A stretch of 64,000 nt of DNA, from the NCBI GenBank assembly GCA_964371025.1, contig CAYJKH010000002.1:58929-122928 (forward strand), written 5' to 3'. The notes beneath the pieces are model-generated. The model worked only from the letters and a program-made list of their open reading frames with translations. It was not told where the DNA came from and ran no database searches. Positions within the stretch are counted from its first letter, which is position 1. Every line of letters starts with the position of its first letter. The position numbers were made by a program, and so were the translations under genes. Origin of the DNA: an uncultured Muribaculaceae bacterium. Its GTDB lineage: Bacteria; Bacillota_I; Bacilli_A; RF39; UBA660. Shown here piece by piece: positions 1 through 64,000 of this stretch.

Positions 1-1
1 T

Positions 2-1369
2 ATTTTACTTATTAACTTTAAAAAAATTCAAAATAGAAAATATATTCCATTTATCGTATTACTATTTTTAATGATTATAGCAATGATTATTAGAGCAATT
101 GATCCAACTATATTAGTAATACCAGGTATTATAGTTTATATAAATATGATTATGTATTTTACAATTGAAAATCCTGATATAAAAATGCTAGAAAAAATAA
201 ACCTAGCAAAAGATCAAGCTGAAAAAGCAAATATGGCTAAGAGTGACTTTCTATCTAGTATGTCTCATGAGATTAGAACTCCTCTTAATGCAATTGTCGG
301 ATTAAGTGAAGATATGAAATCTCGTGGAACTTGTCCGGTAGATATGAAAGAAGATTTAAATGATGTTGTTAATGCTTCAAATACATTACTAGAAATAGTA
401 GGGAATATAATGGATATTAGTAAAATTGAAAGTAATAAACTGGAAATTATAAATGTTAAATATAATCTTTTAGAGGAAATTGATAAAATAGTAAGACTAC
501 AAAAAGTTAGAATTGGTTCTAAATTAATTAATTTTAGTGTAAATATTGCTCAAGATATTCCTCATGAATTAATCGGAGATAAAATTCAAATAAAAGGAAT
601 TCTTAATAATTTATTAAGTAATGCTATTAAATATACTGAAAAAGGATTTATTGAATTAAATGTTAGATGTATAAATAAAAAAGATGATTGCATGCTAATT
701 ATTACTGTAAGAGATTCAGGTCGTGGAATAAAAAGTGAAGATATATATCGTTTATTTAATAAATTTGATCGCTTAGATGTGGAAAAAAATACTACTAATG
801 AAGGAACGGGACTTGGGCTGGCTATTACAAAAAGAGTTACAGAAATGATGGGTGGAATAATAAATGTAAACAGTCAATTTGGAAATGGTTCTATATTTGT
901 GGTTCAATTACCTCAAAAAATTAGTATTATGACTAAAGAAGGATATTATCCACCACAAGATGATATTGAAATTTTACTAACAACCCAAGCATATTCAGAT
1001 AAGAAAATTTTATTAGTAGATGATAATAAGTTGAATATAAAAGTAGCTCAAAGAGCATTAAGTAAATTGAAATTTTTAAGAGTAGATGAGGTTTATAACG
1101 GAGAAGAATGTTTAGAAAAAATTATTTCAGGAGAGAAATATGATTTAATATTAATGGATATAATGATGCCTGTTATGAGTGGGGAAACTGCTTTGAAAAA
1201 ATTACATGAAATTAATGACTTTAATACACCTGTTATTGCTTTGACAGCAGATGCCATAATCGGAGCAGAAGAAAAATATAGGGAAATGGGATTTGTAGAT
1301 TATGTTGCTAAACCATTTACAAAAGACATTATAAAAGCAAAAATAGATAAGATATTTGATAATAAATAA
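2..1369 (+). CDS. hybrid sensor histidine kinase (HisKA + HATPase_c + C-terminal receiver domain). The 5' end probably lies upstream of the window.
   Basis: H-box SHEIRTPLNAI, ATP-lid GTGLGLAI, receiver KILLVDDNKLN...DLILMDIMMP...KPF. Frame is open from nt 2 with no in-frame stop before the first ATG at 71. Hydrophobic N-terminal stretch. Confidence 0.8.
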   Translation: MLLINFKKIQNRKYIPFIVLLFLMIIAMIIRAIDPTILVIPGIIVYINMIMYFTIENPDIKMLEKINLAKDQAEKANMAKSDFLSSMSHEIRTPLNAIVGLSEDMKSRGTCPVDMKEDLNDVVNASNTLLEIVGNIMDISKIESNKLEIINVKYNLLEEIDKIVRLQKVRIGSKLINFSVNIAQDIPHELIGDKIQIKGILNNLLSNAIKYTEKGFIELNVRCINKKDDCMLIITVRDSGRGIKSEDIYRLFNKFDRLDVEKNTTNEGTGLGLAITKRVTEMMGGIINVNSQFGNGSIFVVQLPQKISIMTKEGYYPPQDDIEILLTTQAYSDKKILLVDDNKLNIKVAQRALSKLKFLRVDEVYNGEECLEKIISGEKYDLILMDIMMPVMSGETALKKLHEINDFNTPVIALTADAIIGAEEKYREMGFVDYVAKPFTKDIIKAKIDKIFDNK

Positions 1370-1449
1370 TACTTGATATATATAAATATATTTAGTATAA
1401 TAAGCATATCTTAATTATTAATTAGTAGTAGTAATTATAATTATTTATT

Positions 1450-1610
1450 AAAGAGAGTTTACGGTGGTGAGAGTAAATATAAATAATATAATGAACTTGA
1501 CTAAAAAAATAATAATTGGTGAAGACCATTATAACTTTTAAGAGCATATTTATATGAAGTAAGGTGGTACCACGGAATCATTTCGTCCTTATATAAAGTG
1601 CTTTTTTTTT
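1450..1610 (+). promoter_or_regulatory. T-box riboswitch leader preceding the small ORF/leuS operon
   Basis: AGAGAG near the 5' end. Conserved T-box core AAGGTGGTACCACGG at 1561-1575, followed by a hairpin and T9 run ending at the RBS GGAGGAG. The same core is present upstream of tyrS. Confidence 0.7.
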
Positions 1611-2010
1611 GGAGGAGAATATGAATGCAGTTACAACATACCTTACTTGCTTTTTAGTATTATTTTTAATTTATGAGTTAATTATATTTAGAAGTAAAAA
1701 TAAAGTTAGAAAAAGAAAAAAAGAAAAGGTAGAAAAAAAAGAAAAAGTAGAAAAAAAAGAACCATCAGAAATAATATTATTTAGAAATGTCTTTAAATTA
1801 GATATTGAAAAAATTGGATATAATAAAATAAAACATGTTATATCATTTTCAACAGCTATGGGATTAGCTTTAATAGCAACACTAGTGGCATTTATAGAAA
1901 GTTTTATTATATCTGTATTAATAGTTATGATATTAACAATACCAGTTATGTTATTAATTTATTATTTAGTAAGTCTATATTATAAAAAGAAAGGAATGAT
2001 TACAAAATGA
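1609..2010 (+). CDS. small membrane protein with KEKVEKKEKVEKKE lysine/glutamate repeat (hypothetical)
   Basis: Strong RBS GGAGGAG 6 nt upstream. Two hydrophobic segments. Stop overlaps the leuS start (ATGA). Confidence 0.5.
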   Translation: MEENMNAVTTYLTCFLVLFLIYELIIFRSKNKVRKRKKEKVEKKEKVEKKEPSEIILFRNVFKLDIEKIGYNKIKHVISFSTAMGLALIATLVAFIESFIISVLIVMILTIPVMLLIYYLVSLYYKKKGMITK

Positions 2011-4409
2011 GTGAATACAGTAAAATAGAGAAGAAATGGCAAAAATATTGGGAAGATAATAAGAGATTTATTACAAGTAATGATAGTGATAAAGAAAAAT
2101 ATTATTATTTAGTAGAGTTCCCTTATCCATCTGGAGATGGACTTCATGTAGGACATGTAAGAAGTTATACAGCACTTGATGCACTAGCACGTAAAAAAAG
2201 AATGAATAACTTTAATGTATTATTTCCAATTGGATGGGATGCCTTTGGAGCACCAGCAGAAGAGCACGCCATAAAAACTAAACAACATCCGAAAGTAGCA
2301 ATCAAAAAGAATATAGATACATATAGAAGTCAAATGAAAAACTTAGGGATTTCATTTGATTGGTCTAGAGAATTTTCAACAACAGATGAGAATATTTATA
2401 AGTGGACACAGTGGCAATTTTTGAAATTTTTTGAAAATGACTTAGCATACAAAGCAAAGAAAAATATAAATTGGTGTGAAAAGTGTAAAACTGGATTATC
2501 TAATGAAGATTCATCTGGAGGAGTTTGTGAAAGATGTGGAAGTCCAGTTATTCAAAAAGAAAAAGAACAATGGATATTAAAAATGAGTGATTATGCGGAA
2601 GACTTATTAACGGGATTAGATGATACTAATTATCAAAGTAAAATTAAAACTGCTCAAATTAATTGGATAGGTAAATCAGTAGGGGCTAATGTTAATTTCA
2701 AATTAAAAGAACAAGATGAAATATTGGAAGTATATACAACAAGACCAGATACTTTATTTGGAGCAACTTTTATGGTAATTGCTCCAGAACATCCTATATT
2801 AGAAAAATATAAAGATTCAATTAAAAATATTTCTGAGATAAAAGATTACCAAAAAGAAACTATTAAGAAAAGTAGTTTTGAAAGAAGTGAATTAATAAAA
2901 GAAAAAACTGGAGTTAAAATTGATGGTATATCAGCTATAAACCCTCTAAGTAATAAAGTGATTCCAGTATATATTGCAGATTATGTAATGATGGGATATG
3001 GTACGGGAGCAATAATGGCAGTACCTGCTCATGATCAAAGAGATTATGATTTTGCAAAGAAATTTAATATTGAAATTATCCCGGTTATTGAAGGTGGAAA
3101 CATTGAGAAAGAAGCATATGCTAATGATGGAGTAATGATTAATTCAGAATTTTTAAATGGGATTACTACTAAAGAAGAAGCAATTGCGAAAGTTATTAAA
3201 TACTTAAATGAAGAAAAACTTGGAGAAGCTAAAACTAATTATAAATTACAAGATTGGATTTTTTCTAGACAAAGATTTTGGGGAGAACCAATTCCTATAA
3301 TTAATTGTGATTGCTGTGGATATGTTCCAGTACCAGAAAAAGATCTACCTGTTGTTCTGCCAGATGTTGCAAAATATGAACCGACTGAAAATGGTGAGTC
3401 CCCACTAGCAGGAATAGAAGAGTGGGTAAATACAACTTGTCCTAAATGTGGCAAAAAAGCAAAAAGAGAAACTGATACAATGCCGAACTGGGCAGGTTCT
3501 AGTTGGTATTGGTTAAGATATATGGATCCTAAAAATGATCAAGAGTTTGTATCTAAAGAAGCTTTAAAACAGTGGGGTAAAGTAGAATTTTATAATGGTG
3601 GAATGGAACATGCTACTAGACACTTATTATATGCAAGATTCTGGAATCAAGCACTTTATAACTTAGGGCTTGTACCTAATAAAGAACCATTTGATACAAG
3701 AGTAGCTCATGGATTAATCTTAGCAAGTGATGGTGAAAAAATGTCTAAATCACGTGGTAATGTAGTTAATCCAGATCACATGGTAGCAGAATATGGAGCA
3801 GATACTTTAAGATGCTATCAAATGTTTATGGGAGATTATGAAAAAGAAGTAACATGGAATGAGTTAGGACTTAAAGGAGTTAAAAGATTCTTAGACAGAG
3901 TAATTAAATTAAGTGAAAAATTAAATGAAAAGAATAATTATTCGGAAGAATTAGAAAAATCTATTCATAAGACAATAAAAAAAGTAACAGAAGATTATGA
4001 TAATATGAAATTTAATACTGTGGTATCATCATTAATGATATTATTAAATGAATATGATAAACAAAAATCAATTACTAAAGAAGACTATAGAACACTATTA
4101 TTATTATTAAATCCAATTGCTCCTCATATTAGTGAAGAATTAAATGAATTTAATAACTTAGGAGCAGAATTATTTATTAGTAAATGGCCTGTATATGATG
4201 AGATAAAAACTATAGATGAAGAAAAAACTATAGCAGTACAAGTTAATGGTAAAATGCGTGCTACTATTACGATAAACTTAAATGACACAGAAGATATGAT
4301 AAAAGAAAAAGCCTTAAAAGAAGAAAATATTAAAGTTCATACTGAAGGTAAAGAAATTATAAAATTTATTGTAATTAAAGGAAAAATTGCCAATATAGTA
4401 GTTAAATAA
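2007..4409 (+). CDS. leuS: leucyl-tRNA synthetase
   Basis: N-terminus EKKWQKYWEDNKRF, HIGH motif HVGHVRSY, KMSKS motif, 800 aa. Confidence 0.97.
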   Translation: MSEYSKIEKKWQKYWEDNKRFITSNDSDKEKYYYLVEFPYPSGDGLHVGHVRSYTALDALARKKRMNNFNVLFPIGWDAFGAPAEEHAIKTKQHPKVAIKKNIDTYRSQMKNLGISFDWSREFSTTDENIYKWTQWQFLKFFENDLAYKAKKNINWCEKCKTGLSNEDSSGGVCERCGSPVIQKEKEQWILKMSDYAEDLLTGLDDTNYQSKIKTAQINWIGKSVGANVNFKLKEQDEILEVYTTRPDTLFGATFMVIAPEHPILEKYKDSIKNISEIKDYQKETIKKSSFERSELIKEKTGVKIDGISAINPLSNKVIPVYIADYVMMGYGTGAIMAVPAHDQRDYDFAKKFNIEIIPVIEGGNIEKEAYANDGVMINSEFLNGITTKEEAIAKVIKYLNEEKLGEAKTNYKLQDWIFSRQRFWGEPIPIINCDCCGYVPVPEKDLPVVLPDVAKYEPTENGESPLAGIEEWVNTTCPKCGKKAKRETDTMPNWAGSSWYWLRYMDPKNDQEFVSKEALKQWGKVEFYNGGMEHATRHLLYARFWNQALYNLGLVPNKEPFDTRVAHGLILASDGEKMSKSRGNVVNPDHMVAEYGADTLRCYQMFMGDYEKEVTWNELGLKGVKRFLDRVIKLSEKLNEKNNYSEELEKSIHKTIKKVTEDYDNMKFNTVVSSLMILLNEYDKQKSITKEDYRTLLLLLNPIAPHISEELNEFNNLGAELFISKWPVYDEIKTIDEEKTIAVQVNGKMRATITINLNDTEDMIKEKALKEENIKVHTEGKEIIKFIVIKGKIANIVVK

Positions 4410-4412
4410 AAT

Positions 4413-4446
4413 AAACTGGAATTAAAAGTATTCCAGTTTTTTGTTT
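4413..4446 (+). terminator. rho-independent terminator after leuS
   Basis: Hairpin ACTGGAAT-taaaagt-ATTCCAGT followed by a T run. Confidence 0.75.
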
Positions 4447-4508
4447 TAATATTTTTTTACTTGACTAAATATAGATGATTATCTATAATTGTATTAATAG
4501 GAGATATT

Positions 4509-4787
4509 ATGTTAGAAGATAAGTATGAAATATTTAAAGTATTAGCAGATAAAAGTAGACTTGAAATTATAAAAATAATAATTAATTCAAAAGAAATATG
4601 TGCTTGTGAATTACTAGATAAACTAAATATAACTCAAGCAACTCTTTCATATCACATGAAATTATTAAAGGAAGTAGGATTAGTTAGCTGTTATAAAAGA
4701 GGAACATGGTGTATATATAGCATAGAGAAAGAAACTTTTAATAATTTATCAAAATTATTTAAGGAAATAGGAGAAAACAATGGATAA
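4509..4787 (+). CDS. ArsR/SmtB family transcriptional regulator
   Basis: 92 aa wHTH with metal-site-like CACELLDKLNITQATLSYHMKLLKEVGLV. Confidence 0.75.
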   Translation: MLEDKYEIFKVLADKSRLEIIKIIINSKEICACELLDKLNITQATLSYHMKLLKEVGLVSCYKRGTWCIYSIEKETFNNLSKLFKEIGENNG

Positions 4788-5229
4788 GAAAAAAATAACA
4801 ACAATAGTAGTATTATTGTTAATTATTGTAATTATATTGGGAATGACAATACTAAAAGATAATAGTGTTAAAGAAGTTAGTACAACAGGAACTTTTGATT
4901 TACAAGTAGATGAAAATTTCAATAAAGAAGAAGTTTTAAGTAAAGGGTATCCAACGATGTTAGATATTGGAGGAGCAGATTGCATACCTTGTAAAGAAAT
5001 GGCACCAACGCTAGAAAAATTAAATAAAGATTTAAAAGGTGAAGCAATTATAAAATTTGTGGATTATTGGAAATATCCTGATTTAGCTAAACAATTTGAA
5101 TTTGAGGTTATACCAACTCAATTTTTCTACGATGAAAATGGAGAATTATATACTACTCATGAAGGGGGAATAACAGAAGATAAAATATTAGAAATATTTG
5201 AAGAAATGGGGTATACATTTAGTGAATGA
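4780..5229 (+). CDS. membrane-anchored thioredoxin-like protein (TlpA/ResA-like)
   Basis: N-terminal TM, CxxC motif GADCIPCKEMAP, thioredoxin fold length. Overlaps arsR-like stop. Confidence 0.7.
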   Translation: MDKKKITTIVVLLLIIVIILGMTILKDNSVKEVSTTGTFDLQVDENFNKEEVLSKGYPTMLDIGGADCIPCKEMAPTLEKLNKDLKGEAIIKFVDYWKYPDLAKQFEFEVIPTQFFYDENGELYTTHEGGITEDKILEIFEEMGYTFSE

Positions 5230-5911
5230 TCTATTAATTCAATTTGGAGAAATAATAAATAATAATTATTGGATAGCCCCTTTAATTGCTTTAATAGCAG
5301 GAGTATTAACATCATTTACACCATGTAGTTTAGCAAGTGTTCCATTAGTAATTGGATATGTTGGACAAAAAAAAGAAAGTAATACTAAAAATGCTTTAAA
5401 ACTATCTTTAGTATTTGCTTTAGGAACTGCACTTACTTATACTGCACTAGGAGTAATAGCGACATTAGCAGGTCAAATGTTGATATTTGTAGGTAATTGG
5501 TGGTATTTAGCAATAGGAATAATTTTATTGTTAATGGCATTACAATTTTTAGGAGTAATTGATATCTTACCAAAAAATAATTTATTAAATAAAAATAAAA
5601 AAACAGGTTATTTAGGAGCTTTAATAGCTGGTTTATTAGCTGGATTATTTTCTTCTCCTTGTTCAACCCCAGTCTTAATTGTACTATTAGCAATTGTTGG
5701 ACAACAAGGAAATTTAATTTTTGGTATTTTATTACTTTTACTATATTCAATTGGGCATAGCATATTAATAGTTATATCAGGAACATCTACTAACTTTGTT
5801 CAAAAAATAACTTCGTCAAACCCATATGCAAAACTAAATAAAATTATCAAAATAATAGTAGCATCGGCAATGATTATATTAGCATTCTATTTAATTTATA
5901 TAGGGATTTAA
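5198..5911 (+). CDS. ccdA: cytochrome c-type biogenesis / disulfide-reductant transfer membrane protein CcdA (DsbD family)
   Basis: Multi-TM with paired Cys motifs TPCSLASVP and SPCSTPVL. Start uncertain (TTG 5198 or GTG 5222). Confidence 0.75.
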   Translation: MKKWGIHLVNDLLIQFGEIINNNYWIAPLIALIAGVLTSFTPCSLASVPLVIGYVGQKKESNTKNALKLSLVFALGTALTYTALGVIATLAGQMLIFVGNWWYLAIGIILLLMALQFLGVIDILPKNNLLNKNKKTGYLGALIAGLLAGLFSSPCSTPVLIVLLAIVGQQGNLIFGILLLLLYSIGHSILIVISGTSTNFVQKITSSNPYAKLNKIIKIIVASAMIILAFYLIYIGI

Positions 5912-5966
5912 ATTTATATTAATATTTATAGGATAGTATAATAAAAAGTGATATAATAAATAATAG

Positions 5967-6578
5967 GTGATTAGAATGATTGAATACTTTTTATTATTTT
6001 TTATATATTGCATAATTGGATATATATTTGAATTAGTAATAATGTTAACTGAAAAAAAAGGTTTAACATTTCATAGGGGATTTTTATTTGGACCATATTT
6101 ACCAGTTTATGGAAGTGGGTGTTTAGCTATAACTTTATTACTAGGAAATATATCAAATATATTTCTAATATTTATAGCGAGTTTTATTTTAACAGGTGTT
6201 ATTGAATACTTAACTGGGTATTTAATAGAAAAAATATTTGGACTTAGATGGTGGGATTATTCTAAAGATAAATTTAATATTAAAGGAATAGTTAGATTAA
6301 AAACATTAGTTATTTTTGGGATTGGAGGAATAATTATAGTAAAATATGCCTCTCCGGCATTACTATCTTTAATAAATATAATTCCTAACTCAATTAGTCC
6401 GATTTTAGTTATTACAATAGGAACTATATTAATAATTGATATTATACTAAGTATGTATTTAACATTTGTTATTAAAAATAAAATTAATGTAAATCAAATA
6501 AAAGATTATACTTCAGAAATAAAAAATGAAATATATAAATATATTAAAAATATGTTGAAAAAAAAGAGCACTAATTAG
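5967..6578 (+). CDS. polytopic membrane protein, putative ABC-transporter type IV (CmpB-like) family
   Basis: Motif HRGFLFGPYLPVYGSGC and multiple TM segments. Confidence 0.5.
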   Translation: MIRMIEYFLLFFIYCIIGYIFELVIMLTEKKGLTFHRGFLFGPYLPVYGSGCLAITLLLGNISNIFLIFIASFILTGVIEYLTGYLIEKIFGLRWWDYSKDKFNIKGIVRLKTLVIFGIGGIIIVKYASPALLSLINIIPNSISPILVITIGTILIIDIILSMYLTFVIKNKINVNQIKDYTSEIKNEIYKYIKNMLKKKSTN

Positions 6579-6587
6579 TGTTCTTTT

Positions 6588-7286
6588 TTAGTTTAATTCA
6601 TAGTTTATACATGACAATAAATATAAGGGAACTGTTTCGGTTCTTAAAATAGTATTACCAAAAGTAATAGGGTTATAATTATTTTCTTTTAATAATTCTT
6701 CTTCCTCTTTAGTAAGTCCACCTTCAGGACCAAAAATAAATATTAATGGATCATTATTTGAAGTGGTTAATACGTTCTTTAAGGAATTATTTTTTTCAAC
6801 AGTACTACAAATAAATTTATTTCCTTCAAGTAAACATACTTCTTTAATAGTTTTAATAGAAGAAATTATAGGAATATCTAATCTTTTAGATTGTTCACTA
6901 GCTTCTTTAACTATTTTTTCCCATCTAGCAATCTTTTTATCTTCTTTTCCGTCTACTTTAATTAAAGATCTAGTCATAATTGTTGGAATAATTTTATTAA
7001 CATTTAATTCAGTAGCTTTTTGTAAAACTAAATTCATTTTAGCCTCTTTTAAAATAGGAACAATTAAAATAACTTCTTTTTTATTAGATATTTGATTTTC
7101 TTCATAATCAATTTTAAAATAGTTCGAAATAGGAGACCCTACACTACAAATATATAATTTTTTTTGATAAACTATTTCTATTTTACTTTTGTCATCCATC
7201 CGCATAACTGTTTTTATATGATGAATATCATCATTTGATAAATATAGAGAATTATCTTTTAATTCATTTGAAAAGTATCTTTGCAT
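6588..7286 (-). CDS. rsmE: 16S rRNA (uracil1498-N3)-methyltransferase
   Basis: C-terminal FGPEGGLTKEEEELL motif typical of RsmE, about 230 aa. Confidence 0.85.
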   Translation of the reverse strand: MQRYFSNELKDNSLYLSNDDIHHIKTVMRMDDKSKIEIVYQKKLYICSVGSPISNYFKIDYEENQISNKKEVILIVPILKEAKMNLVLQKATELNVNKIIPTIMTRSLIKVDGKEDKKIARWEKIVKEASEQSKRLDIPIISSIKTIKEVCLLEGNKFICSTVEKNNSLKNVLTTSNNDPLIFIFGPEGGLTKEEEELLKENNYNPITFGNTILRTETVPLYLLSCINYELN

Positions 7287-7295
7287 ATTATCTCC

Positions 7296-8570
7296 TTATT
7301 TTTTTATTTTTCTATATAACCTGTAACTAACATTATAAAAATTATACCAAAAAGGGGATATGACTAAATCAAATTCTCCGATTAACTCTTCAACTTGACC
7401 CCCAAAACTTTTTTTAAATAAATATAGTCCTAAAAGAGGATTGTTTTTACTAAAGTCTCCAGTTATACCATAAAAGTTATATTTTTTATAATGGTTATTT
7501 ACAGCTAATTTAATTCCTTCAAAGTGAAGAGTATAGGCAGATTGGAATTGCATTAATTCCTTTAGACTACCTCCGAATAAAGATAGTACTTCATTTCCTT
7601 GAATTAAAAACATGATAGCCCCAAGGGGTTTAATTTCTCCAAACTCTTCTTTTAATTCTTTTTGTTTTTTGATTTGATTATTTAATCTAGTAATTGTATC
7701 TTCATCGCTTTTATTACTTTGTAAATATTTCTTTTCATTCATCTTTAATAAATTATTTTCATACTTATTAATTCGATCATTTAAATTATCTTTTATAATA
7801 GATAATTCTTCTTCTAAATTATTGATATATTTAGAAAAATTTATTTCTGCTACATATATTTTCATCATATCTCCAAGGTTATCCCACATATTTTCATAAT
7901 ATGATAAAGGTCGATCAATAAAGTTTCTGCGATCACCGGTATGCTGCATGATATTTTTAAATAAGTTTAATTCATCTTTAGCTATTTCTCTTGATATAAT
8001 AGCACTTTTTTCATTCTTACGAATAATCTGTCTTGTTTTTGATTCCATCTTTTCAAATATTTCTTCTAATGTTTTATTATTAGTATCTAATGTATGAATC
8101 CATCTTGGTTGTAATTCTTCTTGTAACATATTAAATCCAAAATGTTTATATTTTAATTTTATTAAATTATTATAACTATTAAAGTTATTAAAACCATCCT
8201 TAACAATGTTTCCTTCATTGTCTCTTTCCTGATATGAAAGATAAGGATCTATTTTAATAAAAATAGCACCTTTATTTTTAGCAAATTTTTTTAGTTCTTT
8301 TGTGAAATACTCTAATTCTTCATAAGTATTATAATCTATTAAAAAACCTCTAGGAGCATAAAACATTTTTTTATTAATTAAAGGAAGTTTCTTAGCTAAA
8401 ATTAAACTAGCTGCTATAACTTCATTATTTTTTTTAATTCCTACAAAAAATGATTCCCAACCATTAGTCTTTTTTAAATCTCCCCATTCTTTAGTTTGGT
8501 GAAAAGAAGTTAATGGGTGACTTTTTGAAAAATTTTCAAATTCTTTAATCGTTAACTCAATAAATTTCAT
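7296..8570 (-). CDS. FemAB-family peptidoglycan interpeptide-bridge aminoacyltransferase (paralog 2)
   Basis: HQTKEWGDLK motif (FemAB Q..W..K), about 420 aa, central coiled-coil insertion, GNAT-like halves. Confidence 0.85.
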   Translation of the reverse strand: MKFIELTIKEFENFSKSHPLTSFHQTKEWGDLKKTNGWESFFVGIKKNNEVIAASLILAKKLPLINKKMFYAPRGFLIDYNTYEELEYFTKELKKFAKNKGAIFIKIDPYLSYQERDNEGNIVKDGFNNFNSYNNLIKLKYKHFGFNMLQEELQPRWIHTLDTNNKTLEEIFEKMESKTRQIIRKNEKSAIISREIAKDELNLFKNIMQHTGDRRNFIDRPLSYYENMWDNLGDMMKIYVAEINFSKYINNLEEELSIIKDNLNDRINKYENNLLKMNEKKYLQSNKSDEDTITRLNNQIKKQKELKEEFGEIKPLGAIMFLIQGNEVLSLFGGSLKELMQFQSAYTLHFEGIKLAVNNHYKKYNFYGITGDFSKNNPLLGLYLFKKSFGGQVEELIGEFDLVISPFWYNFYNVSYRLYRKIKK

Positions 8571-9835
8571 AAATCCTCCTTAGCTATCTTCTTTTTTACA
8601 TTAATACGTTTAAAAAATCTATAAATGGGAATAAGTATTTTATAACATGAATAAATAGGTTTATTAGTAATATAGATAAAGTCACCGATAAATTCTACAT
8701 GATTTCCTCCAAAACGTTTTTTAAACTCATATAATCCATAGGCTTTATTACTCTTATCGTCACCCTTAACACATCCAAAGTGATCATATAAAGTAATATT
8801 TTTTGTTTTCATATATTTCATATGTTTATAATAAGAATAATATGGAGTAAATAATGAATTAGCAAGAGAATGATTAGCTGCATATACTGTCCATGTACTA
8901 TCATTAGTTCTAAGTAAATAATTAGCACTTAAAATAAGTTCGTTTCCATATTCTTGTTTTAAGTTAATAAATTTATTAATTTCTTTATTAATTTTCTCTT
9001 TCATAGGAGTTAAGTGCTTATTTTTATTATTACTAGGTTTTTCTAATTCTTTTAAGTCATTTTTTAACTTAGTAATAGTTTTATCAAAGTTAATTGAACA
9101 TAAAAATAAAAGAGCAGAAGAAGTAGAAGAGTTATTAAAAGTTTTATATAATTTTTTATAATAGTCTAAATCATACGAGATAAAACCTTTTCTTAATTCT
9201 GTTTCAACCATTAATTTATAAAAAGTATCAATATCATTTTCATCACCTTTATAAAAATTGATTTCTAAATTACTAGCATAAGCAATATTTTTTTTAGCAG
9301 ATTTTGAAAAATCATTTTCAATATCTTGGAAATCTTTAGAAAAATCAATTTGAAAAGTATATCTAACTTGATTTGAATCACTTAGTTCTTCAGAAAAACC
9401 TTTATGTTTAAAGTTAGAATTTATCAAATTATTAAAAACTTTATTATAATCATGACTTATTTTATCTCCTTTAGAGGTAGTTTCTTTAATAATTATCTCA
9501 GGATCTATTTCAAAGTATATACCAGATTTAGATTTTATAAAATCTACTATTTTATTTGTAAAAGTATTTAATAAATCAAAGTTATCATAATCAATAATAA
9601 ACCCTCTTGGAGCATAAAAATATGTATACTTTGAAATTAATTTAGTTTCTAGTAATAGAGTTGCCGCTTGTAAATTATTATCTTTATCAACCAGTCCTAA
9701 AAAGTAAGGGTTATTTTTATTAACACTTTTTCTAAACTCACCCCAACTGGAAGTTTGTAAAAAATGAACATAGTTTAAATGTTCTTTAGCAAAGCTATCA
9801 AATTCATCAGAATTAATATTTATAAGTTTATACAT
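8567..9835 (-). CDS. FemAB-family peptidoglycan interpeptide-bridge aminoacyltransferase (paralog 1)
   Basis: LQTSSWGEFRK motif, 422 aa. Overlaps the downstream paralog by 4 nt. Confidence 0.85.
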   Translation of the reverse strand: MYKLININSDEFDSFAKEHLNYVHFLQTSSWGEFRKSVNKNNPYFLGLVDKDNNLQAATLLLETKLISKYTYFYAPRGFIIDYDNFDLLNTFTNKIVDFIKSKSGIYFEIDPEIIIKETTSKGDKISHDYNKVFNNLINSNFKHKGFSEELSDSNQVRYTFQIDFSKDFQDIENDFSKSAKKNIAYASNLEINFYKGDENDIDTFYKLMVETELRKGFISYDLDYYKKLYKTFNNSSTSSALLFLCSINFDKTITKLKNDLKELEKPSNNKNKHLTPMKEKINKEINKFINLKQEYGNELILSANYLLRTNDSTWTVYAANHSLANSLFTPYYSYYKHMKYMKTKNITLYDHFGCVKGDDKSNKAYGLYEFKKRFGGNHVEFIGDFIYITNKPIYSCYKILIPIYRFFKRINVKKKIAKEDL

Positions 9836-9935
9836 CTTATCACTCCTTATTTAAATAGTATACCATTTTATAAGGTAAAATAGAATAAATAATGCAAATA
9901 TTATTATAATATGGTAAAATATAAAAGGTGATAAA

Positions 9936-10571
9936 ATGAGATTAAGAAATGTAAAAAACAAAGAAGAAATATTAGCGAAATCTAAATTTCTGTTAGAAAA
10001 TCCAGCAGAATATAAGGGAAAGTTTAAAGAGTTATTTAAAAATGATAATCCTATATATATAGAAATTGGAATGGGTAAAGGTAAGTTTATAATAGAGCAT
10101 GCAAAAAAATATCCAAATATAAATTTTATTGGTATTGAAAAATATGATAGTATATTAGCAAGAAGTTTACCGAAAATTGATAGTGATTTAAATAATTTAT
10201 ATATCATTAGAATGGATGCTAATAATATAGAAGAAGTATTTGAACAAGAAATTGATTTAATATTTTTAAATCACTCTGATCCATGGCCTAAAGATAGACA
10301 TGAAAAAAGAAGACTTACAAGTTCGAATTTTTTAAGTAAGTATGATAGTATTTTTAAAGCTGATAAAATTATAAAAATGAGAACAGACAATAAAGAATTA
10401 TTTAGATATTCATTAGTTAGCTTTAGTAATTATGGATATATACTGGAATCTATAAACTTAGATTTACACAATGAAGATAAAAAAACAATATCAACGGAAT
10501 ATGAGGATAAATTTTCAGCACTAGGGATGCCTATATATAATGTGGTAGTTAAAAAAACTAGTGTTAAATAA
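9936..10571 (+). CDS. trmB: tRNA (guanine-N7)-methyltransferase
   Basis: IEIGMGKGKF SAM motif and FLNHSDPWPKDRHEKRRL. Confidence 0.9.
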   Translation: MRLRNVKNKEEILAKSKFLLENPAEYKGKFKELFKNDNPIYIEIGMGKGKFIIEHAKKYPNINFIGIEKYDSILARSLPKIDSDLNNLYIIRMDANNIEEVFEQEIDLIFLNHSDPWPKDRHEKRRLTSSNFLSKYDSIFKADKIIKMRTDNKELFRYSLVSFSNYGYILESINLDLHNEDKKTISTEYEDKFSALGMPIYNVVVKKTSVK

Positions 10572-10639
10572 CGTAAAACATTATAAAATTATTTTAAAAC
10601 TTAAAATAATTTGTTATAATGTAGAAGAGTAGGTGAATT

Positions 10640-11311
10640 ATGAAGAAAACGTATGTTTTACTTATACTGGGATGTCTATTAATAACAGGATGTTCAATTA
10701 CTCCTTTTAGTAATGATGATATTAGTAAAAATATTAGTATTATTATGGATAATAATCAAAGTTTATCTAATGTTCATTTTGAAGGTTATGATTATTATGT
10801 TCCAAGTGGAGTTAAAATTTTAAATAAAGAGGAATATAATGCTGAATTTATGGATATGAGTAATAATAAATATTATTTATATGTTGATATAATTGGGTAT
10901 TATCATGATGCTGAGTTTATTAAATTAGAAAAAACTAATTCATATTTTTATGAAGAATTTGATACAAAAGAAAATAAAGGTTATATAAATATAACAAAAC
11001 AAAATAATAATTATTATATAGATTTTGTTTTAAATCATGCTAAAATAGAAGCAATAGTAAAAGAAGAATCACTAGTAAATGCAGTTAATAATATTACTTA
11101 TATATTAAAAACAATTACATATAATGATAAAGTTTTAGATAGTTTAATTGGAGAAAATGCTCTTAATTATACAGGAGAAACATTTAATTTATTTGAAACT
11201 AAAGCTAATAAAGAAGACTTTTTAGAATATATCGAAGAATATGATAAGTATGAAGACACGGAAGGGATTTTACCTGATGAAGACAATGTTGAATTAGGTG
11301 AGAGTGAGTAA
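10640..11311 (+). CDS. lipoprotein (hypothetical)
   Basis: Signal peptide with lipobox LITGCS. Confidence 0.6.
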   Translation: MKKTYVLLILGCLLITGCSITPFSNDDISKNISIIMDNNQSLSNVHFEGYDYYVPSGVKILNKEEYNAEFMDMSNNKYYLYVDIIGYYHDAEFIKLEKTNSYFYEEFDTKENKGYINITKQNNNYYIDFVLNHAKIEAIVKEESLVNAVNNITYILKTITYNDKVLDSLIGENALNYTGETFNLFETKANKEDFLEYIEEYDKYEDTEGILPDEDNVELGESE

Positions 11312-11321
11312 AGGTGAATAA

Positions 11322-12299
11322 ATGAAACTTTTAGATAAAATTAAAAATACACTATTTGAAGAAGAAGAAACTTTTGAAATCGACGAACCAATTAGAAAGC
11401 CAGTTCGTAAAGAAAAAAAGCAGGTGGAAAAAGAAAGTCCCATTGCAAAAAAAGTTAAGGTTAAAGAAACTGAAGAACCATTCAATTTAGATGAAGAATT
11501 AGAACAAGATTTTGATGAAAGTTATATTGATATTCAGGATTCTTTTGAAAAAGTAAAAGAAGTAGAACCTCAGACACAACAGCCATTATACATAAAAGAT
11601 GATACTTTTGATATTCCAGTAGTTAATTCAAGAAAAAACCGTGTTGATAAATATGAAGATAATAGTTTTGAAGAACCAAAATTAATAAAACTAGAAGAAA
11701 GTTATAAAAAGCCTGAACCAAAAAGCAATATATATCAAGAGGAAAAGCAACCTTATGGGATGAAAGAAGAAGTTGTTATAAAAGGAGCATATGAGAAAAA
11801 AGAAGAAAAGAAATCTTTTAAACCATCTCCTGTGATTTCTCCAATCCATGGAATACTAGATAAAGATTATAAAAGAGAAGATATTATACCAAAAAGAGAA
11901 GTTAGAATAACATCTCGTTTTGAAAAAGAAAAACTATCACTAGAAGATGTTAGACAAAAAGCTTTTGGTAAAGAAGAAATTAGTACTACATATAGTGATA
12001 ATAGTTTGGTAGAAGATACTCCTTTTAAAATTGAAAGAGAAGAAAGTGTTGTTGATTTAAATAGTCAGGATGCTGTAGAAGTTAAAGAAGTAACTGTTGG
12101 AGATGCAATGGAATACTTTGAAGATTTAGGATTAGAATATAATGTAGACTACAAAGATGCTACAAAAACAAAGTCTCGTGTTAAAGAAGATGTTGAATAC
12201 AAAAAAGTAGAAGAAGTAAAACCGGATGAAACAAAAGAAGAAAAAAGTAATTTGTTTGATTTACTTGAGTCAGTAGATTCAATGTATGATAAAGAATAA
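11322..12299 (+). CDS. acidic K/E-rich low-complexity protein (hypothetical)
   Basis: Good RBS. Long open frame with charged repeats. Confidence 0.5.
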   Translation: MKLLDKIKNTLFEEEETFEIDEPIRKPVRKEKKQVEKESPIAKKVKVKETEEPFNLDEELEQDFDESYIDIQDSFEKVKEVEPQTQQPLYIKDDTFDIPVVNSRKNRVDKYEDNSFEEPKLIKLEESYKKPEPKSNIYQEEKQPYGMKEEVVIKGAYEKKEEKKSFKPSPVISPIHGILDKDYKREDIIPKREVRITSRFEKEKLSLEDVRQKAFGKEEISTTYSDNSLVEDTPFKIEREESVVDLNSQDAVEVKEVTVGDAMEYFEDLGLEYNVDYKDATKTKSRVKEDVEYKKVEEVKPDETKEEKSNLFDLLESVDSMYDKE

Positions 12300-12313
12300 T
12301 AAGGAGATATAAT

Positions 12314-12586
12314 ATGGAAGAAGTTACACAAGTATTATCAATATTAACTTATGCCTTTGGGATAATATTATTAATTGCTTTAATAATATTAGTTATTAGA
12401 TCTATTCAAACTCTTAACAAAGTTGATAAAATAATTGATGATGTTGATAATAAAATTAAATCGCTTGATGGATTTTTTGTTACGCTAGATAAAGCTAATA
12501 ATATAATTTATCGTATAAGTGATCAAATAATTAGTGCTATAACTAACTTTATAGTAAATATATTTGAGAAGAAAAAGGAGAAATAG
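12314..12586 (+). CDS. DUF948-like small membrane protein (YtxG-like)
   Basis: N-terminal TM followed by a coiled helix. Precedes a YtxH-like gene as in Bacillus ytxGHJ. Confidence 0.5.
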   Translation: MEEVTQVLSILTYAFGIILLIALIILVIRSIQTLNKVDKIIDDVDNKIKSLDGFFVTLDKANNIIYRISDQIISAITNFIVNIFEKKKEK

Positions 12587-12587
12587 G

Positions 12588-12995
12588 ATGGAAAAAAAAT
12601 CATTAGGAAAATTTTTAGCAGGAGCATTAGTTGGGGTTGGAATCGGAATGTTATTTGCCCCTAAAAAAGGTAGTGAATTAAGACAAGATTTAAAAGTGAA
12701 AATGACAGATTTAATAGAACAAGTAAAAGAAATTGATTACAAGGAAGTGCGCGATAATATAACACAAAAGATCAATGAGTTAAAAAAAGAAATTGAAGAG
12801 TTAGATAAAGAAAAAACTTTAGAGTTAGCAAAAGGTGCTGGTGAAAAAATCAAAGTGAAAGCCAATGAATTAGTAGAATATACTAAAGAAAAAGGAACAC
12901 CAGTATTAGAAAAAACAGCAGAAGAAATTCGTAAAAGAGCACTAGCAGTATCTAAAGAAGCTGTTGCAAAATTAGAAGCAGCCGAAAAAAAATAA
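12588..12995 (+). CDS. YtxH-like general stress protein
   Basis: MEKKSLGKFLAGALVGVGIGMLFAPKKGSELRQDL N-terminus. RBS AAGGAGAAATAGG. The track ORF starts earlier at 12564, but ATG 12588 has the RBS. Confidence 0.6.
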   Translation: MEKKSLGKFLAGALVGVGIGMLFAPKKGSELRQDLKVKMTDLIEQVKEIDYKEVRDNITQKINELKKEIEELDKEKTLELAKGAGEKIKVKANELVEYTKEKGTPVLEKTAEEIRKRALAVSKEAVAKLEAAEKK

Positions 12996-13073
12996 TTGTA
13001 TTATAAATATTAATATGATATTATAATTTTATTATTTTCAATGATTAATAAATTAGTAGTAGTAAATAATTAT

Positions 13074-13240
13074 TTCAGAGACTTAGTGGTTGGTGAAAAC
13101 TAAGTAATTATTTACATATGAATTACATTATTAAGAGAAAATCGTTAACTGCGTTAAAGTTTTAAGATAAGTAAATTACTTATGAATTAAGGTGGTACCA
13201 CGAATTATTCGTCCTTATAGGATGGGTAATTTTTTTATTA
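13074..13240 (+). promoter_or_regulatory. T-box riboswitch leader (tyrosine specifier UAC candidate) upstream of tyrS
   Basis: T-box core AAGGTGGTACCACGAAT at 13188-13204, followed by a terminator hairpin and T run. UUUACAU present in the candidate specifier region. Confidence 0.75.
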
Positions 13241-13252
13241 GGAGGAGATTAT

Positions 13253-14488
13253 ATGAAATTTTTTGATGAATTAAAATGGAGAGGGTTAGTAAAAGATTGT
13301 GCAGGAAGTGATCTTGAAAGTAAAATAAATGATGAGAAAATAACTTTTTATTGGGGAACAGACCCAACAGCAGATAGCTTACATTTAGGACATTACTCAT
13401 CACTTTTAACTGCTATGAGACTAGCGAAGCATGGACATAATCCAATTTTATTATGTGGAGGAGCTACAGGTTTAATTGGAGATCCAAGACCAACTGAAGA
13501 AAGAGAAATCTTAACAAAAGAAGAATTAAATCATAATTTAGAATCAATAAAAAAACAAGTTACTAATATATTTAAAGGATTAGATGTAGAAGTTGTTAAT
13601 AATTACGATTGGTTTAAAGGATATGAATTTACAGAAGTATTAAGAGATGTTGGTAAATATATAAATGTTAATTATATGTTAGATAAAGATATTATAAAAA
13701 GAAGATTATCTACAGGTATTACTTTTGCAGAATTTGCTTATACATTAATTCAAGGGTATGATTTTTTACATTTATATGAAAAGAAAAACTGTATTATGCA
13801 AGTGGAAGGTTCTGATCAATGGGGAAACATTACAACTGGATTGGAATTAATTAGAAAAAAACTTAATAAAGAAGCATATGCATTTACAATGCCACTTGTT
13901 TTAGATAATAACGGAGTTAAATTTGGAAAATCATTAGGTAATGCTTTATGGTTAGATATAAATAAAACATCAACTTATGAAATGTATCAATATTTAATTA
14001 ATTCAGATGATTCTAAAGTTATTGATTATGTGAAAATATTTACATTCTTATCTGTTGATGAAATATTAGAATTAGAAAAAGAACATTTAGAAAAACCTGA
14101 ATTAAGAAAAGCGCAAAAAGTTTTAGCAGAAAGTATAATTGTTGGACTACATGGTCAAGAAAAATATAATGAAGCAGTAAAAATAAGTGAAACTTTATTT
14201 AATGGAAATTTTAAAGAACTAACTGATGAAGAATTAGAAATAGCAATTAAGGGTATGAATATTCATGAATTAAAAGATGCTAAAAGTATTGTAGATGTTT
14301 TAACTGAATTTAATATATGTAGTAGCAAAAGAGAAGCTCGAGAATTTATTAATAATTCATCTATTACTATTAATGGTGATAAAGTTACCTCACTTGATTT
14401 AGAAATTAACAAAGAATTAACTTTAAATAATAAGTATGTTATTATTAGACGTGGTAAAAAAAGATATTATATAATTACTTTTAATTAA
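13253..14488 (+). CDS. tyrS: tyrosyl-tRNA synthetase
   Basis: HIGH motif SLHLGHY, KFGKS (KMSKS) motif, C-terminal S4 domain. Confidence 0.95.
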   Translation: MKFFDELKWRGLVKDCAGSDLESKINDEKITFYWGTDPTADSLHLGHYSSLLTAMRLAKHGHNPILLCGGATGLIGDPRPTEEREILTKEELNHNLESIKKQVTNIFKGLDVEVVNNYDWFKGYEFTEVLRDVGKYINVNYMLDKDIIKRRLSTGITFAEFAYTLIQGYDFLHLYEKKNCIMQVEGSDQWGNITTGLELIRKKLNKEAYAFTMPLVLDNNGVKFGKSLGNALWLDINKTSTYEMYQYLINSDDSKVIDYVKIFTFLSVDEILELEKEHLEKPELRKAQKVLAESIIVGLHGQEKYNEAVKISETLFNGNFKELTDEELEIAIKGMNIHELKDAKSIVDVLTEFNICSSKREAREFINNSSITINGDKVTSLDLEINKELTLNNKYVIIRRGKKRYYIITFN

Positions 14489-14546
14489 TATTTTACATTT
14501 AAAAAATATAGTGTATAATTATTATTATAAGATAGGGTGATTAAAT

Positions 14547-15194
14547 GTGAAAAAGTTTATTAACTTAAAATTTATTATTGTTATGACTTTAACATTATTA
14601 ATATGTTTAATTGGAGGAACATATGCTTTTGCCAGTATAGATATATTTGCTCCTAATAAGAATGTGATAGTTTCTGGAAATGTTAATATAGAGGTAGTTG
14701 AATCAGGAGACTTTCTTAAAGAAGATTTATTACCAGGAGAAGAAACTACTAGTTCAATTTATAATGTAGATATAAAAAACACTGGGAGTGTTGATATAAA
14801 GTTAGATTTAAAACTATTACAAAAAAATGCTGAGTTATATATTCCAAAGGAACAAGTTATATATAAGTTAGAGTATATAACATATCCTACAGCTAATAAT
14901 CCTTTTGATAACCCAGACTATAATCCCGTATTTCAAGTTACATCAGGTAACTTAGGAACGGTTTATAACAGTAACTATGTTAGTCCAGAAGGAAAAACAT
15001 CATTATTACAAGATAGTGATGGGACTAATTTTAATGCATATTATAGTGTTTTAGATAATACTATTTTGAAAAAAAATGAAACAATGAGAGTTCAACTAAA
15101 TTTTACATATGATTTATCAACTACAGTAGAGGATGTTCAAAATGTTACTGATGAATTTGCTGTGAAAATGTTGGTGGATGCAAGTAATATATAG
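14547..15194 (+). CDS. TasA/camelysin-family secreted protein with SipW-cognate type signal peptide
   Basis: GTG start. Signal ...LIGGTYAFASIDIF then beta-rich body, resembling the TasA/CalY N-terminal GGTFAFF signature. Confidence 0.6.
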   Translation: MKKFINLKFIIVMTLTLLICLIGGTYAFASIDIFAPNKNVIVSGNVNIEVVESGDFLKEDLLPGEETTSSIYNVDIKNTGSVDIKLDLKLLQKNAELYIPKEQVIYKLEYITYPTANNPFDNPDYNPVFQVTSGNLGTVYNSNYVSPEGKTSLLQDSDGTNFNAYYSVLDNTILKKNETMRVQLNFTYDLSTTVEDVQNVTDEFAVKMLVDASNI

Positions 15195-15269
15195 TGTATA
15201 AGAGAAAGATTTTCTTTCTTTTTTTTACGAAGTAAATAATTTATGATAAAATATATATAGGAGAGTGAT

Positions 15270-16496
15270 TTGGTGACAGATAAACAAAAAAAAGTAGTAA
15301 AATTTATAATAATAGGATTATCTATTATTTTAGTAATAAATATAGGAATATTAATATATTTATATTTCTTTAAAAATAATAATGAAAATATAATTGATGG
15401 AATTAACTCCATTGTATATGAAGACAATAAATATATATCAGCGGGAAGTAGTAATTTAAATGATGAAGGTTATGAAAAAGCTAAAATTTCTATGTATGAT
15501 AAAGATAGGGAAAAAGAATGGGAAAAGGTATTTACAACAGGAATAAATAGTACTTTTTATGATGTCATTGTTGATGATACTGGTATTATAGCAGTAGGTA
15601 GTTATGAAGAAAGTGAAGAAGACTTAGAAGATAATTTAAGAAGTGGTTTACTAGTTAAGTATGATAGTGATGGCAATTTATTATTTAATAAAACTTTTCA
15701 AATTTTAGGTAATTCTAAATTAACAAAAATTATAAGTATAAATGATGGTTATTTAGTTACTGGTCAAAGTATTTATGAAAATTCAACTTTAGGACTATCA
15801 ACAGATGGAGGAGCATTTTTATTAAAATATAGTAAAGATGGAGATTTATTATGGCAAACTAATTACGGTGGTAGTAAGTCAGGAGTATTTAATGACTTAG
15901 TTGTTTATAAAAATCATATATATGTAGTAGGAAAAGATTATTCAAGAGTTGGAATAATTGCTAAGTATACAATGGAAGGAAAACAAGTAAAAGTTGAAGA
16001 ATATAATTTTACAGATACAATTGGATTTACTGCTATTAAAGAATTAGATGGTGACTTAGTAGTAGCAGGAGCTAAAAAAGTAGTAGAAGATGAAAATGAT
16101 TATGATACTGATGGGTTATTATTAAAATATGATACTAACTTAAAAAAGCTTGAAGAGAAAGTTTATCGAGGAAAAGGGATTGAAAGATTCAACCAATTAG
16201 AAATAGATCAAGATAATAATATTGTGGTTATTGGAACAACGGGTATTTATAATAAAAAAGAATCAAATGATTCATATAATGTATTTAATTATAATGGAAT
16301 AATAGCTAAATATGAAGATGATTTTGATGATATAAAAGTAGAAGAATATAGTCATGAAAAAAACAATCACTTTACTGATATAGTGATTGTTAAAGATAAT
16401 TATATAGTAACAGGATATTCAGAGATTAATGATGAAGAGTACTTATCAAAAATAATCGAATATTCTTCTGCTTTAAAAATATTAGAGTCAAAATAA
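15270..16496 (+). CDS. membrane-anchored SBBP beta-propeller repeat protein
   Basis: N-terminal TM. Five to six repeats of about 50 aa, e.g. LLVKYDSDGNLLFNKTF / FLLKYSKDGDLLWQTNYGG / IIAKYTMEGK. Confidence 0.6.
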   Translation: MVTDKQKKVVKFIIIGLSIILVINIGILIYLYFFKNNNENIIDGINSIVYEDNKYISAGSSNLNDEGYEKAKISMYDKDREKEWEKVFTTGINSTFYDVIVDDTGIIAVGSYEESEEDLEDNLRSGLLVKYDSDGNLLFNKTFQILGNSKLTKIISINDGYLVTGQSIYENSTLGLSTDGGAFLLKYSKDGDLLWQTNYGGSKSGVFNDLVVYKNHIYVVGKDYSRVGIIAKYTMEGKQVKVEEYNFTDTIGFTAIKELDGDLVVAGAKKVVEDENDYDTDGLLLKYDTNLKKLEEKVYRGKGIERFNQLEIDQDNNIVVIGTTGIYNKKESNDSYNVFNYNGIIAKYEDDFDDIKVEEYSHEKNNHFTDIVIVKDNYIVTGYSEINDEEYLSKIIEYSSALKILESK

Positions 16497-16526
16497 AAGT
16501 ATACATAAAAATGTATACTTTTTTAA
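16497..16526. terminator. bidirectional terminator between convergent genes
   Basis: AAGTATACAT-aaaa-ATGTATACTT palindrome with flanking T/A runs. Confidence 0.7.
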
Positions 16527-16540
16527 TAATAGTTTATTTA

Positions 16541-17143
16541 CTATTTGTTATAGTACTCAACGATTAATGATTCATTAATATCAGCATTAAGTTCGCTTCT
16601 TTCTGGAAGTCTAACAAAAGTACCTTCTTTATTACTTTCATTATAAGTAATAAATTCAACTCTTTTTAGAACTTTAGATAAAGCTTCGTTAACAACTTTT
16701 AAATCCATATCTTTTTCTTTTAAAGAAATTACATCGTTAGGACTAACTCTGTATGATGGAATATCAACTTTTTTACCATTAACTGTAACATGTCCATGGT
16801 TAACTAATTGTCTAGCTCCACGACGAGTTGATGCAAATCCAATTCTGTAAACTACATTATCTAATCTACGTTCAAGAAGTTTTAAAAAGTTTTCCCCGTG
16901 GATACCTTTAATTTTTCCTGCTTCATCAAATGTTTTTTTGAATTGTCTTTCTGTAACTCCATACATAAAACGTACTTTTTGTTTTTCTTTAAGTTGTACA
17001 CCGTAAGCTGACAATCTTCTCTTACGTGCATTACCGTGTTGACCTGGACCATAAGGACGACGAGCTAATTCTTTACCAGTTTCAGTAGTAGAAAATCCAA
17101 CACGACGAGCTCTTTTGTATTCAGAACCTGTATATCTAGCCAT
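16541..17143 (-). CDS. rpsD: 30S ribosomal protein S4
   Basis: MARYTGSEYKRARR N-terminus, 200 aa. Confidence 0.97.
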   Translation of the reverse strand: MARYTGSEYKRARRVGFSTTETGKELARRPYGPGQHGNARKRRLSAYGVQLKEKQKVRFMYGVTERQFKKTFDEAGKIKGIHGENFLKLLERRLDNVVYRIGFASTRRGARQLVNHGHVTVNGKKVDIPSYRVSPNDVISLKEKDMDLKVVNEALSKVLKRVEFITYNESNKEGTFVRLPERSELNADINESLIVEYYNK

Positions 17144-17410
17144 ATATTATTCTCCTCTCATAGCTATATTTGACATATAACTTAGTGATTTAGCCATACC
17201 TTAGGGAGTTCCTCTTTCACATTAACAGCAATAGTTACTATTTATATGAGAAACACTTTAAAATATTCTAAATCAGCTGTTTCAAGAAATATGCAGTATT
17301 ATTATATAAAATATATAGGTAAATGTCAATAAATACTAAGGATTATACTATTAAAACTAGATATTATAGTATTAATATGTTAAAATATTCGTGCAAAGGA
17401 GATTATATAT

Positions 17411-18598
17411 ATGGATCAAGTTATATTAATTAAATACGGAGAATTAACAACAAAAAAAGGGAATCGTAAATTTTTTATAAATACCTTACATAATAATATT
17501 AAAAATAAATTATCTAATTATGAAATTAAAATTAATAAAGAACATTCTAGAATGTATATATTTTTTAAAGGAGAAGATTTAGATAATATCATTAATGATA
17601 TAGGAGACATTTTTGGGATACATATGTATCATGTAGCTACAGTTGTTCCAAGTGAAGAAGAAAAAATAAATGAAAAAGTATTAGAAATAGCAAAAGATAC
17701 TAAATTTAATACTTTTAAAATTGAAACTAAAAGAAGTGATAAAAAGTTTCCAATTGCTAGCATGGATTTTAGTCGTAACTTAGGGGGAGTATTATTAAAA
17801 AATATTAATAATATAAAAGTAGAAGTAATTAATCCGGAAGTTTTAATTAAAGTAGAAATTAGAGAAGAAAATACATATATATATACTGAAAATTATAAGG
17901 GGATTGGTGGATATCCAGTTGGAACTCAACCGAAAGGATTATTAATGTTAAGTGGTGGAATTGATTCACCAGTAGCAGGGTATTTAACTTTAAAAAGAGG
18001 AGTAACAGTAGAAGCTGTTTATTTTGAAGCATTACCTCATACTAGTTTAAATGCTCGAAATAAAGTAATTAAGTTAAGTGAAAAATTAAAAAAATATGCT
18101 CCTAAATTTAAACTTCATGTAGTTAATTTCACACCTATTCAAGAAGAAATATATCAAAAATGCAATGAAACATATTGTATTACTATTATGAGAAGAATGA
18201 TGTATCGAATAATGGAAGAAATAGCGAAACGTGAAAAAGGATTTGTAATTATAAATGGAGAGTCTATTGGACAAGTAGCATCTCAAACTTTAAGTAGTAT
18301 GTCGGTTATAAATGAAGTTACTAGTATGCCAATAATTAGACCGGTATCGTGTTTAGATAAAGTAGAAATTATTGATATAGCTAAAAAAATAGATACATAT
18401 GAAACAAGTATTTTACCATTTGAAGATTGTTGTACAGTATTTGTACCAAAACATCCGGTTATTAATCCAAAATTAGATATAGCTATAAAAGAAGAAGAAA
18501 AAATAGAATATAAAGAGTTAATTGATAAAGCTGTTAATTCAATAAAAGTAATTGATATAAAAACAGAACTAGATAGTGAAATAAAAGATTTACTATAA
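17411..18598 (+). CDS. thiI: tRNA 4-thiouridine synthase
   Basis: THUMP N-terminal region and PP-loop SGGIDSPVAGY. Confidence 0.93.
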   Translation: MDQVILIKYGELTTKKGNRKFFINTLHNNIKNKLSNYEIKINKEHSRMYIFFKGEDLDNIINDIGDIFGIHMYHVATVVPSEEEKINEKVLEIAKDTKFNTFKIETKRSDKKFPIASMDFSRNLGGVLLKNINNIKVEVINPEVLIKVEIREENTYIYTENYKGIGGYPVGTQPKGLLMLSGGIDSPVAGYLTLKRGVTVEAVYFEALPHTSLNARNKVIKLSEKLKKYAPKFKLHVVNFTPIQEEIYQKCNETYCITIMRRMMYRIMEEIAKREKGFVIINGESIGQVASQTLSSMSVINEVTSMPIIRPVSCLDKVEIIDIAKKIDTYETSILPFEDCCTVFVPKHPVINPKLDIAIKEEEKIEYKELIDKAVNSIKVIDIKTELDSEIKDLL

Positions 18599-18654
18599 TA
18601 CTATTAATAATAGTAGGAATATAGTATAATTAATATAAGAAAAGAGGTATGATT

Positions 18655-19830
18655 ATGAAAATAATGGCAATAAATGCAGGAAGTAGTTCTTTAAAATTTG
18701 GACTTTTCAATATGGAAAATGAATCTTGTATAGCAAGTGGAGTAGCAGAGAGAATCGGATTAGAGGGAGCTAAATTTACACTTAAGTATAGTGATGAAAA
18801 AGTAATTCAAGAAGTAGAATTAAATAATCATACAGATGCTGTTAATATCTTATTAGATAGATTAGTGTCTTTAAATATTATCGAAACACTTTATGATATT
18901 AAAGGGGTAGGACATAGAGCAGTTCATGGGAAAGATAAATATAGTGAGTCAGTTATTATTACTGATGAAGTTATAAAAGATTTAGAAGAATTTAGTGAAT
19001 ACGCACCACTTCATAATCCAGCTAATATTTTAGGAATTAAAGCTTTTAAAGAAGTGTTACCTGATACACCGATGGTTGCCATTTTTGATACAGCTTTTCA
19101 TCAGACAATGGTAAAAGAAACATTCTTATATCCCGTACCGCTAGAATGGTATGAAAACTTCGGGGTTAGAAAATATGGTTTTCATGGAACGAGTCATAGA
19201 TACATTGCTTTAAGAGTAAAAGAACAACTAGGAGAAGAATATAAATTAATATGTTGTCATATAGGAAATGGTGGTTCACTAGCAGCTATTAAAAATTCAA
19301 AGTGTATTGATACAACAATGGGATTTACACCACTAGCAGGAATTATGATGGGAACAAGAAGTGGGGATATAGACCCTTCTATGATTACATATATTATGGA
19401 AAAAGAAGGAATGAGTGCCGGGGAAGTTATTGATCAACTTAATAAAAATAGTGGGCTACTTGGTATGAGTGAAACAAGTAGTGATATGAGAGATATTTTA
19501 ACTGCGTGTGATGAAGAAAATGAAAAAGCAATTATAGCAAGAGATAAATATATTCAAAGAATAGTAGATTATATAGCTCAGTATTATGTATTATTAGGAG
19601 GTGTAGATACAATTGTATTTACAGCAGGAGTTGGAGAAAATAGTACTCCAATTAGAAGGATGATATGTGAAAAATTAGCATGTTTAGGAATTGAAATAGA
19701 CTTAGATAAAAATAACATTAGATCAGAAGAAGTAGTTATAAGTACTAATAATTCAAAAATAAAAGTACAAGTAATTCCAACTGATGAAGAACTAATGATC
19801 GCAAGAGATACATTAAATTTAATTAATTAG
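18655..19830 (+). CDS. ackA: acetate kinase
   Basis: MKIMAINAGSSSLKF N-terminus. RBS AAAGAGG 9 nt upstream of ATG 18655. Confidence 0.93.
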   Translation: MKIMAINAGSSSLKFGLFNMENESCIASGVAERIGLEGAKFTLKYSDEKVIQEVELNNHTDAVNILLDRLVSLNIIETLYDIKGVGHRAVHGKDKYSESVIITDEVIKDLEEFSEYAPLHNPANILGIKAFKEVLPDTPMVAIFDTAFHQTMVKETFLYPVPLEWYENFGVRKYGFHGTSHRYIALRVKEQLGEEYKLICCHIGNGGSLAAIKNSKCIDTTMGFTPLAGIMMGTRSGDIDPSMITYIMEKEGMSAGEVIDQLNKNSGLLGMSETSSDMRDILTACDEENEKAIIARDKYIQRIVDYIAQYYVLLGGVDTIVFTAGVGENSTPIRRMICEKLACLGIEIDLDKNNIRSEEVVISTNNSKIKVQVIPTDEELMIARDTLNLIN

Positions 19831-19844
19831 ATAGGAAAAAGAAA

Positions 19845-20795
19845 ATGTTTAAAAAAATATATAAAGAAATAAAAAGGTATGACAAAATAGTTATAGCAAG
19901 ACATATTGGAGTAGATCCAGATGCTTTAAGTAGTCAATTAGGATTAAGAGATTCTATAAAGAAAACTTTTCCTGAAAAAGAAGTTTATGCAGTAGGGTCT
20001 GGGAGTAATAAATTTTCGTATATAGGTAAATTAGATAAAAGTAGTGATTTAGGTGATCTAAGTGAAACTCTTTTAATAGTAACTGATACTCCTGATAAAA
20101 AAAGAGTAGATATTGAAAATATAGATGAATATGACTTTGTTATAAAAATAGATCATCATGTTTTTATAGAAGAATTTGGAGATTTAGAATATATAGATGA
20201 TAAAGCTTCATCGGCATGTGAAATTATATTAAGTTTAATTGAAGAAACAAAACTAGAATGTGATTCTTTGATAGCTCAAACTTTATATACTGGACTAGTT
20301 GCAGACTCTAATAGATTCTTATTTAATACATGTACACCAGCTACATTTGCACTAGTTTCAAGATTTTTAGAGAAGTATCCTTTTAATTTACAAGAAGTAT
20401 ATTCTAAAATGTATTTAAGACCAGTTAATGAAGTTAAGTTTGAAGGCTTTTTAGCTCAAAGTATGTTTATTACAGAAAACAAATTAGGATACGTAAAAAT
20501 AACAGAGAAAAATTTAGAAGAGTTTAAAGTAGATACAGCAGCTGCGGGTAATATGATAAATAATTTTAATTTTATAGATGAAATTTTAGTATGGGCAACT
20601 ATTACTGAGGATACTAAAAATGAACAAATTAGAGTATCAGTTCGTTCGCGTGGTCCAGAAATTAATAAAGTATTAGAAAAATTCAAGGGTGGTGGGCATA
20701 AGATGGCAGCTGGTGCCAAAGTGAAAGATTTTGATACAGCTATGGAAATAATGAATAAATTAGACCGTGAACTAGTAAATTATAATAAAGGATAG
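19845..20795 (+). CDS. nrnA: DHH-family phosphoesterase (NrnA-like nanoRNase/pAp phosphatase)
   Basis: DHH motif IKIDHHVF, DHHA1-like C-terminal GGGH. Confidence 0.75.
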   Translation: MFKKIYKEIKRYDKIVIARHIGVDPDALSSQLGLRDSIKKTFPEKEVYAVGSGSNKFSYIGKLDKSSDLGDLSETLLIVTDTPDKKRVDIENIDEYDFVIKIDHHVFIEEFGDLEYIDDKASSACEIILSLIEETKLECDSLIAQTLYTGLVADSNRFLFNTCTPATFALVSRFLEKYPFNLQEVYSKMYLRPVNEVKFEGFLAQSMFITENKLGYVKITEKNLEEFKVDTAAAGNMINNFNFIDEILVWATITEDTKNEQIRVSVRSRGPEINKVLEKFKGGGHKMAAGAKVKDFDTAMEIMNKLDRELVNYNKG

Positions 20796-20805
20796 GGAGG
20801 TAACT

Positions 20806-21393
20806 ATGATAATAAAAGATGTAAATTTAGAAGTTATGGCAACAAGACGTAGCCAGTACCCAGAAGTGGTAAAACCAGAATTTTTACTTGTTGGAAGAAG
20901 TAATGTAGGAAAAAGTAGTTTTATAAATGCTATTTTATCAAGAAAAAATATCGCGTATATTTCCTCGAAACCAGGAAAAACACAAACACTTAACTTTTAT
21001 AAAGTAAATGATGAATTTTATTTAATTGATGTACCAGGATACGGATATGCGGCAGTAGATAAAAAGACACAAAGTAAATTCGGTTTAATGATTGAAGATT
21101 ATTTAGAAAAAAGAGAAGAATTAAAAAGAGTATTTATGTTAGTAGATTTTAGACATAAACCAAGTGAAGATGATGTTTTAATGTATAATTTCTTAAAATA
21201 CTATAATCTGCCAGTTACAATAATTGCAACTAAGTCAGATAAAGTTGGAGGAAGTAAAAAACAAAAAAGTCTTAAACTAATTTTAGATACATTAGATTTA
21301 GTAGTAGGAGATGATTTAGTAGTATTTTCATCAACTACTAAACTTGGAGTAAAAGAAGTACATAAAAAAATAGAATCTTTATTAGAGGTATAA
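20806..21393 (+). CDS. engB: ribosome biogenesis GTP-binding protein YsxC/EngB
   Basis: P-loop GRSNVGKSSFINAI and G4 TKSDK. Confidence 0.9.
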   Translation: MIIKDVNLEVMATRRSQYPEVVKPEFLLVGRSNVGKSSFINAILSRKNIAYISSKPGKTQTLNFYKVNDEFYLIDVPGYGYAAVDKKTQSKFGLMIEDYLEKREELKRVFMLVDFRHKPSEDDVLMYNFLKYYNLPVTIIATKSDKVGGSKKQKSLKLILDTLDLVVGDDLVVFSSTTKLGVKEVHKKIESLLEV

Positions 21394-21406
21394 TATACAT
21401 AATAAA

Positions 21407-22273
21407 TTGATCAGGAGGGTTTTTATGCAAAGTTATTTATCAACACTAGTCCATAAAGAAAGACTAAATAATTTGGATTATTTAGAGTTTATGACAGGTA
21501 AAAAAAGAAAATTTTTAAGAGAAAATATAGATATAGAAAAAGTAGAGTTACTCGATGACATAAGTGAATATTATATGATATGCTATGATGAATTTTTAAT
21601 GTTGGAAAAATTAAAAGAAAATAAAGTTCAGGAAGTATTATTTGAAATAGAAATGAAAAAACTTGAATCTGAAGAGAAAATATATGAAATTCAAGAAGAG
21701 TTAGAATACTTAAAGGAAGAACTTTTAGAGGGAGATATTGATAATTTAAAATATCTTATTAATAATGCTCATTATGAATTATTAATGTGGAATAATAAAA
21801 ATGTAAATGCCAATGTTAAATATGTATTATTACTAGATGATTTAGATAGGTCATATGGTGAACAAAAGTTTTCAAAAACAAAAACAGAAAATAAGGCCAA
21901 TAAAGCAGCACTTCTTAGAAATTGTGGTATCTTAGAATATAATGAAGAAGAGAGTGATTTTTGTTTTGAAAAAAATAAATTAAGAGAAGAATATATGGAA
22001 AAATTTGGAGAAGATGAAAAGTTTGATGAGTTTTTAGATATATTAGATGCTGAACAAAATGCTTATAAGAATATTTTAGCAGCATCATATATTTTATTGA
22101 ATAAAACAAAAACACCTGAAGAAATTCAAAGTTCAAATGAAGCAACATTATTTAGTATTAATAGAGTTCCCCACTTAGCGCTAAATACTATTTTTGATTT
22201 AGAAAAAGATTTTGAAATAAAAAAAGATATTAAGGAATATTCAAAATATCTAAGTAAAACAAAAAAAGATTAA
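21407..22273 (+). CDS. hypothetical coiled-coil protein
   Basis: Long ORF on the coding strand. Start may be ATG 21425. Confidence 0.45.
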   Translation: MIRRVFMQSYLSTLVHKERLNNLDYLEFMTGKKRKFLRENIDIEKVELLDDISEYYMICYDEFLMLEKLKENKVQEVLFEIEMKKLESEEKIYEIQEELEYLKEELLEGDIDNLKYLINNAHYELLMWNNKNVNANVKYVLLLDDLDRSYGEQKFSKTKTENKANKAALLRNCGILEYNEEESDFCFEKNKLREEYMEKFGEDEKFDEFLDILDAEQNAYKNILAASYILLNKTKTPEEIQSSNEATLFSINRVPHLALNTIFDLEKDFEIKKDIKEYSKYLSKTKKD

Positions 22274-22276
22274 CTT

Positions 22277-22465
22277 TTATAAGTTATCTCTTTTTTTTAT
22301 GATTTTTTCTAATTTAGCGCGTTCTTTACCAATTTTAGTACATTTTTTACTAAATTCATCAATAGAAATAGATTTATGTTTATATCTTTCTTCTAGCATA
22401 TGTAAAGATTTATCTAACATTTCTAAAGAACGCTCTGGATTAATAACTTTCTTTTTAAAAAACAT
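22277..22465 (-). CDS. small basic protein (SHOCT-like C-terminal motif), translationally coupled to der
   Basis: GGAG RBS lies inside the der 3' end. der TAA-tt-ATG spacing. 62 aa. Confidence 0.45.
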   Translation of the reverse strand: MFFKKKVINPERSLEMLDKSLHMLEERYKHKSISIDEFSKKCTKIGKERAKLEKIIKKRDNL

Positions 22466-22467
22466 AA

Positions 22468-23775
22468 TTATTCATCTCCGCTTCTATTTTTAAATTTTAA
22501 TACAATAGGAGTCCCTTCAAAGTCAAAGTTTTCTCTTATTTTATTTTCTAAATATCTTTCATATGAGAAATGAACTAATCCTTTATTATTAACTCTAAAA
22601 GTAAATTTAGGAGGAGTAGTTCCTGTTTGTGATACAAATAATATTTTTAATCTATTACCTTTATATGAAGGCGGTAGATGTAACTGATATGCATCTGCTA
22701 TAACATTATTTAAAATACTAGTTTTAATTTCTTTATGAATAACTTCTCCAACTTTGATAACCTCTGGCATTAAAGTATGAATTCTTTTTTTAGTAAGTGC
22801 TGATAAAAATACAATAGGGGCATAAGTCGCAAATTGAAATTCTGCTCTCATCAATTTTTTAAAGTCATTAATAGTAGTGTCTTTTACTAAGTCCCATTTG
22901 TTAACAACGAAAATTAAACCTTTACCACGCTCAATTGCATATCCTGCAATATGTTTATCATGTTCTGTAATACCTTCTTCAGCATTAATAACTACTAAAC
23001 AAATATCACTATTATCGATTGATTTCATCGATCTTAATAAACTATATTTTTCAATTGATTCAAATACTCTTCCTTTTTTTCTCATTCCTGCCGTATCAAT
23101 TAAGACATATTCTTTATTATGATATTTTAATACTGAGTCAATTGAATCTCTTGTTGTTCCAGAAATATCTGATACTACAACTCTTTCTTCGTTAAGTAAA
23201 GCGTTCATTAAAGAACTTTTACCAACATTAGGTCTACCAATAATTGAAAATTTTAATCGATCATCTTCATCTTCTTCACTATCATGAAATTTATCAGTAA
23301 CTTTATCTAATAGTTCAATAAATCCATAATTATGCATACCACTTACTGGAAAATAATGATCAAATCCTAATTCATAAAAATCATAAATATTATCTTTTAC
23401 TGCTTTAACATCACTTTTATTGATAGCAACGATTACTTCTTTATTACTTTTTCTTAAAATATCTCTAACTAATAAATCATTAGCAGTTAATCCTTCTTTA
23501 CCATCTACTACAAAAATTACAATATCTGCTTCTTTAATTGCAATTTCTGCTTGCATTTTAATTTCCGTATTAAACTGTAATTTAGAAGAATCTATTCCAC
23601 CAGTATCAATTAAATAAAATTTCTTATTATTATAATTTGCTTCTTGATATATTCTATCTCTCGTAACACCTGGAGTGTCCTCGATAATAGAAGTTCTACT
23701 TCTTGTTAATTTATTAAATAATGTTGATTTACCAACATTAGGTCTACCAACAATCGCTACTGTAGGTATTGCCAT
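22468..23775 (-). CDS. der: ribosome-associated GTPase Der/EngA
   Basis: Two GTPase domains (GRPNVGKSTLFN and GRPNVGKSSLMN) plus C-terminal KH-like domain. Confidence 0.95.
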   Translation of the reverse strand: MAIPTVAIVGRPNVGKSTLFNKLTRSRTSIIEDTPGVTRDRIYQEANYNNKKFYLIDTGGIDSSKLQFNTEIKMQAEIAIKEADIVIFVVDGKEGLTANDLLVRDILRKSNKEVIVAINKSDVKAVKDNIYDFYELGFDHYFPVSGMHNYGFIELLDKVTDKFHDSEEDEDDRLKFSIIGRPNVGKSSLMNALLNEERVVVSDISGTTRDSIDSVLKYHNKEYVLIDTAGMRKKGRVFESIEKYSLLRSMKSIDNSDICLVVINAEEGITEHDKHIAGYAIERGKGLIFVVNKWDLVKDTTINDFKKLMRAEFQFATYAPIVFLSALTKKRIHTLMPEVIKVGEVIHKEIKTSILNNVIADAYQLHLPPSYKGNRLKILFVSQTGTTPPKFTFRVNNKGLVHFSYERYLENKIRENFDFEGTPIVLKFKNRSGDE

Positions 23776-23878
23776 ATTACCACTCCCAATTCAAAGGTAT
23801 TATAACACATAATTAAAATAATATAAAGAATTATTGAAAAAGTGTGCTATAATTAATTCATAATATAAGGAGGTAAAT

Positions 23879-24496
23879 GTGAAAAAGGAAAAAAATATAA
23901 AATATTATAGTAATCCAAATATAATTGTTAACTCTATTATAATAGTATTAATTATTGGAATGATATTTTCTCAAACATTTTTAATAGATAATACTATTGA
24001 TTCAATGTTTGAATCAATAGTAAGTGTAATTAATCATAATAGTATTAATATATTAATATTAGCTTATTTCATAGCATTAAAGTTTAAAGTAGGAAAGGTT
24101 AATTTTAATTATTTTAATATATTTTTAACAATATTATATTTAATAATTAGTATTACATCAGTTTTAGCTTTAATTCAAAATATAACATTAATATCTATAT
24201 TAACTTTAATTATTCATATAATTATTTTGTTATATATAATTAATTCACTATTTATAGAAACTAAAATATGGGAAGTATATAAACTAGATAAATCATTTTT
24301 AAATACAATAACAAATACTAATTATTTTAATTCAGTTATTATAATTTCAATAATACTAGTATCGGTAAGTTTAATTACAATAGAAAGAGTAGAGTTATTA
24401 GTATTAACTGTTATTGATAGCTTGATATTTGTTCTAATAGCAAGATATTTATTCTTATATGGAAGACATGTTAGTAAAAAAGGAGGTAGCAAATAA
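23879..24496 (+). CDS. polytopic membrane protein (hypothetical)
   Basis: GTG start after GGAGG RBS. Several hydrophobic helices. Confidence 0.45.
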   Translation: MKKEKNIKYYSNPNIIVNSIIIVLIIGMIFSQTFLIDNTIDSMFESIVSVINHNSINILILAYFIALKFKVGKVNFNYFNIFLTILYLIISITSVLALIQNITLISILTLIIHIIILLYIINSLFIETKIWEVYKLDKSFLNTITNTNYFNSVIIISIILVSVSLITIERVELLVLTVIDSLIFVLIARYLFLYGRHVSKKGGSK

Positions 24497-24837
24497 TGAA
24501 TTTATTTACAGAAATAGATAAAGTGAAAAAAGAACTACCCGTAGCTATTAATATAAAAAAAAGAATAGATGATACAAAATTTAATGTATATCAAAAATTT
24601 GCAGTAATATTATTTATAGTATGTTTTATATTATCAATTGTATTTGCAAACTTATTTCCAATTTGTTCTGCTAGTGGAGGAGTTTTAAATAATGTTTGTG
24701 TATCAACGGAATTTAACTTTTCTTTAATGTTATTATTATGGTTTTGTAGTGTATTATTAGCAGTCTTTTACTATGCTATCGGACACATAATATTATTATT
24801 AACTACTATTAATGATAAAATGGGTAAAAAAAAGTAA
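24496..24837 (+). CDS. small membrane protein (hypothetical)
   Basis: Overlapping start/stop with the upstream gene. Two TM segments. Confidence 0.45.
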   Translation: MNLFTEIDKVKKELPVAINIKKRIDDTKFNVYQKFAVILFIVCFILSIVFANLFPICSASGGVLNNVCVSTEFNFSLMLLLWFCSVLLAVFYYAIGHIILLLTTINDKMGKKK

Positions 24838-24931
24838 AAAATCCTTGTAATTGCTTGTTTTTATAAAAAAAATGTGTTAAATTTTATATGTAAGCATAAG
24901 GCTTATATATATTTTAGGAGGATTATAGAAT

Positions 24932-25204
24932 ATGAAAAAAATAGAATTAGTAGAAGCAGTAGCAACTTCAACAGAATTAACAAAAGTACAAGCAACTAAA
25001 GCAATTGATGCAGTTTTCGCTACAATTGAAAAAGCATTAGTTAATGGTGAAAAAGTACCAGTAGCCGGATTTGGAACATTTGCAATTTCTGAAAGAGCTG
25101 CACGTGAAGGGCGTAACCCAAGAACTGGTGAAACAGTTAAAATTGCTGCAAGAAAAGCAGTTACATTTAAAGCTGGAACAGCTCTTAAAGACGCAGTTAA
25201 CTAG
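24932..25204 (+). CDS. hup: DNA-binding protein HU
   Basis: 90 aa, with GFGTFAISERAAREGRNPRTGE arm. Confidence 0.95.
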   Translation: MKKIELVEAVATSTELTKVQATKAIDAVFATIEKALVNGEKVPVAGFGTFAISERAAREGRNPRTGETVKIAARKAVTFKAGTALKDAVN

Positions 25205-25212
25205 TTTACATT

Positions 25213-25239
25213 AAACATGAAAAATTTCATGTTTTTTTT
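25213..25239 (+). terminator. rho-independent terminator after hup
   Basis: CATGAAA-aat-TTCATG hairpin followed by T8. Confidence 0.75.
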
Positions 25240-25281
25240 GTGCTTTATAAAATAACTTGATATAATTAAAGGGGTGAATAT

Positions 25282-26382
25282 ATGAAAAAAATAGCAATTA
25301 GTTTTATTGAAAAAATTATAGATGAAGGATATGAAGCTTATATAGTAGGAGGATATGTTCGAAATTATTTATTAGGAATTGATTCTAAAGATATTGATGT
25401 GAATACTAGTGCAACTCCAAAACAAATAAGAGAGATATTTAAAGAAGCGTGTTCTGCCACTGATAATTATGGATCAGTTGACGTTTTATATAAAGGTATA
25501 TATTTTGATGTTACTACTTTCAGAAAAGAGAGTAGTTATACAAATAATCGACAACCAGATAAAGTTACATATATTAAAGATTTAAAGGAAGATTTACAAA
25601 GAAGAGATTTTACAATTAATACAATTTGTTTAAATAAGGATAGTGAAATAATAGACCATTTAAACGGTAGAGAAGACATTAAATTAAAACTTATTAAAAG
25701 TGTTGGAATAGCAGATGATAAATTTAGAGAAGATGCCTTAAGAATTCTTAGAGCAGTTAGATTTGCAGCTACTTTAAATTTTGAATTAACACCAGATGTA
25801 GTAGAAGCTATTAAAAATAATAAACATTTATTAAAAAATGTATCAAAAGTTAGAAAAAAAGAAGAGTTAGATAAAATATTTACTAGTATTGATTTAGAAA
25901 GAGCAATTGATTTATTAATAGACTTAGAACTTGATAAAGAATTAGGGTTAAAAGATTTAAAATTAGTTCATAATGGTAATACTTTAATTGGAATTTGGAG
26001 TATATTAAATGTTGTGGATATATATCCGTTTACAAATAATGAAAAAGAGTTAATAGAGGATGTTAATGAAGTTTTAGGACTAGATATATTTGATCCTTAT
26101 ACTATGTATAAGTATGGGTTATACGTGTGTAGTGTAGCAGGAGAAATATTAAATTTAGATAAAAAAGAAATAACAAAAAAATATGATAGCTTAGATATTA
26201 AAAGTAGAAAAGATATAGTATTAAAAGGGGAAGATATAATAAAACTTTTAGATACTAAACCAGGAGAACATTTAAAAGAAATTATAAATGATCTAGAATT
26301 AGCAATTTTAAATAAAAAAATAACTAATGAATATAATAATTTATCTAGTTATTTATTAGAAAAATATAAAATATATGAATAA
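25282..26382 (+). CDS. cca: CCA-adding tRNA nucleotidyltransferase
   Basis: Pol-beta head motif GGYVRNYLLG..DIDV. Confidence 0.8.
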   Translation: MKKIAISFIEKIIDEGYEAYIVGGYVRNYLLGIDSKDIDVNTSATPKQIREIFKEACSATDNYGSVDVLYKGIYFDVTTFRKESSYTNNRQPDKVTYIKDLKEDLQRRDFTINTICLNKDSEIIDHLNGREDIKLKLIKSVGIADDKFREDALRILRAVRFAATLNFELTPDVVEAIKNNKHLLKNVSKVRKKEELDKIFTSIDLERAIDLLIDLELDKELGLKDLKLVHNGNTLIGIWSILNVVDIYPFTNNEKELIEDVNEVLGLDIFDPYTMYKYGLYVCSVAGEILNLDKKEITKKYDSLDIKSRKDIVLKGEDIIKLLDTKPGEHLKEIINDLELAILNKKITNEYNNLSSYLLEKYKIYE

Positions 26383-26442
26383 GGTACGTAAAGTATCTTT
26401 TTTTTTCTATTTATGGTATATTAATGGAAATGGAGGGAACCT

Positions 26443-27120
26443 ATGAAAAATGAAAAATTAGCAGAGTTATTTACTTTAGGTAACGTAGTTATTCCTATTT
26501 ATTTTTTACAAAAGTATAAAGAGTTAAAAATAGAAATGGATGAATTTATCTTTTTAATGTATTTATATAATCAAGGGAATAAATTTATATTTGATCCTGC
26601 TAAATTTTCTAGTAGTTTAAATATTACATTAGAAGAGGTAATGACGTATATATTTAATTTAGGAGAGAAAAAGATAATTAGAGTAGAAGTGATGGAAAAT
26701 AGTCATGGAGTAAAAGAAGATGTAGTAGTATTAGATGACTTTTATAATAAGATGTCATTATTAACAATTGAAAATGTCAATCAATCTTCTAAATCAATAG
26801 AATCAGATATTTTTTCAATTATAGAAAGTGAATTTGGAAGAACGTTATCCCCTATAGAATACGAAATTATAAAAGCTTGGTTAGAAAGTGATGTAAATGA
26901 AGAATTAATTAAAGCAGCCGTAAAAGAAACAGTTTTAAATGGAGTTTCCAACTTGAGATATATGGATAAGATAATATATGAATGGGGAAAACTGGGAATA
27001 AAAACAGTAGAAGACTTGGAAAAAAGAAATAAAAAGAAAAAACAACAACAAGAAAATGATGAAGATTTAGGAGATCTTGATATTGATGTTGTTGATTGGG
27101 AATGGTATAACGAGGAGTAA
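26443..27120 (+). CDS. DnaD-domain replication initiation/membrane attachment protein
   Basis: C-terminal DnaD-like motif YEWGKLGIKTVEDL. Confidence 0.6.
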   Translation: MKNEKLAELFTLGNVVIPIYFLQKYKELKIEMDEFIFLMYLYNQGNKFIFDPAKFSSSLNITLEEVMTYIFNLGEKKIIRVEVMENSHGVKEDVVVLDDFYNKMSLLTIENVNQSSKSIESDIFSIIESEFGRTLSPIEYEIIKAWLESDVNEELIKAAVKETVLNGVSNLRYMDKIIYEWGKLGIKTVEDLEKRNKKKKQQQENDEDLGDLDIDVVDWEWYNEE

Positions 27121-27126
27121 TAAGAT

Positions 27127-27927
27127 ATGAATTTAATAACTATGTTTCAAGAAATGATAAAACCAATTAAATTAAAAGGAATAGGCATTGTAAATCCACT
27201 TGCTACTTCCATATATGATAATAATTTAAAAATTATAAGACAATTAGATGTTAATTTTTTCATATATACTAAAAATAATACTAGTATTGCAATAGATGCT
27301 GGGTATCAAGAAAACAGCAACTTAGACAAACAATTAAAAGATATAAATGCTAATAATAAAAAAATAAAAGCAGTTTTTATAACTCATGCTGATATAGATC
27401 ATGCTGGAGGTTTAATATCAGAAAACAAATTTGCTCCTAAGGCTGATATATATTTACATGAAAAAGAGGAAAAAATGATTTTAGGAGAAGAAAGAAGATT
27501 TACAGTAGGTCCATTAAAATTAAAGAACCCAGTTAAATATAAAGGCATATATAAACTATTTAAAGATAGAGAAATAATATATGTAGATGATATAAAAATA
27601 GAAATATATCATACTCCAGGGCATACTAATGGTCATACGGTTTTCTTAGTAGATGATAAATATCTTTTCACAGGAGATAGTATAGCAACTAATGAAAATG
27701 GAGGATATAGTTTCTTTGACTTTTATAATATGAATACACAAAAAAATATAAAATCATTAGTAAAACTAAAAGAATTATTAAACAATAAAAATAATTTAAT
27801 AGTATGTACTTCCCATAATGGAATATATCCTTATAAAGAAGCTTTTTCTCATATTACAGAAATTGCTAAAGGTACAAAAAAAGAACCATTCGATAAAATG
27901 GCTCCCTATGATATATTTAATAAATAA
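27127..27927 (+). CDS. MBL-fold metallo-hydrolase
   Basis: HADIDHAGG metal-binding motif. Confidence 0.7.
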   Translation: MNLITMFQEMIKPIKLKGIGIVNPLATSIYDNNLKIIRQLDVNFFIYTKNNTSIAIDAGYQENSNLDKQLKDINANNKKIKAVFITHADIDHAGGLISENKFAPKADIYLHEKEEKMILGEERRFTVGPLKLKNPVKYKGIYKLFKDREIIYVDDIKIEIYHTPGHTNGHTVFLVDDKYLFTGDSIATNENGGYSFFDFYNMNTQKNIKSLVKLKELLNNKNNLIVCTSHNGIYPYKEAFSHITEIAKGTKKEPFDKMAPYDIFNK

Positions 27928-27957
27928 AAAATACTAGTTAATTCTAGTATTTTTATT
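27928..27957. terminator. bidirectional terminator between MBL hydrolase and PBP1A genes
   Basis: AAAATACTAG-ttaat-TCTAGTATTTT palindrome. Confidence 0.65.
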
Positions 27958-30579
27958 TTATGGTGTAGTTTCTGAATCTGGATCTTCTGGATCTGGAATT
28001 TCTGGATTTTCTGGATCTGGAATTTCAGGTTCTTCTGGTTCAACAATTACTTCTTCTTCTAAGTTATAAGTAACTGCACCACTTTGAACGCTATTATAGT
28101 CTTTATATGTTGCAACTATTTTATATACTCCGTAAGGAGAACTTGTATTAAATACATATCTAGTATCTTTAGTAAATGCTATTAATACACCATCCTTAAA
28201 TATATTGTATCCTAATTCACCATAAGCTTCATCTTCTTCAAGTCGAGCAACAGCGTTCCAACTCATTGTAACAGCAGTACTACCATCATAAGAAACATTG
28301 AAGTTTCCAGGATTAGCTAGTTTAGTAGCTGTGTTTGTATCATCTACTTCTCCAGTAGGTTCATGTCCTTTTTTAAATAATTCCATTGTTGTATTACCGC
28401 CTTCTGAACCAATAGCTGGAGGATTAGATCCTTTAACTATTGGAAGGGAAACAACACTATCTGGCATTTCAAATTTAGATCTATTTGATTCGATAGCTCC
28501 TGCATTTAAAAGAGCTTTCCATATTTTATCTTTTTCAATACTTGCTTGTAAATTTCTTAATACATAATCACTATCGATGAAATCATATCCATACCATAGA
28601 CCCATAACTGTATCAGGAGAGTAACCAATTAACCAAGAATCTGGAATAGCATCTCCTGGTAGACCATGTTTATTAATAGTTGCTACATCATAATTTGTTG
28701 TTCCTGTTTTTGCAGCAATATTAGTAGGAGTACCACCAGTTAATTGAATATCTTCTAAAACATCTGTAATCATATAAGCAGTAGCATCTGACATTGCTTG
28801 AACTGATTCAGTTTTAGTTTCAACTGTTTCATTTGTTTCACGATTTACATATTTTTTTATACTACTAGGTTCATTATAATAACCGCCATTAGCAAATGCA
28901 GCATAAGCAGCACTCATTTCTAAAGAATTAGTACCATTAAATCCACCAATAGAGTGGGCTTCATGTATCATTCCATTAGAAATTTCAGGAGTTATTCCTA
29001 AATTAGTAACCATTTCAATTATTTTATCATTATCAACTTCTTGGAAGGCTTTTAGTGCCGGTATATTTCTTGAAGTTGCTAAGGCTGTTCTTAAAGTAAT
29101 GTTCCCAAAGTAACCATTATCCCAGTTTTTAATTGATTGTCCACCAGAATAAGTATGGGGAGCATCGTTAAATATTTTAGCTGTAGACCAGTTATTGTAT
29201 TCTATACCAGGGGCATAATCAAATAAAGGCTTAGCAGTTGATCCTGGTTGGCGATTATTTTGAGTTGCATAATTCCACTGATTAGCACCTTCACGATTAC
29301 GTCCAGCTCCAATTGCTAAAATTTGACCAGTATCTGCATCTAATACAGATACTCCAGCTTGAACTTTATCATCTTTCCATGAGTAATCTTCACCGCTCAT
29401 AATACTATTAACTGCATCTTGTTTATCAGGATCCATGTTTGTATAGATAAGTAGAGGAGTTACATAGGGATTTAAATTATGTTTTTCATCCATTTCTTCA
29501 ACAACTGTATCAATATAATCTTGATATTCACTACTTTCATTAATACTAGAATCCACAATTAAAGATTCTACAGGAACTTCATTAGCGATTTTTGCCTCTT
29601 CAGCAGTAATATATCCATGTGTTTCCATCAAATGAAGAACTGTTTCACGTCTATTTTCAGCATTTTCAGGATTAATATCAGGTCTATAAATATTAGGAGA
29701 TTGGAAAAGTCCTGCTATAACAGCTGCTTCCGATAAATTTAATTGACTAACATCTTTTCCGAAGTAAGCCATTGAAGCTTCTTGAACTCCATAAACATTT
29801 CCTCCTAAGAAATGGTTATTTACATAAAATTCTATAATTTCTTGTTTTGAATAATCTTGCTCTAAATGGAATACAGATAAGTATACATCTGTAAACTTTC
29901 TAATAATCCCTTCAATACCAGATGCTTCAGTAGAAGTCATGGTATTTTTAATAACTTGCATTGATAAAGTAGAAGCACCACCGGCATTACTGTTACCCAT
30001 TAATTGCCCTAAAGATGCTTTAGCAAAACGAGGAGCATCCAGTCCGTTATGTTGGAAAAATCTCGAATCTTCAGTAGCGATAATTGCATCAACTAAAACT
30101 TCAGGCAATTGATCATAAGTAATTTTTTCTCTCATTTCACTACCGAGTTTAATTATTTCATCACCATTTTTATCATACATAATACTAACTTCTTTAGTAT
30201 TTAATTTTTTAGTTTCATATAATCCTTGAGCATCTATCATAATATATGCGAAAAATGCTACAAAGATAGTAATACCTATAATACATAAACTAAGTAAAAC
30301 AATAATTAAACGATTAACTCTTCTTCTTTTCTTTTTGTCATTTTTAGATTTTTTTAATATAATTGCTAATCCAATAATTAATAATAATCCTAAAGCAGTT
30401 ATTGCTGTGAAAATTAATCCCGTAACAAAATAGAAGACTACTAGTATTAAAGCAAGTAATACTAAAGTTATTTTAAAGTTCTTTTTTTCTAATCTTGTAA
30501 ATTTAACTTTAGGAGTTTTATTATTTGCTTCAAATTCTTTTGAAATAGATTTTTTATTTTTATTTTTTTTATTAGTCAT
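27958..30579 (-). CDS. ponA: bifunctional class A penicillin-binding protein 1A (glycosyltransferase + transpeptidase) with C-terminal Fn3-like region and PE-rich tail
   Basis: GT51 motifs EDSRFFQHNGLD and RKF. Transpeptidase SxxK STAKP, SxN SRN, KTGT. 873 aa. Confidence 0.92.
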   Translation of the reverse strand: MTNKKNKNKKSISKEFEANNKTPKVKFTRLEKKNFKITLVLLALILVVFYFVTGLIFTAITALGLLLIIGLAIILKKSKNDKKKRRRVNRLIIVLLSLCIIGITIFVAFFAYIMIDAQGLYETKKLNTKEVSIMYDKNGDEIIKLGSEMREKITYDQLPEVLVDAIIATEDSRFFQHNGLDAPRFAKASLGQLMGNSNAGGASTLSMQVIKNTMTSTEASGIEGIIRKFTDVYLSVFHLEQDYSKQEIIEFYVNNHFLGGNVYGVQEASMAYFGKDVSQLNLSEAAVIAGLFQSPNIYRPDINPENAENRRETVLHLMETHGYITAEEAKIANEVPVESLIVDSSINESSEYQDYIDTVVEEMDEKHNLNPYVTPLLIYTNMDPDKQDAVNSIMSGEDYSWKDDKVQAGVSVLDADTGQILAIGAGRNREGANQWNYATQNNRQPGSTAKPLFDYAPGIEYNNWSTAKIFNDAPHTYSGGQSIKNWDNGYFGNITLRTALATSRNIPALKAFQEVDNDKIIEMVTNLGITPEISNGMIHEAHSIGGFNGTNSLEMSAAYAAFANGGYYNEPSSIKKYVNRETNETVETKTESVQAMSDATAYMITDVLEDIQLTGGTPTNIAAKTGTTNYDVATINKHGLPGDAIPDSWLIGYSPDTVMGLWYGYDFIDSDYVLRNLQASIEKDKIWKALLNAGAIESNRSKFEMPDSVVSLPIVKGSNPPAIGSEGGNTTMELFKKGHEPTGEVDDTNTATKLANPGNFNVSYDGSTAVTMSWNAVARLEEDEAYGELGYNIFKDGVLIAFTKDTRYVFNTSSPYGVYKIVATYKDYNSVQSGAVTYNLEEEVIVEPEEPEIPDPENPEIPDPEDPDSETTP
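27975..28045. repeat. short tandem DNA repeat encoding the PEIPDPE tail of PBP1A
   Basis: Reiterated tctggatctggaatttctgga units. Confidence 0.45.
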
Positions 30580-31144
30580 TATTTATACCTCCAATATATT
30601 TATCTATTATTTTCAAATAATCAATTCTAGGGTTAAAACTATCTTTTATAAGTTCTCCATTATTTTTGAAGTATTCTAATGGAATAGATGTTTTATTATT
30701 ATTTTCTAAGAACTTTAAAAGGTCATTAATAAATAATAAATATGTTTCATTAATAGTTGTAAATCTTACTATTAAAAAAGCGATTCCCTTATGATTGAAT
30801 ATATTTTTCATATGTTTAATTTGATGAGCATGAATATTTGATAGGGGAAAACTAGTTTTATTTTTAGTTTCTTTAGCCTCAAAATCTATATAATGACCTT
30901 TATAAAGCCCATTATAATCGGTAGTGGATGGTGTTTCAAAAAAACCAGTTATTCTACCTTTTTGTAATCTATCTACTTCAATAATCTTAATTGGAGTAGG
31001 TTTCTTATAGATATGAGCAATATCGCATTCTAAATAATATAAATTAGAACAATTAATATCTTTTTCTAAAGACATTCCTCTATTACCATAATTAATAATT
31101 TTATTTGAATTTTTATTTTTTTTAATTCCATTTGGATAATTCAT
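30572..31144 (-). CDS. recU: Holliday junction resolvase RecU
   Basis: About 190 aa, immediately upstream of and overlapping ponA as in Bacillus recU-ponA. Conserved acidic core ...YLECDIAHIY...EVD. Confidence 0.8.
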   Translation of the reverse strand: MNYPNGIKKNKNSNKIINYGNRGMSLEKDINCSNLYYLECDIAHIYKKPTPIKIIEVDRLQKGRITGFFETPSTTDYNGLYKGHYIDFEAKETKNKTSFPLSNIHAHQIKHMKNIFNHKGIAFLIVRFTTINETYLLFINDLLKFLENNNKTSIPLEYFKNNGELIKDSFNPRIDYLKIIDKYIGGINND

Positions 31145-31274
31145 TCGATCACCTACCGATATTATACTATAAAAGGATATAATTTACTATTTATTATTAT
31201 TTCTATTAGATTTTACTTTACATAAATAAGAAGAAACTGTAAATACTTTACACCTTTTAAAAAATGATAAATAA

Positions 31275-31303
31275 TTGACAAATTACTAATAAAATGTGAT
31301 AAT
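31275..31303 (+). promoter_or_regulatory. sigma-A type promoter for gpsB
   Basis: TTGACA, 17-nt spacer, TGtGATAAT extended -10. Confidence 0.5.
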
Positions 31304-31329
31304 ATTGATTGTAAGAGGTTGGTGATTTA

Positions 31330-31659
31330 ATGTATCAAAATAAAATAAATTTAATGCCACAAGATATTTTAGAAAAAGAATTTAAAATTGATACTCGTGG
31401 ATACAGATTAAAAGAAGTTGATCTATTTTTGGATACTGTTATTTCTGATTATGAACAGTTTTTGAATATGATAAATAATCTTGAAAAAGAAAAGGCTGAT
31501 TTACTTGGTGAGATTATGAAATTAAAACAAGAATTAAGAAATAATAGAATTAATGTAGAAGCAGCAAGAAGTAATGAAATGAATGAGGTTTCTAACGTTG
31601 ATATTTTAAGAAGAATATCACAATTAGAAAAATTAGTATACGGTGATAGAAATAATTAA
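31330..31659 (+). CDS. gpsB: cell-cycle protein GpsB (DivIVA domain)
   Basis: N-terminus MPQDILEKEFKIDTRGYRLKEVDLFLD. Adjacent rnpB as in Bacillus. Confidence 0.8.
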   Translation: MYQNKINLMPQDILEKEFKIDTRGYRLKEVDLFLDTVISDYEQFLNMINNLEKEKADLLGEIMKLKQELRNNRINVEAARSNEMNEVSNVDILRRISQLEKLVYGDRNN

Positions 31660-31663
31660 TATA

Positions 31664-32008
31664 TAGATAAACGCTGGTATTTTAAAATGCTTGAGGAAAG
31701 TCCATGCTCTCACAAACTGAGATGTTTGTAGTGTTCATGTATAGGGAAAAAATAACCTATAGTAGAGAAATCTAACGGAGGTAGTTAAGTCTAAGTCTTT
31801 GATATGATTTAATCCATAAAAGTGCCGCAGTGACGATAACTTTGGAAACGAAGGTGTGAAACGAGGTAAACCCCATGAGAGAGAAACCCAAATTTGGTAG
31901 GGGAATTCTAACGAAGGAATTAAACGGAGTTAGGAACTGTTTGTATATATACAAATGGTAGATAAATGTTTATCGCCTAGAAATAGGAACAGAACATGGC
32001 TTATTTAT
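31664..32008 (+). ncRNA. rnpB: RNase P RNA, bacterial type B
   Basis: GAGGAAAGTCCATGCTC, AGTGCCGCAGTGACG, GGTAAACCCCATGAGAGAGAAACCCAAATTTGGTAGGGGAA and ACAGAACATGGCTTA conserved blocks. Ends approximate. Confidence 0.85.
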
Positions 32009-32043
32009 ATTTTTTATTTAATTACTAAAAGGAAGGTGCCAAA

Positions 32044-32529
32044 TTGAAAAATTTAGGAGAATATTTAAAACGGACTAGATTAGAAAAAGGTGTTACTTTA
32101 GAAGAGGCATCAGATGATTTAGGAATGCCGATGGAGCAAGTTTTAAATATAGAAACAGGAAATACTAAAGCATTTAAAGATATTTATAAACTAAAAGAAT
32201 ATGTAATATCATATGCTAAATATTTAGGACTTGATTTAAATGAAGTAACTGATGAATTTAATAATTTTATATTTGATCACACTTCTAAAATATCAATAGG
32301 TGATGTGCTAACAGCGAGAAGAAAAGAAGATATCAAAGAAGGTAAAAAGGCAAAATCACCATATACAAAAGAATATGTGAAAAAAATAAATATTTTTCCA
32401 TATATTATAGGAATAATAGTATTTGTACTTTTAACGACAGGAGTATTTTTTTTAATAAAAGGAATCTCTAAGTCGCCAGAAAGAACAAGTGAATTATTAG
32501 GGGAGGGTATTTATGAATTTACCTACTAA
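32044..32529 (+). CDS. RodZ-like membrane protein with N-terminal XRE-type HTH
   Basis: TTG start after AAGGAAGG RBS. HTH LGEYLKRTRLEKGVTLEEASDDLGM. Single TM. Precedes pgsA as Bacillus ymfM/rodZ does. Confidence 0.55.
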   Translation: MKNLGEYLKRTRLEKGVTLEEASDDLGMPMEQVLNIETGNTKAFKDIYKLKEYVISYAKYLGLDLNEVTDEFNNFIFDHTSKISIGDVLTARRKEDIKEGKKAKSPYTKEYVKKINIFPYIIGIIVFVLLTTGVFFLIKGISKSPERTSELLGEGIYEFTY

Positions 32530-33109
32530 ATTAACAATTTTAAGATTAATACTTAGTGTATTTATTATTATATTATTAACATTTCCTTTTTATTTATTAG
32601 GAATTCAGTTTAAAACATATGAAGTAATGGGTGTTATGGTATATAGTCACTATATAGTAGCAGCTTTTATATTTGTGGTAGCGTCTATTACAGATTTTTT
32701 AGATGGTTATATTGCTAGAAAGTATAATTTAGTGACAAATACGGGTAAAATGTTAGATGCAATAGCAGATAAAGTTTTGGTTAACTCGGTATTAATTATA
32801 TTAACTGCTCAAGGACATATTCATGAAAGTATTGTTATTATAATTGTTCTAAGGGATATAATAGTTAATGCTATTAAAATGGAAGTAGCATCACGAGGAA
32901 AAGTAATAGCAGCAATATCATCTGGAAAAATAAAAACGGCAGCTTTAATGATTGGTATTACATTAGTGTTAATAAGTAATTTACCATTTGAAGCATATAA
33001 CATTGCTTTAGGAGATTTTTTATTATACTTTGCAGCGATAATGTCATTAATATCAATGTTCCAATATTACTTTGCGAATAAAGAAGCGTTAAGTAGTAAA
33101 AATACATAA
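32513..33109 (+). CDS. pgsA: CDP-diacylglycerol--glycerol-3-phosphate 3-phosphatidyltransferase
   Basis: CDP-alcohol phosphatidyltransferase motif DFLDGYIARK...G...D.IADK. Confidence 0.9.
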   Translation: MNLPTKLTILRLILSVFIIILLTFPFYLLGIQFKTYEVMGVMVYSHYIVAAFIFVVASITDFLDGYIARKYNLVTNTGKMLDAIADKVLVNSVLIILTAQGHIHESIVIIIVLRDIIVNAIKMEVASRGKVIAAISSGKIKTAALMIGITLVLISNLPFEAYNIALGDFLLYFAAIMSLISMFQYYFANKEALSSKNT

Positions 33110-33198
33110 TTTATAATGAATATTTAAATAAAAAAACTTTTCTAACTAAGAGTTTTTTTATTTTTCTATAATAAAAGTAAAGAAAAAAAAGATTTCAC

Positions 33199-33212
33199 TG
33201 AACATTTGTTCG
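33199..33212 (+). promoter_or_regulatory. LexA (SOS/Cheo) box upstream of recA
   Basis: tGAACATTTGTTCg matches the Gram-positive GAAC-N4-GTTC consensus, about 70 nt upstream of the recA start. Confidence 0.6.
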
Positions 33213-33278
33213 AAAAACGGTTGCAATTTATAATAAAGTATTATAAAATGAAATTGTATTAATATTTAGGAGGAAAAC

Positions 33279-34292
33279 ATGGCGAAAAAAGAAACAGTAA
33301 AAATAGATCAAAAAGATGCACAATTAGCACAAGTATTAAATGACATTGAGAAACAATTTGGTAAAGGTGCAATAATGAAACTAGGAGAAAATAAACATGT
33401 AAAAGTAGATGTTTGTTCTAGTGGATGTTTATCTTTAGATATAGCGCTTGGAATAGGTGGATATCCAAGGGGAAGAATTATTGAAATTTATGGACCGGAA
33501 TCAAGTGGTAAAACAACTTTTGCTCTACAAGCGATAGCTGAAATTCAAAAAACAGGGGGTAGAGCAGCTTTTATAGATGCAGAGCATGCCTTAGATCCAG
33601 TTTATGCTGAAAAATTAGGAGTAAATATAGAAGATTTATTATTAGCGCAACCAGATACAGGAGAACAAGCTCTTGAAATATGTGAGGCTTTAGTTAGAAG
33701 TGAAGCTGTAAATGTAGTTGTTATTGATTCAGTTGCTGCATTAGTTCCACAAGCTGAAATAGATGGTGAAATGGGTGATACACATGTTGGTTTACAAGCT
33801 CGTTTAATGTCACAAGCTTTAAGAAAATTATCAGGAACAATTAATAAAACCCAAACAACAGCAATATTTATTAATCAGTTAAGAGAAAAAGTTGGAGTAA
33901 TGTTTGGAAGTCCAGAAACAACACCTGGAGGAAGAGCTTTAAAATTTTATTCATCTATTAGATTAGATATAAGAAGAAATGAACAATTAAAAATGGGTGA
34001 TGGAGTAGTTGGGAACAAAACGACGGTTAAAGTTGTGAAAAACAAATTAGCTCCCCCATTTAAAACAGCAGTTGTTGACATTATGTATGGAGAAGGAGTT
34101 TCACGAGAAGGCGAATTAATTGACTTAGGAGTTGAAGCTGGAGTAATTTCTAAAACTGGAGCTTGGTATTCTTATAAAGGAGAAAAGCTAGGACAGGGAA
34201 AAGAAAATGTAAAATTACTATTAAAAGAAAATAAAGAAATAAAAGAAGAAATCGAAAAACTAGTAAGAGATTTTTATAGTATCACTTTATAA
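33279..34292 (+). CDS. recA: recombinase RecA
   Basis: Walker [10 protein letters not shown]. Conserved L1/L2 regions. Confidence 0.98.
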
Positions 34293-34380
34293 AAAGTGTA
34301 AAGTTATTCAATAAATTTATGAATAAATGTCATTTATGTTATAATACTTATAATATTTAAAGAAAGAGAGAAATATATAT

Positions 34381-35787
34381 ATGAAACTATTAAAAGACTT
34401 GGTTGATTGCAATTTGGAAATTGAAATAAGAGGAGTTACAAGCAGATCTGAAAAAGTAGAAGAAGGATTTTTATTTGTAGCAACGGAGGGATTCAATCAT
34501 AATAGAATTGAATTTTTAGAAGATGCAATTAATAGAGGAGCGGTAGCGGTTGTTACAAGTACAAAAGTAGAATCAAATATACCTCTTATTTTAGTGGATA
34601 ATGTAAATGAAAAATTATATGAAATTTGTGAAAAATTTTATGATAAAGTAAATATGGATGAGTTAAATATTACAGGAGTAACAGGAACTGATGGTAAAAC
34701 ATCAACTACTACATTTTTGTATCAATTATTAAATTTTGAAGAAAAAACAGCGTATATTGGTTCAAATGGATTAATAATGGGAGAAGAAGTAATTAGTACT
34801 GGGATAAATACTCCAGAAGTAGATTCATTATATAAAATATTTGATTTAATCGTTAGTAAAGGATATAAAAATATTGTATTAGAAACTTCTAGTGAAGGGT
34901 TAATGCATAAAAGAGTTTCATTTGTGAAATATAGTCAAGTAGGTTTTACTAATATTAGCGAAGATCATTTAAATGTTCATAAAACTAGAGAAAATTATAT
35001 AGCGGCAAAACTATCATTGATTGACTTAGTTAAACCAACTGGAGCAATTGGAGTCAATGTAGATGATATAGAAATCTCAAAAATAAGTGATAGTCGTAAA
35101 AAGACTTATGGTTATAATAATAAAGCAGACTATCAAATTAGTAATATAAATGAAAATAAGGAAAATACTAAGTTTACTATAACAGTTGATAATAATGAAT
35201 ATAATATAGAAAGTCCTTTTGTTGGAATGTTTAATGTTTACAATTTAACTCTTGCCTTCTTATTATTAAGAGAAAGAGGCTTTGATGCAAAAAAAGCAGT
35301 TGAGAATATTAAATTACTTAAACCAGCACCAGGAAGAAGAGAATTATTTAAATTTAGTAAGGATTATGATATTATTATTGACTATGCTCATACTGTAAAT
35401 GGAGTTAGTGAAATGCTAAAGAGTGTTTCTTCAAAAGGATATAATAACATTATAACAGTATCTGGAGTTGCTGGAGGAAGACAAAAGGAAAAAAGACCAC
35501 ATATGGGGAAACTTTTTTTAGATAATTCTTCGTTAGTAGTATTTACAATGGAAGATCCAAGATTTGAAAGTGTTGATGATATTATTGACGACATGATTGG
35601 AGATTCTATTAAGACAAATTATGTAAGAATAAATGACCGAAAAGAAGCTATTGAATATGCTTTAGGAAAAGCTTCAAAAAATGATGTTGTTTTAGTCCTA
35701 GGAAAAGGAAGAGAAAAATATCAACTGGTTAAAGACCAAAAGCTTTTACATTCAGATTATGAAACAATCAAAAATTATTTTAAATAA
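34381..35787 (+). CDS. murE: UDP-N-acetylmuramoyl-L-alanyl-D-glutamate--diamino acid ligase (MurE)
   Basis: Mur ligase P-loop GVTGTDGKTSTT, DYAHT motif, MurE-type N-terminal domain. Confidence 0.85.
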   Translation: MKLLKDLVDCNLEIEIRGVTSRSEKVEEGFLFVATEGFNHNRIEFLEDAINRGAVAVVTSTKVESNIPLILVDNVNEKLYEICEKFYDKVNMDELNITGVTGTDGKTSTTTFLYQLLNFEEKTAYIGSNGLIMGEEVISTGINTPEVDSLYKIFDLIVSKGYKNIVLETSSEGLMHKRVSFVKYSQVGFTNISEDHLNVHKTRENYIAAKLSLIDLVKPTGAIGVNVDDIEISKISDSRKKTYGYNNKADYQISNINENKENTKFTITVDNNEYNIESPFVGMFNVYNLTLAFLLLRERGFDAKKAVENIKLLKPAPGRRELFKFSKDYDIIIDYAHTVNGVSEMLKSVSSKGYNNIITVSGVAGGRQKEKRPHMGKLFLDNSSLVVFTMEDPRFESVDDIIDDMIGDSIKTNYVRINDRKEAIEYALGKASKNDVVLVLGKGREKYQLVKDQKLLHSDYETIKNYFK

Positions 35788-35942
35788 AAACCATTATAAG
35801 AAGTTATATGCTAAAAGTATACACAAAAAGAATGTGTTTACTTTTTTTGTTTGATAAAATATAAGGTGATTAAACTTGACATAAGTAAAAATAAAACATA
35901 AAATAAGGGTAGGTTAGTAAATAATCTAGAGGAGGAAATATT

Positions 35943-37496
35943 ATGAATAATATAATATTTTCCGGTTTACTTTTATTGATTGGAACATTAGTGGGTTTTG
36001 TTATAACATTTGTAATAAATAGCTTAAAAACTACAAATGCTACTAAAAAAGTGGAAAAACTAATGAGTCAAACTAAAATTGAAATAGATAAAATGAAAAG
36101 AGATGCAACTTTTGAACAAAAAGAAAATGCACATAAATTAAAAATAGAGTTGGATAATGAGATTCGTGAAAAGAAAAACGAATATAAAGAGAGTGAAAAT
36201 AGACTTTTACAACGTGAATCAAGCTTAGATAAAAGAGATGAGTTATGTCAAAAGCGTGAAAGTAATTTAGATGATCGTGAATTAAAATTATCTAATCGTT
36301 TATCAGAAATTCAAGATGAAAAAAGTAAAGTGGAAGAAATAAAAGCGGAACAAATAAAAGTATTAGAAAAAATTTCAAATTATAGTAAAGAAAAAGCACG
36401 TGATGAAATAATGTTACATGTTAAAGATAGTATGAATTTGGAAATAGCGGAGTATATCAAAGATAGAGAAGATACAGCTAAATTAGAGGCGGATAAATCA
36501 GCTCGAGAAGTAATTATTACAGCTATGCAAAAATATGCAGCTGATATTGCTAGTGATCAGACTGTTACAGTAGTTGAATTACCTACAGATGAAATGAAAG
36601 GTAGAATTATTGGTAGAGAGGGTAGAAATATCCGTACTATTGAGGCTATAACAGGGGTTGATTTAATAATTGATGATACTCCAGAAGCAGTAGTTTTATC
36701 ATCTTTTGATCCTATGCGAAGAGAAATTGCTAGAATTACTTTAGAAACACTTGTTAAAGATGGAAGAATTCATCCAACAAGAATTGAAGAAATATATGAT
36801 AAAGTATGTAAAGATATTAAACAAAAAACAAAAGAGTTAGGTCAAGAAGCAATATTTGAACTTGGTTTAACTAAAATAGATTCTGATTTAGTAGAGGTAA
36901 TTGGAAAACTTAACTATAGAACTAGTTATGGTCAAAATGCTCTACAACATTCTATGGAAGTAGCTCATTTATCCGGATTACTTGCAGCAGAACTTGGTGA
37001 AAATATTAATTTAGCAAAAAGAGCTGGATTGTTACATGATATTGGTAAAGCAATTGATCATGAAGTTGAAGGTAGTCATGTAGAAATTGGGATTGATATT
37101 GCTAAAAAATATAAAGAAAATGAAGTAGTAATCAATTCGATTGCATCTCATCATGGAGACACAAGTGCAACAAGTATTATTTCAACTATAGTTGCAATAG
37201 CGGATGCTTTATCTGCATCAAGACCAGGAGCTCGAAATGACTCTTTGGAAAATTATATTAAAAGATTAACTAATTTAGAAGAAATTGGTAATAATATAAA
37301 AGGTGTTGAAAAAACATTTGCAATGCAAGCAGGTAGAGAATTAAGAGTGATTGTTAAACCAGATGCAATAGATGATTTAGAAATGCATAAAGTAGCTAGA
37401 GATATTAAAGAACAAATTGAAGCAGATATGAAATATCCTGGTAATATTAAGATTATGGTTATTAGAGAAACTAGAGCTATGGAAGAAGCAAAATAA
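35943..37496 (+). CDS. rny: ribonuclease Y
   Basis: N-terminal TM, coiled coil, KH domain [14 protein letters not shown] domain HDIGK. Confidence 0.95.
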
Positions 37497-37528
37497 AAAA
37501 AACTCATTTAATGAGTTTTTTTATTTTT
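37497..37528. terminator. bidirectional terminator between rny and rnj
   Basis: AACTCAT-tta-ATGAGTT hairpin flanked by A8 and T7. Confidence 0.7.
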
Positions 37529-39188
37529 GTATATCAGTTATTACCGGTAAAATAATAGGTTTTCTACCTGTTAAATTATTTATATAAGGGTAAAGTCCTG
37601 AAATAAGTTCAGTTTTAATTGTTGAAAAATTAACATCTTTTTCTAATGCTGCTTTTATAATAGATGTTGCTTTATATTCAATTTTTCTTATTAATTCTTC
37701 GTTTTCATTTACTAAGATAAATCCTCTTGTTGTAATATTAGGTTTAATTAATAGTTTTTTATTTTTCATATCAACATTTGTAATTATAACTAATATTCCA
37801 TCATTTGCCATAATTTGTCTATCTCTAATAACTGCACTTCCTATTTCTCCGATTCTGATACCATCAACATAAGTATCATCACCCTTCATACTAGGACCTC
37901 TAGTTATTTCGTGATTTTTCATTATTAGAGTATCACCATTTTTTAAGACAAAAGTATTATCTTTTGGAATCCCACAACTAATACCAATATCAGCTTGTTT
38001 CTTTAACATTCTATAGTCACCATGAAAAGGCATTAAATATTTAGGATTAAATAATCTAAGCATAAGCTTAATTTCTTCTTCATTAGCATGACCTGATGTA
38101 TGTAAGTCTACTATATTATGATTAGTATAAACTTTAACTCCACGTAAATATAATTTGTTAATAGTTTTTGAAATGCTTAAAGCATTTCCAGGAATAGCAC
38201 TTGAGGAAAATATTACTACATCATCAGGTCTTAATTTAATTTGACGGTGGGTTCCATTAGCAATTCTTGATAAAGCTGCTAGAGGTTCACCTTGAGAACC
38301 TGTACATAGTATAGTAACTTCATTTGGTTTTAAATTGTTAGCTTCTTCAGGAGTTACAAGTAAATCTTTATGATCAATATAACCTCCTTGAGTAGATACA
38401 TTTATTCCATTTTCCATACTTCTTCCAAATATACATATTTTACGATTATGTTTATAACATGTTTCAAAAATATGTTTTATTCTATATACATTAGAAGCAA
38501 AAGTTGCGATTAATACACGGCTGTTTTTACACTTTGAAAATAGTTCATCTAAAGTTTCATCAACTACAGATTCACTAGTAGAAAAACCTTCGTTTAAAGC
38601 ATTAGTGGAATCTCCAATTAATAAATCTACTCCTTTATTTCCAATAGTAGCCATTTTATATAAATCTGACATATATCCAATTGGAGTTAAATCAAATTTA
38701 TAATCTCCAGTTGATACAATTGTACCATCTGGGGTAGTTACACTTATTCCATAAGAATCTGGAATAGAGTGAGTTGTTCTAAAAAATTCAAGTTCGATTT
38801 TATTAAATTTAAGTTTAGTATCTCCATCAAAAGTAATAATATTATCATATCTAATATTACGATCCGCTAATTTTATATTAATTAATTCTTTAGCATAATT
38901 AGGTGTATATATAGCAGGAATATTTACTGTTTGTAATAAAAAAGGTATTCCCCCTATATGATCCTCATGACCATGTGTAATAACTAAAGCTTTTATTTTA
39001 TCTTCATTTTCTTTTAAAAAAGTAAAATCTGGTAAAACATAATCTATTCCTAAAAGTTCACTTTCAGGAAAACTAATTCCGGCATCAATAATAATAATAG
39101 AGTCATTATGCATTACACAATGCATATTCTTTCCAACTTCACCTAAACCTCCTAAAACAACTATTTGTGTTTCATTTTTGGTGTTCAT
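37521..39188 (-). CDS. rnj: ribonuclease J
   Basis: MBL motif HGHEDHIGG, beta-CASP, 555 aa. Confidence 0.95.
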   Translation of the reverse strand: MNTKNETQIVVLGGLGEVGKNMHCVMHNDSIIIIDAGISFPESELLGIDYVLPDFTFLKENEDKIKALVITHGHEDHIGGIPFLLQTVNIPAIYTPNYAKELINIKLADRNIRYDNIITFDGDTKLKFNKIELEFFRTTHSIPDSYGISVTTPDGTIVSTGDYKFDLTPIGYMSDLYKMATIGNKGVDLLIGDSTNALNEGFSTSESVVDETLDELFSKCKNSRVLIATFASNVYRIKHIFETCYKHNRKICIFGRSMENGINVSTQGGYIDHKDLLVTPEEANNLKPNEVTILCTGSQGEPLAALSRIANGTHRQIKLRPDDVVIFSSSAIPGNALSISKTINKLYLRGVKVYTNHNIVDLHTSGHANEEEIKLMLRLFNPKYLMPFHGDYRMLKKQADIGISCGIPKDNTFVLKNGDTLIMKNHEITRGPSMKGDDTYVDGIRIGEIGSAVIRDRQIMANDGILVIITNVDMKNKKLLIKPNITTRGFILVNENEELIRKIEYKATSIIKAALEKDVNFSTIKTELISGLYPYINNLTGRKPIILPVITDIQK

Positions 39189-39340
39189 ATTTATTTTCTC
39201 CTTTCTTTAAAGAAATAACTATCACATTATACTACGAAATTAAGATTTTGTCTACTTATCAATAATTATATTATTAATAAATATGTAAATAATATTATGA
39301 AAAAATAAATATATTTGATATACTTTATATAGGTGATAGA

Positions 39341-40309
39341 ATGTTTAAAAAAATAAAAAGTTTATTTAAAAATAAACAACAAGAAGAAAATATAAAAGTA
39401 TATGAAGAAGGATTAACTAAATCAAGAGAAAATTTTGTTTCTAAGTTAACTAATTTAACTAATAAATACAAAAAAATTAATGATGAGTATTTTGAAGAAT
39501 TAGAAGAAATTTTAATTATGGCTGATATTGGAGTTAATACAGTTATCAATTATATAGATAAATTGAAAAAAAGAGCAAGTGATGAGAAGATTGAAAATAC
39601 TTCAGATTTAAAAGAATTAATAGTAGATGAATTATTTATTATATATGTAAATGATGAAGTACTATCAGATAAAATTAATTTTACAAAAGATGAATGCTCA
39701 GTTTTATTATTTGTAGGAGTTAATGGAGTTGGAAAAACTACCACGATTGGTAAAATAGCTTATAACTTGAAAAAAGAAGGGAAGAAAGTATTATTAGTAG
39801 GAGCAGATACTTTTAGAGCAGGAGCTGTCGAACAACTAAGACTTTGGTCAAAAAGAATTGATGTTGACTTTTATTCCAAAGAACAAGGGAGTGATCCTAG
39901 TAGTGTTGTATATGATGGAGTAGTAAGAGGAATGGACGGATATGATGTAGTACTAATTGATACTGCAGGCCGTTTACAAAATAAAACTAATTTAATGAAT
40001 GAATTAGAAAAAATATCCAAAGTAATTAAAAATTTATTAGGTAGAGAAGTTAATGAAACTCTTTTAGTAGTAGATGCTACAACTGGTCAAAACGGAATAT
40101 CTCAAGCTAAAGCTTTTAAAGAAATAACAGATATAACAGGAATTGTTTTAACAAAGTTAGATGGTACTGCAAAAGGAGGAATAGTTTTAGCAATTAAAGA
40201 AGAGGTAGGATTACCAGTTAAATATATTGGACTAGGTGAGAAAAAGGAAGATATAGAAAAATTTGATATAGAAAAATATATTTATGGATTATTTAAAGAT
40301 TTTATATAG
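39341..40309 (+). CDS. ftsY: signal recognition particle receptor FtsY
   Basis: NG domain GVNGVGKTTT, DTAGR, TKLDG. Confidence 0.92.
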   Translation: MFKKIKSLFKNKQQEENIKVYEEGLTKSRENFVSKLTNLTNKYKKINDEYFEELEEILIMADIGVNTVINYIDKLKKRASDEKIENTSDLKELIVDELFIIYVNDEVLSDKINFTKDECSVLLFVGVNGVGKTTTIGKIAYNLKKEGKKVLLVGADTFRAGAVEQLRLWSKRIDVDFYSKEQGSDPSSVVYDGVVRGMDGYDVVLIDTAGRLQNKTNLMNELEKISKVIKNLLGREVNETLLVVDATTGQNGISQAKAFKEITDITGIVLTKLDGTAKGGIVLAIKEEVGLPVKYIGLGEKKEDIEKFDIEKYIYGLFKDFI

Positions 40310-40318
40310 GAGATAATT

Positions 40319-40627
40319 ATGGAAGAAATAGGATATTTAACTCAAATTTATGATTTGTATAAAGAGTTATTAACGCCAAAGCAAAAAGAATACTTTGAAG
40401 AATATTATTTTGATAATTTATCATTAGCAGAAATAAGTGAAAATTATAATGTTAGTAGAAATGCAATTTATAATCATATTAAAGCAACAACGGATAAACT
40501 AAATTATTATGAAAGTAAATTAAAGTTATTAGAAAAACTTAATAACTTAGAAGAAATATTAAAAGATATAGAAGATTTAAAAGTAAAAGAGAAAATTGAA
40601 AAAATATATATGATGGGAGCAGAATAA
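40319..40627 (+). CDS. ylxM: YlxM-like putative helix-turn-helix protein (UPF0122)
   Basis: 102 aa immediately after ftsY. LSLAEISENYNVSRNAIYNHI sigma-70 region-4-like HTH. Confidence 0.7.
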   Translation: MEEIGYLTQIYDLYKELLTPKQKEYFEEYYFDNLSLAEISENYNVSRNAIYNHIKATTDKLNYYESKLKLLEKLNNLEEILKDIEDLKVKEKIEKIYMMGAE

Positions 40628-40628
40628 T

Positions 40629-41933
40629 ATGAAATACCATTTTGTTGGAATAAAAGGTGCAGGGATGAGTTCACTTGCTCAAATAGTAAATGACTTAGGA
40701 GAACAAGTTCAAGGTAGTGATAAAGATATGTACTTCTTTACACAAGTTAAATTAGAAGAAAAAAATATTCCTTTTTATCCTTATGATAAAAACAATATTA
40801 GTAATGATATGGTTATTGTACAAGGGAACTCTATTGGTGATGATCATGAAGAAATAAAAAGAGCAAAAGAATTAAATTTAAAAATATTAACATACCAAGA
40901 TATGTTAAAAGAATTAACAAAAAAATATAAATCAATTACTATTACAGGGTGTCATGGAAAAACAACTACAACCTCTATGTTAGCTCATGTACTTGATAAT
41001 ATATGTGGTACAAATTACTTAATTGGAGATGCTACAGGCCATGCTAATAAAGAAAATGAATATTTTGTTTTAGAAGCGTGTGAATATAAAAGGCATTTTC
41101 TAAATTATATTCCAAGCTATACAATTATAACTAATATTGATTTAGATCATCCCGATTACTTTAAAGATATTGAAGATGTTATAGCTGCATATCAAGAACA
41201 TGTTATGTTAGCAGAAAAGATGGTTATTGCTTGTGGAGATGATCCTTATACAAGAAAATTAAAACCAAATGTTGATATTGTATTTTATGGAGTAAATGAA
41301 AATAATGATATTGTAGCTAAAAATATAAAAAAAACAAGCGAAGCTACTAATTTTTCAGTATATATAAAAGGAAATCATTATGGTGATTTTAGTCTACCTT
41401 TATTCGGAGACCATATGTTACTTAATGCTTTATCGGTAATTGCAGTATGCTATTATGAAAATATTAAAGTAGAAGAAGTAGAAAAGTATTTAAAAACCTT
41501 TAAAGGGGCTACTAGAAGATACTCTGAAACAAAAGTTTTAAATAATATAGTAGTAGATGATTATGCGCACCATCCAACAGAAGTAGAAGCTACTATTAAA
41601 ACTACTAAACAAAAGTATCCAAATAAAAAAATAGTAGGAATTTTTCAACCTCACACATTTTCAAGAACAAAAACTTTTGCTAAAGAATTTATTGATATAT
41701 TTAAAACCTTAGACTATGTATATATATTTAATATTCATCCAGCACGAGAAGTACAAGAAGATTTTAAGAATATTACTAGTGATATTATTATAAATAATTT
41801 AGATAATGCTGAATCTATTAGTATAGATGAATATAATAAACTTATGAAATGGGATAACACAGTATTATTATTTATGAGTCCAAATGATATATCAAAGATA
41901 GAAAAAGAATATATAAGTGCAAAGAATAATTAG
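40629..41933 (+). CDS. murC: UDP-N-acetylmuramate--L-alanine ligase
   Basis: N-terminus YHFVGIKGAGMSSLAQIV...VQGSD almost identical to Bacillus MurC. P-loop GCHGKTTTTSM. Confidence 0.9.
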   Translation: MKYHFVGIKGAGMSSLAQIVNDLGEQVQGSDKDMYFFTQVKLEEKNIPFYPYDKNNISNDMVIVQGNSIGDDHEEIKRAKELNLKILTYQDMLKELTKKYKSITITGCHGKTTTTSMLAHVLDNICGTNYLIGDATGHANKENEYFVLEACEYKRHFLNYIPSYTIITNIDLDHPDYFKDIEDVIAAYQEHVMLAEKMVIACGDDPYTRKLKPNVDIVFYGVNENNDIVAKNIKKTSEATNFSVYIKGNHYGDFSLPLFGDHMLLNALSVIAVCYYENIKVEEVEKYLKTFKGATRRYSETKVLNNIVVDDYAHHPTEVEATIKTTKQKYPNKKIVGIFQPHTFSRTKTFAKEFIDIFKTLDYVYIFNIHPAREVQEDFKNITSDIIINNLDNAESISIDEYNKLMKWDNTVLLFMSPNDISKIEKEYISAKNN

Positions 41934-42016
41934 TTTATTCTTTTTTTTTTATTACTTGTAAAAAAAAAGAAAAAAATATATAATATAATAAGAGTAGAAT
42001 AAAAGGAGTAAGGGTT

Positions 42017-44107
42017 ATGTTTAATAAAATAGTATATATAAGTGATAAAAGTGCTCATGTTAGTTTAAATACTGAAAAAGAAGTAACTATGAATTTAATG
42101 AATTTACACATAGTTTTTGATGATGGGATTAAACAAATTTTAGGAGAAATAGATGATTTAGATAAAAATATCGCTAAAATTAGATTTTTAGGAGAAATTG
42201 CTAATGATAGGCTATATTCAGGAGTTATTAGAAAACCAGCTATGGATGCAACTGTTAGAATTATTTCAAAAGAAGAAGTTCATTTAATAACAGGAGAAAA
42301 TAAAGCTGGGCAACTAAATTTAGGAGTTAGTCCTTTTTATAATGATTATCCAGTATACTTAGATGTAAATAGCTTCTTTTCAAATCACTTTTCGATTATT
42401 GGTAATAGTGGTTCTGGTAAAAGTTGTGGAGTATCTAGACTTATTCAAAATTTATTTTCAAATAAAAACTTATTCCCTTATAAATCGAATCTTTTATTTT
42501 TTGATTCATCTGGAGAATACTATAATGCATTTAAAGATATAAATAAAATAGATCCTAGTTATCATTTTAAATATATATCTACTAATGAAACGGATCCTAT
42601 GGTAGAAAAGTTAAGAATACCAATTTGGTTATTAAATGCAACAGATGTAGCATTATTATTACAAATAACAAATCATTCCCAAATACCAATTGTGGAAAGA
42701 ATGTTAAAACTAGCTAATATTTTTGCGCAAACTGGGGATGAAGCTAATAATTATAAAAACTACTTAATTGCAAAAGCAATAATGACTATTTTATATACTA
42801 ATGAAACAGCACCGAATAAAAGAAATGAAATTTTTTCAATTATAGCAAACTGTAGTACAGATCAATTTCATCTTGAGGCCGATCTTCAAGGAATTGGGTA
42901 TACAAGAAAATTTAGAGAATGCTTTTTAATTGATAACAGTGGTCAATTTACTGAAAGTGTTTTATTAACTGAATATATTTCTTCGTTTATAAAACCAGAA
43001 TATGAAACTTATGAGATTAATGAGAAAAATGCTTATAATTTAGAAACTTTAGAGAATGCTTTAAGTTTTACTTTAATAAGTGAAGGATGGTTAAGGAATG
43101 AACAAACTTATGGAGATGCTGTAACTATAAAAGTAAGATTACATTCTTTAATAACAGGAGAGTTAGCAAAATATTTTGATTATCAAGCAAATGCAACACT
43201 AGATAGTTTCTTATCTTCATTATTAATAGATAGTAATAGAAAATATCAAATTGTTAATATTAATTTTTCAGATGTTGATGATGACTTTGCAAAAGTAATT
43301 ACAAAAATATTTTCAAGAATGTTCTTTGATTTTGCAAAAGGATTAACTGATAGAGCAACAATTCCTTTTCATTTAATTATTGAAGAAGCTCATAGATATA
43401 TTCAAAATGATAGAGATAGATTCTTGTTTGGATATAATATATTTGAAAGAATAGCAAAAGAAGGAAGAAAGTATGGAGTTATTTTAGGATTAATTACCCA
43501 AAGACCTGTTGAACTTTCTGATACAGTAATTTCACAATGTTCTAACTTTTTAATATTCAAAATGAACCATCCTGTAGATGTGGAATATATTAGAAAGATG
43601 CTACCTAATATTAGTGATGAAATTGTTGAAAAACAAAAAACATTACAAGCAGGGACATGTTTAGGATTTGGATTTGCTTTTAAAATTCCAATCATTGTAA
43701 AATTAGAAATGCCAAACCCTTCACCATTAAGTGGAAGTGTTAACATTTACGGAGCGTGGAATGGTAATAAACCACAAAGCAACGTTGTAATACAAGAAGA
43801 TATTCCAGATCCAATGCCAATAGTAAATAAAGTAGTGGAAGCGGTTAAAGAACCAGTTGCAGAACCAGTATTACAAATACAAGCAGAAGCACCAACGATT
43901 CCAGTAGTGCAATCAGAGGTACAAGCAGCAGAACCAGTATTACAAATTCAAACAGAAGTACAACCAGAAATTCAACAGTCAGTTGTAGCAATCCCAGAAG
44001 TACAACATCAAGTTGCACCACAAGTGGAGATTCCTTTGCCGCAGCCTGCAGTTCAAGCATCAGTACAATCTGTTGATATAAACCAATTAACATCACTAGG
44101 AGAATAA
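42017..44107 (+). CDS. HerA/FtsK-superfamily (DUF87-like) ATPase with N-terminal HAS-barrel-like domain and C-terminal P/Q/V/E-rich repeat tail
   Basis: Walker A GNSGSGKS. Walker B region HLIIEEAHRYI. C-terminal GLITQRPVELSDTVISQCSNFLIFKMNHP block typical of HerA-like ATPases. Tail PVAEPVLQIQ... repeats. Confidence 0.65.
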   Translation: MFNKIVYISDKSAHVSLNTEKEVTMNLMNLHIVFDDGIKQILGEIDDLDKNIAKIRFLGEIANDRLYSGVIRKPAMDATVRIISKEEVHLITGENKAGQLNLGVSPFYNDYPVYLDVNSFFSNHFSIIGNSGSGKSCGVSRLIQNLFSNKNLFPYKSNLLFFDSSGEYYNAFKDINKIDPSYHFKYISTNETDPMVEKLRIPIWLLNATDVALLLQITNHSQIPIVERMLKLANIFAQTGDEANNYKNYLIAKAIMTILYTNETAPNKRNEIFSIIANCSTDQFHLEADLQGIGYTRKFRECFLIDNSGQFTESVLLTEYISSFIKPEYETYEINEKNAYNLETLENALSFTLISEGWLRNEQTYGDAVTIKVRLHSLITGELAKYFDYQANATLDSFLSSLLIDSNRKYQIVNINFSDVDDDFAKVITKIFSRMFFDFAKGLTDRATIPFHLIIEEAHRYIQNDRDRFLFGYNIFERIAKEGRKYGVILGLITQRPVELSDTVISQCSNFLIFKMNHPVDVEYIRKMLPNISDEIVEKQKTLQAGTCLGFGFAFKIPIIVKLEMPNPSPLSGSVNIYGAWNGNKPQSNVVIQEDIPDPMPIVNKVVEAVKEPVAEPVLQIQAEAPTIPVVQSEVQAAEPVLQIQTEVQPEIQQSVVAIPEVQHQVAPQVEIPLPQPAVQASVQSVDINQLTSLGE

Positions 44108-44109
44108 AA

Positions 44110-44138
44110 GAAACAAGAGAATTACTCTTGTTTTTGTT
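44110..44138 (+). terminator. rho-independent terminator after the HerA-like gene
   Basis: AACAAGAG-aatt-ACTCTTGTT followed by a T-rich tract. Confidence 0.7.
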
Positions 44139-44184
44139 ATTTGTTTCTATACAATTTATAAATTAGATGATATAATTTATATAT

Positions 44185-44271
44185 GCCTGTGTGGTGGAAT
44201 TGGTAGACACGTTGGACTCAAAATCCAATGGTAGAAATATCATGTCGGTTCAAGTCCGACCACAGGTACCA
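44185..44271 (+). tRNA. tRNA-Leu (anticodon CAA), CCA encoded
   Basis: 87 nt. Acceptor GCCTGTG/CACAGGT. Anticodon loop CUCAAAA. Long variable arm. T-loop GGTTCAAGTCC. Confidence 0.9.
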
Positions 44272-44366
44272 ATAAAAAAATAAATAGATAGAAATATCTA
44301 TTTTTTAAATAATTTTAACTAGATAAAAATATAAAAAAATGATATCTTAAGTATAGAGGTGAGTAG

Positions 44367-45164
44367 ATGAAAAGGGTTAAACTAATATGTGGTTTATTTA
44401 CTATTATGATACTAACAGGATGTAATGGAACAGTAACTAAGGAGTTAAGACATAATGGATTTAGTGTATCTGATGAAGAATTTATTTGTGATTATTTAAT
44501 TAAGGATGATTTAGTAGTGGGAGAAGTAAAATATTTAACAAATGATTTTGCTATATTAAATAATAATAAAATTTACGCTCTTTCGATTGGACAAAAATTT
44601 AGTAATGAAAAAAATTGTAAAGAATTAAAAAGTATAAAAGTATTATCAATAATAGATAACAAAATATTCTTAGGAGAAGATAATAAATTATATTATACTC
44701 CTACTAGTAAAAGTGAAGTAATAGAGTGTACTACAAAAGAAGATGATTATTATTTATATAAAGCATTATTAAATGATGGAAATGTAAAAATTATTTCAAT
44801 TGATCAAACCAATGGCATTTATTATATTTTGTCAGATGATGGAAATGTATATGAAGTAACTATTAATACAGAAACGTTTACAGAGTTAAATCGAAAATTA
44901 ATATATGATCATAAGAATTATGATGGGAAGATTGTAGACTTTAATTTTTCTTATAATAATCTTAATAGTCAATTTATAAAAACAAACACAAGTTATTATA
45001 GAAATCAAACAACTAATTTAGAAGAGTGTAGTATGTATGCTGATGTTCTTTGTCAATATAAATTTAGTAAAGATACTGTTATGACTGAATATGAAGATAA
45101 TATTCTACATTATAATGGAGATTTATTAATAACAACTTATGGGAAAATATTTAATATAAGCTAG
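44367..45164 (+). CDS. lipoprotein (hypothetical)
   Basis: Signal peptide with lipobox ILTGCNG. Confidence 0.55.
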   Translation: MKRVKLICGLFTIMILTGCNGTVTKELRHNGFSVSDEEFICDYLIKDDLVVGEVKYLTNDFAILNNNKIYALSIGQKFSNEKNCKELKSIKVLSIIDNKIFLGEDNKLYYTPTSKSEVIECTTKEDDYYLYKALLNDGNVKIISIDQTNGIYYILSDDGNVYEVTINTETFTELNRKLIYDHKNYDGKIVDFNFSYNNLNSQFIKTNTSYYRNQTTNLEECSMYADVLCQYKFSKDTVMTEYEDNILHYNGDLLITTYGKIFNIS

Positions 45165-45187
45165 TATATTAGATTAAGAGGTGGAAT

Positions 45188-46060
45188 ATGAAAGTAGCAG
45201 AATTATGGAAAGATTATGAAATTATAGATGCATCAGCAGGAGAAAAATTAGAAAAATGGAAAGATATTATTTTACTCAGACCTGATCCAAGTATTATTTG
45301 GGATGATAGAAAATTATTAGAGGAATATAAAGATTCTATTAATGCAGTATATCATAGAAGTAATAAAGGTGGTGGACAGTGGGATAATTTAAAATATACA
45401 CCAGATAAATGGGAAGTGTCATATAAAAATCTAAAGTTTAATATTAAGCAAATGGGTTTTAAACATACGGGACTATTCCCAGAACAAGCTGTTAATTGGG
45501 ATTTCATGATTGAAAAAATTAAGACTCGAAAAGAAGAAGTAAAAGTTTTAAATTTATTTGCATATACAGGAGGGGCAACAGTTGCTTGTTTAAGTGCTGG
45601 AGCATCAGTAGTTCATGTTGATTCTTCTCGCGGTATGATAGAATGGTGTAAGGAAAATGTTAAATCTAATAATTTGGAAGATAAAAATATTAGATACTTA
45701 CATGATGATGTAGTTAAATTTGTTAAAAGAGAAATTAGAAGAGGAAATAAATATGATGCTATAGTAATGGATCCACCAAGTTATGGAAAAGGGGCTAATG
45801 GAGAAGTTTGGGATATTGAAAAAGATTTAACTAATTTAGTTAATTTAACAGTAGACTTATTAAGTGATAATGCTTTATTTTTCTTGATTAATTCTTATAC
45901 AACATCACTATCTTCAATATGTTTGAAAAATATGCTTGAATTAACTATAAATAAAAAAATACCAGGAAAAATTACAGCAGGAGAGATTGGATTACCAATA
46001 ACTAAAACAAATTTAATTTTACCTTGTGGTATATATGGGAAATGGGAAGATAATAAATAA
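45188..46060 (+). CDS. class I SAM-dependent methyltransferase (RlmI/RlmK-like rRNA methyltransferase core without PUA)
   Basis: LNLFAYTGGATVACL (motif I) and DAIVMDPPSYGK (motif IV DPP). Confidence 0.7.
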   Translation: MKVAELWKDYEIIDASAGEKLEKWKDIILLRPDPSIIWDDRKLLEEYKDSINAVYHRSNKGGGQWDNLKYTPDKWEVSYKNLKFNIKQMGFKHTGLFPEQAVNWDFMIEKIKTRKEEVKVLNLFAYTGGATVACLSAGASVVHVDSSRGMIEWCKENVKSNNLEDKNIRYLHDDVVKFVKREIRRGNKYDAIVMDPPSYGKGANGEVWDIEKDLTNLVNLTVDLLSDNALFFLINSYTTSLSSICLKNMLELTINKKIPGKITAGEIGLPITKTNLILPCGIYGKWEDNK

Positions 46061-46204
46061 TTTCATAAAAGTATAATAATGTTGGTATTAAAAAAGAGTA
46101 CTAATATTATTTTTTTTATTATGTAAATATACTAAAATATGTTTGCAATTGAATTATAAATTTGATATTATATTTATAAGATAGATAAAAGGGAGAAGAT
46201 TATT

Positions 46205-47221
46205 ATGGATAAATTTGATTTAAACTGGTTTACCTCAATACCAGGATTATTAATAACAGGGGGAGTTTTATTATTACTAATAGCAATTATTATGTTAATA
46301 GTAACAGGTAAAAAGTCTAAAAAGAAAACGGATGTTCAAACTCAGTCTACTCAAGAAGCACAACAATTAGCAGTAAATACTGCTGTGCCAATGGAGACAC
46401 AAGTTATGGATCCTATTCAACCAGGGCCAGTTGAACCAATTTCACAACCGATGATGAATGAAACTCCAGCAATTCCGGTAACACCTGAGCCGGCAGTGCA
46501 ACCAATGATGAATGAAATTCTAGCAATTCCAGTAACACCTGAGCCAGCAGTACAACCAATAATGAATGAAGTTCCTGCAGTTCCAATGGAGCCAGTGGCA
46601 CCGATGATGAATGAAATACCTATAGCAGCAATGCCTGCAGTAGAGCCAGTGGTTGCTATGCCAGAAGTAGTAATGCCTGTAGCAGAACCAGTAGTTGCTA
46701 TGCCAGAAGTAGCGATGCCTGTAGCAGAACCAGTAGTTGCTATGCCAGAAGTAGCAATGCCTGTAGCAGAACCAGTAGTTGCTATGCCAGAAGTAGCAAT
46801 GCCTGCAGTAGAACCAGTAGTTGCTATGCCAGAAGTAGCGATGCCTGCAGTAGAACCGGTAGTTGCTATGCCTGCAGTAGAACCAGCTCCAGTATCAATT
46901 TATGGTGGAGAATCTCCTATTATACCTAATATTAATATGAATACAGCACCTGCTAACCCAATATATGGGGGAGCAGATCCTTTAGAAAATACACAAACAG
47001 CATTAACTGCAATTGCACCAGCAATTGAACCAACACCAGTAGTTGAAACTACTCCAGTTATTGAACCAACTATAGCTCCAATGCCTCAAACAGTAATGCC
47101 AGCAGTTGCTCCAGTAGTTCAACCAATGCCAGTTATGCCTGGAGTTCAACAACCAATTCCACAGCCTGTACAACAACCAGTACAACCACAAGTTAGTGCA
47201 CAAAATATTGAAACAATGTAA
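46205..47221 (+). CDS. single-pass membrane protein with long Pro/Val/Ala/Met/Glu-rich tandem repeats
   Basis: N-terminal TM LLITGGVLLLLIAIIMLIV. Three 19-aa repeats QPMMNE.PAIPVTPEPAV, then five to six 14-aa repeats VAEPVVAMPEVAMP. Two PIYGG motifs. Confidence 0.55.
   Translation: MDKFDLNWFTSIPGLLITGGVLLLLIAIIMLIVTGKKSKKKTDVQTQSTQEAQQLAVNTAVPMETQVMDPIQPGPVEPISQPMMNETPAIPVTPEPAVQPMMNEILAIPVTPEPAVQPIMNEVPAVPMEPVAPMMNEIPIAAMPAVEPVVAMPEVVMPVAEPVVAMPEVAMPVAEPVVAMPEVAMPVAEPVVAMPEVAMPAVEPVVAMPEVAMPAVEPVVAMPAVEPAPVSIYGGESPIIPNINMNTAPANPIYGGADPLENTQTALTAIAPAIEPTPVVETTPVIEPTIAPMPQTVMPAVAPVVQPMPVMPGVQQPIPQPVQQPVQPQVSAQNIETM
46443..46613 (+). repeat. about three copies of a 57-bp tandem repeat inside the CDS
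   Basis: caaccRatgatgaatgaaaYtcYagcaattccRgtaacacctgagccRgcagtR reiterated. Confidence 0.6.
46633..46890 (+). repeat. five to six copies of a 42-bp tandem repeat inside the CDS
   Basis: gcctgYagYagaRccagtRgttgctatgccagaagtagYRat near-identical units. Confidence 0.7.
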
Positions 47222-47242
47222 TATAGAAGGTGGAGGAATAAA

Positions 47243-48043
47243 ATGAAGGGTTTACTAAGATTTATAATAAATACATGTTTGGCATTAATTATCGTATCAG
47301 CTATATTTTCTACTTTCTTATTCTTTAATACAGATGAAGATGGAGTTATTAGTATAAATGATACAAGTTTAATTCCAATAACAAATAGTGATTTAAGTCC
47401 TACCGTAGAAGAGATGGATTTAATATTTGTTAAAGCAATTACTAATTATGATGATATTGCAAAAAATGATGTTATTTCATATAAGAAAATAACAAATGAA
47501 AAAATGACAATTGAAACTAAAAGAGTATATTTAATTAATAAGACAGATGATGGATATACTTTTATTACAAAAACAGATACTGGTAATGTAGCTAATCAAG
47601 ATACAGTTAAAGCAAGTGATATTATTGGTAAATGGAATAACCAAAAAGTACTATTTGTAGGAGCTTATTTTGAATTTATTACTTCTATTATTGGATTTAT
47701 AGCAGTTGTTATAATACCTTTAACAGTATTAGTGATATTATTAATTGCTACTATTATTCAAAAACAAAAAAAGGTAGTAAAAGAAGCTGAAGAAGATAAT
47801 ATATCAGTAGAAACTAATCACTATGAGCATACTCAAGTATTAGGTAAAATTACAGAAGATAATATTATGGATTATGATAAAAAGAAATTAGAAGTAGAAA
47901 ATTCTGAAGTTGCTAAGGGAGTAAAAGAAGAAAAACCAACAATTCAAGAAGAAGTAGATAATGTAGAGCAAATCTTAAACAAAGAAGCTACTGCAGAAGA
48001 AACTAAAGAAGTAAAAAAAGAAGAGGATATTGAAGTTTTATAA
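47243..48043 (+). CDS. SipW/ER-type (S26B) signal-peptidase-like membrane protein with divergent catalytic motif and acidic C-terminal tail
   Basis: N-terminal TM, region LIPITNSDLSPTVEEMDLIFVK resembling the SGSMEPT..GD..V box, second TM near residue 150. Catalytic Ser/His assignment uncertain. Confidence 0.4.
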   Translation: MKGLLRFIINTCLALIIVSAIFSTFLFFNTDEDGVISINDTSLIPITNSDLSPTVEEMDLIFVKAITNYDDIAKNDVISYKKITNEKMTIETKRVYLINKTDDGYTFITKTDTGNVANQDTVKASDIIGKWNNQKVLFVGAYFEFITSIIGFIAVVIIPLTVLVILLIATIIQKQKKVVKEAEEDNISVETNHYEHTQVLGKITEDNIMDYDKKKLEVENSEVAKGVKEEKPTIQEEVDNVEQILNKEATAEETKEVKKEEDIEVL

Positions 48044-48140
48044 AAATGATAAGAAGATTAGTCTTCTTTTTTTTATTAATATCGACAATATTATAAAAAA
48101 ATGATAAAATTAAATATATTCTAATTACTAGGAGGCAAAC

Positions 48141-51100
48141 ATGAATAATGATAATATATATAAAATTATGGATGGAAATGAAGCAGCAGCTTATGCATCA
48201 TATAACTTTACGGAAGTAGCGGCTATATACCCAATTACTCCTGCTAGTCCAATGGCTGAGTTAACAGACAAGTGGAGTGGGGAAAGTAAATTGAATTATT
48301 TTGATTTACCAGTAAAAGTGGTAGAGATGCAAAGTGAAGGAGGAGCAGCAGGAATGATGCACGGTTCTCTTTTGAGTGGTAGTTTAACTACTACTTATAC
48401 AGCATCCCAAGGATTATTATTAATGCTTCCAAATATGTATAAAATGGCTGGAGAATTATTACCAGGAGTTATAAATGTTTCAGCACGATCACTGGCAACA
48501 CATGCTTTATCTATATTTGGAGACCACCAAGATATATATTCAGCTAGATCAACTGGTTTTGCAATGCTTGCAACATCATCTCCACAAGAAGCAATGGACT
48601 TAACTTCTGTTGCTCATCTTGCAGCAATAAAGGGAAGAGTACCTTTTATGAATTTTTTTGATGGATTTAGAACTTCACATGAATTACAAAAAATAAAAGT
48701 AATTGATACTGATAAAGTAAAAAAATTAATTGATGAAAAAGCTTTAAATGAATTTAGGAATAGAGCTCTAAATAATGAAAATCCAGTTGTAAAAGGGACT
48801 GCTCAAAATGAAGATATATATTTTCAAGCAACTGAAATTAGAAATGAATATTATGATAAGTTACCAGATATTGTAAATGGATATATGAATGAAATAAATA
48901 AAATAACTAATCAAAATTATGCCCCATTTAACTATTATGGTTCTAAAAATGCTACTAAAGTAATTGTAGCTATGGGATCAGTTTGTGAAACTATTAAAGA
49001 AACTATAACTTATCTAAATAATTATAAAAATCAAAACTTAGGATTAATTGAAGTCCATTTATATAGACCGTTTTCAACTAAATATTTTTTAAGAGTATTA
49101 CCAAAAACAGTTAAAAAAATAGCAGTTTTAGATAGAACTAAAGAGCCAGGAGCTACTGGAGAACCATTATATTTAGATATTGTTAAAATTATTAAAGAAA
49201 CAGAACCAAAAGTAAATGTATATGGGGGTCGTTATGGACTTTCTAGTAAAAACACAACTCCTGCTATGATAAAAGGGGTATATGAATTTTTGGATTCTAA
49301 AGAAGTTCATAGTAATTTTACAGTTGGAATAGAAGATGATATTACTAATTTATCAATTAAATATGATGAGAAATTTAGTATACCAAGTGAAAATATTGAA
49401 TTTTTAATATATGGATATGGCAGTGATGGGATGGTTAGTGCTTCTAAAGATTTACTACAAATTACAGGAACTTATACAAAAGCATATGTTCAAGGATATT
49501 TTCAGTATGATTCGAAAAAATCTGGGGGAATTACTATTTCTAATTTAAGATTTGGTAAAGAACCAATTACTTCAACATATTATGTAGAAAAAGCAAGTTT
49601 AATAGTATGTACAAAAGATTCATATTTGACTAAAATTAAAATGTTAGAAAAAATAAAAAAGAATGGTATATTCTTACTTAATACATCAAAAACTCCAGAT
49701 GAAGTAGTAAGTGCTCTTACTAATCATGATAAGAAGATTATTAAAGAAAAAAATATTAAAGTATTTGTAATTGATGCTAATAAAATAGCAAAAGAAAATG
49801 GAATACCAGGAAAAATTTCTTCAATTATGGAAATCTTAATTTTTAAATTAGGAAAAATTATTGATTTTGATTTTGCAAGTGATAAAATTAAAGAAAATTT
49901 AAAAAATAGATTTAAAAATAAATCTGGGGATTTAGCAGATAAAAATGAAAAAGCGATTAATAGTTCAATTAAAGATATGGCTGTTGTAAAAATTCCTAAT
50001 ATTGAATATGATTTATCGAAAGAAAAAGAGAAGACTATCTTTGAAACAATTGTTAGTATGGAAGGGGATAAATTGCCAGTAAGTTCATTTGTTAATAATC
50101 CGGATGGTACTTTTGAAAGTGCTACAACAAAACTTGAAAAACCTAATACTCATGAGAGTGCACCTTCATTTGATTGTAGTAAGTGTATAGCATGTAATAT
50201 GTGTTCATTTGTATGTCCTCATGCTGTTATTAGACCATTTTTATTGGATGAGAATGAACAGTTAGATTGTCCTGAATCAGTTAAGAGAAATTTAATTGAT
50301 GCTAAAGTAAAAGATGAAAATTTAAAGTTTACAATTGGAGTTAGTTTGTATGATTGTACTAGTTGTGGTTTATGTGTTAAATCATGTCCAAGAGAAGCTT
50401 TAGAAATGAAATCTAAAAAGGAATTATTAGAAGATAAAAAACATGAGGAATATGAATTTTTATTTAATGAAGTTAGTGAAAAATGTCCATTACCATTAAC
50501 AACTGTTAAGGGTAGTCAATTTGCTACTCCGAAATTTGAATTCCCAGGAGCATGTGCTGGATGTGGAGAAACACCTTATTTAAAATTATTAACACAATTA
50601 TTTGGAGAAAATTTAGTGATTGCTAATGCAACAGGATGTTCTTCAATTTATGGAGGTTCTACGCCACTTATGCCTTATAGTGTGCCTTGGGCAAACTCAT
50701 TATTTGAAGATAATGCTGAATTTGGATTGGGAATGAAAATATCTGATTTAGTAATGAAAGAAAAAGTAACAACAGTTATTAATAATAATCTTAAAAATAT
50801 AAAAAAATCAGAAGAAAAAATTTATACTGAATATGTAGAAAATATTAATAATGAAACAGCTAATAAGTTATTAGAAATAGTAGATAATACTAAAATAAAA
50901 GAATTACTACCGTTGAAAAAATTTATTAAACCAAAATCAGTTTGGATAGTAGGTGGAGATGGTTGGGCATATGATATTGGGTATAGTGGAATAGACCATG
51001 TAATAGCTAATAATATAGATGTAAATATATTAGTGTTAGATACCGAAGTTTATTCTAATACGGGAGGTCAAGCTTCTAAATCAACTAGACTAGGAGCAGT

Positions 51101-51578
51101 TGCTAAGTTTGCAGCTAACGGAAAAGAAACTGCCAAAAAAGATTTAGCAAAAATTGCTTTAACATATCCCCACGTATATGTTGGAACTATATCACTTGGA
51201 GCAAATCCAGCTAACACTATTAAAGTATTAACAGAAGCAGAAGCATATAAAGGACCATCAATTATCCTAGCTTATGCACCATGTATTGCTCAAGGATTAA
51301 TAAGTGGTATGTCTAATAGTATAGAAGAAGCTAAAAATGCTACAAACTGTGGATATTTCCCAATTTTTAACTATAATCCTGACACAGAAAAATTTAAATT
51401 AAATTCAAAAGCAGATTTTTCTAATTATATAAACTTTTTAGGAGGAGAAGATAGATATCGATCTTTAAAAAACGTAAATAATAATTATAAAGAGATTCTA
51501 GAACAAAATAAAAAAAGTGCTGAAGAAAGATATAAATCATACCAAGATTTAGTAGATAGAGATAATTATCAAAAATAA
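48141..51578 (+). CDS. nifJ: pyruvate:ferredoxin (flavodoxin) oxidoreductase
   Basis: 1145 aa. Two 4Fe-4S ferredoxin motifs CIACNMCSFVCP and CTSCGLCVKSCP. TPP-binding GGDGWAYDIG. Confidence 0.95.
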   Translation: MNNDNIYKIMDGNEAAAYASYNFTEVAAIYPITPASPMAELTDKWSGESKLNYFDLPVKVVEMQSEGGAAGMMHGSLLSGSLTTTYTASQGLLLMLPNMYKMAGELLPGVINVSARSLATHALSIFGDHQDIYSARSTGFAMLATSSPQEAMDLTSVAHLAAIKGRVPFMNFFDGFRTSHELQKIKVIDTDKVKKLIDEKALNEFRNRALNNENPVVKGTAQNEDIYFQATEIRNEYYDKLPDIVNGYMNEINKITNQNYAPFNYYGSKNATKVIVAMGSVCETIKETITYLNNYKNQNLGLIEVHLYRPFSTKYFLRVLPKTVKKIAVLDRTKEPGATGEPLYLDIVKIIKETEPKVNVYGGRYGLSSKNTTPAMIKGVYEFLDSKEVHSNFTVGIEDDITNLSIKYDEKFSIPSENIEFLIYGYGSDGMVSASKDLLQITGTYTKAYVQGYFQYDSKKSGGITISNLRFGKEPITSTYYVEKASLIVCTKDSYLTKIKMLEKIKKNGIFLLNTSKTPDEVVSALTNHDKKIIKEKNIKVFVIDANKIAKENGIPGKISSIMEILIFKLGKIIDFDFASDKIKENLKNRFKNKSGDLADKNEKAINSSIKDMAVVKIPNIEYDLSKEKEKTIFETIVSMEGDKLPVSSFVNNPDGTFESATTKLEKPNTHESAPSFDCSKCIACNMCSFVCPHAVIRPFLLDENEQLDCPESVKRNLIDAKVKDENLKFTIGVSLYDCTSCGLCVKSCPREALEMKSKKELLEDKKHEEYEFLFNEVSEKCPLPLTTVKGSQFATPKFEFPGACAGCGETPYLKLLTQLFGENLVIANATGCSSIYGGSTPLMPYSVPWANSLFEDNAEFGLGMKISDLVMKEKVTTVINNNLKNIKKSEEKIYTEYVENINNETANKLLEIVDNTKIKELLPLKKFIKPKSVWIVGGDGWAYDIGYSGIDHVIANNIDVNILVLDTEVYSNTGGQASKSTRLGAVAKFAANGKETAKKDLAKIALTYPHVYVGTISLGANPANTIKVLTEAEAYKGPSIILAYAPCIAQGLISGMSNSIEEAKNATNCGYFPIFNYNPDTEKFKLNSKADFSNYINFLGGEDRYRSLKNVNNNYKEILEQNKKSAEERYKSYQDLVDRDNYQK

Positions 51579-51603
51579 ACTAGTGTAAACTAGTTTTTTT
51601 CTA
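51579..51603 (+). terminator. rho-independent terminator after PFOR
   Basis: AACTAGT-gtaa-ACTAGTT followed by T7. Confidence 0.7.
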
Positions 51604-51629
51604 TGTTATAATAAAAAAAGGAGATAAGT

Positions 51630-53195
51630 ATGAGTAAGATTTTTGAAAATGTTAATTTAGATAATAAATATATAAAAAAAAGTAAGAAAACTATTCTAGA
51701 TATATTATTTGGAAGAGTAATATTTATTTTGTTAGCTCTTTTATTACAACTTAGTTTTTTTGTTGTTATAGTTACTTTAATTTGGGAAATATTTCCTTAT
51801 ATATTATTTATTATTTTGGGGATTCCATTTATTGTAGCAATATTTATAATATATAGTAATAAAAATCCCAATGAAAAAATTCTTTGGTTAGATTTACTAA
51901 TAGGATTACCAATCTTTGGAGTATTAATATATTTCTATATTAACAGCACATTAGGACATAATAAAACCCAAAAACAATTAATTAAAATAAAAGAAAAGAC
52001 AAAGAAGTATATAATACCTAATGCTTCTTTAGATAATATAAATAAAGAAATTAAAAACTTATCTAATTATATAAATAACTATGGTGGTTATGCAGTTTGT
52101 AATAATACAGATGTATTATATTTAGATTCAGGAGAAGAAAAATTTAAACATATTTTAAAAGAGCTAGAGAAAGCCCAAAAATTTATTTTTTTAGAGTACT
52201 TTATAATAAAAAAAGGATATATGTGGGATGAGATTTTAGAAGTCTTAAAAAGAAAAGCTAAAGAGGGAGTAGAAGTAAGAGTTTTGTATGATGGAACTTG
52301 TACTTTATATAATCTGCCTACTAGTTATGCTAAAGAGTTAGAAAGTTATTCCATTAAATGTCGAGTTTTTGAACCGATTAAATTATTTATATCATCAAAA
52401 GCTAATTTTAGAGATCATCGAAAAATATTAATAGTAGATGGTAAAGTAGCTTTTAATGGTGGAATAAATATTGCAGATGAATATATTAATATTAATAGTC
52501 CTTTTGGTCATTGGAAAGATAGTGCTGTTTTAATAAAAGGTGATGCTGTTAACTGTTTTACAAAGATGTTTTTAGAGATGTGGGATGTTAATCATAAATT
52601 ATCTAATTACTATAAGTATATTAATACAAATAATGATATAAAAAAAGAAGGATTAGTTATTCCTTTTGGAGATAGTCCTCATGACAAAGAACATGTTGGT
52701 AAAAAAGTATATTTAGATATAATTAATACTGCTAAAGAATATGTATATATAATGACACCTTATCTGATAATCGATGATGAAATCGAAAATGCTTTAATTT
52801 ACGCTAGTAAAAGAGGAGTTGATATTAAAATAATAATTCCAAGCATACCAGATAAGAAACTACCATATTTACTTGCTCAAAGTCATTTTAAAAGATTAGT
52901 TTTAAATAATGTTGAAATATATAAATATATTCCGGGATTTATTCATTCGAAAATTTTCTTATCAGATAATAATGAGGCAGTAGTGGGAACAATTAATTTA
53001 GATTATAGAAGTCTTCACCATCATTTTGAATGTGCTACTTATATGTATAAAGTAAATGCTATAAAAGATATTAAACAAGATTTTATAAAGACAATAAATG
53101 TATCTAGAAAAGTAACACCAAAAGATATTAATTCTATAAAAGTAAGTGACAAGATAAAAATGGCTATATTAAAAGTATATGCTCCATTAATGTAA
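51630..53195 (+). CDS. cls: cardiolipin synthase
   Basis: Two N-terminal TMs. Two PLD HKD motifs HRKILIVDG and HSKIFLSD. Confidence 0.92.
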   Translation: MSKIFENVNLDNKYIKKSKKTILDILFGRVIFILLALLLQLSFFVVIVTLIWEIFPYILFIILGIPFIVAIFIIYSNKNPNEKILWLDLLIGLPIFGVLIYFYINSTLGHNKTQKQLIKIKEKTKKYIIPNASLDNINKEIKNLSNYINNYGGYAVCNNTDVLYLDSGEEKFKHILKELEKAQKFIFLEYFIIKKGYMWDEILEVLKRKAKEGVEVRVLYDGTCTLYNLPTSYAKELESYSIKCRVFEPIKLFISSKANFRDHRKILIVDGKVAFNGGINIADEYININSPFGHWKDSAVLIKGDAVNCFTKMFLEMWDVNHKLSNYYKYINTNNDIKKEGLVIPFGDSPHDKEHVGKKVYLDIINTAKEYVYIMTPYLIIDDEIENALIYASKRGVDIKIIIPSIPDKKLPYLLAQSHFKRLVLNNVEIYKYIPGFIHSKIFLSDNNEAVVGTINLDYRSLHHHFECATYMYKVNAIKDIKQDFIKTINVSRKVTPKDINSIKVSDKIKMAILKVYAPLM

Positions 53196-53196
53196 A

Positions 53197-53222
53197 TAAA
53201 AAAGACTTTATAAGTCTTTTTT
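53197..53222. terminator. bidirectional terminator shared by cls and the convergent minus-strand gene
   Basis: AAGACTT-tat-AAGTCTT flanked by A5 and T7. Confidence 0.65.
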
Positions 53223-53726
53223 TAATGATCTAATTAGTGGTGAATCAGATATATATCCGTTATATACATATTCACAAGAATTATTGGAAAAGTAATCAGA
53301 TAATATCTCCATACAATGCCAATTATATTTTTTGAAAAGTGGTGATAAAGAATTTAATCTTTCATCACTGACACTGATAATAGGAGTGTTTGTATCTAAT
53401 ACCGTAAGAGACTCATCCATTAATGAAGTAGAAATTTCCTTGTAAATTTTATCTACTTTAAATATAGATATTCTTTTTTCATCACAGTTATTTTTTAAAC
53501 AAGAAACACCTACTATGTTTTTATTATCTTTTACAAATAATATATCTCTTTCATTTGTAATTATATTTTTAACTACAGTATTATAAAACCATTCTTTAGA
53601 GTTAGGATAATTATCATCTTTTATAAACATAAATATATTAGAACATAACTCTATAAATTCATCATCCTTAGTATTAATATAGTCTTTTAAACTTTCTATT
53701 TTACAATTTAATTCTTCCATCAACAT
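53208..53726 (-). CDS. hypothetical protein (possibly degenerate GNAT-like)
   Basis: RBS AGAGGG. 172 aa. No clear motif. Confidence 0.4.
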   Translation of the reverse strand: MLMEELNCKIESLKDYINTKDDEFIELCSNIFMFIKDDNYPNSKEWFYNTVVKNIITNERDILFVKDNKNIVGVSCLKNNCDEKRISIFKVDKIYKEISTSLMDESLTVLDTNTPIISVSDERLNSLSPLFKKYNWHCMEILSDYFSNNSCEYVYNGYISDSPLIRSLKKDL

Positions 53727-54008
53727 AACCCTCTTAAATATATAATAACATAAAATAAAAAAAAGAAGTAAAACTTCTTTTAAATAATTTCAAAAATAGA
53801 GGTTGCACCCCCTGAGGGCAACCTCAAAAGAATAAAAAGGGGTTGGCTAGTGTGATACTAGCTCACCAATTCGCCTTATATGTCGAACTGGTAATTAATA
53901 TACTAATCGATAGGATATATTTTGTCAAGGAAAAAGATGAAAAAATCTTTTAAATTAAAAAAAACTATTATATAATGGTATTAAGAATAAAATAAGGAGG
54001 GTGTATTT

Positions 54009-56339
54009 ATGCCAACATTAAAGAAAGAGGAACTAGTTTTAATAGATCGTTATTTTAGAGCAGTTAATTATTTATCAGTAGGACAATTATATTTATATGA
54101 TAATCCTTTGTTAAAAAGAGAGTTAACAATTAATGATATTAAACCTAATTTAGTGGGACACTGGGGGACTGCTCCTGGTCAAAATTTTATATATACTCAC
54201 CTTAATCGTATTATCAAAAAACACAATTTAAATATTTTATATATTTCTGGTCCTGGTCATGGGGGACAAGCGATGATTGCTAATAATTATTTAGATGGAA
54301 CTTATACGAAGTTTTATCCAAAAATTACCCAAGATGAAAAAGGAATGAAAAAATTATTTAAACAGTTTTCATATCCTGGCGGAGTGTCTTCCCATGTTGC
54401 GGCAGAAACTCCAGGTTCTATTCATGAAGGAGGAGAACTTGGGTATTCTCTAGCTCATGCGGCAGGGACTGTTTTAGACAATAAAGATTTAATTACAGCT
54501 TGTGTTATTGGAGATGGAGAAGCAGAAACTGGTCCTCTTGCAACTAGTTGGCATTTAAATAAATTTTTAAATCCCAAAACAGATGGAATAGTGTTACCAA
54601 TTCTACATAGAAATGGGTATAAAATTTCTAATCCGACTGTTTTTGGTAGAATGAGTAAGCAAGAGATGGAAGATTTCTTTTATGGAGTGGGTTGGAAACC
54701 TTACTTTGTAGCAGGAGATGATCCTTTAAAGATGCATGAATTAATGGCTACTACCTTAGAGAAAGTTTTAAGGGATATTAAAAATATTAAAACTAGTAAT
54801 AAAAGAATAAAGTATCCAATGATTGTATTAACTACTCCGAAGGGATGGACTGGTCCTCATATGGTTGATTCTAAAAAAATTGAGGGGACTTTTAGAGCTC
54901 ATCAAGTACCAGTAGTTATTACAAAAGATAAGTATGATCAATTACCAATTTTAGATAAGTGGTTAAAAAGTTATCATCCGGAAGAGTTATTTGATATAGA
55001 TGGTAAATTATTAAGTGATATTAAAAGTATTATTCCAAAAAGTGAAAAATGTATGGGGATGAGTCCTTATGCTAACGGAGGGTTATTATTAAAAGAAATT
55101 AAAACTCCAATCTGGGAAAATTATGCTTTAGATATTAAGAGTCCTGGTTCTTTTGAAAAACAAGATATGATGGAACTGGGTAAATATATAAGAGATGTAT
55201 TTTTACTTAATAAAGATAATAAGAACTTTAGATTATTTGGACCAGATGAAGCTATGAGTAATAAAATGAGTCATATTTTTGAAGTTGAAAAAAGAATGTG
55301 GAATTATAAAACTTTAAAAAATGATGAATTTTTAAGTCCAACTGGTAGAGTAATGGATTCTTATTTATCAGAACATTTATGCGAGGGAATGCTTGAGGGT
55401 TATTTATTAACAGGAAGACATGGTTTTTTCCATACGTATGAAGCTTTTTCACGTATAATTGATTCCATGGTAGCACAACATGCTAAATGGTTAAAAGTAT
55501 GTAAGGAATTGTCTTTTAGAAAAGATATTTCATCTTTAAATATAGTATTAACATCACATGTATTCCAACAAGATCATAATGGATATACACATCAAGAACC
55601 GGGGTTCTTAAATCATTTATCTACGAAAAAAGATGATATAGTAAATATTTATTTACCACCGGATACAAACTGTTTATTAGCAACTTTTGATAAGTGTTTA
55701 AAAACAAAAAATAAAATAAATGCTATAGTTGCTTCAAAACATCTTAGACCACAGTATTTAAATAAAGCTCATGCTAAAGTTCATGTTGAAAATGGAATAG
55801 GGGTATTTAATTTTGCATCTAATGATTTAGGAAAACCAGATATTATATTAGCTTGTTGTGGAGAGACTCCAACTTTAGAAGTTTTAGCAGCAACTAATTT
55901 GTTAAGAACAACTGTTAAAGATATTAAGATTAGAGTTATTAATGTAGTAGAGTTAATGAGATTAAAAAAAGGACATCCAAGAGGATTATCAGATATTGAG
56001 TTTAATACTTTATTTACAAAAGATGTTCCAGTAATATTTAATTTTCATGGTTATCCTAGTTTAATAAATCAATTAATTTATAATAGAGATAATAAAAATA
56101 TATTAGTAAAAGGATACGAAGAAGAAGGAACTATTACTACAACATTTGATATAAGAGTTCAAAATAAAATAGATAGATTTAATATAATGAAAGAATCACT
56201 TATGTTAATCCCTAAGTATAAATCAGTATCAGCACCTCTTTTAAAATGGTGTGATGATATGCTTAGTTATCATAATAGTTATATTAAACAATTTGGAGAA
56301 GATATTCCTTTAGTAAAAGAATGGAAATGGAATTTATAA
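54009..56339 (+). CDS. xfp: xylulose-5-phosphate/fructose-6-phosphate phosphoketolase
   Basis: 776 aa. N-terminus LSVGQLYLYDNPLL. Motifs GHWGT, EGGELGY. Confidence 0.95.
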   Translation: MPTLKKEELVLIDRYFRAVNYLSVGQLYLYDNPLLKRELTINDIKPNLVGHWGTAPGQNFIYTHLNRIIKKHNLNILYISGPGHGGQAMIANNYLDGTYTKFYPKITQDEKGMKKLFKQFSYPGGVSSHVAAETPGSIHEGGELGYSLAHAAGTVLDNKDLITACVIGDGEAETGPLATSWHLNKFLNPKTDGIVLPILHRNGYKISNPTVFGRMSKQEMEDFFYGVGWKPYFVAGDDPLKMHELMATTLEKVLRDIKNIKTSNKRIKYPMIVLTTPKGWTGPHMVDSKKIEGTFRAHQVPVVITKDKYDQLPILDKWLKSYHPEELFDIDGKLLSDIKSIIPKSEKCMGMSPYANGGLLLKEIKTPIWENYALDIKSPGSFEKQDMMELGKYIRDVFLLNKDNKNFRLFGPDEAMSNKMSHIFEVEKRMWNYKTLKNDEFLSPTGRVMDSYLSEHLCEGMLEGYLLTGRHGFFHTYEAFSRIIDSMVAQHAKWLKVCKELSFRKDISSLNIVLTSHVFQQDHNGYTHQEPGFLNHLSTKKDDIVNIYLPPDTNCLLATFDKCLKTKNKINAIVASKHLRPQYLNKAHAKVHVENGIGVFNFASNDLGKPDIILACCGETPTLEVLAATNLLRTTVKDIKIRVINVVELMRLKKGHPRGLSDIEFNTLFTKDVPVIFNFHGYPSLINQLIYNRDNKNILVKGYEEEGTITTTFDIRVQNKIDRFNIMKESLMLIPKYKSVSAPLLKWCDDMLSYHNSYIKQFGEDIPLVKEWKWNL

Positions 56340-56365
56340 GAGATGCTTAAGCATTTCTTTTTTGA

Positions 56366-58426
56366 TTGATAAAAAGTTGTTTATTTATAAAAAAAATATG
56401 TTATAATATGCAAGAAGGAAGTGATAGTGTGTCAAAACTTGCAGATATTAAAGGATTAGGGCCTAAATCGTTACTTTTACTAGAAAAGTTATCGATAAAC
56501 AATATAAATGACTTAGTAATGCATTATCCTTTTAGATACGATATGTTAGTTAGAAATACTCTACAAGAAGTTAATGATGGAGAAAAGATAGTTATTGATG
56601 GGAAGATAGAGAGTATTCCAATATTAATGAGATTTAAAACAGGTTTAAATAAAATGAATTTTAGATTAGTAACACCCTCTGGAGTAGTGGGAGTTTCTAT
56701 ATTTAATAGAGCATTTATCAAAAAAGATTTATTAGTAGGGACAACTGTTACTGTTATTGGAAAACTAGATAAGAAGAAAAATATAATAACAGCAGCTGAT
56801 ATTAAATTAGAGGGTTTATCTAATAAAGTTAAAATAGAACCAATATATCATACTACTAGTGGATTAACTAATAAAAATCTAAGAACATATATAAATATGG
56901 GATTATTAATGTTTGGTAAAGAGATAGAGGATTATATACCTAAATCATTGATTGAAAAGTATAAATTTTTAAATAAAAAGACATCTTTAAATATTATTCA
57001 TAATCCTTCAACTGAAGAAAAATTAAAAGATGTTACCATTAGATTAAAGTATGAAGAATTATTTATATTTATGTTTAAAATTAATTACTTAAAATTAATG
57101 AATAAAAAGAAAAATATCGGAGTAGTAAGAGTTATTGATAAAGATAAAGTAAATAAGTTTATAAAAAGTATTCCATTTGAATTAACAAATGATCAATTAA
57201 TTACAGTAGAAGATATCTTAAATGATTTAGAAAAAGATTATAGAATGAATAGACTATTACAAGGTGATGTTGGAAGTGGTAAAACAATAGTATCTTTTAT
57301 TGCAATGTATGCTAATTACTTATCGGGATTTCAATCAGCATTAATGGCTCCAACGGAAATATTAGCAATTCAACATTTTAATAATATTAAAAAAATTATT
57401 AAAGATAAAAATATTAATATAGAACTTTTAACAGGATCAACTCCTAAAAAAGAAAAGAGTGCTATTTATGAAAAATTAAAAAATGGGGAAGTTCATATTA
57501 TTATTGGAACTCATGCTTTAATTCAAGATGATGTAGAGTATCAAAATCTAGGGTTAGTAATAACAGATGAACAACATCGTTTTGGGGTTCATCAAAGAGC
57601 AAATCTTCATAATAAAGGTAAAAAACCAGATATATTATATATGAGTGCTACACCAATTCCTAGAACTTATGCCTTAACTATTTTTGGAGATATGGATGTT
57701 TCTACAATTAAGGAAAGACCTAAAGGAAGACAACCAATTGAGACAATGATAAAACAAAATGATGAAATAAAAGATGTTTTAGAAATAATTTATGATGAGT
57801 TAAAAGAAAAGCATCAAATTTATGTAATAGCCCCTTTAATTGAAGAAAGTGAAGTTAGTGACTTAACTAATGTAGCAGAATTAAAAGAAAAAATGTCATT
57901 AGCGTTTGGTAAAAAATATAATATTGAAATAATTCATGGAAAAATGACTAGTGTTGCAAAGGAATTAGTAATGCAATCATTTAAAGAAGGGAAAATAGAT
58001 ATATTAATTTCTACAACCGTAGTAGAAGTTGGAGTAGATGTTGAAAATGCATCCACTATAGTTATCTTTGATGCCGAAAGATTTGGACTTTCAACCCTTC
58101 ACCAATTAAGAGGAAGAGTTGGAAGAGGATCAATTAAATCAAAATGTATTTTAATAAGTGATAATAAGTCTGAAAGACTTAAAATAATGACTAATACCGA
58201 AGATGGATTTAAAATAAGTGAAGAAGACTTTAAACTAAGAGGTTCGGGAGATATATTTGGAAGTAAACAAAGTGGAGATATGTCATTTAAAATAGTTAAT
58301 ATAAAAAATGATTATAAAATATTGCTTCAAGCTAAAAAAGATTCAAAAGAATATCTCCTTGATAAAAACACAGATAATGAAGAACTAAAACAAAAACTAA
58401 TAAATTCAATGATAAAAGATTCATAA
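56366..58426 (+). CDS. recG: ATP-dependent DNA helicase RecG
   Basis: Wedge/OB N-terminal region. Helicase motifs GDVGSGKT, DEQHRFG, QLRGRVGRG. The start may be ATG 56409. Confidence 0.92.
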   Translation: MIKSCLFIKKICYNMQEGSDSVSKLADIKGLGPKSLLLLEKLSINNINDLVMHYPFRYDMLVRNTLQEVNDGEKIVIDGKIESIPILMRFKTGLNKMNFRLVTPSGVVGVSIFNRAFIKKDLLVGTTVTVIGKLDKKKNIITAADIKLEGLSNKVKIEPIYHTTSGLTNKNLRTYINMGLLMFGKEIEDYIPKSLIEKYKFLNKKTSLNIIHNPSTEEKLKDVTIRLKYEELFIFMFKINYLKLMNKKKNIGVVRVIDKDKVNKFIKSIPFELTNDQLITVEDILNDLEKDYRMNRLLQGDVGSGKTIVSFIAMYANYLSGFQSALMAPTEILAIQHFNNIKKIIKDKNINIELLTGSTPKKEKSAIYEKLKNGEVHIIIGTHALIQDDVEYQNLGLVITDEQHRFGVHQRANLHNKGKKPDILYMSATPIPRTYALTIFGDMDVSTIKERPKGRQPIETMIKQNDEIKDVLEIIYDELKEKHQIYVIAPLIEESEVSDLTNVAELKEKMSLAFGKKYNIEIIHGKMTSVAKELVMQSFKEGKIDILISTTVVEVGVDVENASTIVIFDAERFGLSTLHQLRGRVGRGSIKSKCILISDNKSERLKIMTNTEDGFKISEEDFKLRGSGDIFGSKQSGDMSFKIVNIKNDYKILLQAKKDSKEYLLDKNTDNEELKQKLINSMIKDS

Positions 58427-58495
58427 TATGTAAAATTAAAAGTAATTATTCTCAATCATATTGACAATAATTACAATTTATTCTATTATTAAGAT

Positions 58496-58592
58496 GCATG
58501 ATATATATCATGCTGATTATCTCTCACGGATTTGTGTGAGAGTATATTCAACCGAACCCCCTGAAGAGAAGACATTGTCTTCTCGTTTTTTT
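58496..58592 (+). ncRNA. candidate small RNA or cis-regulatory leader (unclassified)
   Basis: Consensus promoter TTGACA-17-TATTAT (58461-58489). Two internal hairpins. Intrinsic terminator GAGAAGACA-ttg-TGTCTTCTC + T7. No RBS-led ORF. Confidence 0.35.
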
Positions 58593-58809
58593 ATAAAGTA
58601 TAACATTTCGATTTTAATAATTAGCTCATGTACGTAAGTAAAATCGTTCACTTATTAATTTAACTATAATGAAACAGTAATTAAATTAATGAGTATAAAT
58701 AAGAGTAAATTTTTAGAATTTGTTATTTGAAAGGAAATTGAATTATGTTAAAAAAAAAATTATATTAAAATATGATATAATTTTTTTATTATAGAAAAAG
58801 AGGTTATTT

Positions 58810-59427
58810 ATGAATCAGGAAATTTTTAGTAATAGTAATAATTATTATTGTGCACATGGAACAGGGCGCTTAAATGATAGTCCTGAGATAATTAATTCAA
58901 TTTTTAAGATTGGATTAAGATGTAGTCATGGCTCTTTGGAAAATACAGTAGTTCAATATGGATCAGGCCGTGATGATCTTTTTAATGAAAAGAAAAATAG
59001 TTTTGATAACTGGGAACATATTAATTCAAAAAAAATAGTTATAATTAGTGTTCCCAAAGAATTATATATTCATTATTCTTTTAAAAAAGATTGCTCATAT
59101 AAAGCATTTGAATATATTAATGATGAAAATCAAAATGTATATTTAAGACCTGAATATGTAAGAGGGTATTATAATGCAGAAACAGAAGAATTTATAGAAA
59201 ATCCTAATTATTATGATAAGTTAGATGATAATTATCAAAGAAAATTATACGAAGAAGTAAAAACAAATTTTGCTAAAACAATTAATGAATTAGGTAGTTC
59301 CCTTGAGGAGTATAATTCTATTTATGAAAATTTCATTGAATCTCCAATTCCTTTTAGTGAAGCAGAAATAAAGTTGTATGATCAAATGTACCAAAAAAAT
59401 TCAAATGAAAAAGATTTTAGTAGATAA
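58810..59427 (+). CDS. hypothetical cytoplasmic protein
   Basis: RBS AAGAGG. Own extended -10 TGATATAAT. 205 aa. No recognisable domain. Confidence 0.45.
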   Translation: MNQEIFSNSNNYYCAHGTGRLNDSPEIINSIFKIGLRCSHGSLENTVVQYGSGRDDLFNEKKNSFDNWEHINSKKIVIISVPKELYIHYSFKKDCSYKAFEYINDENQNVYLRPEYVRGYYNAETEEFIENPNYYDKLDDNYQRKLYEEVKTNFAKTINELGSSLEEYNSIYENFIESPIPFSEAEIKLYDQMYQKNSNEKDFSR

Positions 59428-59545
59428 AAGAAGATGTTAATCTTCTTTTTTTACACTTAGATATCTTAATAAAATCTTAATAAAAAGATTATTTTATATT
59501 AATAATTATTTGCTATAATAAAAAAGACAAAGGAAGTGGAGTTTT

Positions 59546-60247
59546 ATGAATAAAATACTAGTAGTAGATGATGATAAAGAAATAGTTAAATCAATTGAAA
59601 TTTATTTAAGGCAAGAAAACTATGAAATATTTAAAGCATATGATGGAATAGAAGCATTAGAAGTAATTGATAAGAATGAAATTAATTTAGTCATATTAGA
59701 TATAATGATGCCTAATTTAGATGGAATTAGTACTGTTAATAAGATAAGAGAAAAATTAAATATACCAGTTATTTTATTATCTGCTAAAAGTGAAGATTAT
59801 GATAAAATTGAAGGTTTAAATAAAGGAGCAGATGATTATATAACAAAACCTTTTAATCCATTAGAATTAATTGCAAGAGTTAATTCTCAACTTAGAAGAT
59901 ATAATAATTTTTATAAAAAAACTAATAATGAAGAAATATATAGAAGTGGGGATTTAATTATCAATAATTTAACAAAAGAAATTAGTGTGTTAGATAAAAA
60001 AATTAAATTAACTCCAACTGAATATAATATTTTATTATTTTTATTAAAAAATAAAGGAAAAGTATATTCAATGGACCAAATATATAGTGAAATATCATCA
60101 AGTGATAGTTATGATATATCTAATATAATAGCAGTTCATATTAGACATATTAGAGAAAAAATAGAAGTTAATCCAAAAAACCCAATCTATTTAAAAATAA
60201 TTTGGGGAGTAGGATATAAAATAGAAGATATAAAGGAGAAATTATGA
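59546..60247 (+). CDS. OmpR-family response regulator
   Basis: Receiver ILVVDDD...DIMMP...KPF plus winged-helix C-terminal domain. Confidence 0.9.
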   Translation: MNKILVVDDDKEIVKSIEIYLRQENYEIFKAYDGIEALEVIDKNEINLVILDIMMPNLDGISTVNKIREKLNIPVILLSAKSEDYDKIEGLNKGADDYITKPFNPLELIARVNSQLRRYNNFYKKTNNEEIYRSGDLIINNLTKEISVLDKKIKLTPTEYNILLFLLKNKGKVYSMDQIYSEISSSDSYDISNIIAVHIRHIREKIEVNPKNPIYLKIIWGVGYKIEDIKEKL

Positions 60248-62193
60248 AAAATAAAAATACAAAATGGATCTTATTTAGGTGGTTAGGATATATATTAATA
60301 CCTGTTTTAATATTTATAATAACTCTTAATGGAGCAGTAATATATACTGTTTCTAATAACTCATTAGATGATTTTGATGATAATAATTATTATGAATCAG
60401 ATTTCTTTTTAGATCAGTTAGAAAGTGATTTGAAAAATATGGTGATTGAGGCAAATAATACAGTAATTACAGATGATTATTCTCATTATTCTTCACATGG
60501 AGTTATTGATATTAATGGAGAAAAATATGAAATAATAAATAGTTATTTGAACGAATATCAAGATTTTGATTTTATTTATGTTGATAATGTTGCTAAAGAA
60601 ATAAATATTAATAAATTAGATGTAAATATTAAAGAGATAATTGAAGATGAATCATTAGGAGATTATTATTATACTGATATTGATAATGTTATTACATCTA
60701 CAATTGGAGATTATGATGTAAAAGATATCGTAATAAACTATGGAATTTTAAATCAATATAATTTTGAAAATCTAGAAAATGCCGATTTTTATTATTCATA
60801 TGATAATATAGAATATACATCAACTACAAGTTTAGAGAGCATCTGGTATAATATTGTAAAAGGAAGCTATAAATATGCAGTTTTAAATATTTGTATAGCA
60901 GCTTTATTATTACTTACACTGACTATACTAATGTTTATAGGAATTGGAAAAAATAGAGAAAATGATGATATTAAGTTAAATAAATTTGATAATATTCCGT
61001 TCGAATTAATCGTATTTGCGGGAATGATGCCACTGTTTATTGGGATAAACTCTATGGATGATCATATTGTAATAACTACTGTTATGTTAAGTATTCTATA
61101 TATTATATGGTTAAATATTCTAATTACATTTATAAAAAGGATTAAAGCTAGTAGTTTATTAAAAAGTACTTTAATATATAAATCAATTATTCTTATGAAA
61201 AGTATATTTACAAAAGTACGTGAAAATGTAAAAATAACTGCTATAATAGTGGGATTTGTATTTATAAATTTCTTCTTAATAGTAACCGAGTATCATCCGT
61301 TTATAATGTTAATTTATATAGCAGTATTAATAGGAATTGGTATTTATGTATATAAAAGATACTTTATGTTAAAAAATATAAAACAATTGATTAATGATAT
61401 ATATGAAAATAAAACATATACTATAAAAAAAGAAGATTATACAGAAGATTTTTATGAGGTAGTAGAAAAACTAGATAAAATATCAAATGGATTTAATGAA
61501 GCACTAGAATCAAAACTAGTAAGTGAAAGAATGAAGAGTGAACTTATTACTAATGTATCACATGATATTAAAACTCCACTAACTTCCATTATTAATTACA
61601 TAGATTTATTGCAAAAAGAAAAAATAGAAGATAAGAAAATAAATGAATATATAAATATTTTAAGTATTAAAGCAGATAGGTTAAAAAAATTAACTGAAGA
61701 TTTAGTAGAATTATCAAAAGCAAGTTCAGGAAACTTAAAAATAGGGTTTAGTAAAATAAATATAAATGAATTATTAAACCAATTAAATGGGGAATATGAT
61801 GAAAAAATAAAAACATCTAAATTAGAGATAGATTATGAGAATAATAAAAATATATTTATTAAAGCAGATACTAAATATATATACCGTGTATTTGACAATA
61901 TATATAGTAATATAGTTAAATATTCTATGAAAAATACAAGAGTTTATCTAGATATTAAAGAAGCTGATAATGAAGTTATTATTTCAATAAAAAATATTTC
62001 TAAAGAAAAATTAAATATATCAAAAGAAGAGTTAATCCAAAGATTTGTAAGAGGAGACTCTTCAAGAAGTGAACAAGGGAGTGGATTAGGGTTATCTATA
62101 GTTGATAACTTAGTAAAACTCCAAGAAGGTAATTTTGATATTACGATCGATGGTGATTTATTTAAAGTGATAATTACATTTAAGAAGTGGTAA
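60244..62193 (+). CDS. sensor histidine kinase with large extracytoplasmic N-terminal domain
   Basis: Two TMs flank a domain of about 190 aa. H-box SHDIKTPLTSI. G-box GSGLGLSIV. Overlaps RR stop. Confidence 0.88.
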   Translation: MKNKNTKWILFRWLGYILIPVLIFIITLNGAVIYTVSNNSLDDFDDNNYYESDFFLDQLESDLKNMVIEANNTVITDDYSHYSSHGVIDINGEKYEIINSYLNEYQDFDFIYVDNVAKEININKLDVNIKEIIEDESLGDYYYTDIDNVITSTIGDYDVKDIVINYGILNQYNFENLENADFYYSYDNIEYTSTTSLESIWYNIVKGSYKYAVLNICIAALLLLTLTILMFIGIGKNRENDDIKLNKFDNIPFELIVFAGMMPLFIGINSMDDHIVITTVMLSILYIIWLNILITFIKRIKASSLLKSTLIYKSIILMKSIFTKVRENVKITAIIVGFVFINFFLIVTEYHPFIMLIYIAVLIGIGIYVYKRYFMLKNIKQLINDIYENKTYTIKKEDYTEDFYEVVEKLDKISNGFNEALESKLVSERMKSELITNVSHDIKTPLTSIINYIDLLQKEKIEDKKINEYINILSIKADRLKKLTEDLVELSKASSGNLKIGFSKININELLNQLNGEYDEKIKTSKLEIDYENNKNIFIKADTKYIYRVFDNIYSNIVKYSMKNTRVYLDIKEADNEVIISIKNISKEKLNISKEELIQRFVRGDSSRSEQGSGLGLSIVDNLVKLQEGNFDITIDGDLFKVIITFKKW

Positions 62194-62370
62194 AATAAAA
62201 AGTTTATCGCTTTTTTATTTTAAATAACAAAGTAAAAAAAGTGTAATTACAAATAAAATAAATAAAAAAGACTTTATATATGAAAAAATAGTTAAAGTAG
62301 ACTAAGAGTGTAAAAACTCTTTTTTATATGCTATAATTAATTTATAAATATAGTTATTTCAGAGGGGAAA

Positions 62371-63123
62371 ATGGATATAGTTAAACTTAATATAATAATA
62401 AATAATTATCTGGATAAAATGGGAAATGAAAATAATATATTAACAGGAAGTTTATTGTCTGAAGAAGTAAAGTCATTTTTACAAAAGGACGCAAATCCGT
62501 TTTTAATAGGATTAATAGCAGATCAATCAGTTAAAGCAGAAATAGCATGGAGTTTACCTTATAAATTAAAGAATCGAATGAATACTTTTGGTTTTATAGA
62601 TATATTAAATAATTTTTCAATACACGAAATCGAAGATTTTATTAAAATAAAACCAGCTTTGCATAGATTTCCTAGTAAAATGGCTCAGTACATATATTTA
62701 GCTATAAAAGATGTAGTAGAAAAATATGAAGGAGATGCTAGTAATATATGGGTAAATAAAACCGCAAAAGAAATAGTAACTAAATTAGAACAGTTTAAAG
62801 GTATTAGCCATAAAAAAGCCTCACTTGGAACGCTTTTATTAGTAAGAGATATGAATTTAAAAATTGTTGACATGGAAAATATTGATATAGCATATGATGT
62901 TCATATAAAAAGAATATTTAAAAGAGTAGGATTAGTAGAAGAAGAAAACGAAGAAAATGTATTGCTAGCTGCAAGAAAACTTAATCCAATATTCCCGGGT
63001 AAATTAACAACATTTTTTTGGGCAATAGGCAGAGACTATTGTTATGCTACTGAACCCAAATGTAAAAGTTGTCCACTAGGTTATGAATGTAAGGAAAATA
63101 TAACTGTTAAAGAGAGGTGCTAA
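62371..63123 (+). CDS. HhH-GPD/endonuclease III-like protein with [4Fe-4S] cluster loop
   Basis: C-terminal C-X6-C-X2-C-X5-C (CYATEPKCKSCPLGYEC). Weak HhH FKGISHKKASLGT. Confidence 0.5.
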   Translation: MDIVKLNIIINNYLDKMGNENNILTGSLLSEEVKSFLQKDANPFLIGLIADQSVKAEIAWSLPYKLKNRMNTFGFIDILNNFSIHEIEDFIKIKPALHRFPSKMAQYIYLAIKDVVEKYEGDASNIWVNKTAKEIVTKLEQFKGISHKKASLGTLLLVRDMNLKIVDMENIDIAYDVHIKRIFKRVGLVEEENEENVLLAARKLNPIFPGKLTTFFWAIGRDYCYATEPKCKSCPLGYECKENITVKERC

Positions 63124-63124
63124 T

Positions 63125-63283
63125 ATGATAGAATTAATAAAAAAAGAAAATATTTCCTCAATAAAATTACATGAACAGCTAGGTTTTGTTTATGAGGGTA
63201 AAAGTTTGGATGAATATGCTAATGGATACCCTATTAATCATTTAGGATATATTTATAAATCAAAAACTAATAAAAAAAATTAG
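63125..63283 (+). pseudogene. possible GNAT acetyltransferase C-terminal fragment (52 codons)
   Basis: SIKLHEQLGFVYEG resembles the GNAT motif-B/C-terminal strand region. No N-terminal half. Starts 2 nt after the preceding stop. Confidence 0.3.
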
Positions 63284-63373
63284 TATTATGATATAATACA
63301 TCAGGTAAACAGAAATTGTTCTATAATAAAAATTAATAACAATGCAAATTTGTTTATAAGAAAAGAGGGAATT

Positions 63374-64000
63374 AATGGTTGTAGAAATTTTAAAAAAATA
63401 TGGATATCAAGAAAAAGAAATAGCGAAAATTTTAAAAAATGAAAAGATAAATGCTTATCAATCATCAAAATTAGAAGAAAAGATTAATGAAGTATTTGAA
63501 TATTTTATAAATAAAAATTATACTGAAAAAGAAATAATAAAAATGACTAAATCATTACCTAGTCTATTCACTTATAGTATTGAAATGATGGAATATAAAG
63601 AAAAGGAAATGGTAGAATTTGGTTATCCAAAGGAACAATTTATAAAAATGAGTAAAATAGTACCGGCGGTTTTTAGTTATAGCGTTGATAATATTAAAAC
63701 TAAACAAAAAGATATGGAAGATTTAGGATATAATAAAAAAGAATTTATAAAAATGACTAAAACTTTACCAACTATTTTTGGACTTAATATTAAAAATATA
63801 AGAGATAAAATTGCTTTTTTGGAAGATATAGGTTATAAAAGAGAAGAAATTCTTAAAATGAGTAAAACATTTCCAACTTTATTTTCACTAAATACTGAAA
63901 AAATAGAGGAAAGACAAAAAGAACTTCTGGAGTTTGGCTATACCCAAGAAGAAGTCTTGAAGATTACAAAAACATCTCCAGGAATATTTGGAATTAGTAT
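63374..64000 (+). CDS. mTERF-like helical repeat protein, 3' end outside window
   Basis: RBS AAAGAGGG. Five or more tandem repeats of about 36 aa, GYxKEEIxKMxKxxPxxF, with invariant Pro (PSLF/PAVF/PTIF/PTLF/PGIF). Confidence 0.5.

What the first reader, a model, noticed from the sequence alone, without database searches (positions are those of the whole stretch)
63374..64000. mTERF-like tandem helical repeat protein in a bacterium
There are at least five 36-aa repeats with pattern G(Y/F)xKEEIxKMxKxxPxxF(S/G) and an invariant Pro. This matches the mitochondrial transcription termination factor (mTERF) repeat architecture, which is common in eukaryotic organelles but rare and functionally uncharacterised in bacteria. 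The gene has a strong RBS and runs off the window end.
Basis: partly seen in the sequence, partly recalled or inferred. Interest (0 to 1): 0.55.

Follow-up and report, generated by a model that had tools for sequence, protein, structure and literature searches.

The report
Bacterial mTERF-like (pTERF) repeat protein gene
The end of the window holds the first 208 codons of a real bacterial protein built from 35-residue mTERF repeats, a fold best known from mitochondria and chloroplasts. It fits the "pTERF" family of DNA-binding repeat proteins from gut Bacillota described in 2024, so it is a new member of a known but little-studied kind.

Summary
An ORF starts at ATG 63375, has a GAGGG ribosome-binding site, and runs off the window end. 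It encodes an N-terminal cap and five tandem units with an invariant Pro. The period is 35 aa (105 nt), not 36.

The mTERF reading is supported:
- Pfam PF02536 scores 86 bits against a cutoff of 23.
- A family profile hits human MTERF1 in the PDB at E=3e-14.
- The AlphaFold2 model (pLDDT 95) has three helices per unit. Its 17 best Foldseek PDB matches are all mTERF proteins (TM up to 0.78).
- There is no TPR, Sel1 or HEAT signal.

The "uncharacterised in bacteria" part is out of date. A 2024 NAR paper (PMC11417379) named these proteins pTERF: 35-aa tandem mTERF-like repeats from gut Bacillota MAGs. Two members bind specific dsDNA motifs at nM affinity in vitro.

Relatives are numerous: 386 clusters (50% identity) at E<=1e-30, and at least 36 GTDB species, mostly low-GC uncultured Bacilli or Clostridia. 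They usually sit in same-strand arrays of 1-6 paralogues with a conserved ~130-aa mTERF-like partner gene.

The window copy is at most ~44% identical to any relative over most of its length. Its genome is in none of the collections, so its C-terminus and downstream genes cannot be seen. The role in the cell is unknown. The best inference is a sequence-specific DNA-binding regulator.

The parts
63289..63297 (+). Possible extended -10 promoter element, TGATATAAT, 78 nt upstream of the start codon
   Evidence: Read directly from the sequence. The consensus promoter scan found no more sites than shuffled sequence gives and did not list this one, so this is weak.
63363..63369 (+). Ribosome-binding site AAGAGGG; the GAGGG core ends 5 nt before the ATG
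   Evidence: Read directly from the sequence.
63375..64000 (+). Partial CDS (208 codons seen, 3' end missing) of an mTERF-fold, pTERF-like tandem-repeat protein
   Evidence: Translation. Pfam PF02536 at 86.1 bits. A profile of the bacterial family aligns colinearly from the N-terminus at E=1.9e-59. AF2 pLDDT 95.1. Foldseek top hits are all mTERF proteins.
63375..63509 (+). N-terminal cap, aa 1-45: a degenerate mTERF-like unit (KYGYQEKEIAKIL...) with 38-aa spacing to the next unit
   Evidence: Alignment with full-length relatives shows the same N-terminal architecture. Helices at aa 2-8, 13-21, 23-26 and 30-46 in the model.
63510..63614 (+). Repeat unit 1, aa 46-80, Pro62
   Evidence: Unit HMM match 46-80; three helices at 51-60, 62-66 and 69-82.
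63615..63719 (+). Repeat unit 2, aa 81-115, Pro97
   Evidence: Unit HMM match 81-115; helices at 86-95, 97-101 and 104-116.
63720..63824 (+). Repeat unit 3, aa 116-150, Pro132
   Evidence: Unit HMM match 116-150; helices at 121-130, 132-136 and 139-151.
63825..63929 (+). Repeat unit 4, aa 151-185, Pro167
   Evidence: Unit HMM match 151-185; helices at 156-165, 167-171 and 174-186.
63930..64000 (+). Repeat unit 5, aa 186-208, Pro202, cut at position 23 of 35 by the window end
   Evidence: Unit HMM match 186-208 to profile positions 1-23.

Best explanation
The gene encodes a bacterial mTERF-fold solenoid of the pTERF type. It has an N-terminal cap followed by at least five contiguous 35-residue units. 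Each unit forms three short helices around an invariant proline, and the units stack into a curved superhelix like human MTERF1 and MTERF3.

Shown here: the ORF, the 35-aa tandem architecture, homology to mTERF, the predicted fold, membership of a large family confined mainly to low-GC gut Bacillota, and a chromosomal, non-mobile setting.

Inferred: like pTERF1 and pTERF2 (nM, sequence-specific dsDNA binding in vitro) and MTERF1 (which wraps around a specific duplex site), the protein probably lays its concave face along double-stranded DNA and recognises a short specific site.
- The conserved Lys at unit positions 11, 14 and 30 would contact the backbone.
- The most variable unit positions, especially 15 and 18 on either side of the Pro, would set specificity.
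- Once bound, it would act as a transcriptional regulator or roadblock.

By analogy with full-length relatives, the missing C-terminus is expected to hold zero or more further units and a conserved ~90-aa degenerate mTERF cap (LMQSxxLSYARY...NYRKLF). A ~130-aa mTERF-like partner gene may follow.
For: - Pfam PF02536: E=2.7e-24, 86.1 bits against a cutoff of 23.1.
- PDB by sequence: MTERF3 E=5e-5. With a family profile: MTERF1 E=3e-14.
- AF2 pLDDT 95.1 with three helices per unit.
- Foldseek: the 17 best PDB hits are all mTERF proteins, TMq 0.73-0.78, including DNA-bound MTERF1.
- The full-length relative P0020 aligns over 259-301 columns to MTERF3 and MTERF1.
- Period of 35 aa. pTERF1's identifier TR_35_C32_2 encodes a 35-aa period.
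- pTERF is described as tandem mTERF-annotated repeats, three helices per unit, 3-11 units, from Bacillota gut MAGs. pTERF1 binds ACTNNNAGTC with Kd 1.87 nM and pTERF2 binds another motif.
- Relatives occur in at least 36 GTDB species, mostly uncultured Bacilli, Clostridia or Erysipelotrichaceae, including rumen MAGs.
- The window is Bacillota-like: class B RNase P RNA and about 26% GC.
- Over 312 family units, G3, Y4, P17 and K30 are 93-98% conserved and K11 and K14 are 82-83% conserved. Position 15 has the highest entropy and position 18 is also among the most variable (with 1, 32 and 35).
Against: - No binding data exist for this protein, and its C-terminal part is not in the window.
- The pTERF1 sequence (MBQ3414883.1) was not available, so direct homology to the tested proteins is inferred from shared features, not measured.
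- The paper says the classical mTERF hallmarks (a Pro at motif position 8 and the hydrophobic heptads) were 'not observed' in pTERF1, whereas this protein has an invariant Pro. That may be a difference in repeat register or a real difference between families.
- The visible fragment is nearly charge-neutral (36 K+R against 33 D+E), unlike strongly basic DNA binders.
- Several eukaryotic mTERFs bind RNA rather than DNA.
- No target site, conserved operator or conserved neighbour was found at this locus.
Confidence: 0.62

Rival explanations
1. The fold and family are the same, but the ligand is RNA. The protein would bind rRNA or an mRNA or intron and act in ribosome biogenesis or RNA processing, as MTERF4 does with NSUN4 on the mitoribosome and as several plant mTERFs do.
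For: - MTERF4 chains from mitoribosome assembly intermediates are among the significant structural hits (7o9k, 4fp9, 9hcg).
- A Tetrahymena mitoribosomal mTERF-like protein, 6z1p_BY, also hits.
- The NAR paper's predicted targets for pTERF1 and pTERF2 were enriched for 'RNA metabolic process' GO terms.
- The fragment's overall charge is near neutral.
Against: - The two bacterial family members tested bind dsDNA specifically at nM affinity.
- The best structural matches by TM-score are DNA-bound MTERF1 (TMq 0.77) and MTERF3, while MTERF4 is poorer (TMq 0.53-0.55, rmsd about 6 A).
- No methyltransferase or ribosome-biogenesis gene is a conserved neighbour in the related loci. The only widely conserved one is the short mTERF-like partner (22 of 37 loci); every other neighbour cluster occurs in at most 5 loci.
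Confidence: 0.2
2. It is a protein-protein interaction scaffold: an alpha-solenoid used as an adaptor, like TPR, Sel1 or HEAT proteins, with no nucleic-acid ligand. It might form a complex with its short mTERF-like partner.
For: - Alpha-solenoids often mediate protein binding.
- Relatives are usually co-encoded with a ~130-aa partner that has an acidic tail, often with overlapping stop and start codons, which suggests a complex.
- The fragment is near neutral in charge.
Against: - No TPR, Sel1 or HEAT Pfam hit appears even at E<=10.
- Foldseek finds mTERFs only; designed helical repeats and TALEs score at E>0.1.
- Relatives tested in vitro bind DNA without any partner.
Confidence: 0.08
3. It is a recent horizontal acquisition from a eukaryote, or eukaryotic contamination or misassembly, rather than a native bacterial gene.
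For: - mTERF proteins are classically eukaryotic, and reviews up to 2026 still state that they are absent from prokaryotes.
- The bacterial-family profile retrieves plant-type mTERFs with very low E-values, for example P0135.
Against: - The gene is contiguous with bacterial genes on the same strand: recG, an OmpR-type response regulator, a histidine kinase, phosphoketolase and PFOR.
- It has a Shine-Dalgarno sequence, and its GC (23%) is close to the window's (26%).
- Relatives occur in at least 36 bacterial species, in multi-paralogue arrays embedded among sporulation and housekeeping genes.
- Identity to solved eukaryotic mTERFs is only 15-19%.
- An ancient transfer in either direction is not excluded.
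Confidence: 0.03

Closest known systems
pTERF family (prokaryotic mTERF-like proteins; pTERF1 = MBQ3414883.1, and pTERF2), NAR 2024, PMC11417379
   Same: - Contiguous 35-aa repeats annotated as mTERF motifs, with three helices per unit.
- Unit number within the reported range of 3-11.
- Hosts are gut-associated Bacillota known mainly from MAGs.
- No other domains.
   Different: - This copy is at most ~44% identical over most of its length to any relative found among 5.8 billion proteins.
- It comes from a genome absent from all collections searched.
- Its DNA target is unknown.
- Direct alignment to pTERF1 could not be done.
- The paper reports about 46 homologues and, in the text I searched, does not mention genomic context. 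Here the family has hundreds of 50%-identity clusters, occurs in paralogue arrays, and has a conserved short partner gene.
Human MTERF1 (PDB 3MVA/3MVB), mitochondrial transcription termination factor
   Same: - Same Pfam family.
- Superhelical stack of three-helix motifs with a conserved Pro.
- Foldseek TMq 0.77, rmsd 3.5 A over 222 columns.
- A family profile scores E=3e-14.
   Different: - Only 18-19% identity.
- MTERF1's motifs are irregular and interspersed, whereas here the units are a regular, contiguous 35-aa array.
- MTERF1 is nuclear-encoded and imported into mitochondria; this protein is bacterial.
- The base-flipping residues of MTERF1 (R162, F243, Y288) were not mapped here.
Human MTERF3 (PDB 3M66)
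   Same: Best single hit by sequence (E=5e-5, aligned over query residues 5-193) and by Foldseek (E=2.5e-7, TMq 0.73, rmsd 3.1 A).
   Different: 19% identity. It is an organellar regulator of transcription and ribosome biogenesis, and it has no regular tandem periodicity.
TALE and BurrH/BAT modular DNA-binding repeat proteins
   Same: Works-like analogy only: tandem units of about 33-35 aa form a superhelix that tracks DNA, with a few variable positions per unit. The NAR paper suggests pTERFs may be reprogrammable in the same way.
   Different: This is a different fold class at the level of detectable similarity. Foldseek gives E=0.17 and TMq 0.36 for TALE 4hpz with the window model, and E=6.8e-3 and TMq 0.30 for BurrH 4cja with the full-length relative. 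There is no Pfam TALE hit, and no one-unit-one-base code has been shown.

Membership tests
mTERF superfamily (Pfam PF02536) | Match to the family HMM above the curated gathering score | tested here: met
   86.1 bits against a cutoff of 23.1, E=2.7e-24, in two stretches. Relatives score 76-125 bits.
mTERF superfamily (Pfam PF02536) | Repeated motif of about 30-35 aa with three helices and a conserved proline, stacked into a superhelical solenoid | tested here: met
   AF2 model with pLDDT 95.1 and three helices per 35-aa unit. Pro is invariant at aa 62, 97, 132, 167 and 202. The 17 top Foldseek PDB hits are all mTERF chains, TMq up to 0.78.
mTERF superfamily (Pfam PF02536) | Classical distribution: nuclear-encoded and targeted to mitochondria or chloroplasts | tested here: not met
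   The gene lies on a bacterial chromosome segment with class B RNase P RNA, recG, a two-component system and PFOR. This describes where the classical family is found, not its fold, so it separates 'eukaryotic mTERF' from 'pTERF'.
mTERF superfamily (Pfam PF02536) | Binds nucleic acid (dsDNA or RNA) | not testable with these tools
   This needs biochemistry. It is inferred from pTERF1 and pTERF2 and from the MTERF1-DNA structures.
pTERF (prokaryotic mTERF-like proteins, PMC11417379) | Contiguous tandem repeats with a 35-aa period that carry the mTERF annotation | tested here: met
   Lag-35 self-identity of 40%. Tandem Repeats Finder period of 105 nt. Unit HMM matches at aa 46, 81, 116, 151 and 186. 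pTERF1's identifier TR_35_C32_2 means a 35-aa period.
pTERF (prokaryotic mTERF-like proteins, PMC11417379) | 3-11 repeat units and no other domain | tested here: met
   At least 5 units plus an N-terminal cap in the visible part. This is a lower bound because the gene is cut. There is no other significant Pfam domain.
pTERF (prokaryotic mTERF-like proteins, PMC11417379) | Host is a bacterium, mostly Bacillota from gut metagenomes | tested here: met
   Class B RNase P RNA and 26% GC indicate a low-GC Bacillota. Relatives are in gut Bacilli, Clostridia and Erysipelotrichaceae MAGs, including rumen RUG MAGs. The habitat of the window's own organism is unknown.
pTERF (prokaryotic mTERF-like proteins, PMC11417379) | Significant sequence similarity to the type member pTERF1 (MBQ3414883.1) | not testable with these tools
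   The sequence and Table S11 are not held, and NCBI accessions were not returned for cluster members.
pTERF (prokaryotic mTERF-like proteins, PMC11417379) | Sequence-specific dsDNA binding at nM affinity | not testable with these tools
   Shown only for pTERF1 and pTERF2 by SELEX, EMSA and BLI.
Bacterial family as delimited here (relatives P0001-P0121, loci L001-L043) | Conserved C-terminal cap of about 90 aa (LMQSxxLSYARYxF...NYRKLF...FEK) after the last unit | not testable with these tools
   It is nearly invariant in full-length relatives. The window ends inside unit 5, and the source genome was not found in any collection.
Bacterial family as delimited here (relatives P0001-P0121, loci L001-L043) | Colinear N-terminal cap followed by the unit array | tested here: met
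   The family profile aligns its positions 4-209 to the window protein from its N-terminus, at E=1.9e-59 (alignment).
   No such Pfam family appears even at E<=10, and none is among the Foldseek PDB hits.

The most novel reading that the evidence does not exclude
pTERF genes and their conserved ~130-aa mTERF-like partner may form a previously undescribed two-component module. It would have been amplified into arrays of up to six diverging paralogues in low-GC gut Bacilli, giving a bacterial, paralogue-diversified set of 'programmable' DNA readers whose specificity is set by a few variable positions per 35-aa unit. This bacterial clade may also be anciently related, as donor or recipient, to the organellar mTERFs of eukaryotes. 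That would contradict the standing statement that mTERFs are absent from prokaryotes. The window gene would then be a deep-branching member of the system, in a genome not yet in public collections.
Probability: 0.15. Interest if true: 0.75.

Novelty: new member of a known kind. Interest (0 to 1): 0.4.

Why it matters
mTERF proteins are key regulators of mitochondrial and chloroplast gene expression, and reviews up to 2026 still call them absent from prokaryotes. The window gene is another clear bacterial example, with an unusually regular 35-aa array.

It adds to a family known so far from one 2024 screen, which treated it as a possible reprogrammable DNA-binding scaffold. The family is much larger than reported there, occurs in paralogue arrays, and has a conserved partner gene. 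That gives concrete handles for finding its role in the cell and for asking how bacterial and organellar mTERFs are related.

For this particular window the finding is modest. The gene is truncated, its sequence is divergent but its architecture is typical, and it has no informative local context.

Tried and rejected
1. Recovering the full-length gene and downstream neighbours failed.
- Peptide-pattern scans with the window protein found no relative in GTDB representative genomes or in JGI metagenome contigs.
- Exact-protein look-ups of two upstream window genes found nothing.
- No protein more than ~57% identical (and that only over part of the query) exists in the 5.8-billion-protein set.

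2. Phage or mobile origin was rejected.
- There were no viral-contig relatives and no PHROG or PADLOC hit for the window protein.
- The neighbours are housekeeping genes.
- The weak PHROG and AbiTi hits for P0001 have no significant individual stretch and look like repeat or composition noise.

3. Synteny was not found. None of the window's upstream genes recurs next to relatives, apart from an unrelated response-regulator match at ~30% identity.

4. Other Pfam hits (UBA, RuvA_C, DUF7070 and others) were rejected. They are short helix-hairpin overlaps inside the mTERF units with zero significant stretches.

5. Domain fusions as functional clues gave nothing. The long hits (600-2000 aa) carry only mTERF domains, and most look eukaryotic.

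6. Operator-like repeats or a terminator near the gene were not found beyond what AT-rich chance gives.

7. A direct comparison with pTERF1 was not possible. The sequence is not in the held supplements and cluster look-ups returned no accessions.

8. The AFDB fold library was unavailable.

Full report
**What is there**

- The last 626 bases of the window carry an ORF that starts at ATG 63375. A GAGGG core lies 5 nt upstream. A TGATATAAT element at 63289-63297 could be an extended -10, but this was read by eye and is not supported by the consensus scan.
- The frame stays open for 208 codons to the window end. With 47% A and 29% T, the chance of that without a stop codon is about 5e-11. Only short ORFs (47-55 aa) lie on the other strand.
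- The protein is periodic at exactly 35 residues. Self-identity is 40% at lag 35 and 3-10% at every other lag from 25 to 45. The unit-against-unit BLOSUM62 score is 694, against -230 +/- 37 for shuffles. Tandem Repeats Finder sees the 105-nt period in the DNA at 68% matches.
- There are five units starting at aa 46, 81, 116, 151 and 186, the last cut by the window end. A degenerate cap unit precedes them. Pro is invariant at position 17 of every unit.

**What it is**

- Pfam's mTERF model is the only significant family: 86.1 bits against a gathering score of 23.1, E=2.7e-24. No TPR, Sel1 or HEAT model appears even at E<=10. NCBIfam has nothing.
- By sequence alone the best solved structure is human MTERF3 (E=5e-5). 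With a profile of eight family members, MTERF1 scores E=3e-14.
- AlphaFold2 with a 43-sequence alignment gives pLDDT 95.1 and pTM 0.83, with three helices per unit.
- The 17 best Foldseek PDB matches are all mTERF-family chains: MTERF3 at TMq 0.73 and rmsd 3.1 A, DNA-bound MTERF1 at TMq 0.77, and MTERF4. TALEs and designed solenoids score only at E>0.1.
- A full-length relative, P0020 (pLDDT 92.8), aligns over 259-301 columns to MTERF3 and MTERF1.

**Relatives and distribution**

- A single-sequence search found nine metagenomic proteins, the best 39% identical. A profile search found more than 183, all carrying PF02536.
- An exhaustive HMM search of 1.84 billion 50%-identity cluster representatives found 386 at E<=1e-30 and 1476 at E<=1e-10. 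The weaker and longer hits include plant-type mTERFs, so bacterial and eukaryotic proteins are clearly homologous.
Almost all are uncultured low-GC 'Bacilli', 'Clostridia' or Erysipelotrichaceae gut MAGs. Examples are Clostridium sp. CAG:433 and CAG:524, Candidatus Aphodocola, and rumen RUG MAGs.
- The contigs have 21-30% GC, apart from three at 34-38%, two of which are labelled Saccharibacteria.
- The window itself is from a low-GC Bacillota: it has class B RNase P RNA and 26% GC.
- Its genome is not in any collection I could search. The C-terminus and downstream genes therefore stay unknown.
- The family profile aligns colinearly from the window protein's N-terminus at E=1.9e-59.
- Full-length relatives are about 200-680 aa with 1-15 units, and they end in a nearly invariant ~90-aa degenerate mTERF cap.

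**Context**

- In the window, the gene follows these genes on the same strand: PFOR, cardiolipin-synthase-like, phosphoketolase, recG, an unknown 205-aa ORF, an OmpR-type response regulator, a histidine kinase, a distant Endo III-like 250-aa ORF, and a 52-aa fragment.
- Nothing nearby is mobile, phage-like or defence-like.
- None of these neighbours recurs next to relatives.
- In related loci the family forms same-strand arrays of 1-6 paralogues. In 25 of 39 distinct loci there is also a conserved 127-145-aa gene that itself passes the Pfam mTERF cutoff (27-33 bits) and ends in an acidic tail. Its start often overlaps the stop of the preceding gene.
- One array sits between xseA and xseB.
- The window holds only the one copy and no partner in the part that is visible.

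**Comparison with what is known**

- Plant and animal mTERF papers, one as recent as February 2026, still state that mTERFs are absent from prokaryotes.
- A 2024 NAR paper (PMC11417379) had already found, in a screen for DNA-binding tandem-repeat proteins, a 'prokaryotic mTERF-like' family named pTERF. Its reported features:
  - 35-aa period, contiguous units, three helices per unit, 3-11 units.
  - All members from MAGs, mostly Bacillota.
  - 9-18% identity to eukaryotic mTERFs.
  - pTERF1, from a rumen Clostridia MAG, binds ACTNNNAGTC with Kd 1.87 nM. pTERF2 binds a different motif.
- No later paper on pTERF is in the library. The paper's text does not mention operons, paralogues or neighbours.
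- The window protein meets every pTERF feature I could test. Direct alignment with pTERF1 was not possible because its sequence is not held.
- One caveat: the paper says the classical Pro and heptad hallmarks were not seen in pTERF1, whereas this family has an invariant Pro. That may only reflect a different repeat register.

**Mechanism**

- Shown: the fold, the repeat architecture and family membership.
- Inferred: the solenoid binds a specific dsDNA site along its concave face and acts as a regulator or roadblock.
  - The conserved lysines at unit positions 11, 14 and 30 are candidates for backbone contacts.
  - The high-entropy positions 15 and 18, on either side of the Pro, are candidates for specificity.
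- ACTNNNAGT is its own reverse complement. This is my own observation, and it hints at two-fold symmetric binding in pTERF1.
- Rivals are RNA binding as in MTERF4 and plant mTERFs, a pure protein scaffold, and recent transfer from a eukaryote. The last has little support given the matching GC, the RBS and the broad bacterial distribution.
- The near-neutral charge of the visible fragment and the lack of any assay for this protein keep confidence in DNA binding moderate.

**Verdict**

The feature is real and correctly interpreted. It is a divergent new member of a recently described and still poorly understood family, and the copy is truncated by the window end. Interest is moderate. The more novel material, the paralogue arrays and the conserved partner gene, lies in related genomes rather than in this window.

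Noticed in passing
Related loci L001-L043, e.g. L001 10936-11331, L042 1673-2068, L012 6550-6945: A conserved 127-145-aa gene lies directly after or between pTERF-like genes in 25 of 39 distinct loci. It passes the Pfam mTERF cutoff itself (27-33 bits) and ends in an acidic tail (EELEDIIDDLDSNPxLFxEI). Its start often overlaps the stop of the preceding gene. The pTERF paper's text does not mention it.
   Followed up: partly
Related loci, e.g. L033 3038-8274 and L043 4403-8415: pTERF-like genes occur as same-strand arrays of up to 5-6 paralogues with different unit numbers (about 130-680 aa). In L043 the array is inserted between xseA and xseB. Many MAG contigs break inside these genes.
   Followed up: partly
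L030 and L039: Family members sit on contigs labelled Candidatus Nanosyncoccus and Saccharibacteria with 38% GC, against 21-30% for most other loci. This is either real presence in Patescibacteria or a binning error. Contigs labelled Muribaculaceae and Paratractidigestivibacter with 23-26% GC (L038, L026) look mis-binned.
   Followed up: no
window 63125-63283 (+): A 52-aa ORF starts 2 nt after the stop of the preceding gene. Its sequence (LHEQLGFVYEG...) looks like the C-terminal remnant of a GNAT acetyltransferase, possibly a gene fragment. It has no Pfam hit at 1e-4.
   Followed up: partly
window 62371-63123 (+): A 250-aa ORF has no Pfam hit, but its C-terminal 70 residues, including a Cys-rich CxxCPxxxxC region, match Endonuclease III structures (1orn, E=2.4e-5). 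It may be a divergent HhH/FeS glycosylase-like protein.
   Followed up: partly
window 58810-59427 (+): A 205-aa ORF between recG and the two-component system has no Pfam match.
   Followed up: no
window 31658-32008 (+) and 44185-44271 (+): Class B RNase P RNA (251 bits) and a tRNA-Leu(CAA). The RNase P class places the window in Bacillota or their relatives.
   Followed up: yes
Protein P0135 (2013 aa) and other long hits from the representative library: The profile of the bacterial family retrieves plant-type multi-mTERF proteins at E of about 1e-110, summed over 10 stretches. Sequence similarity between bacterial and plant mTERF motifs is therefore stronger than the 'no obvious similarity' stated for pTERF1.
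   Followed up: partly
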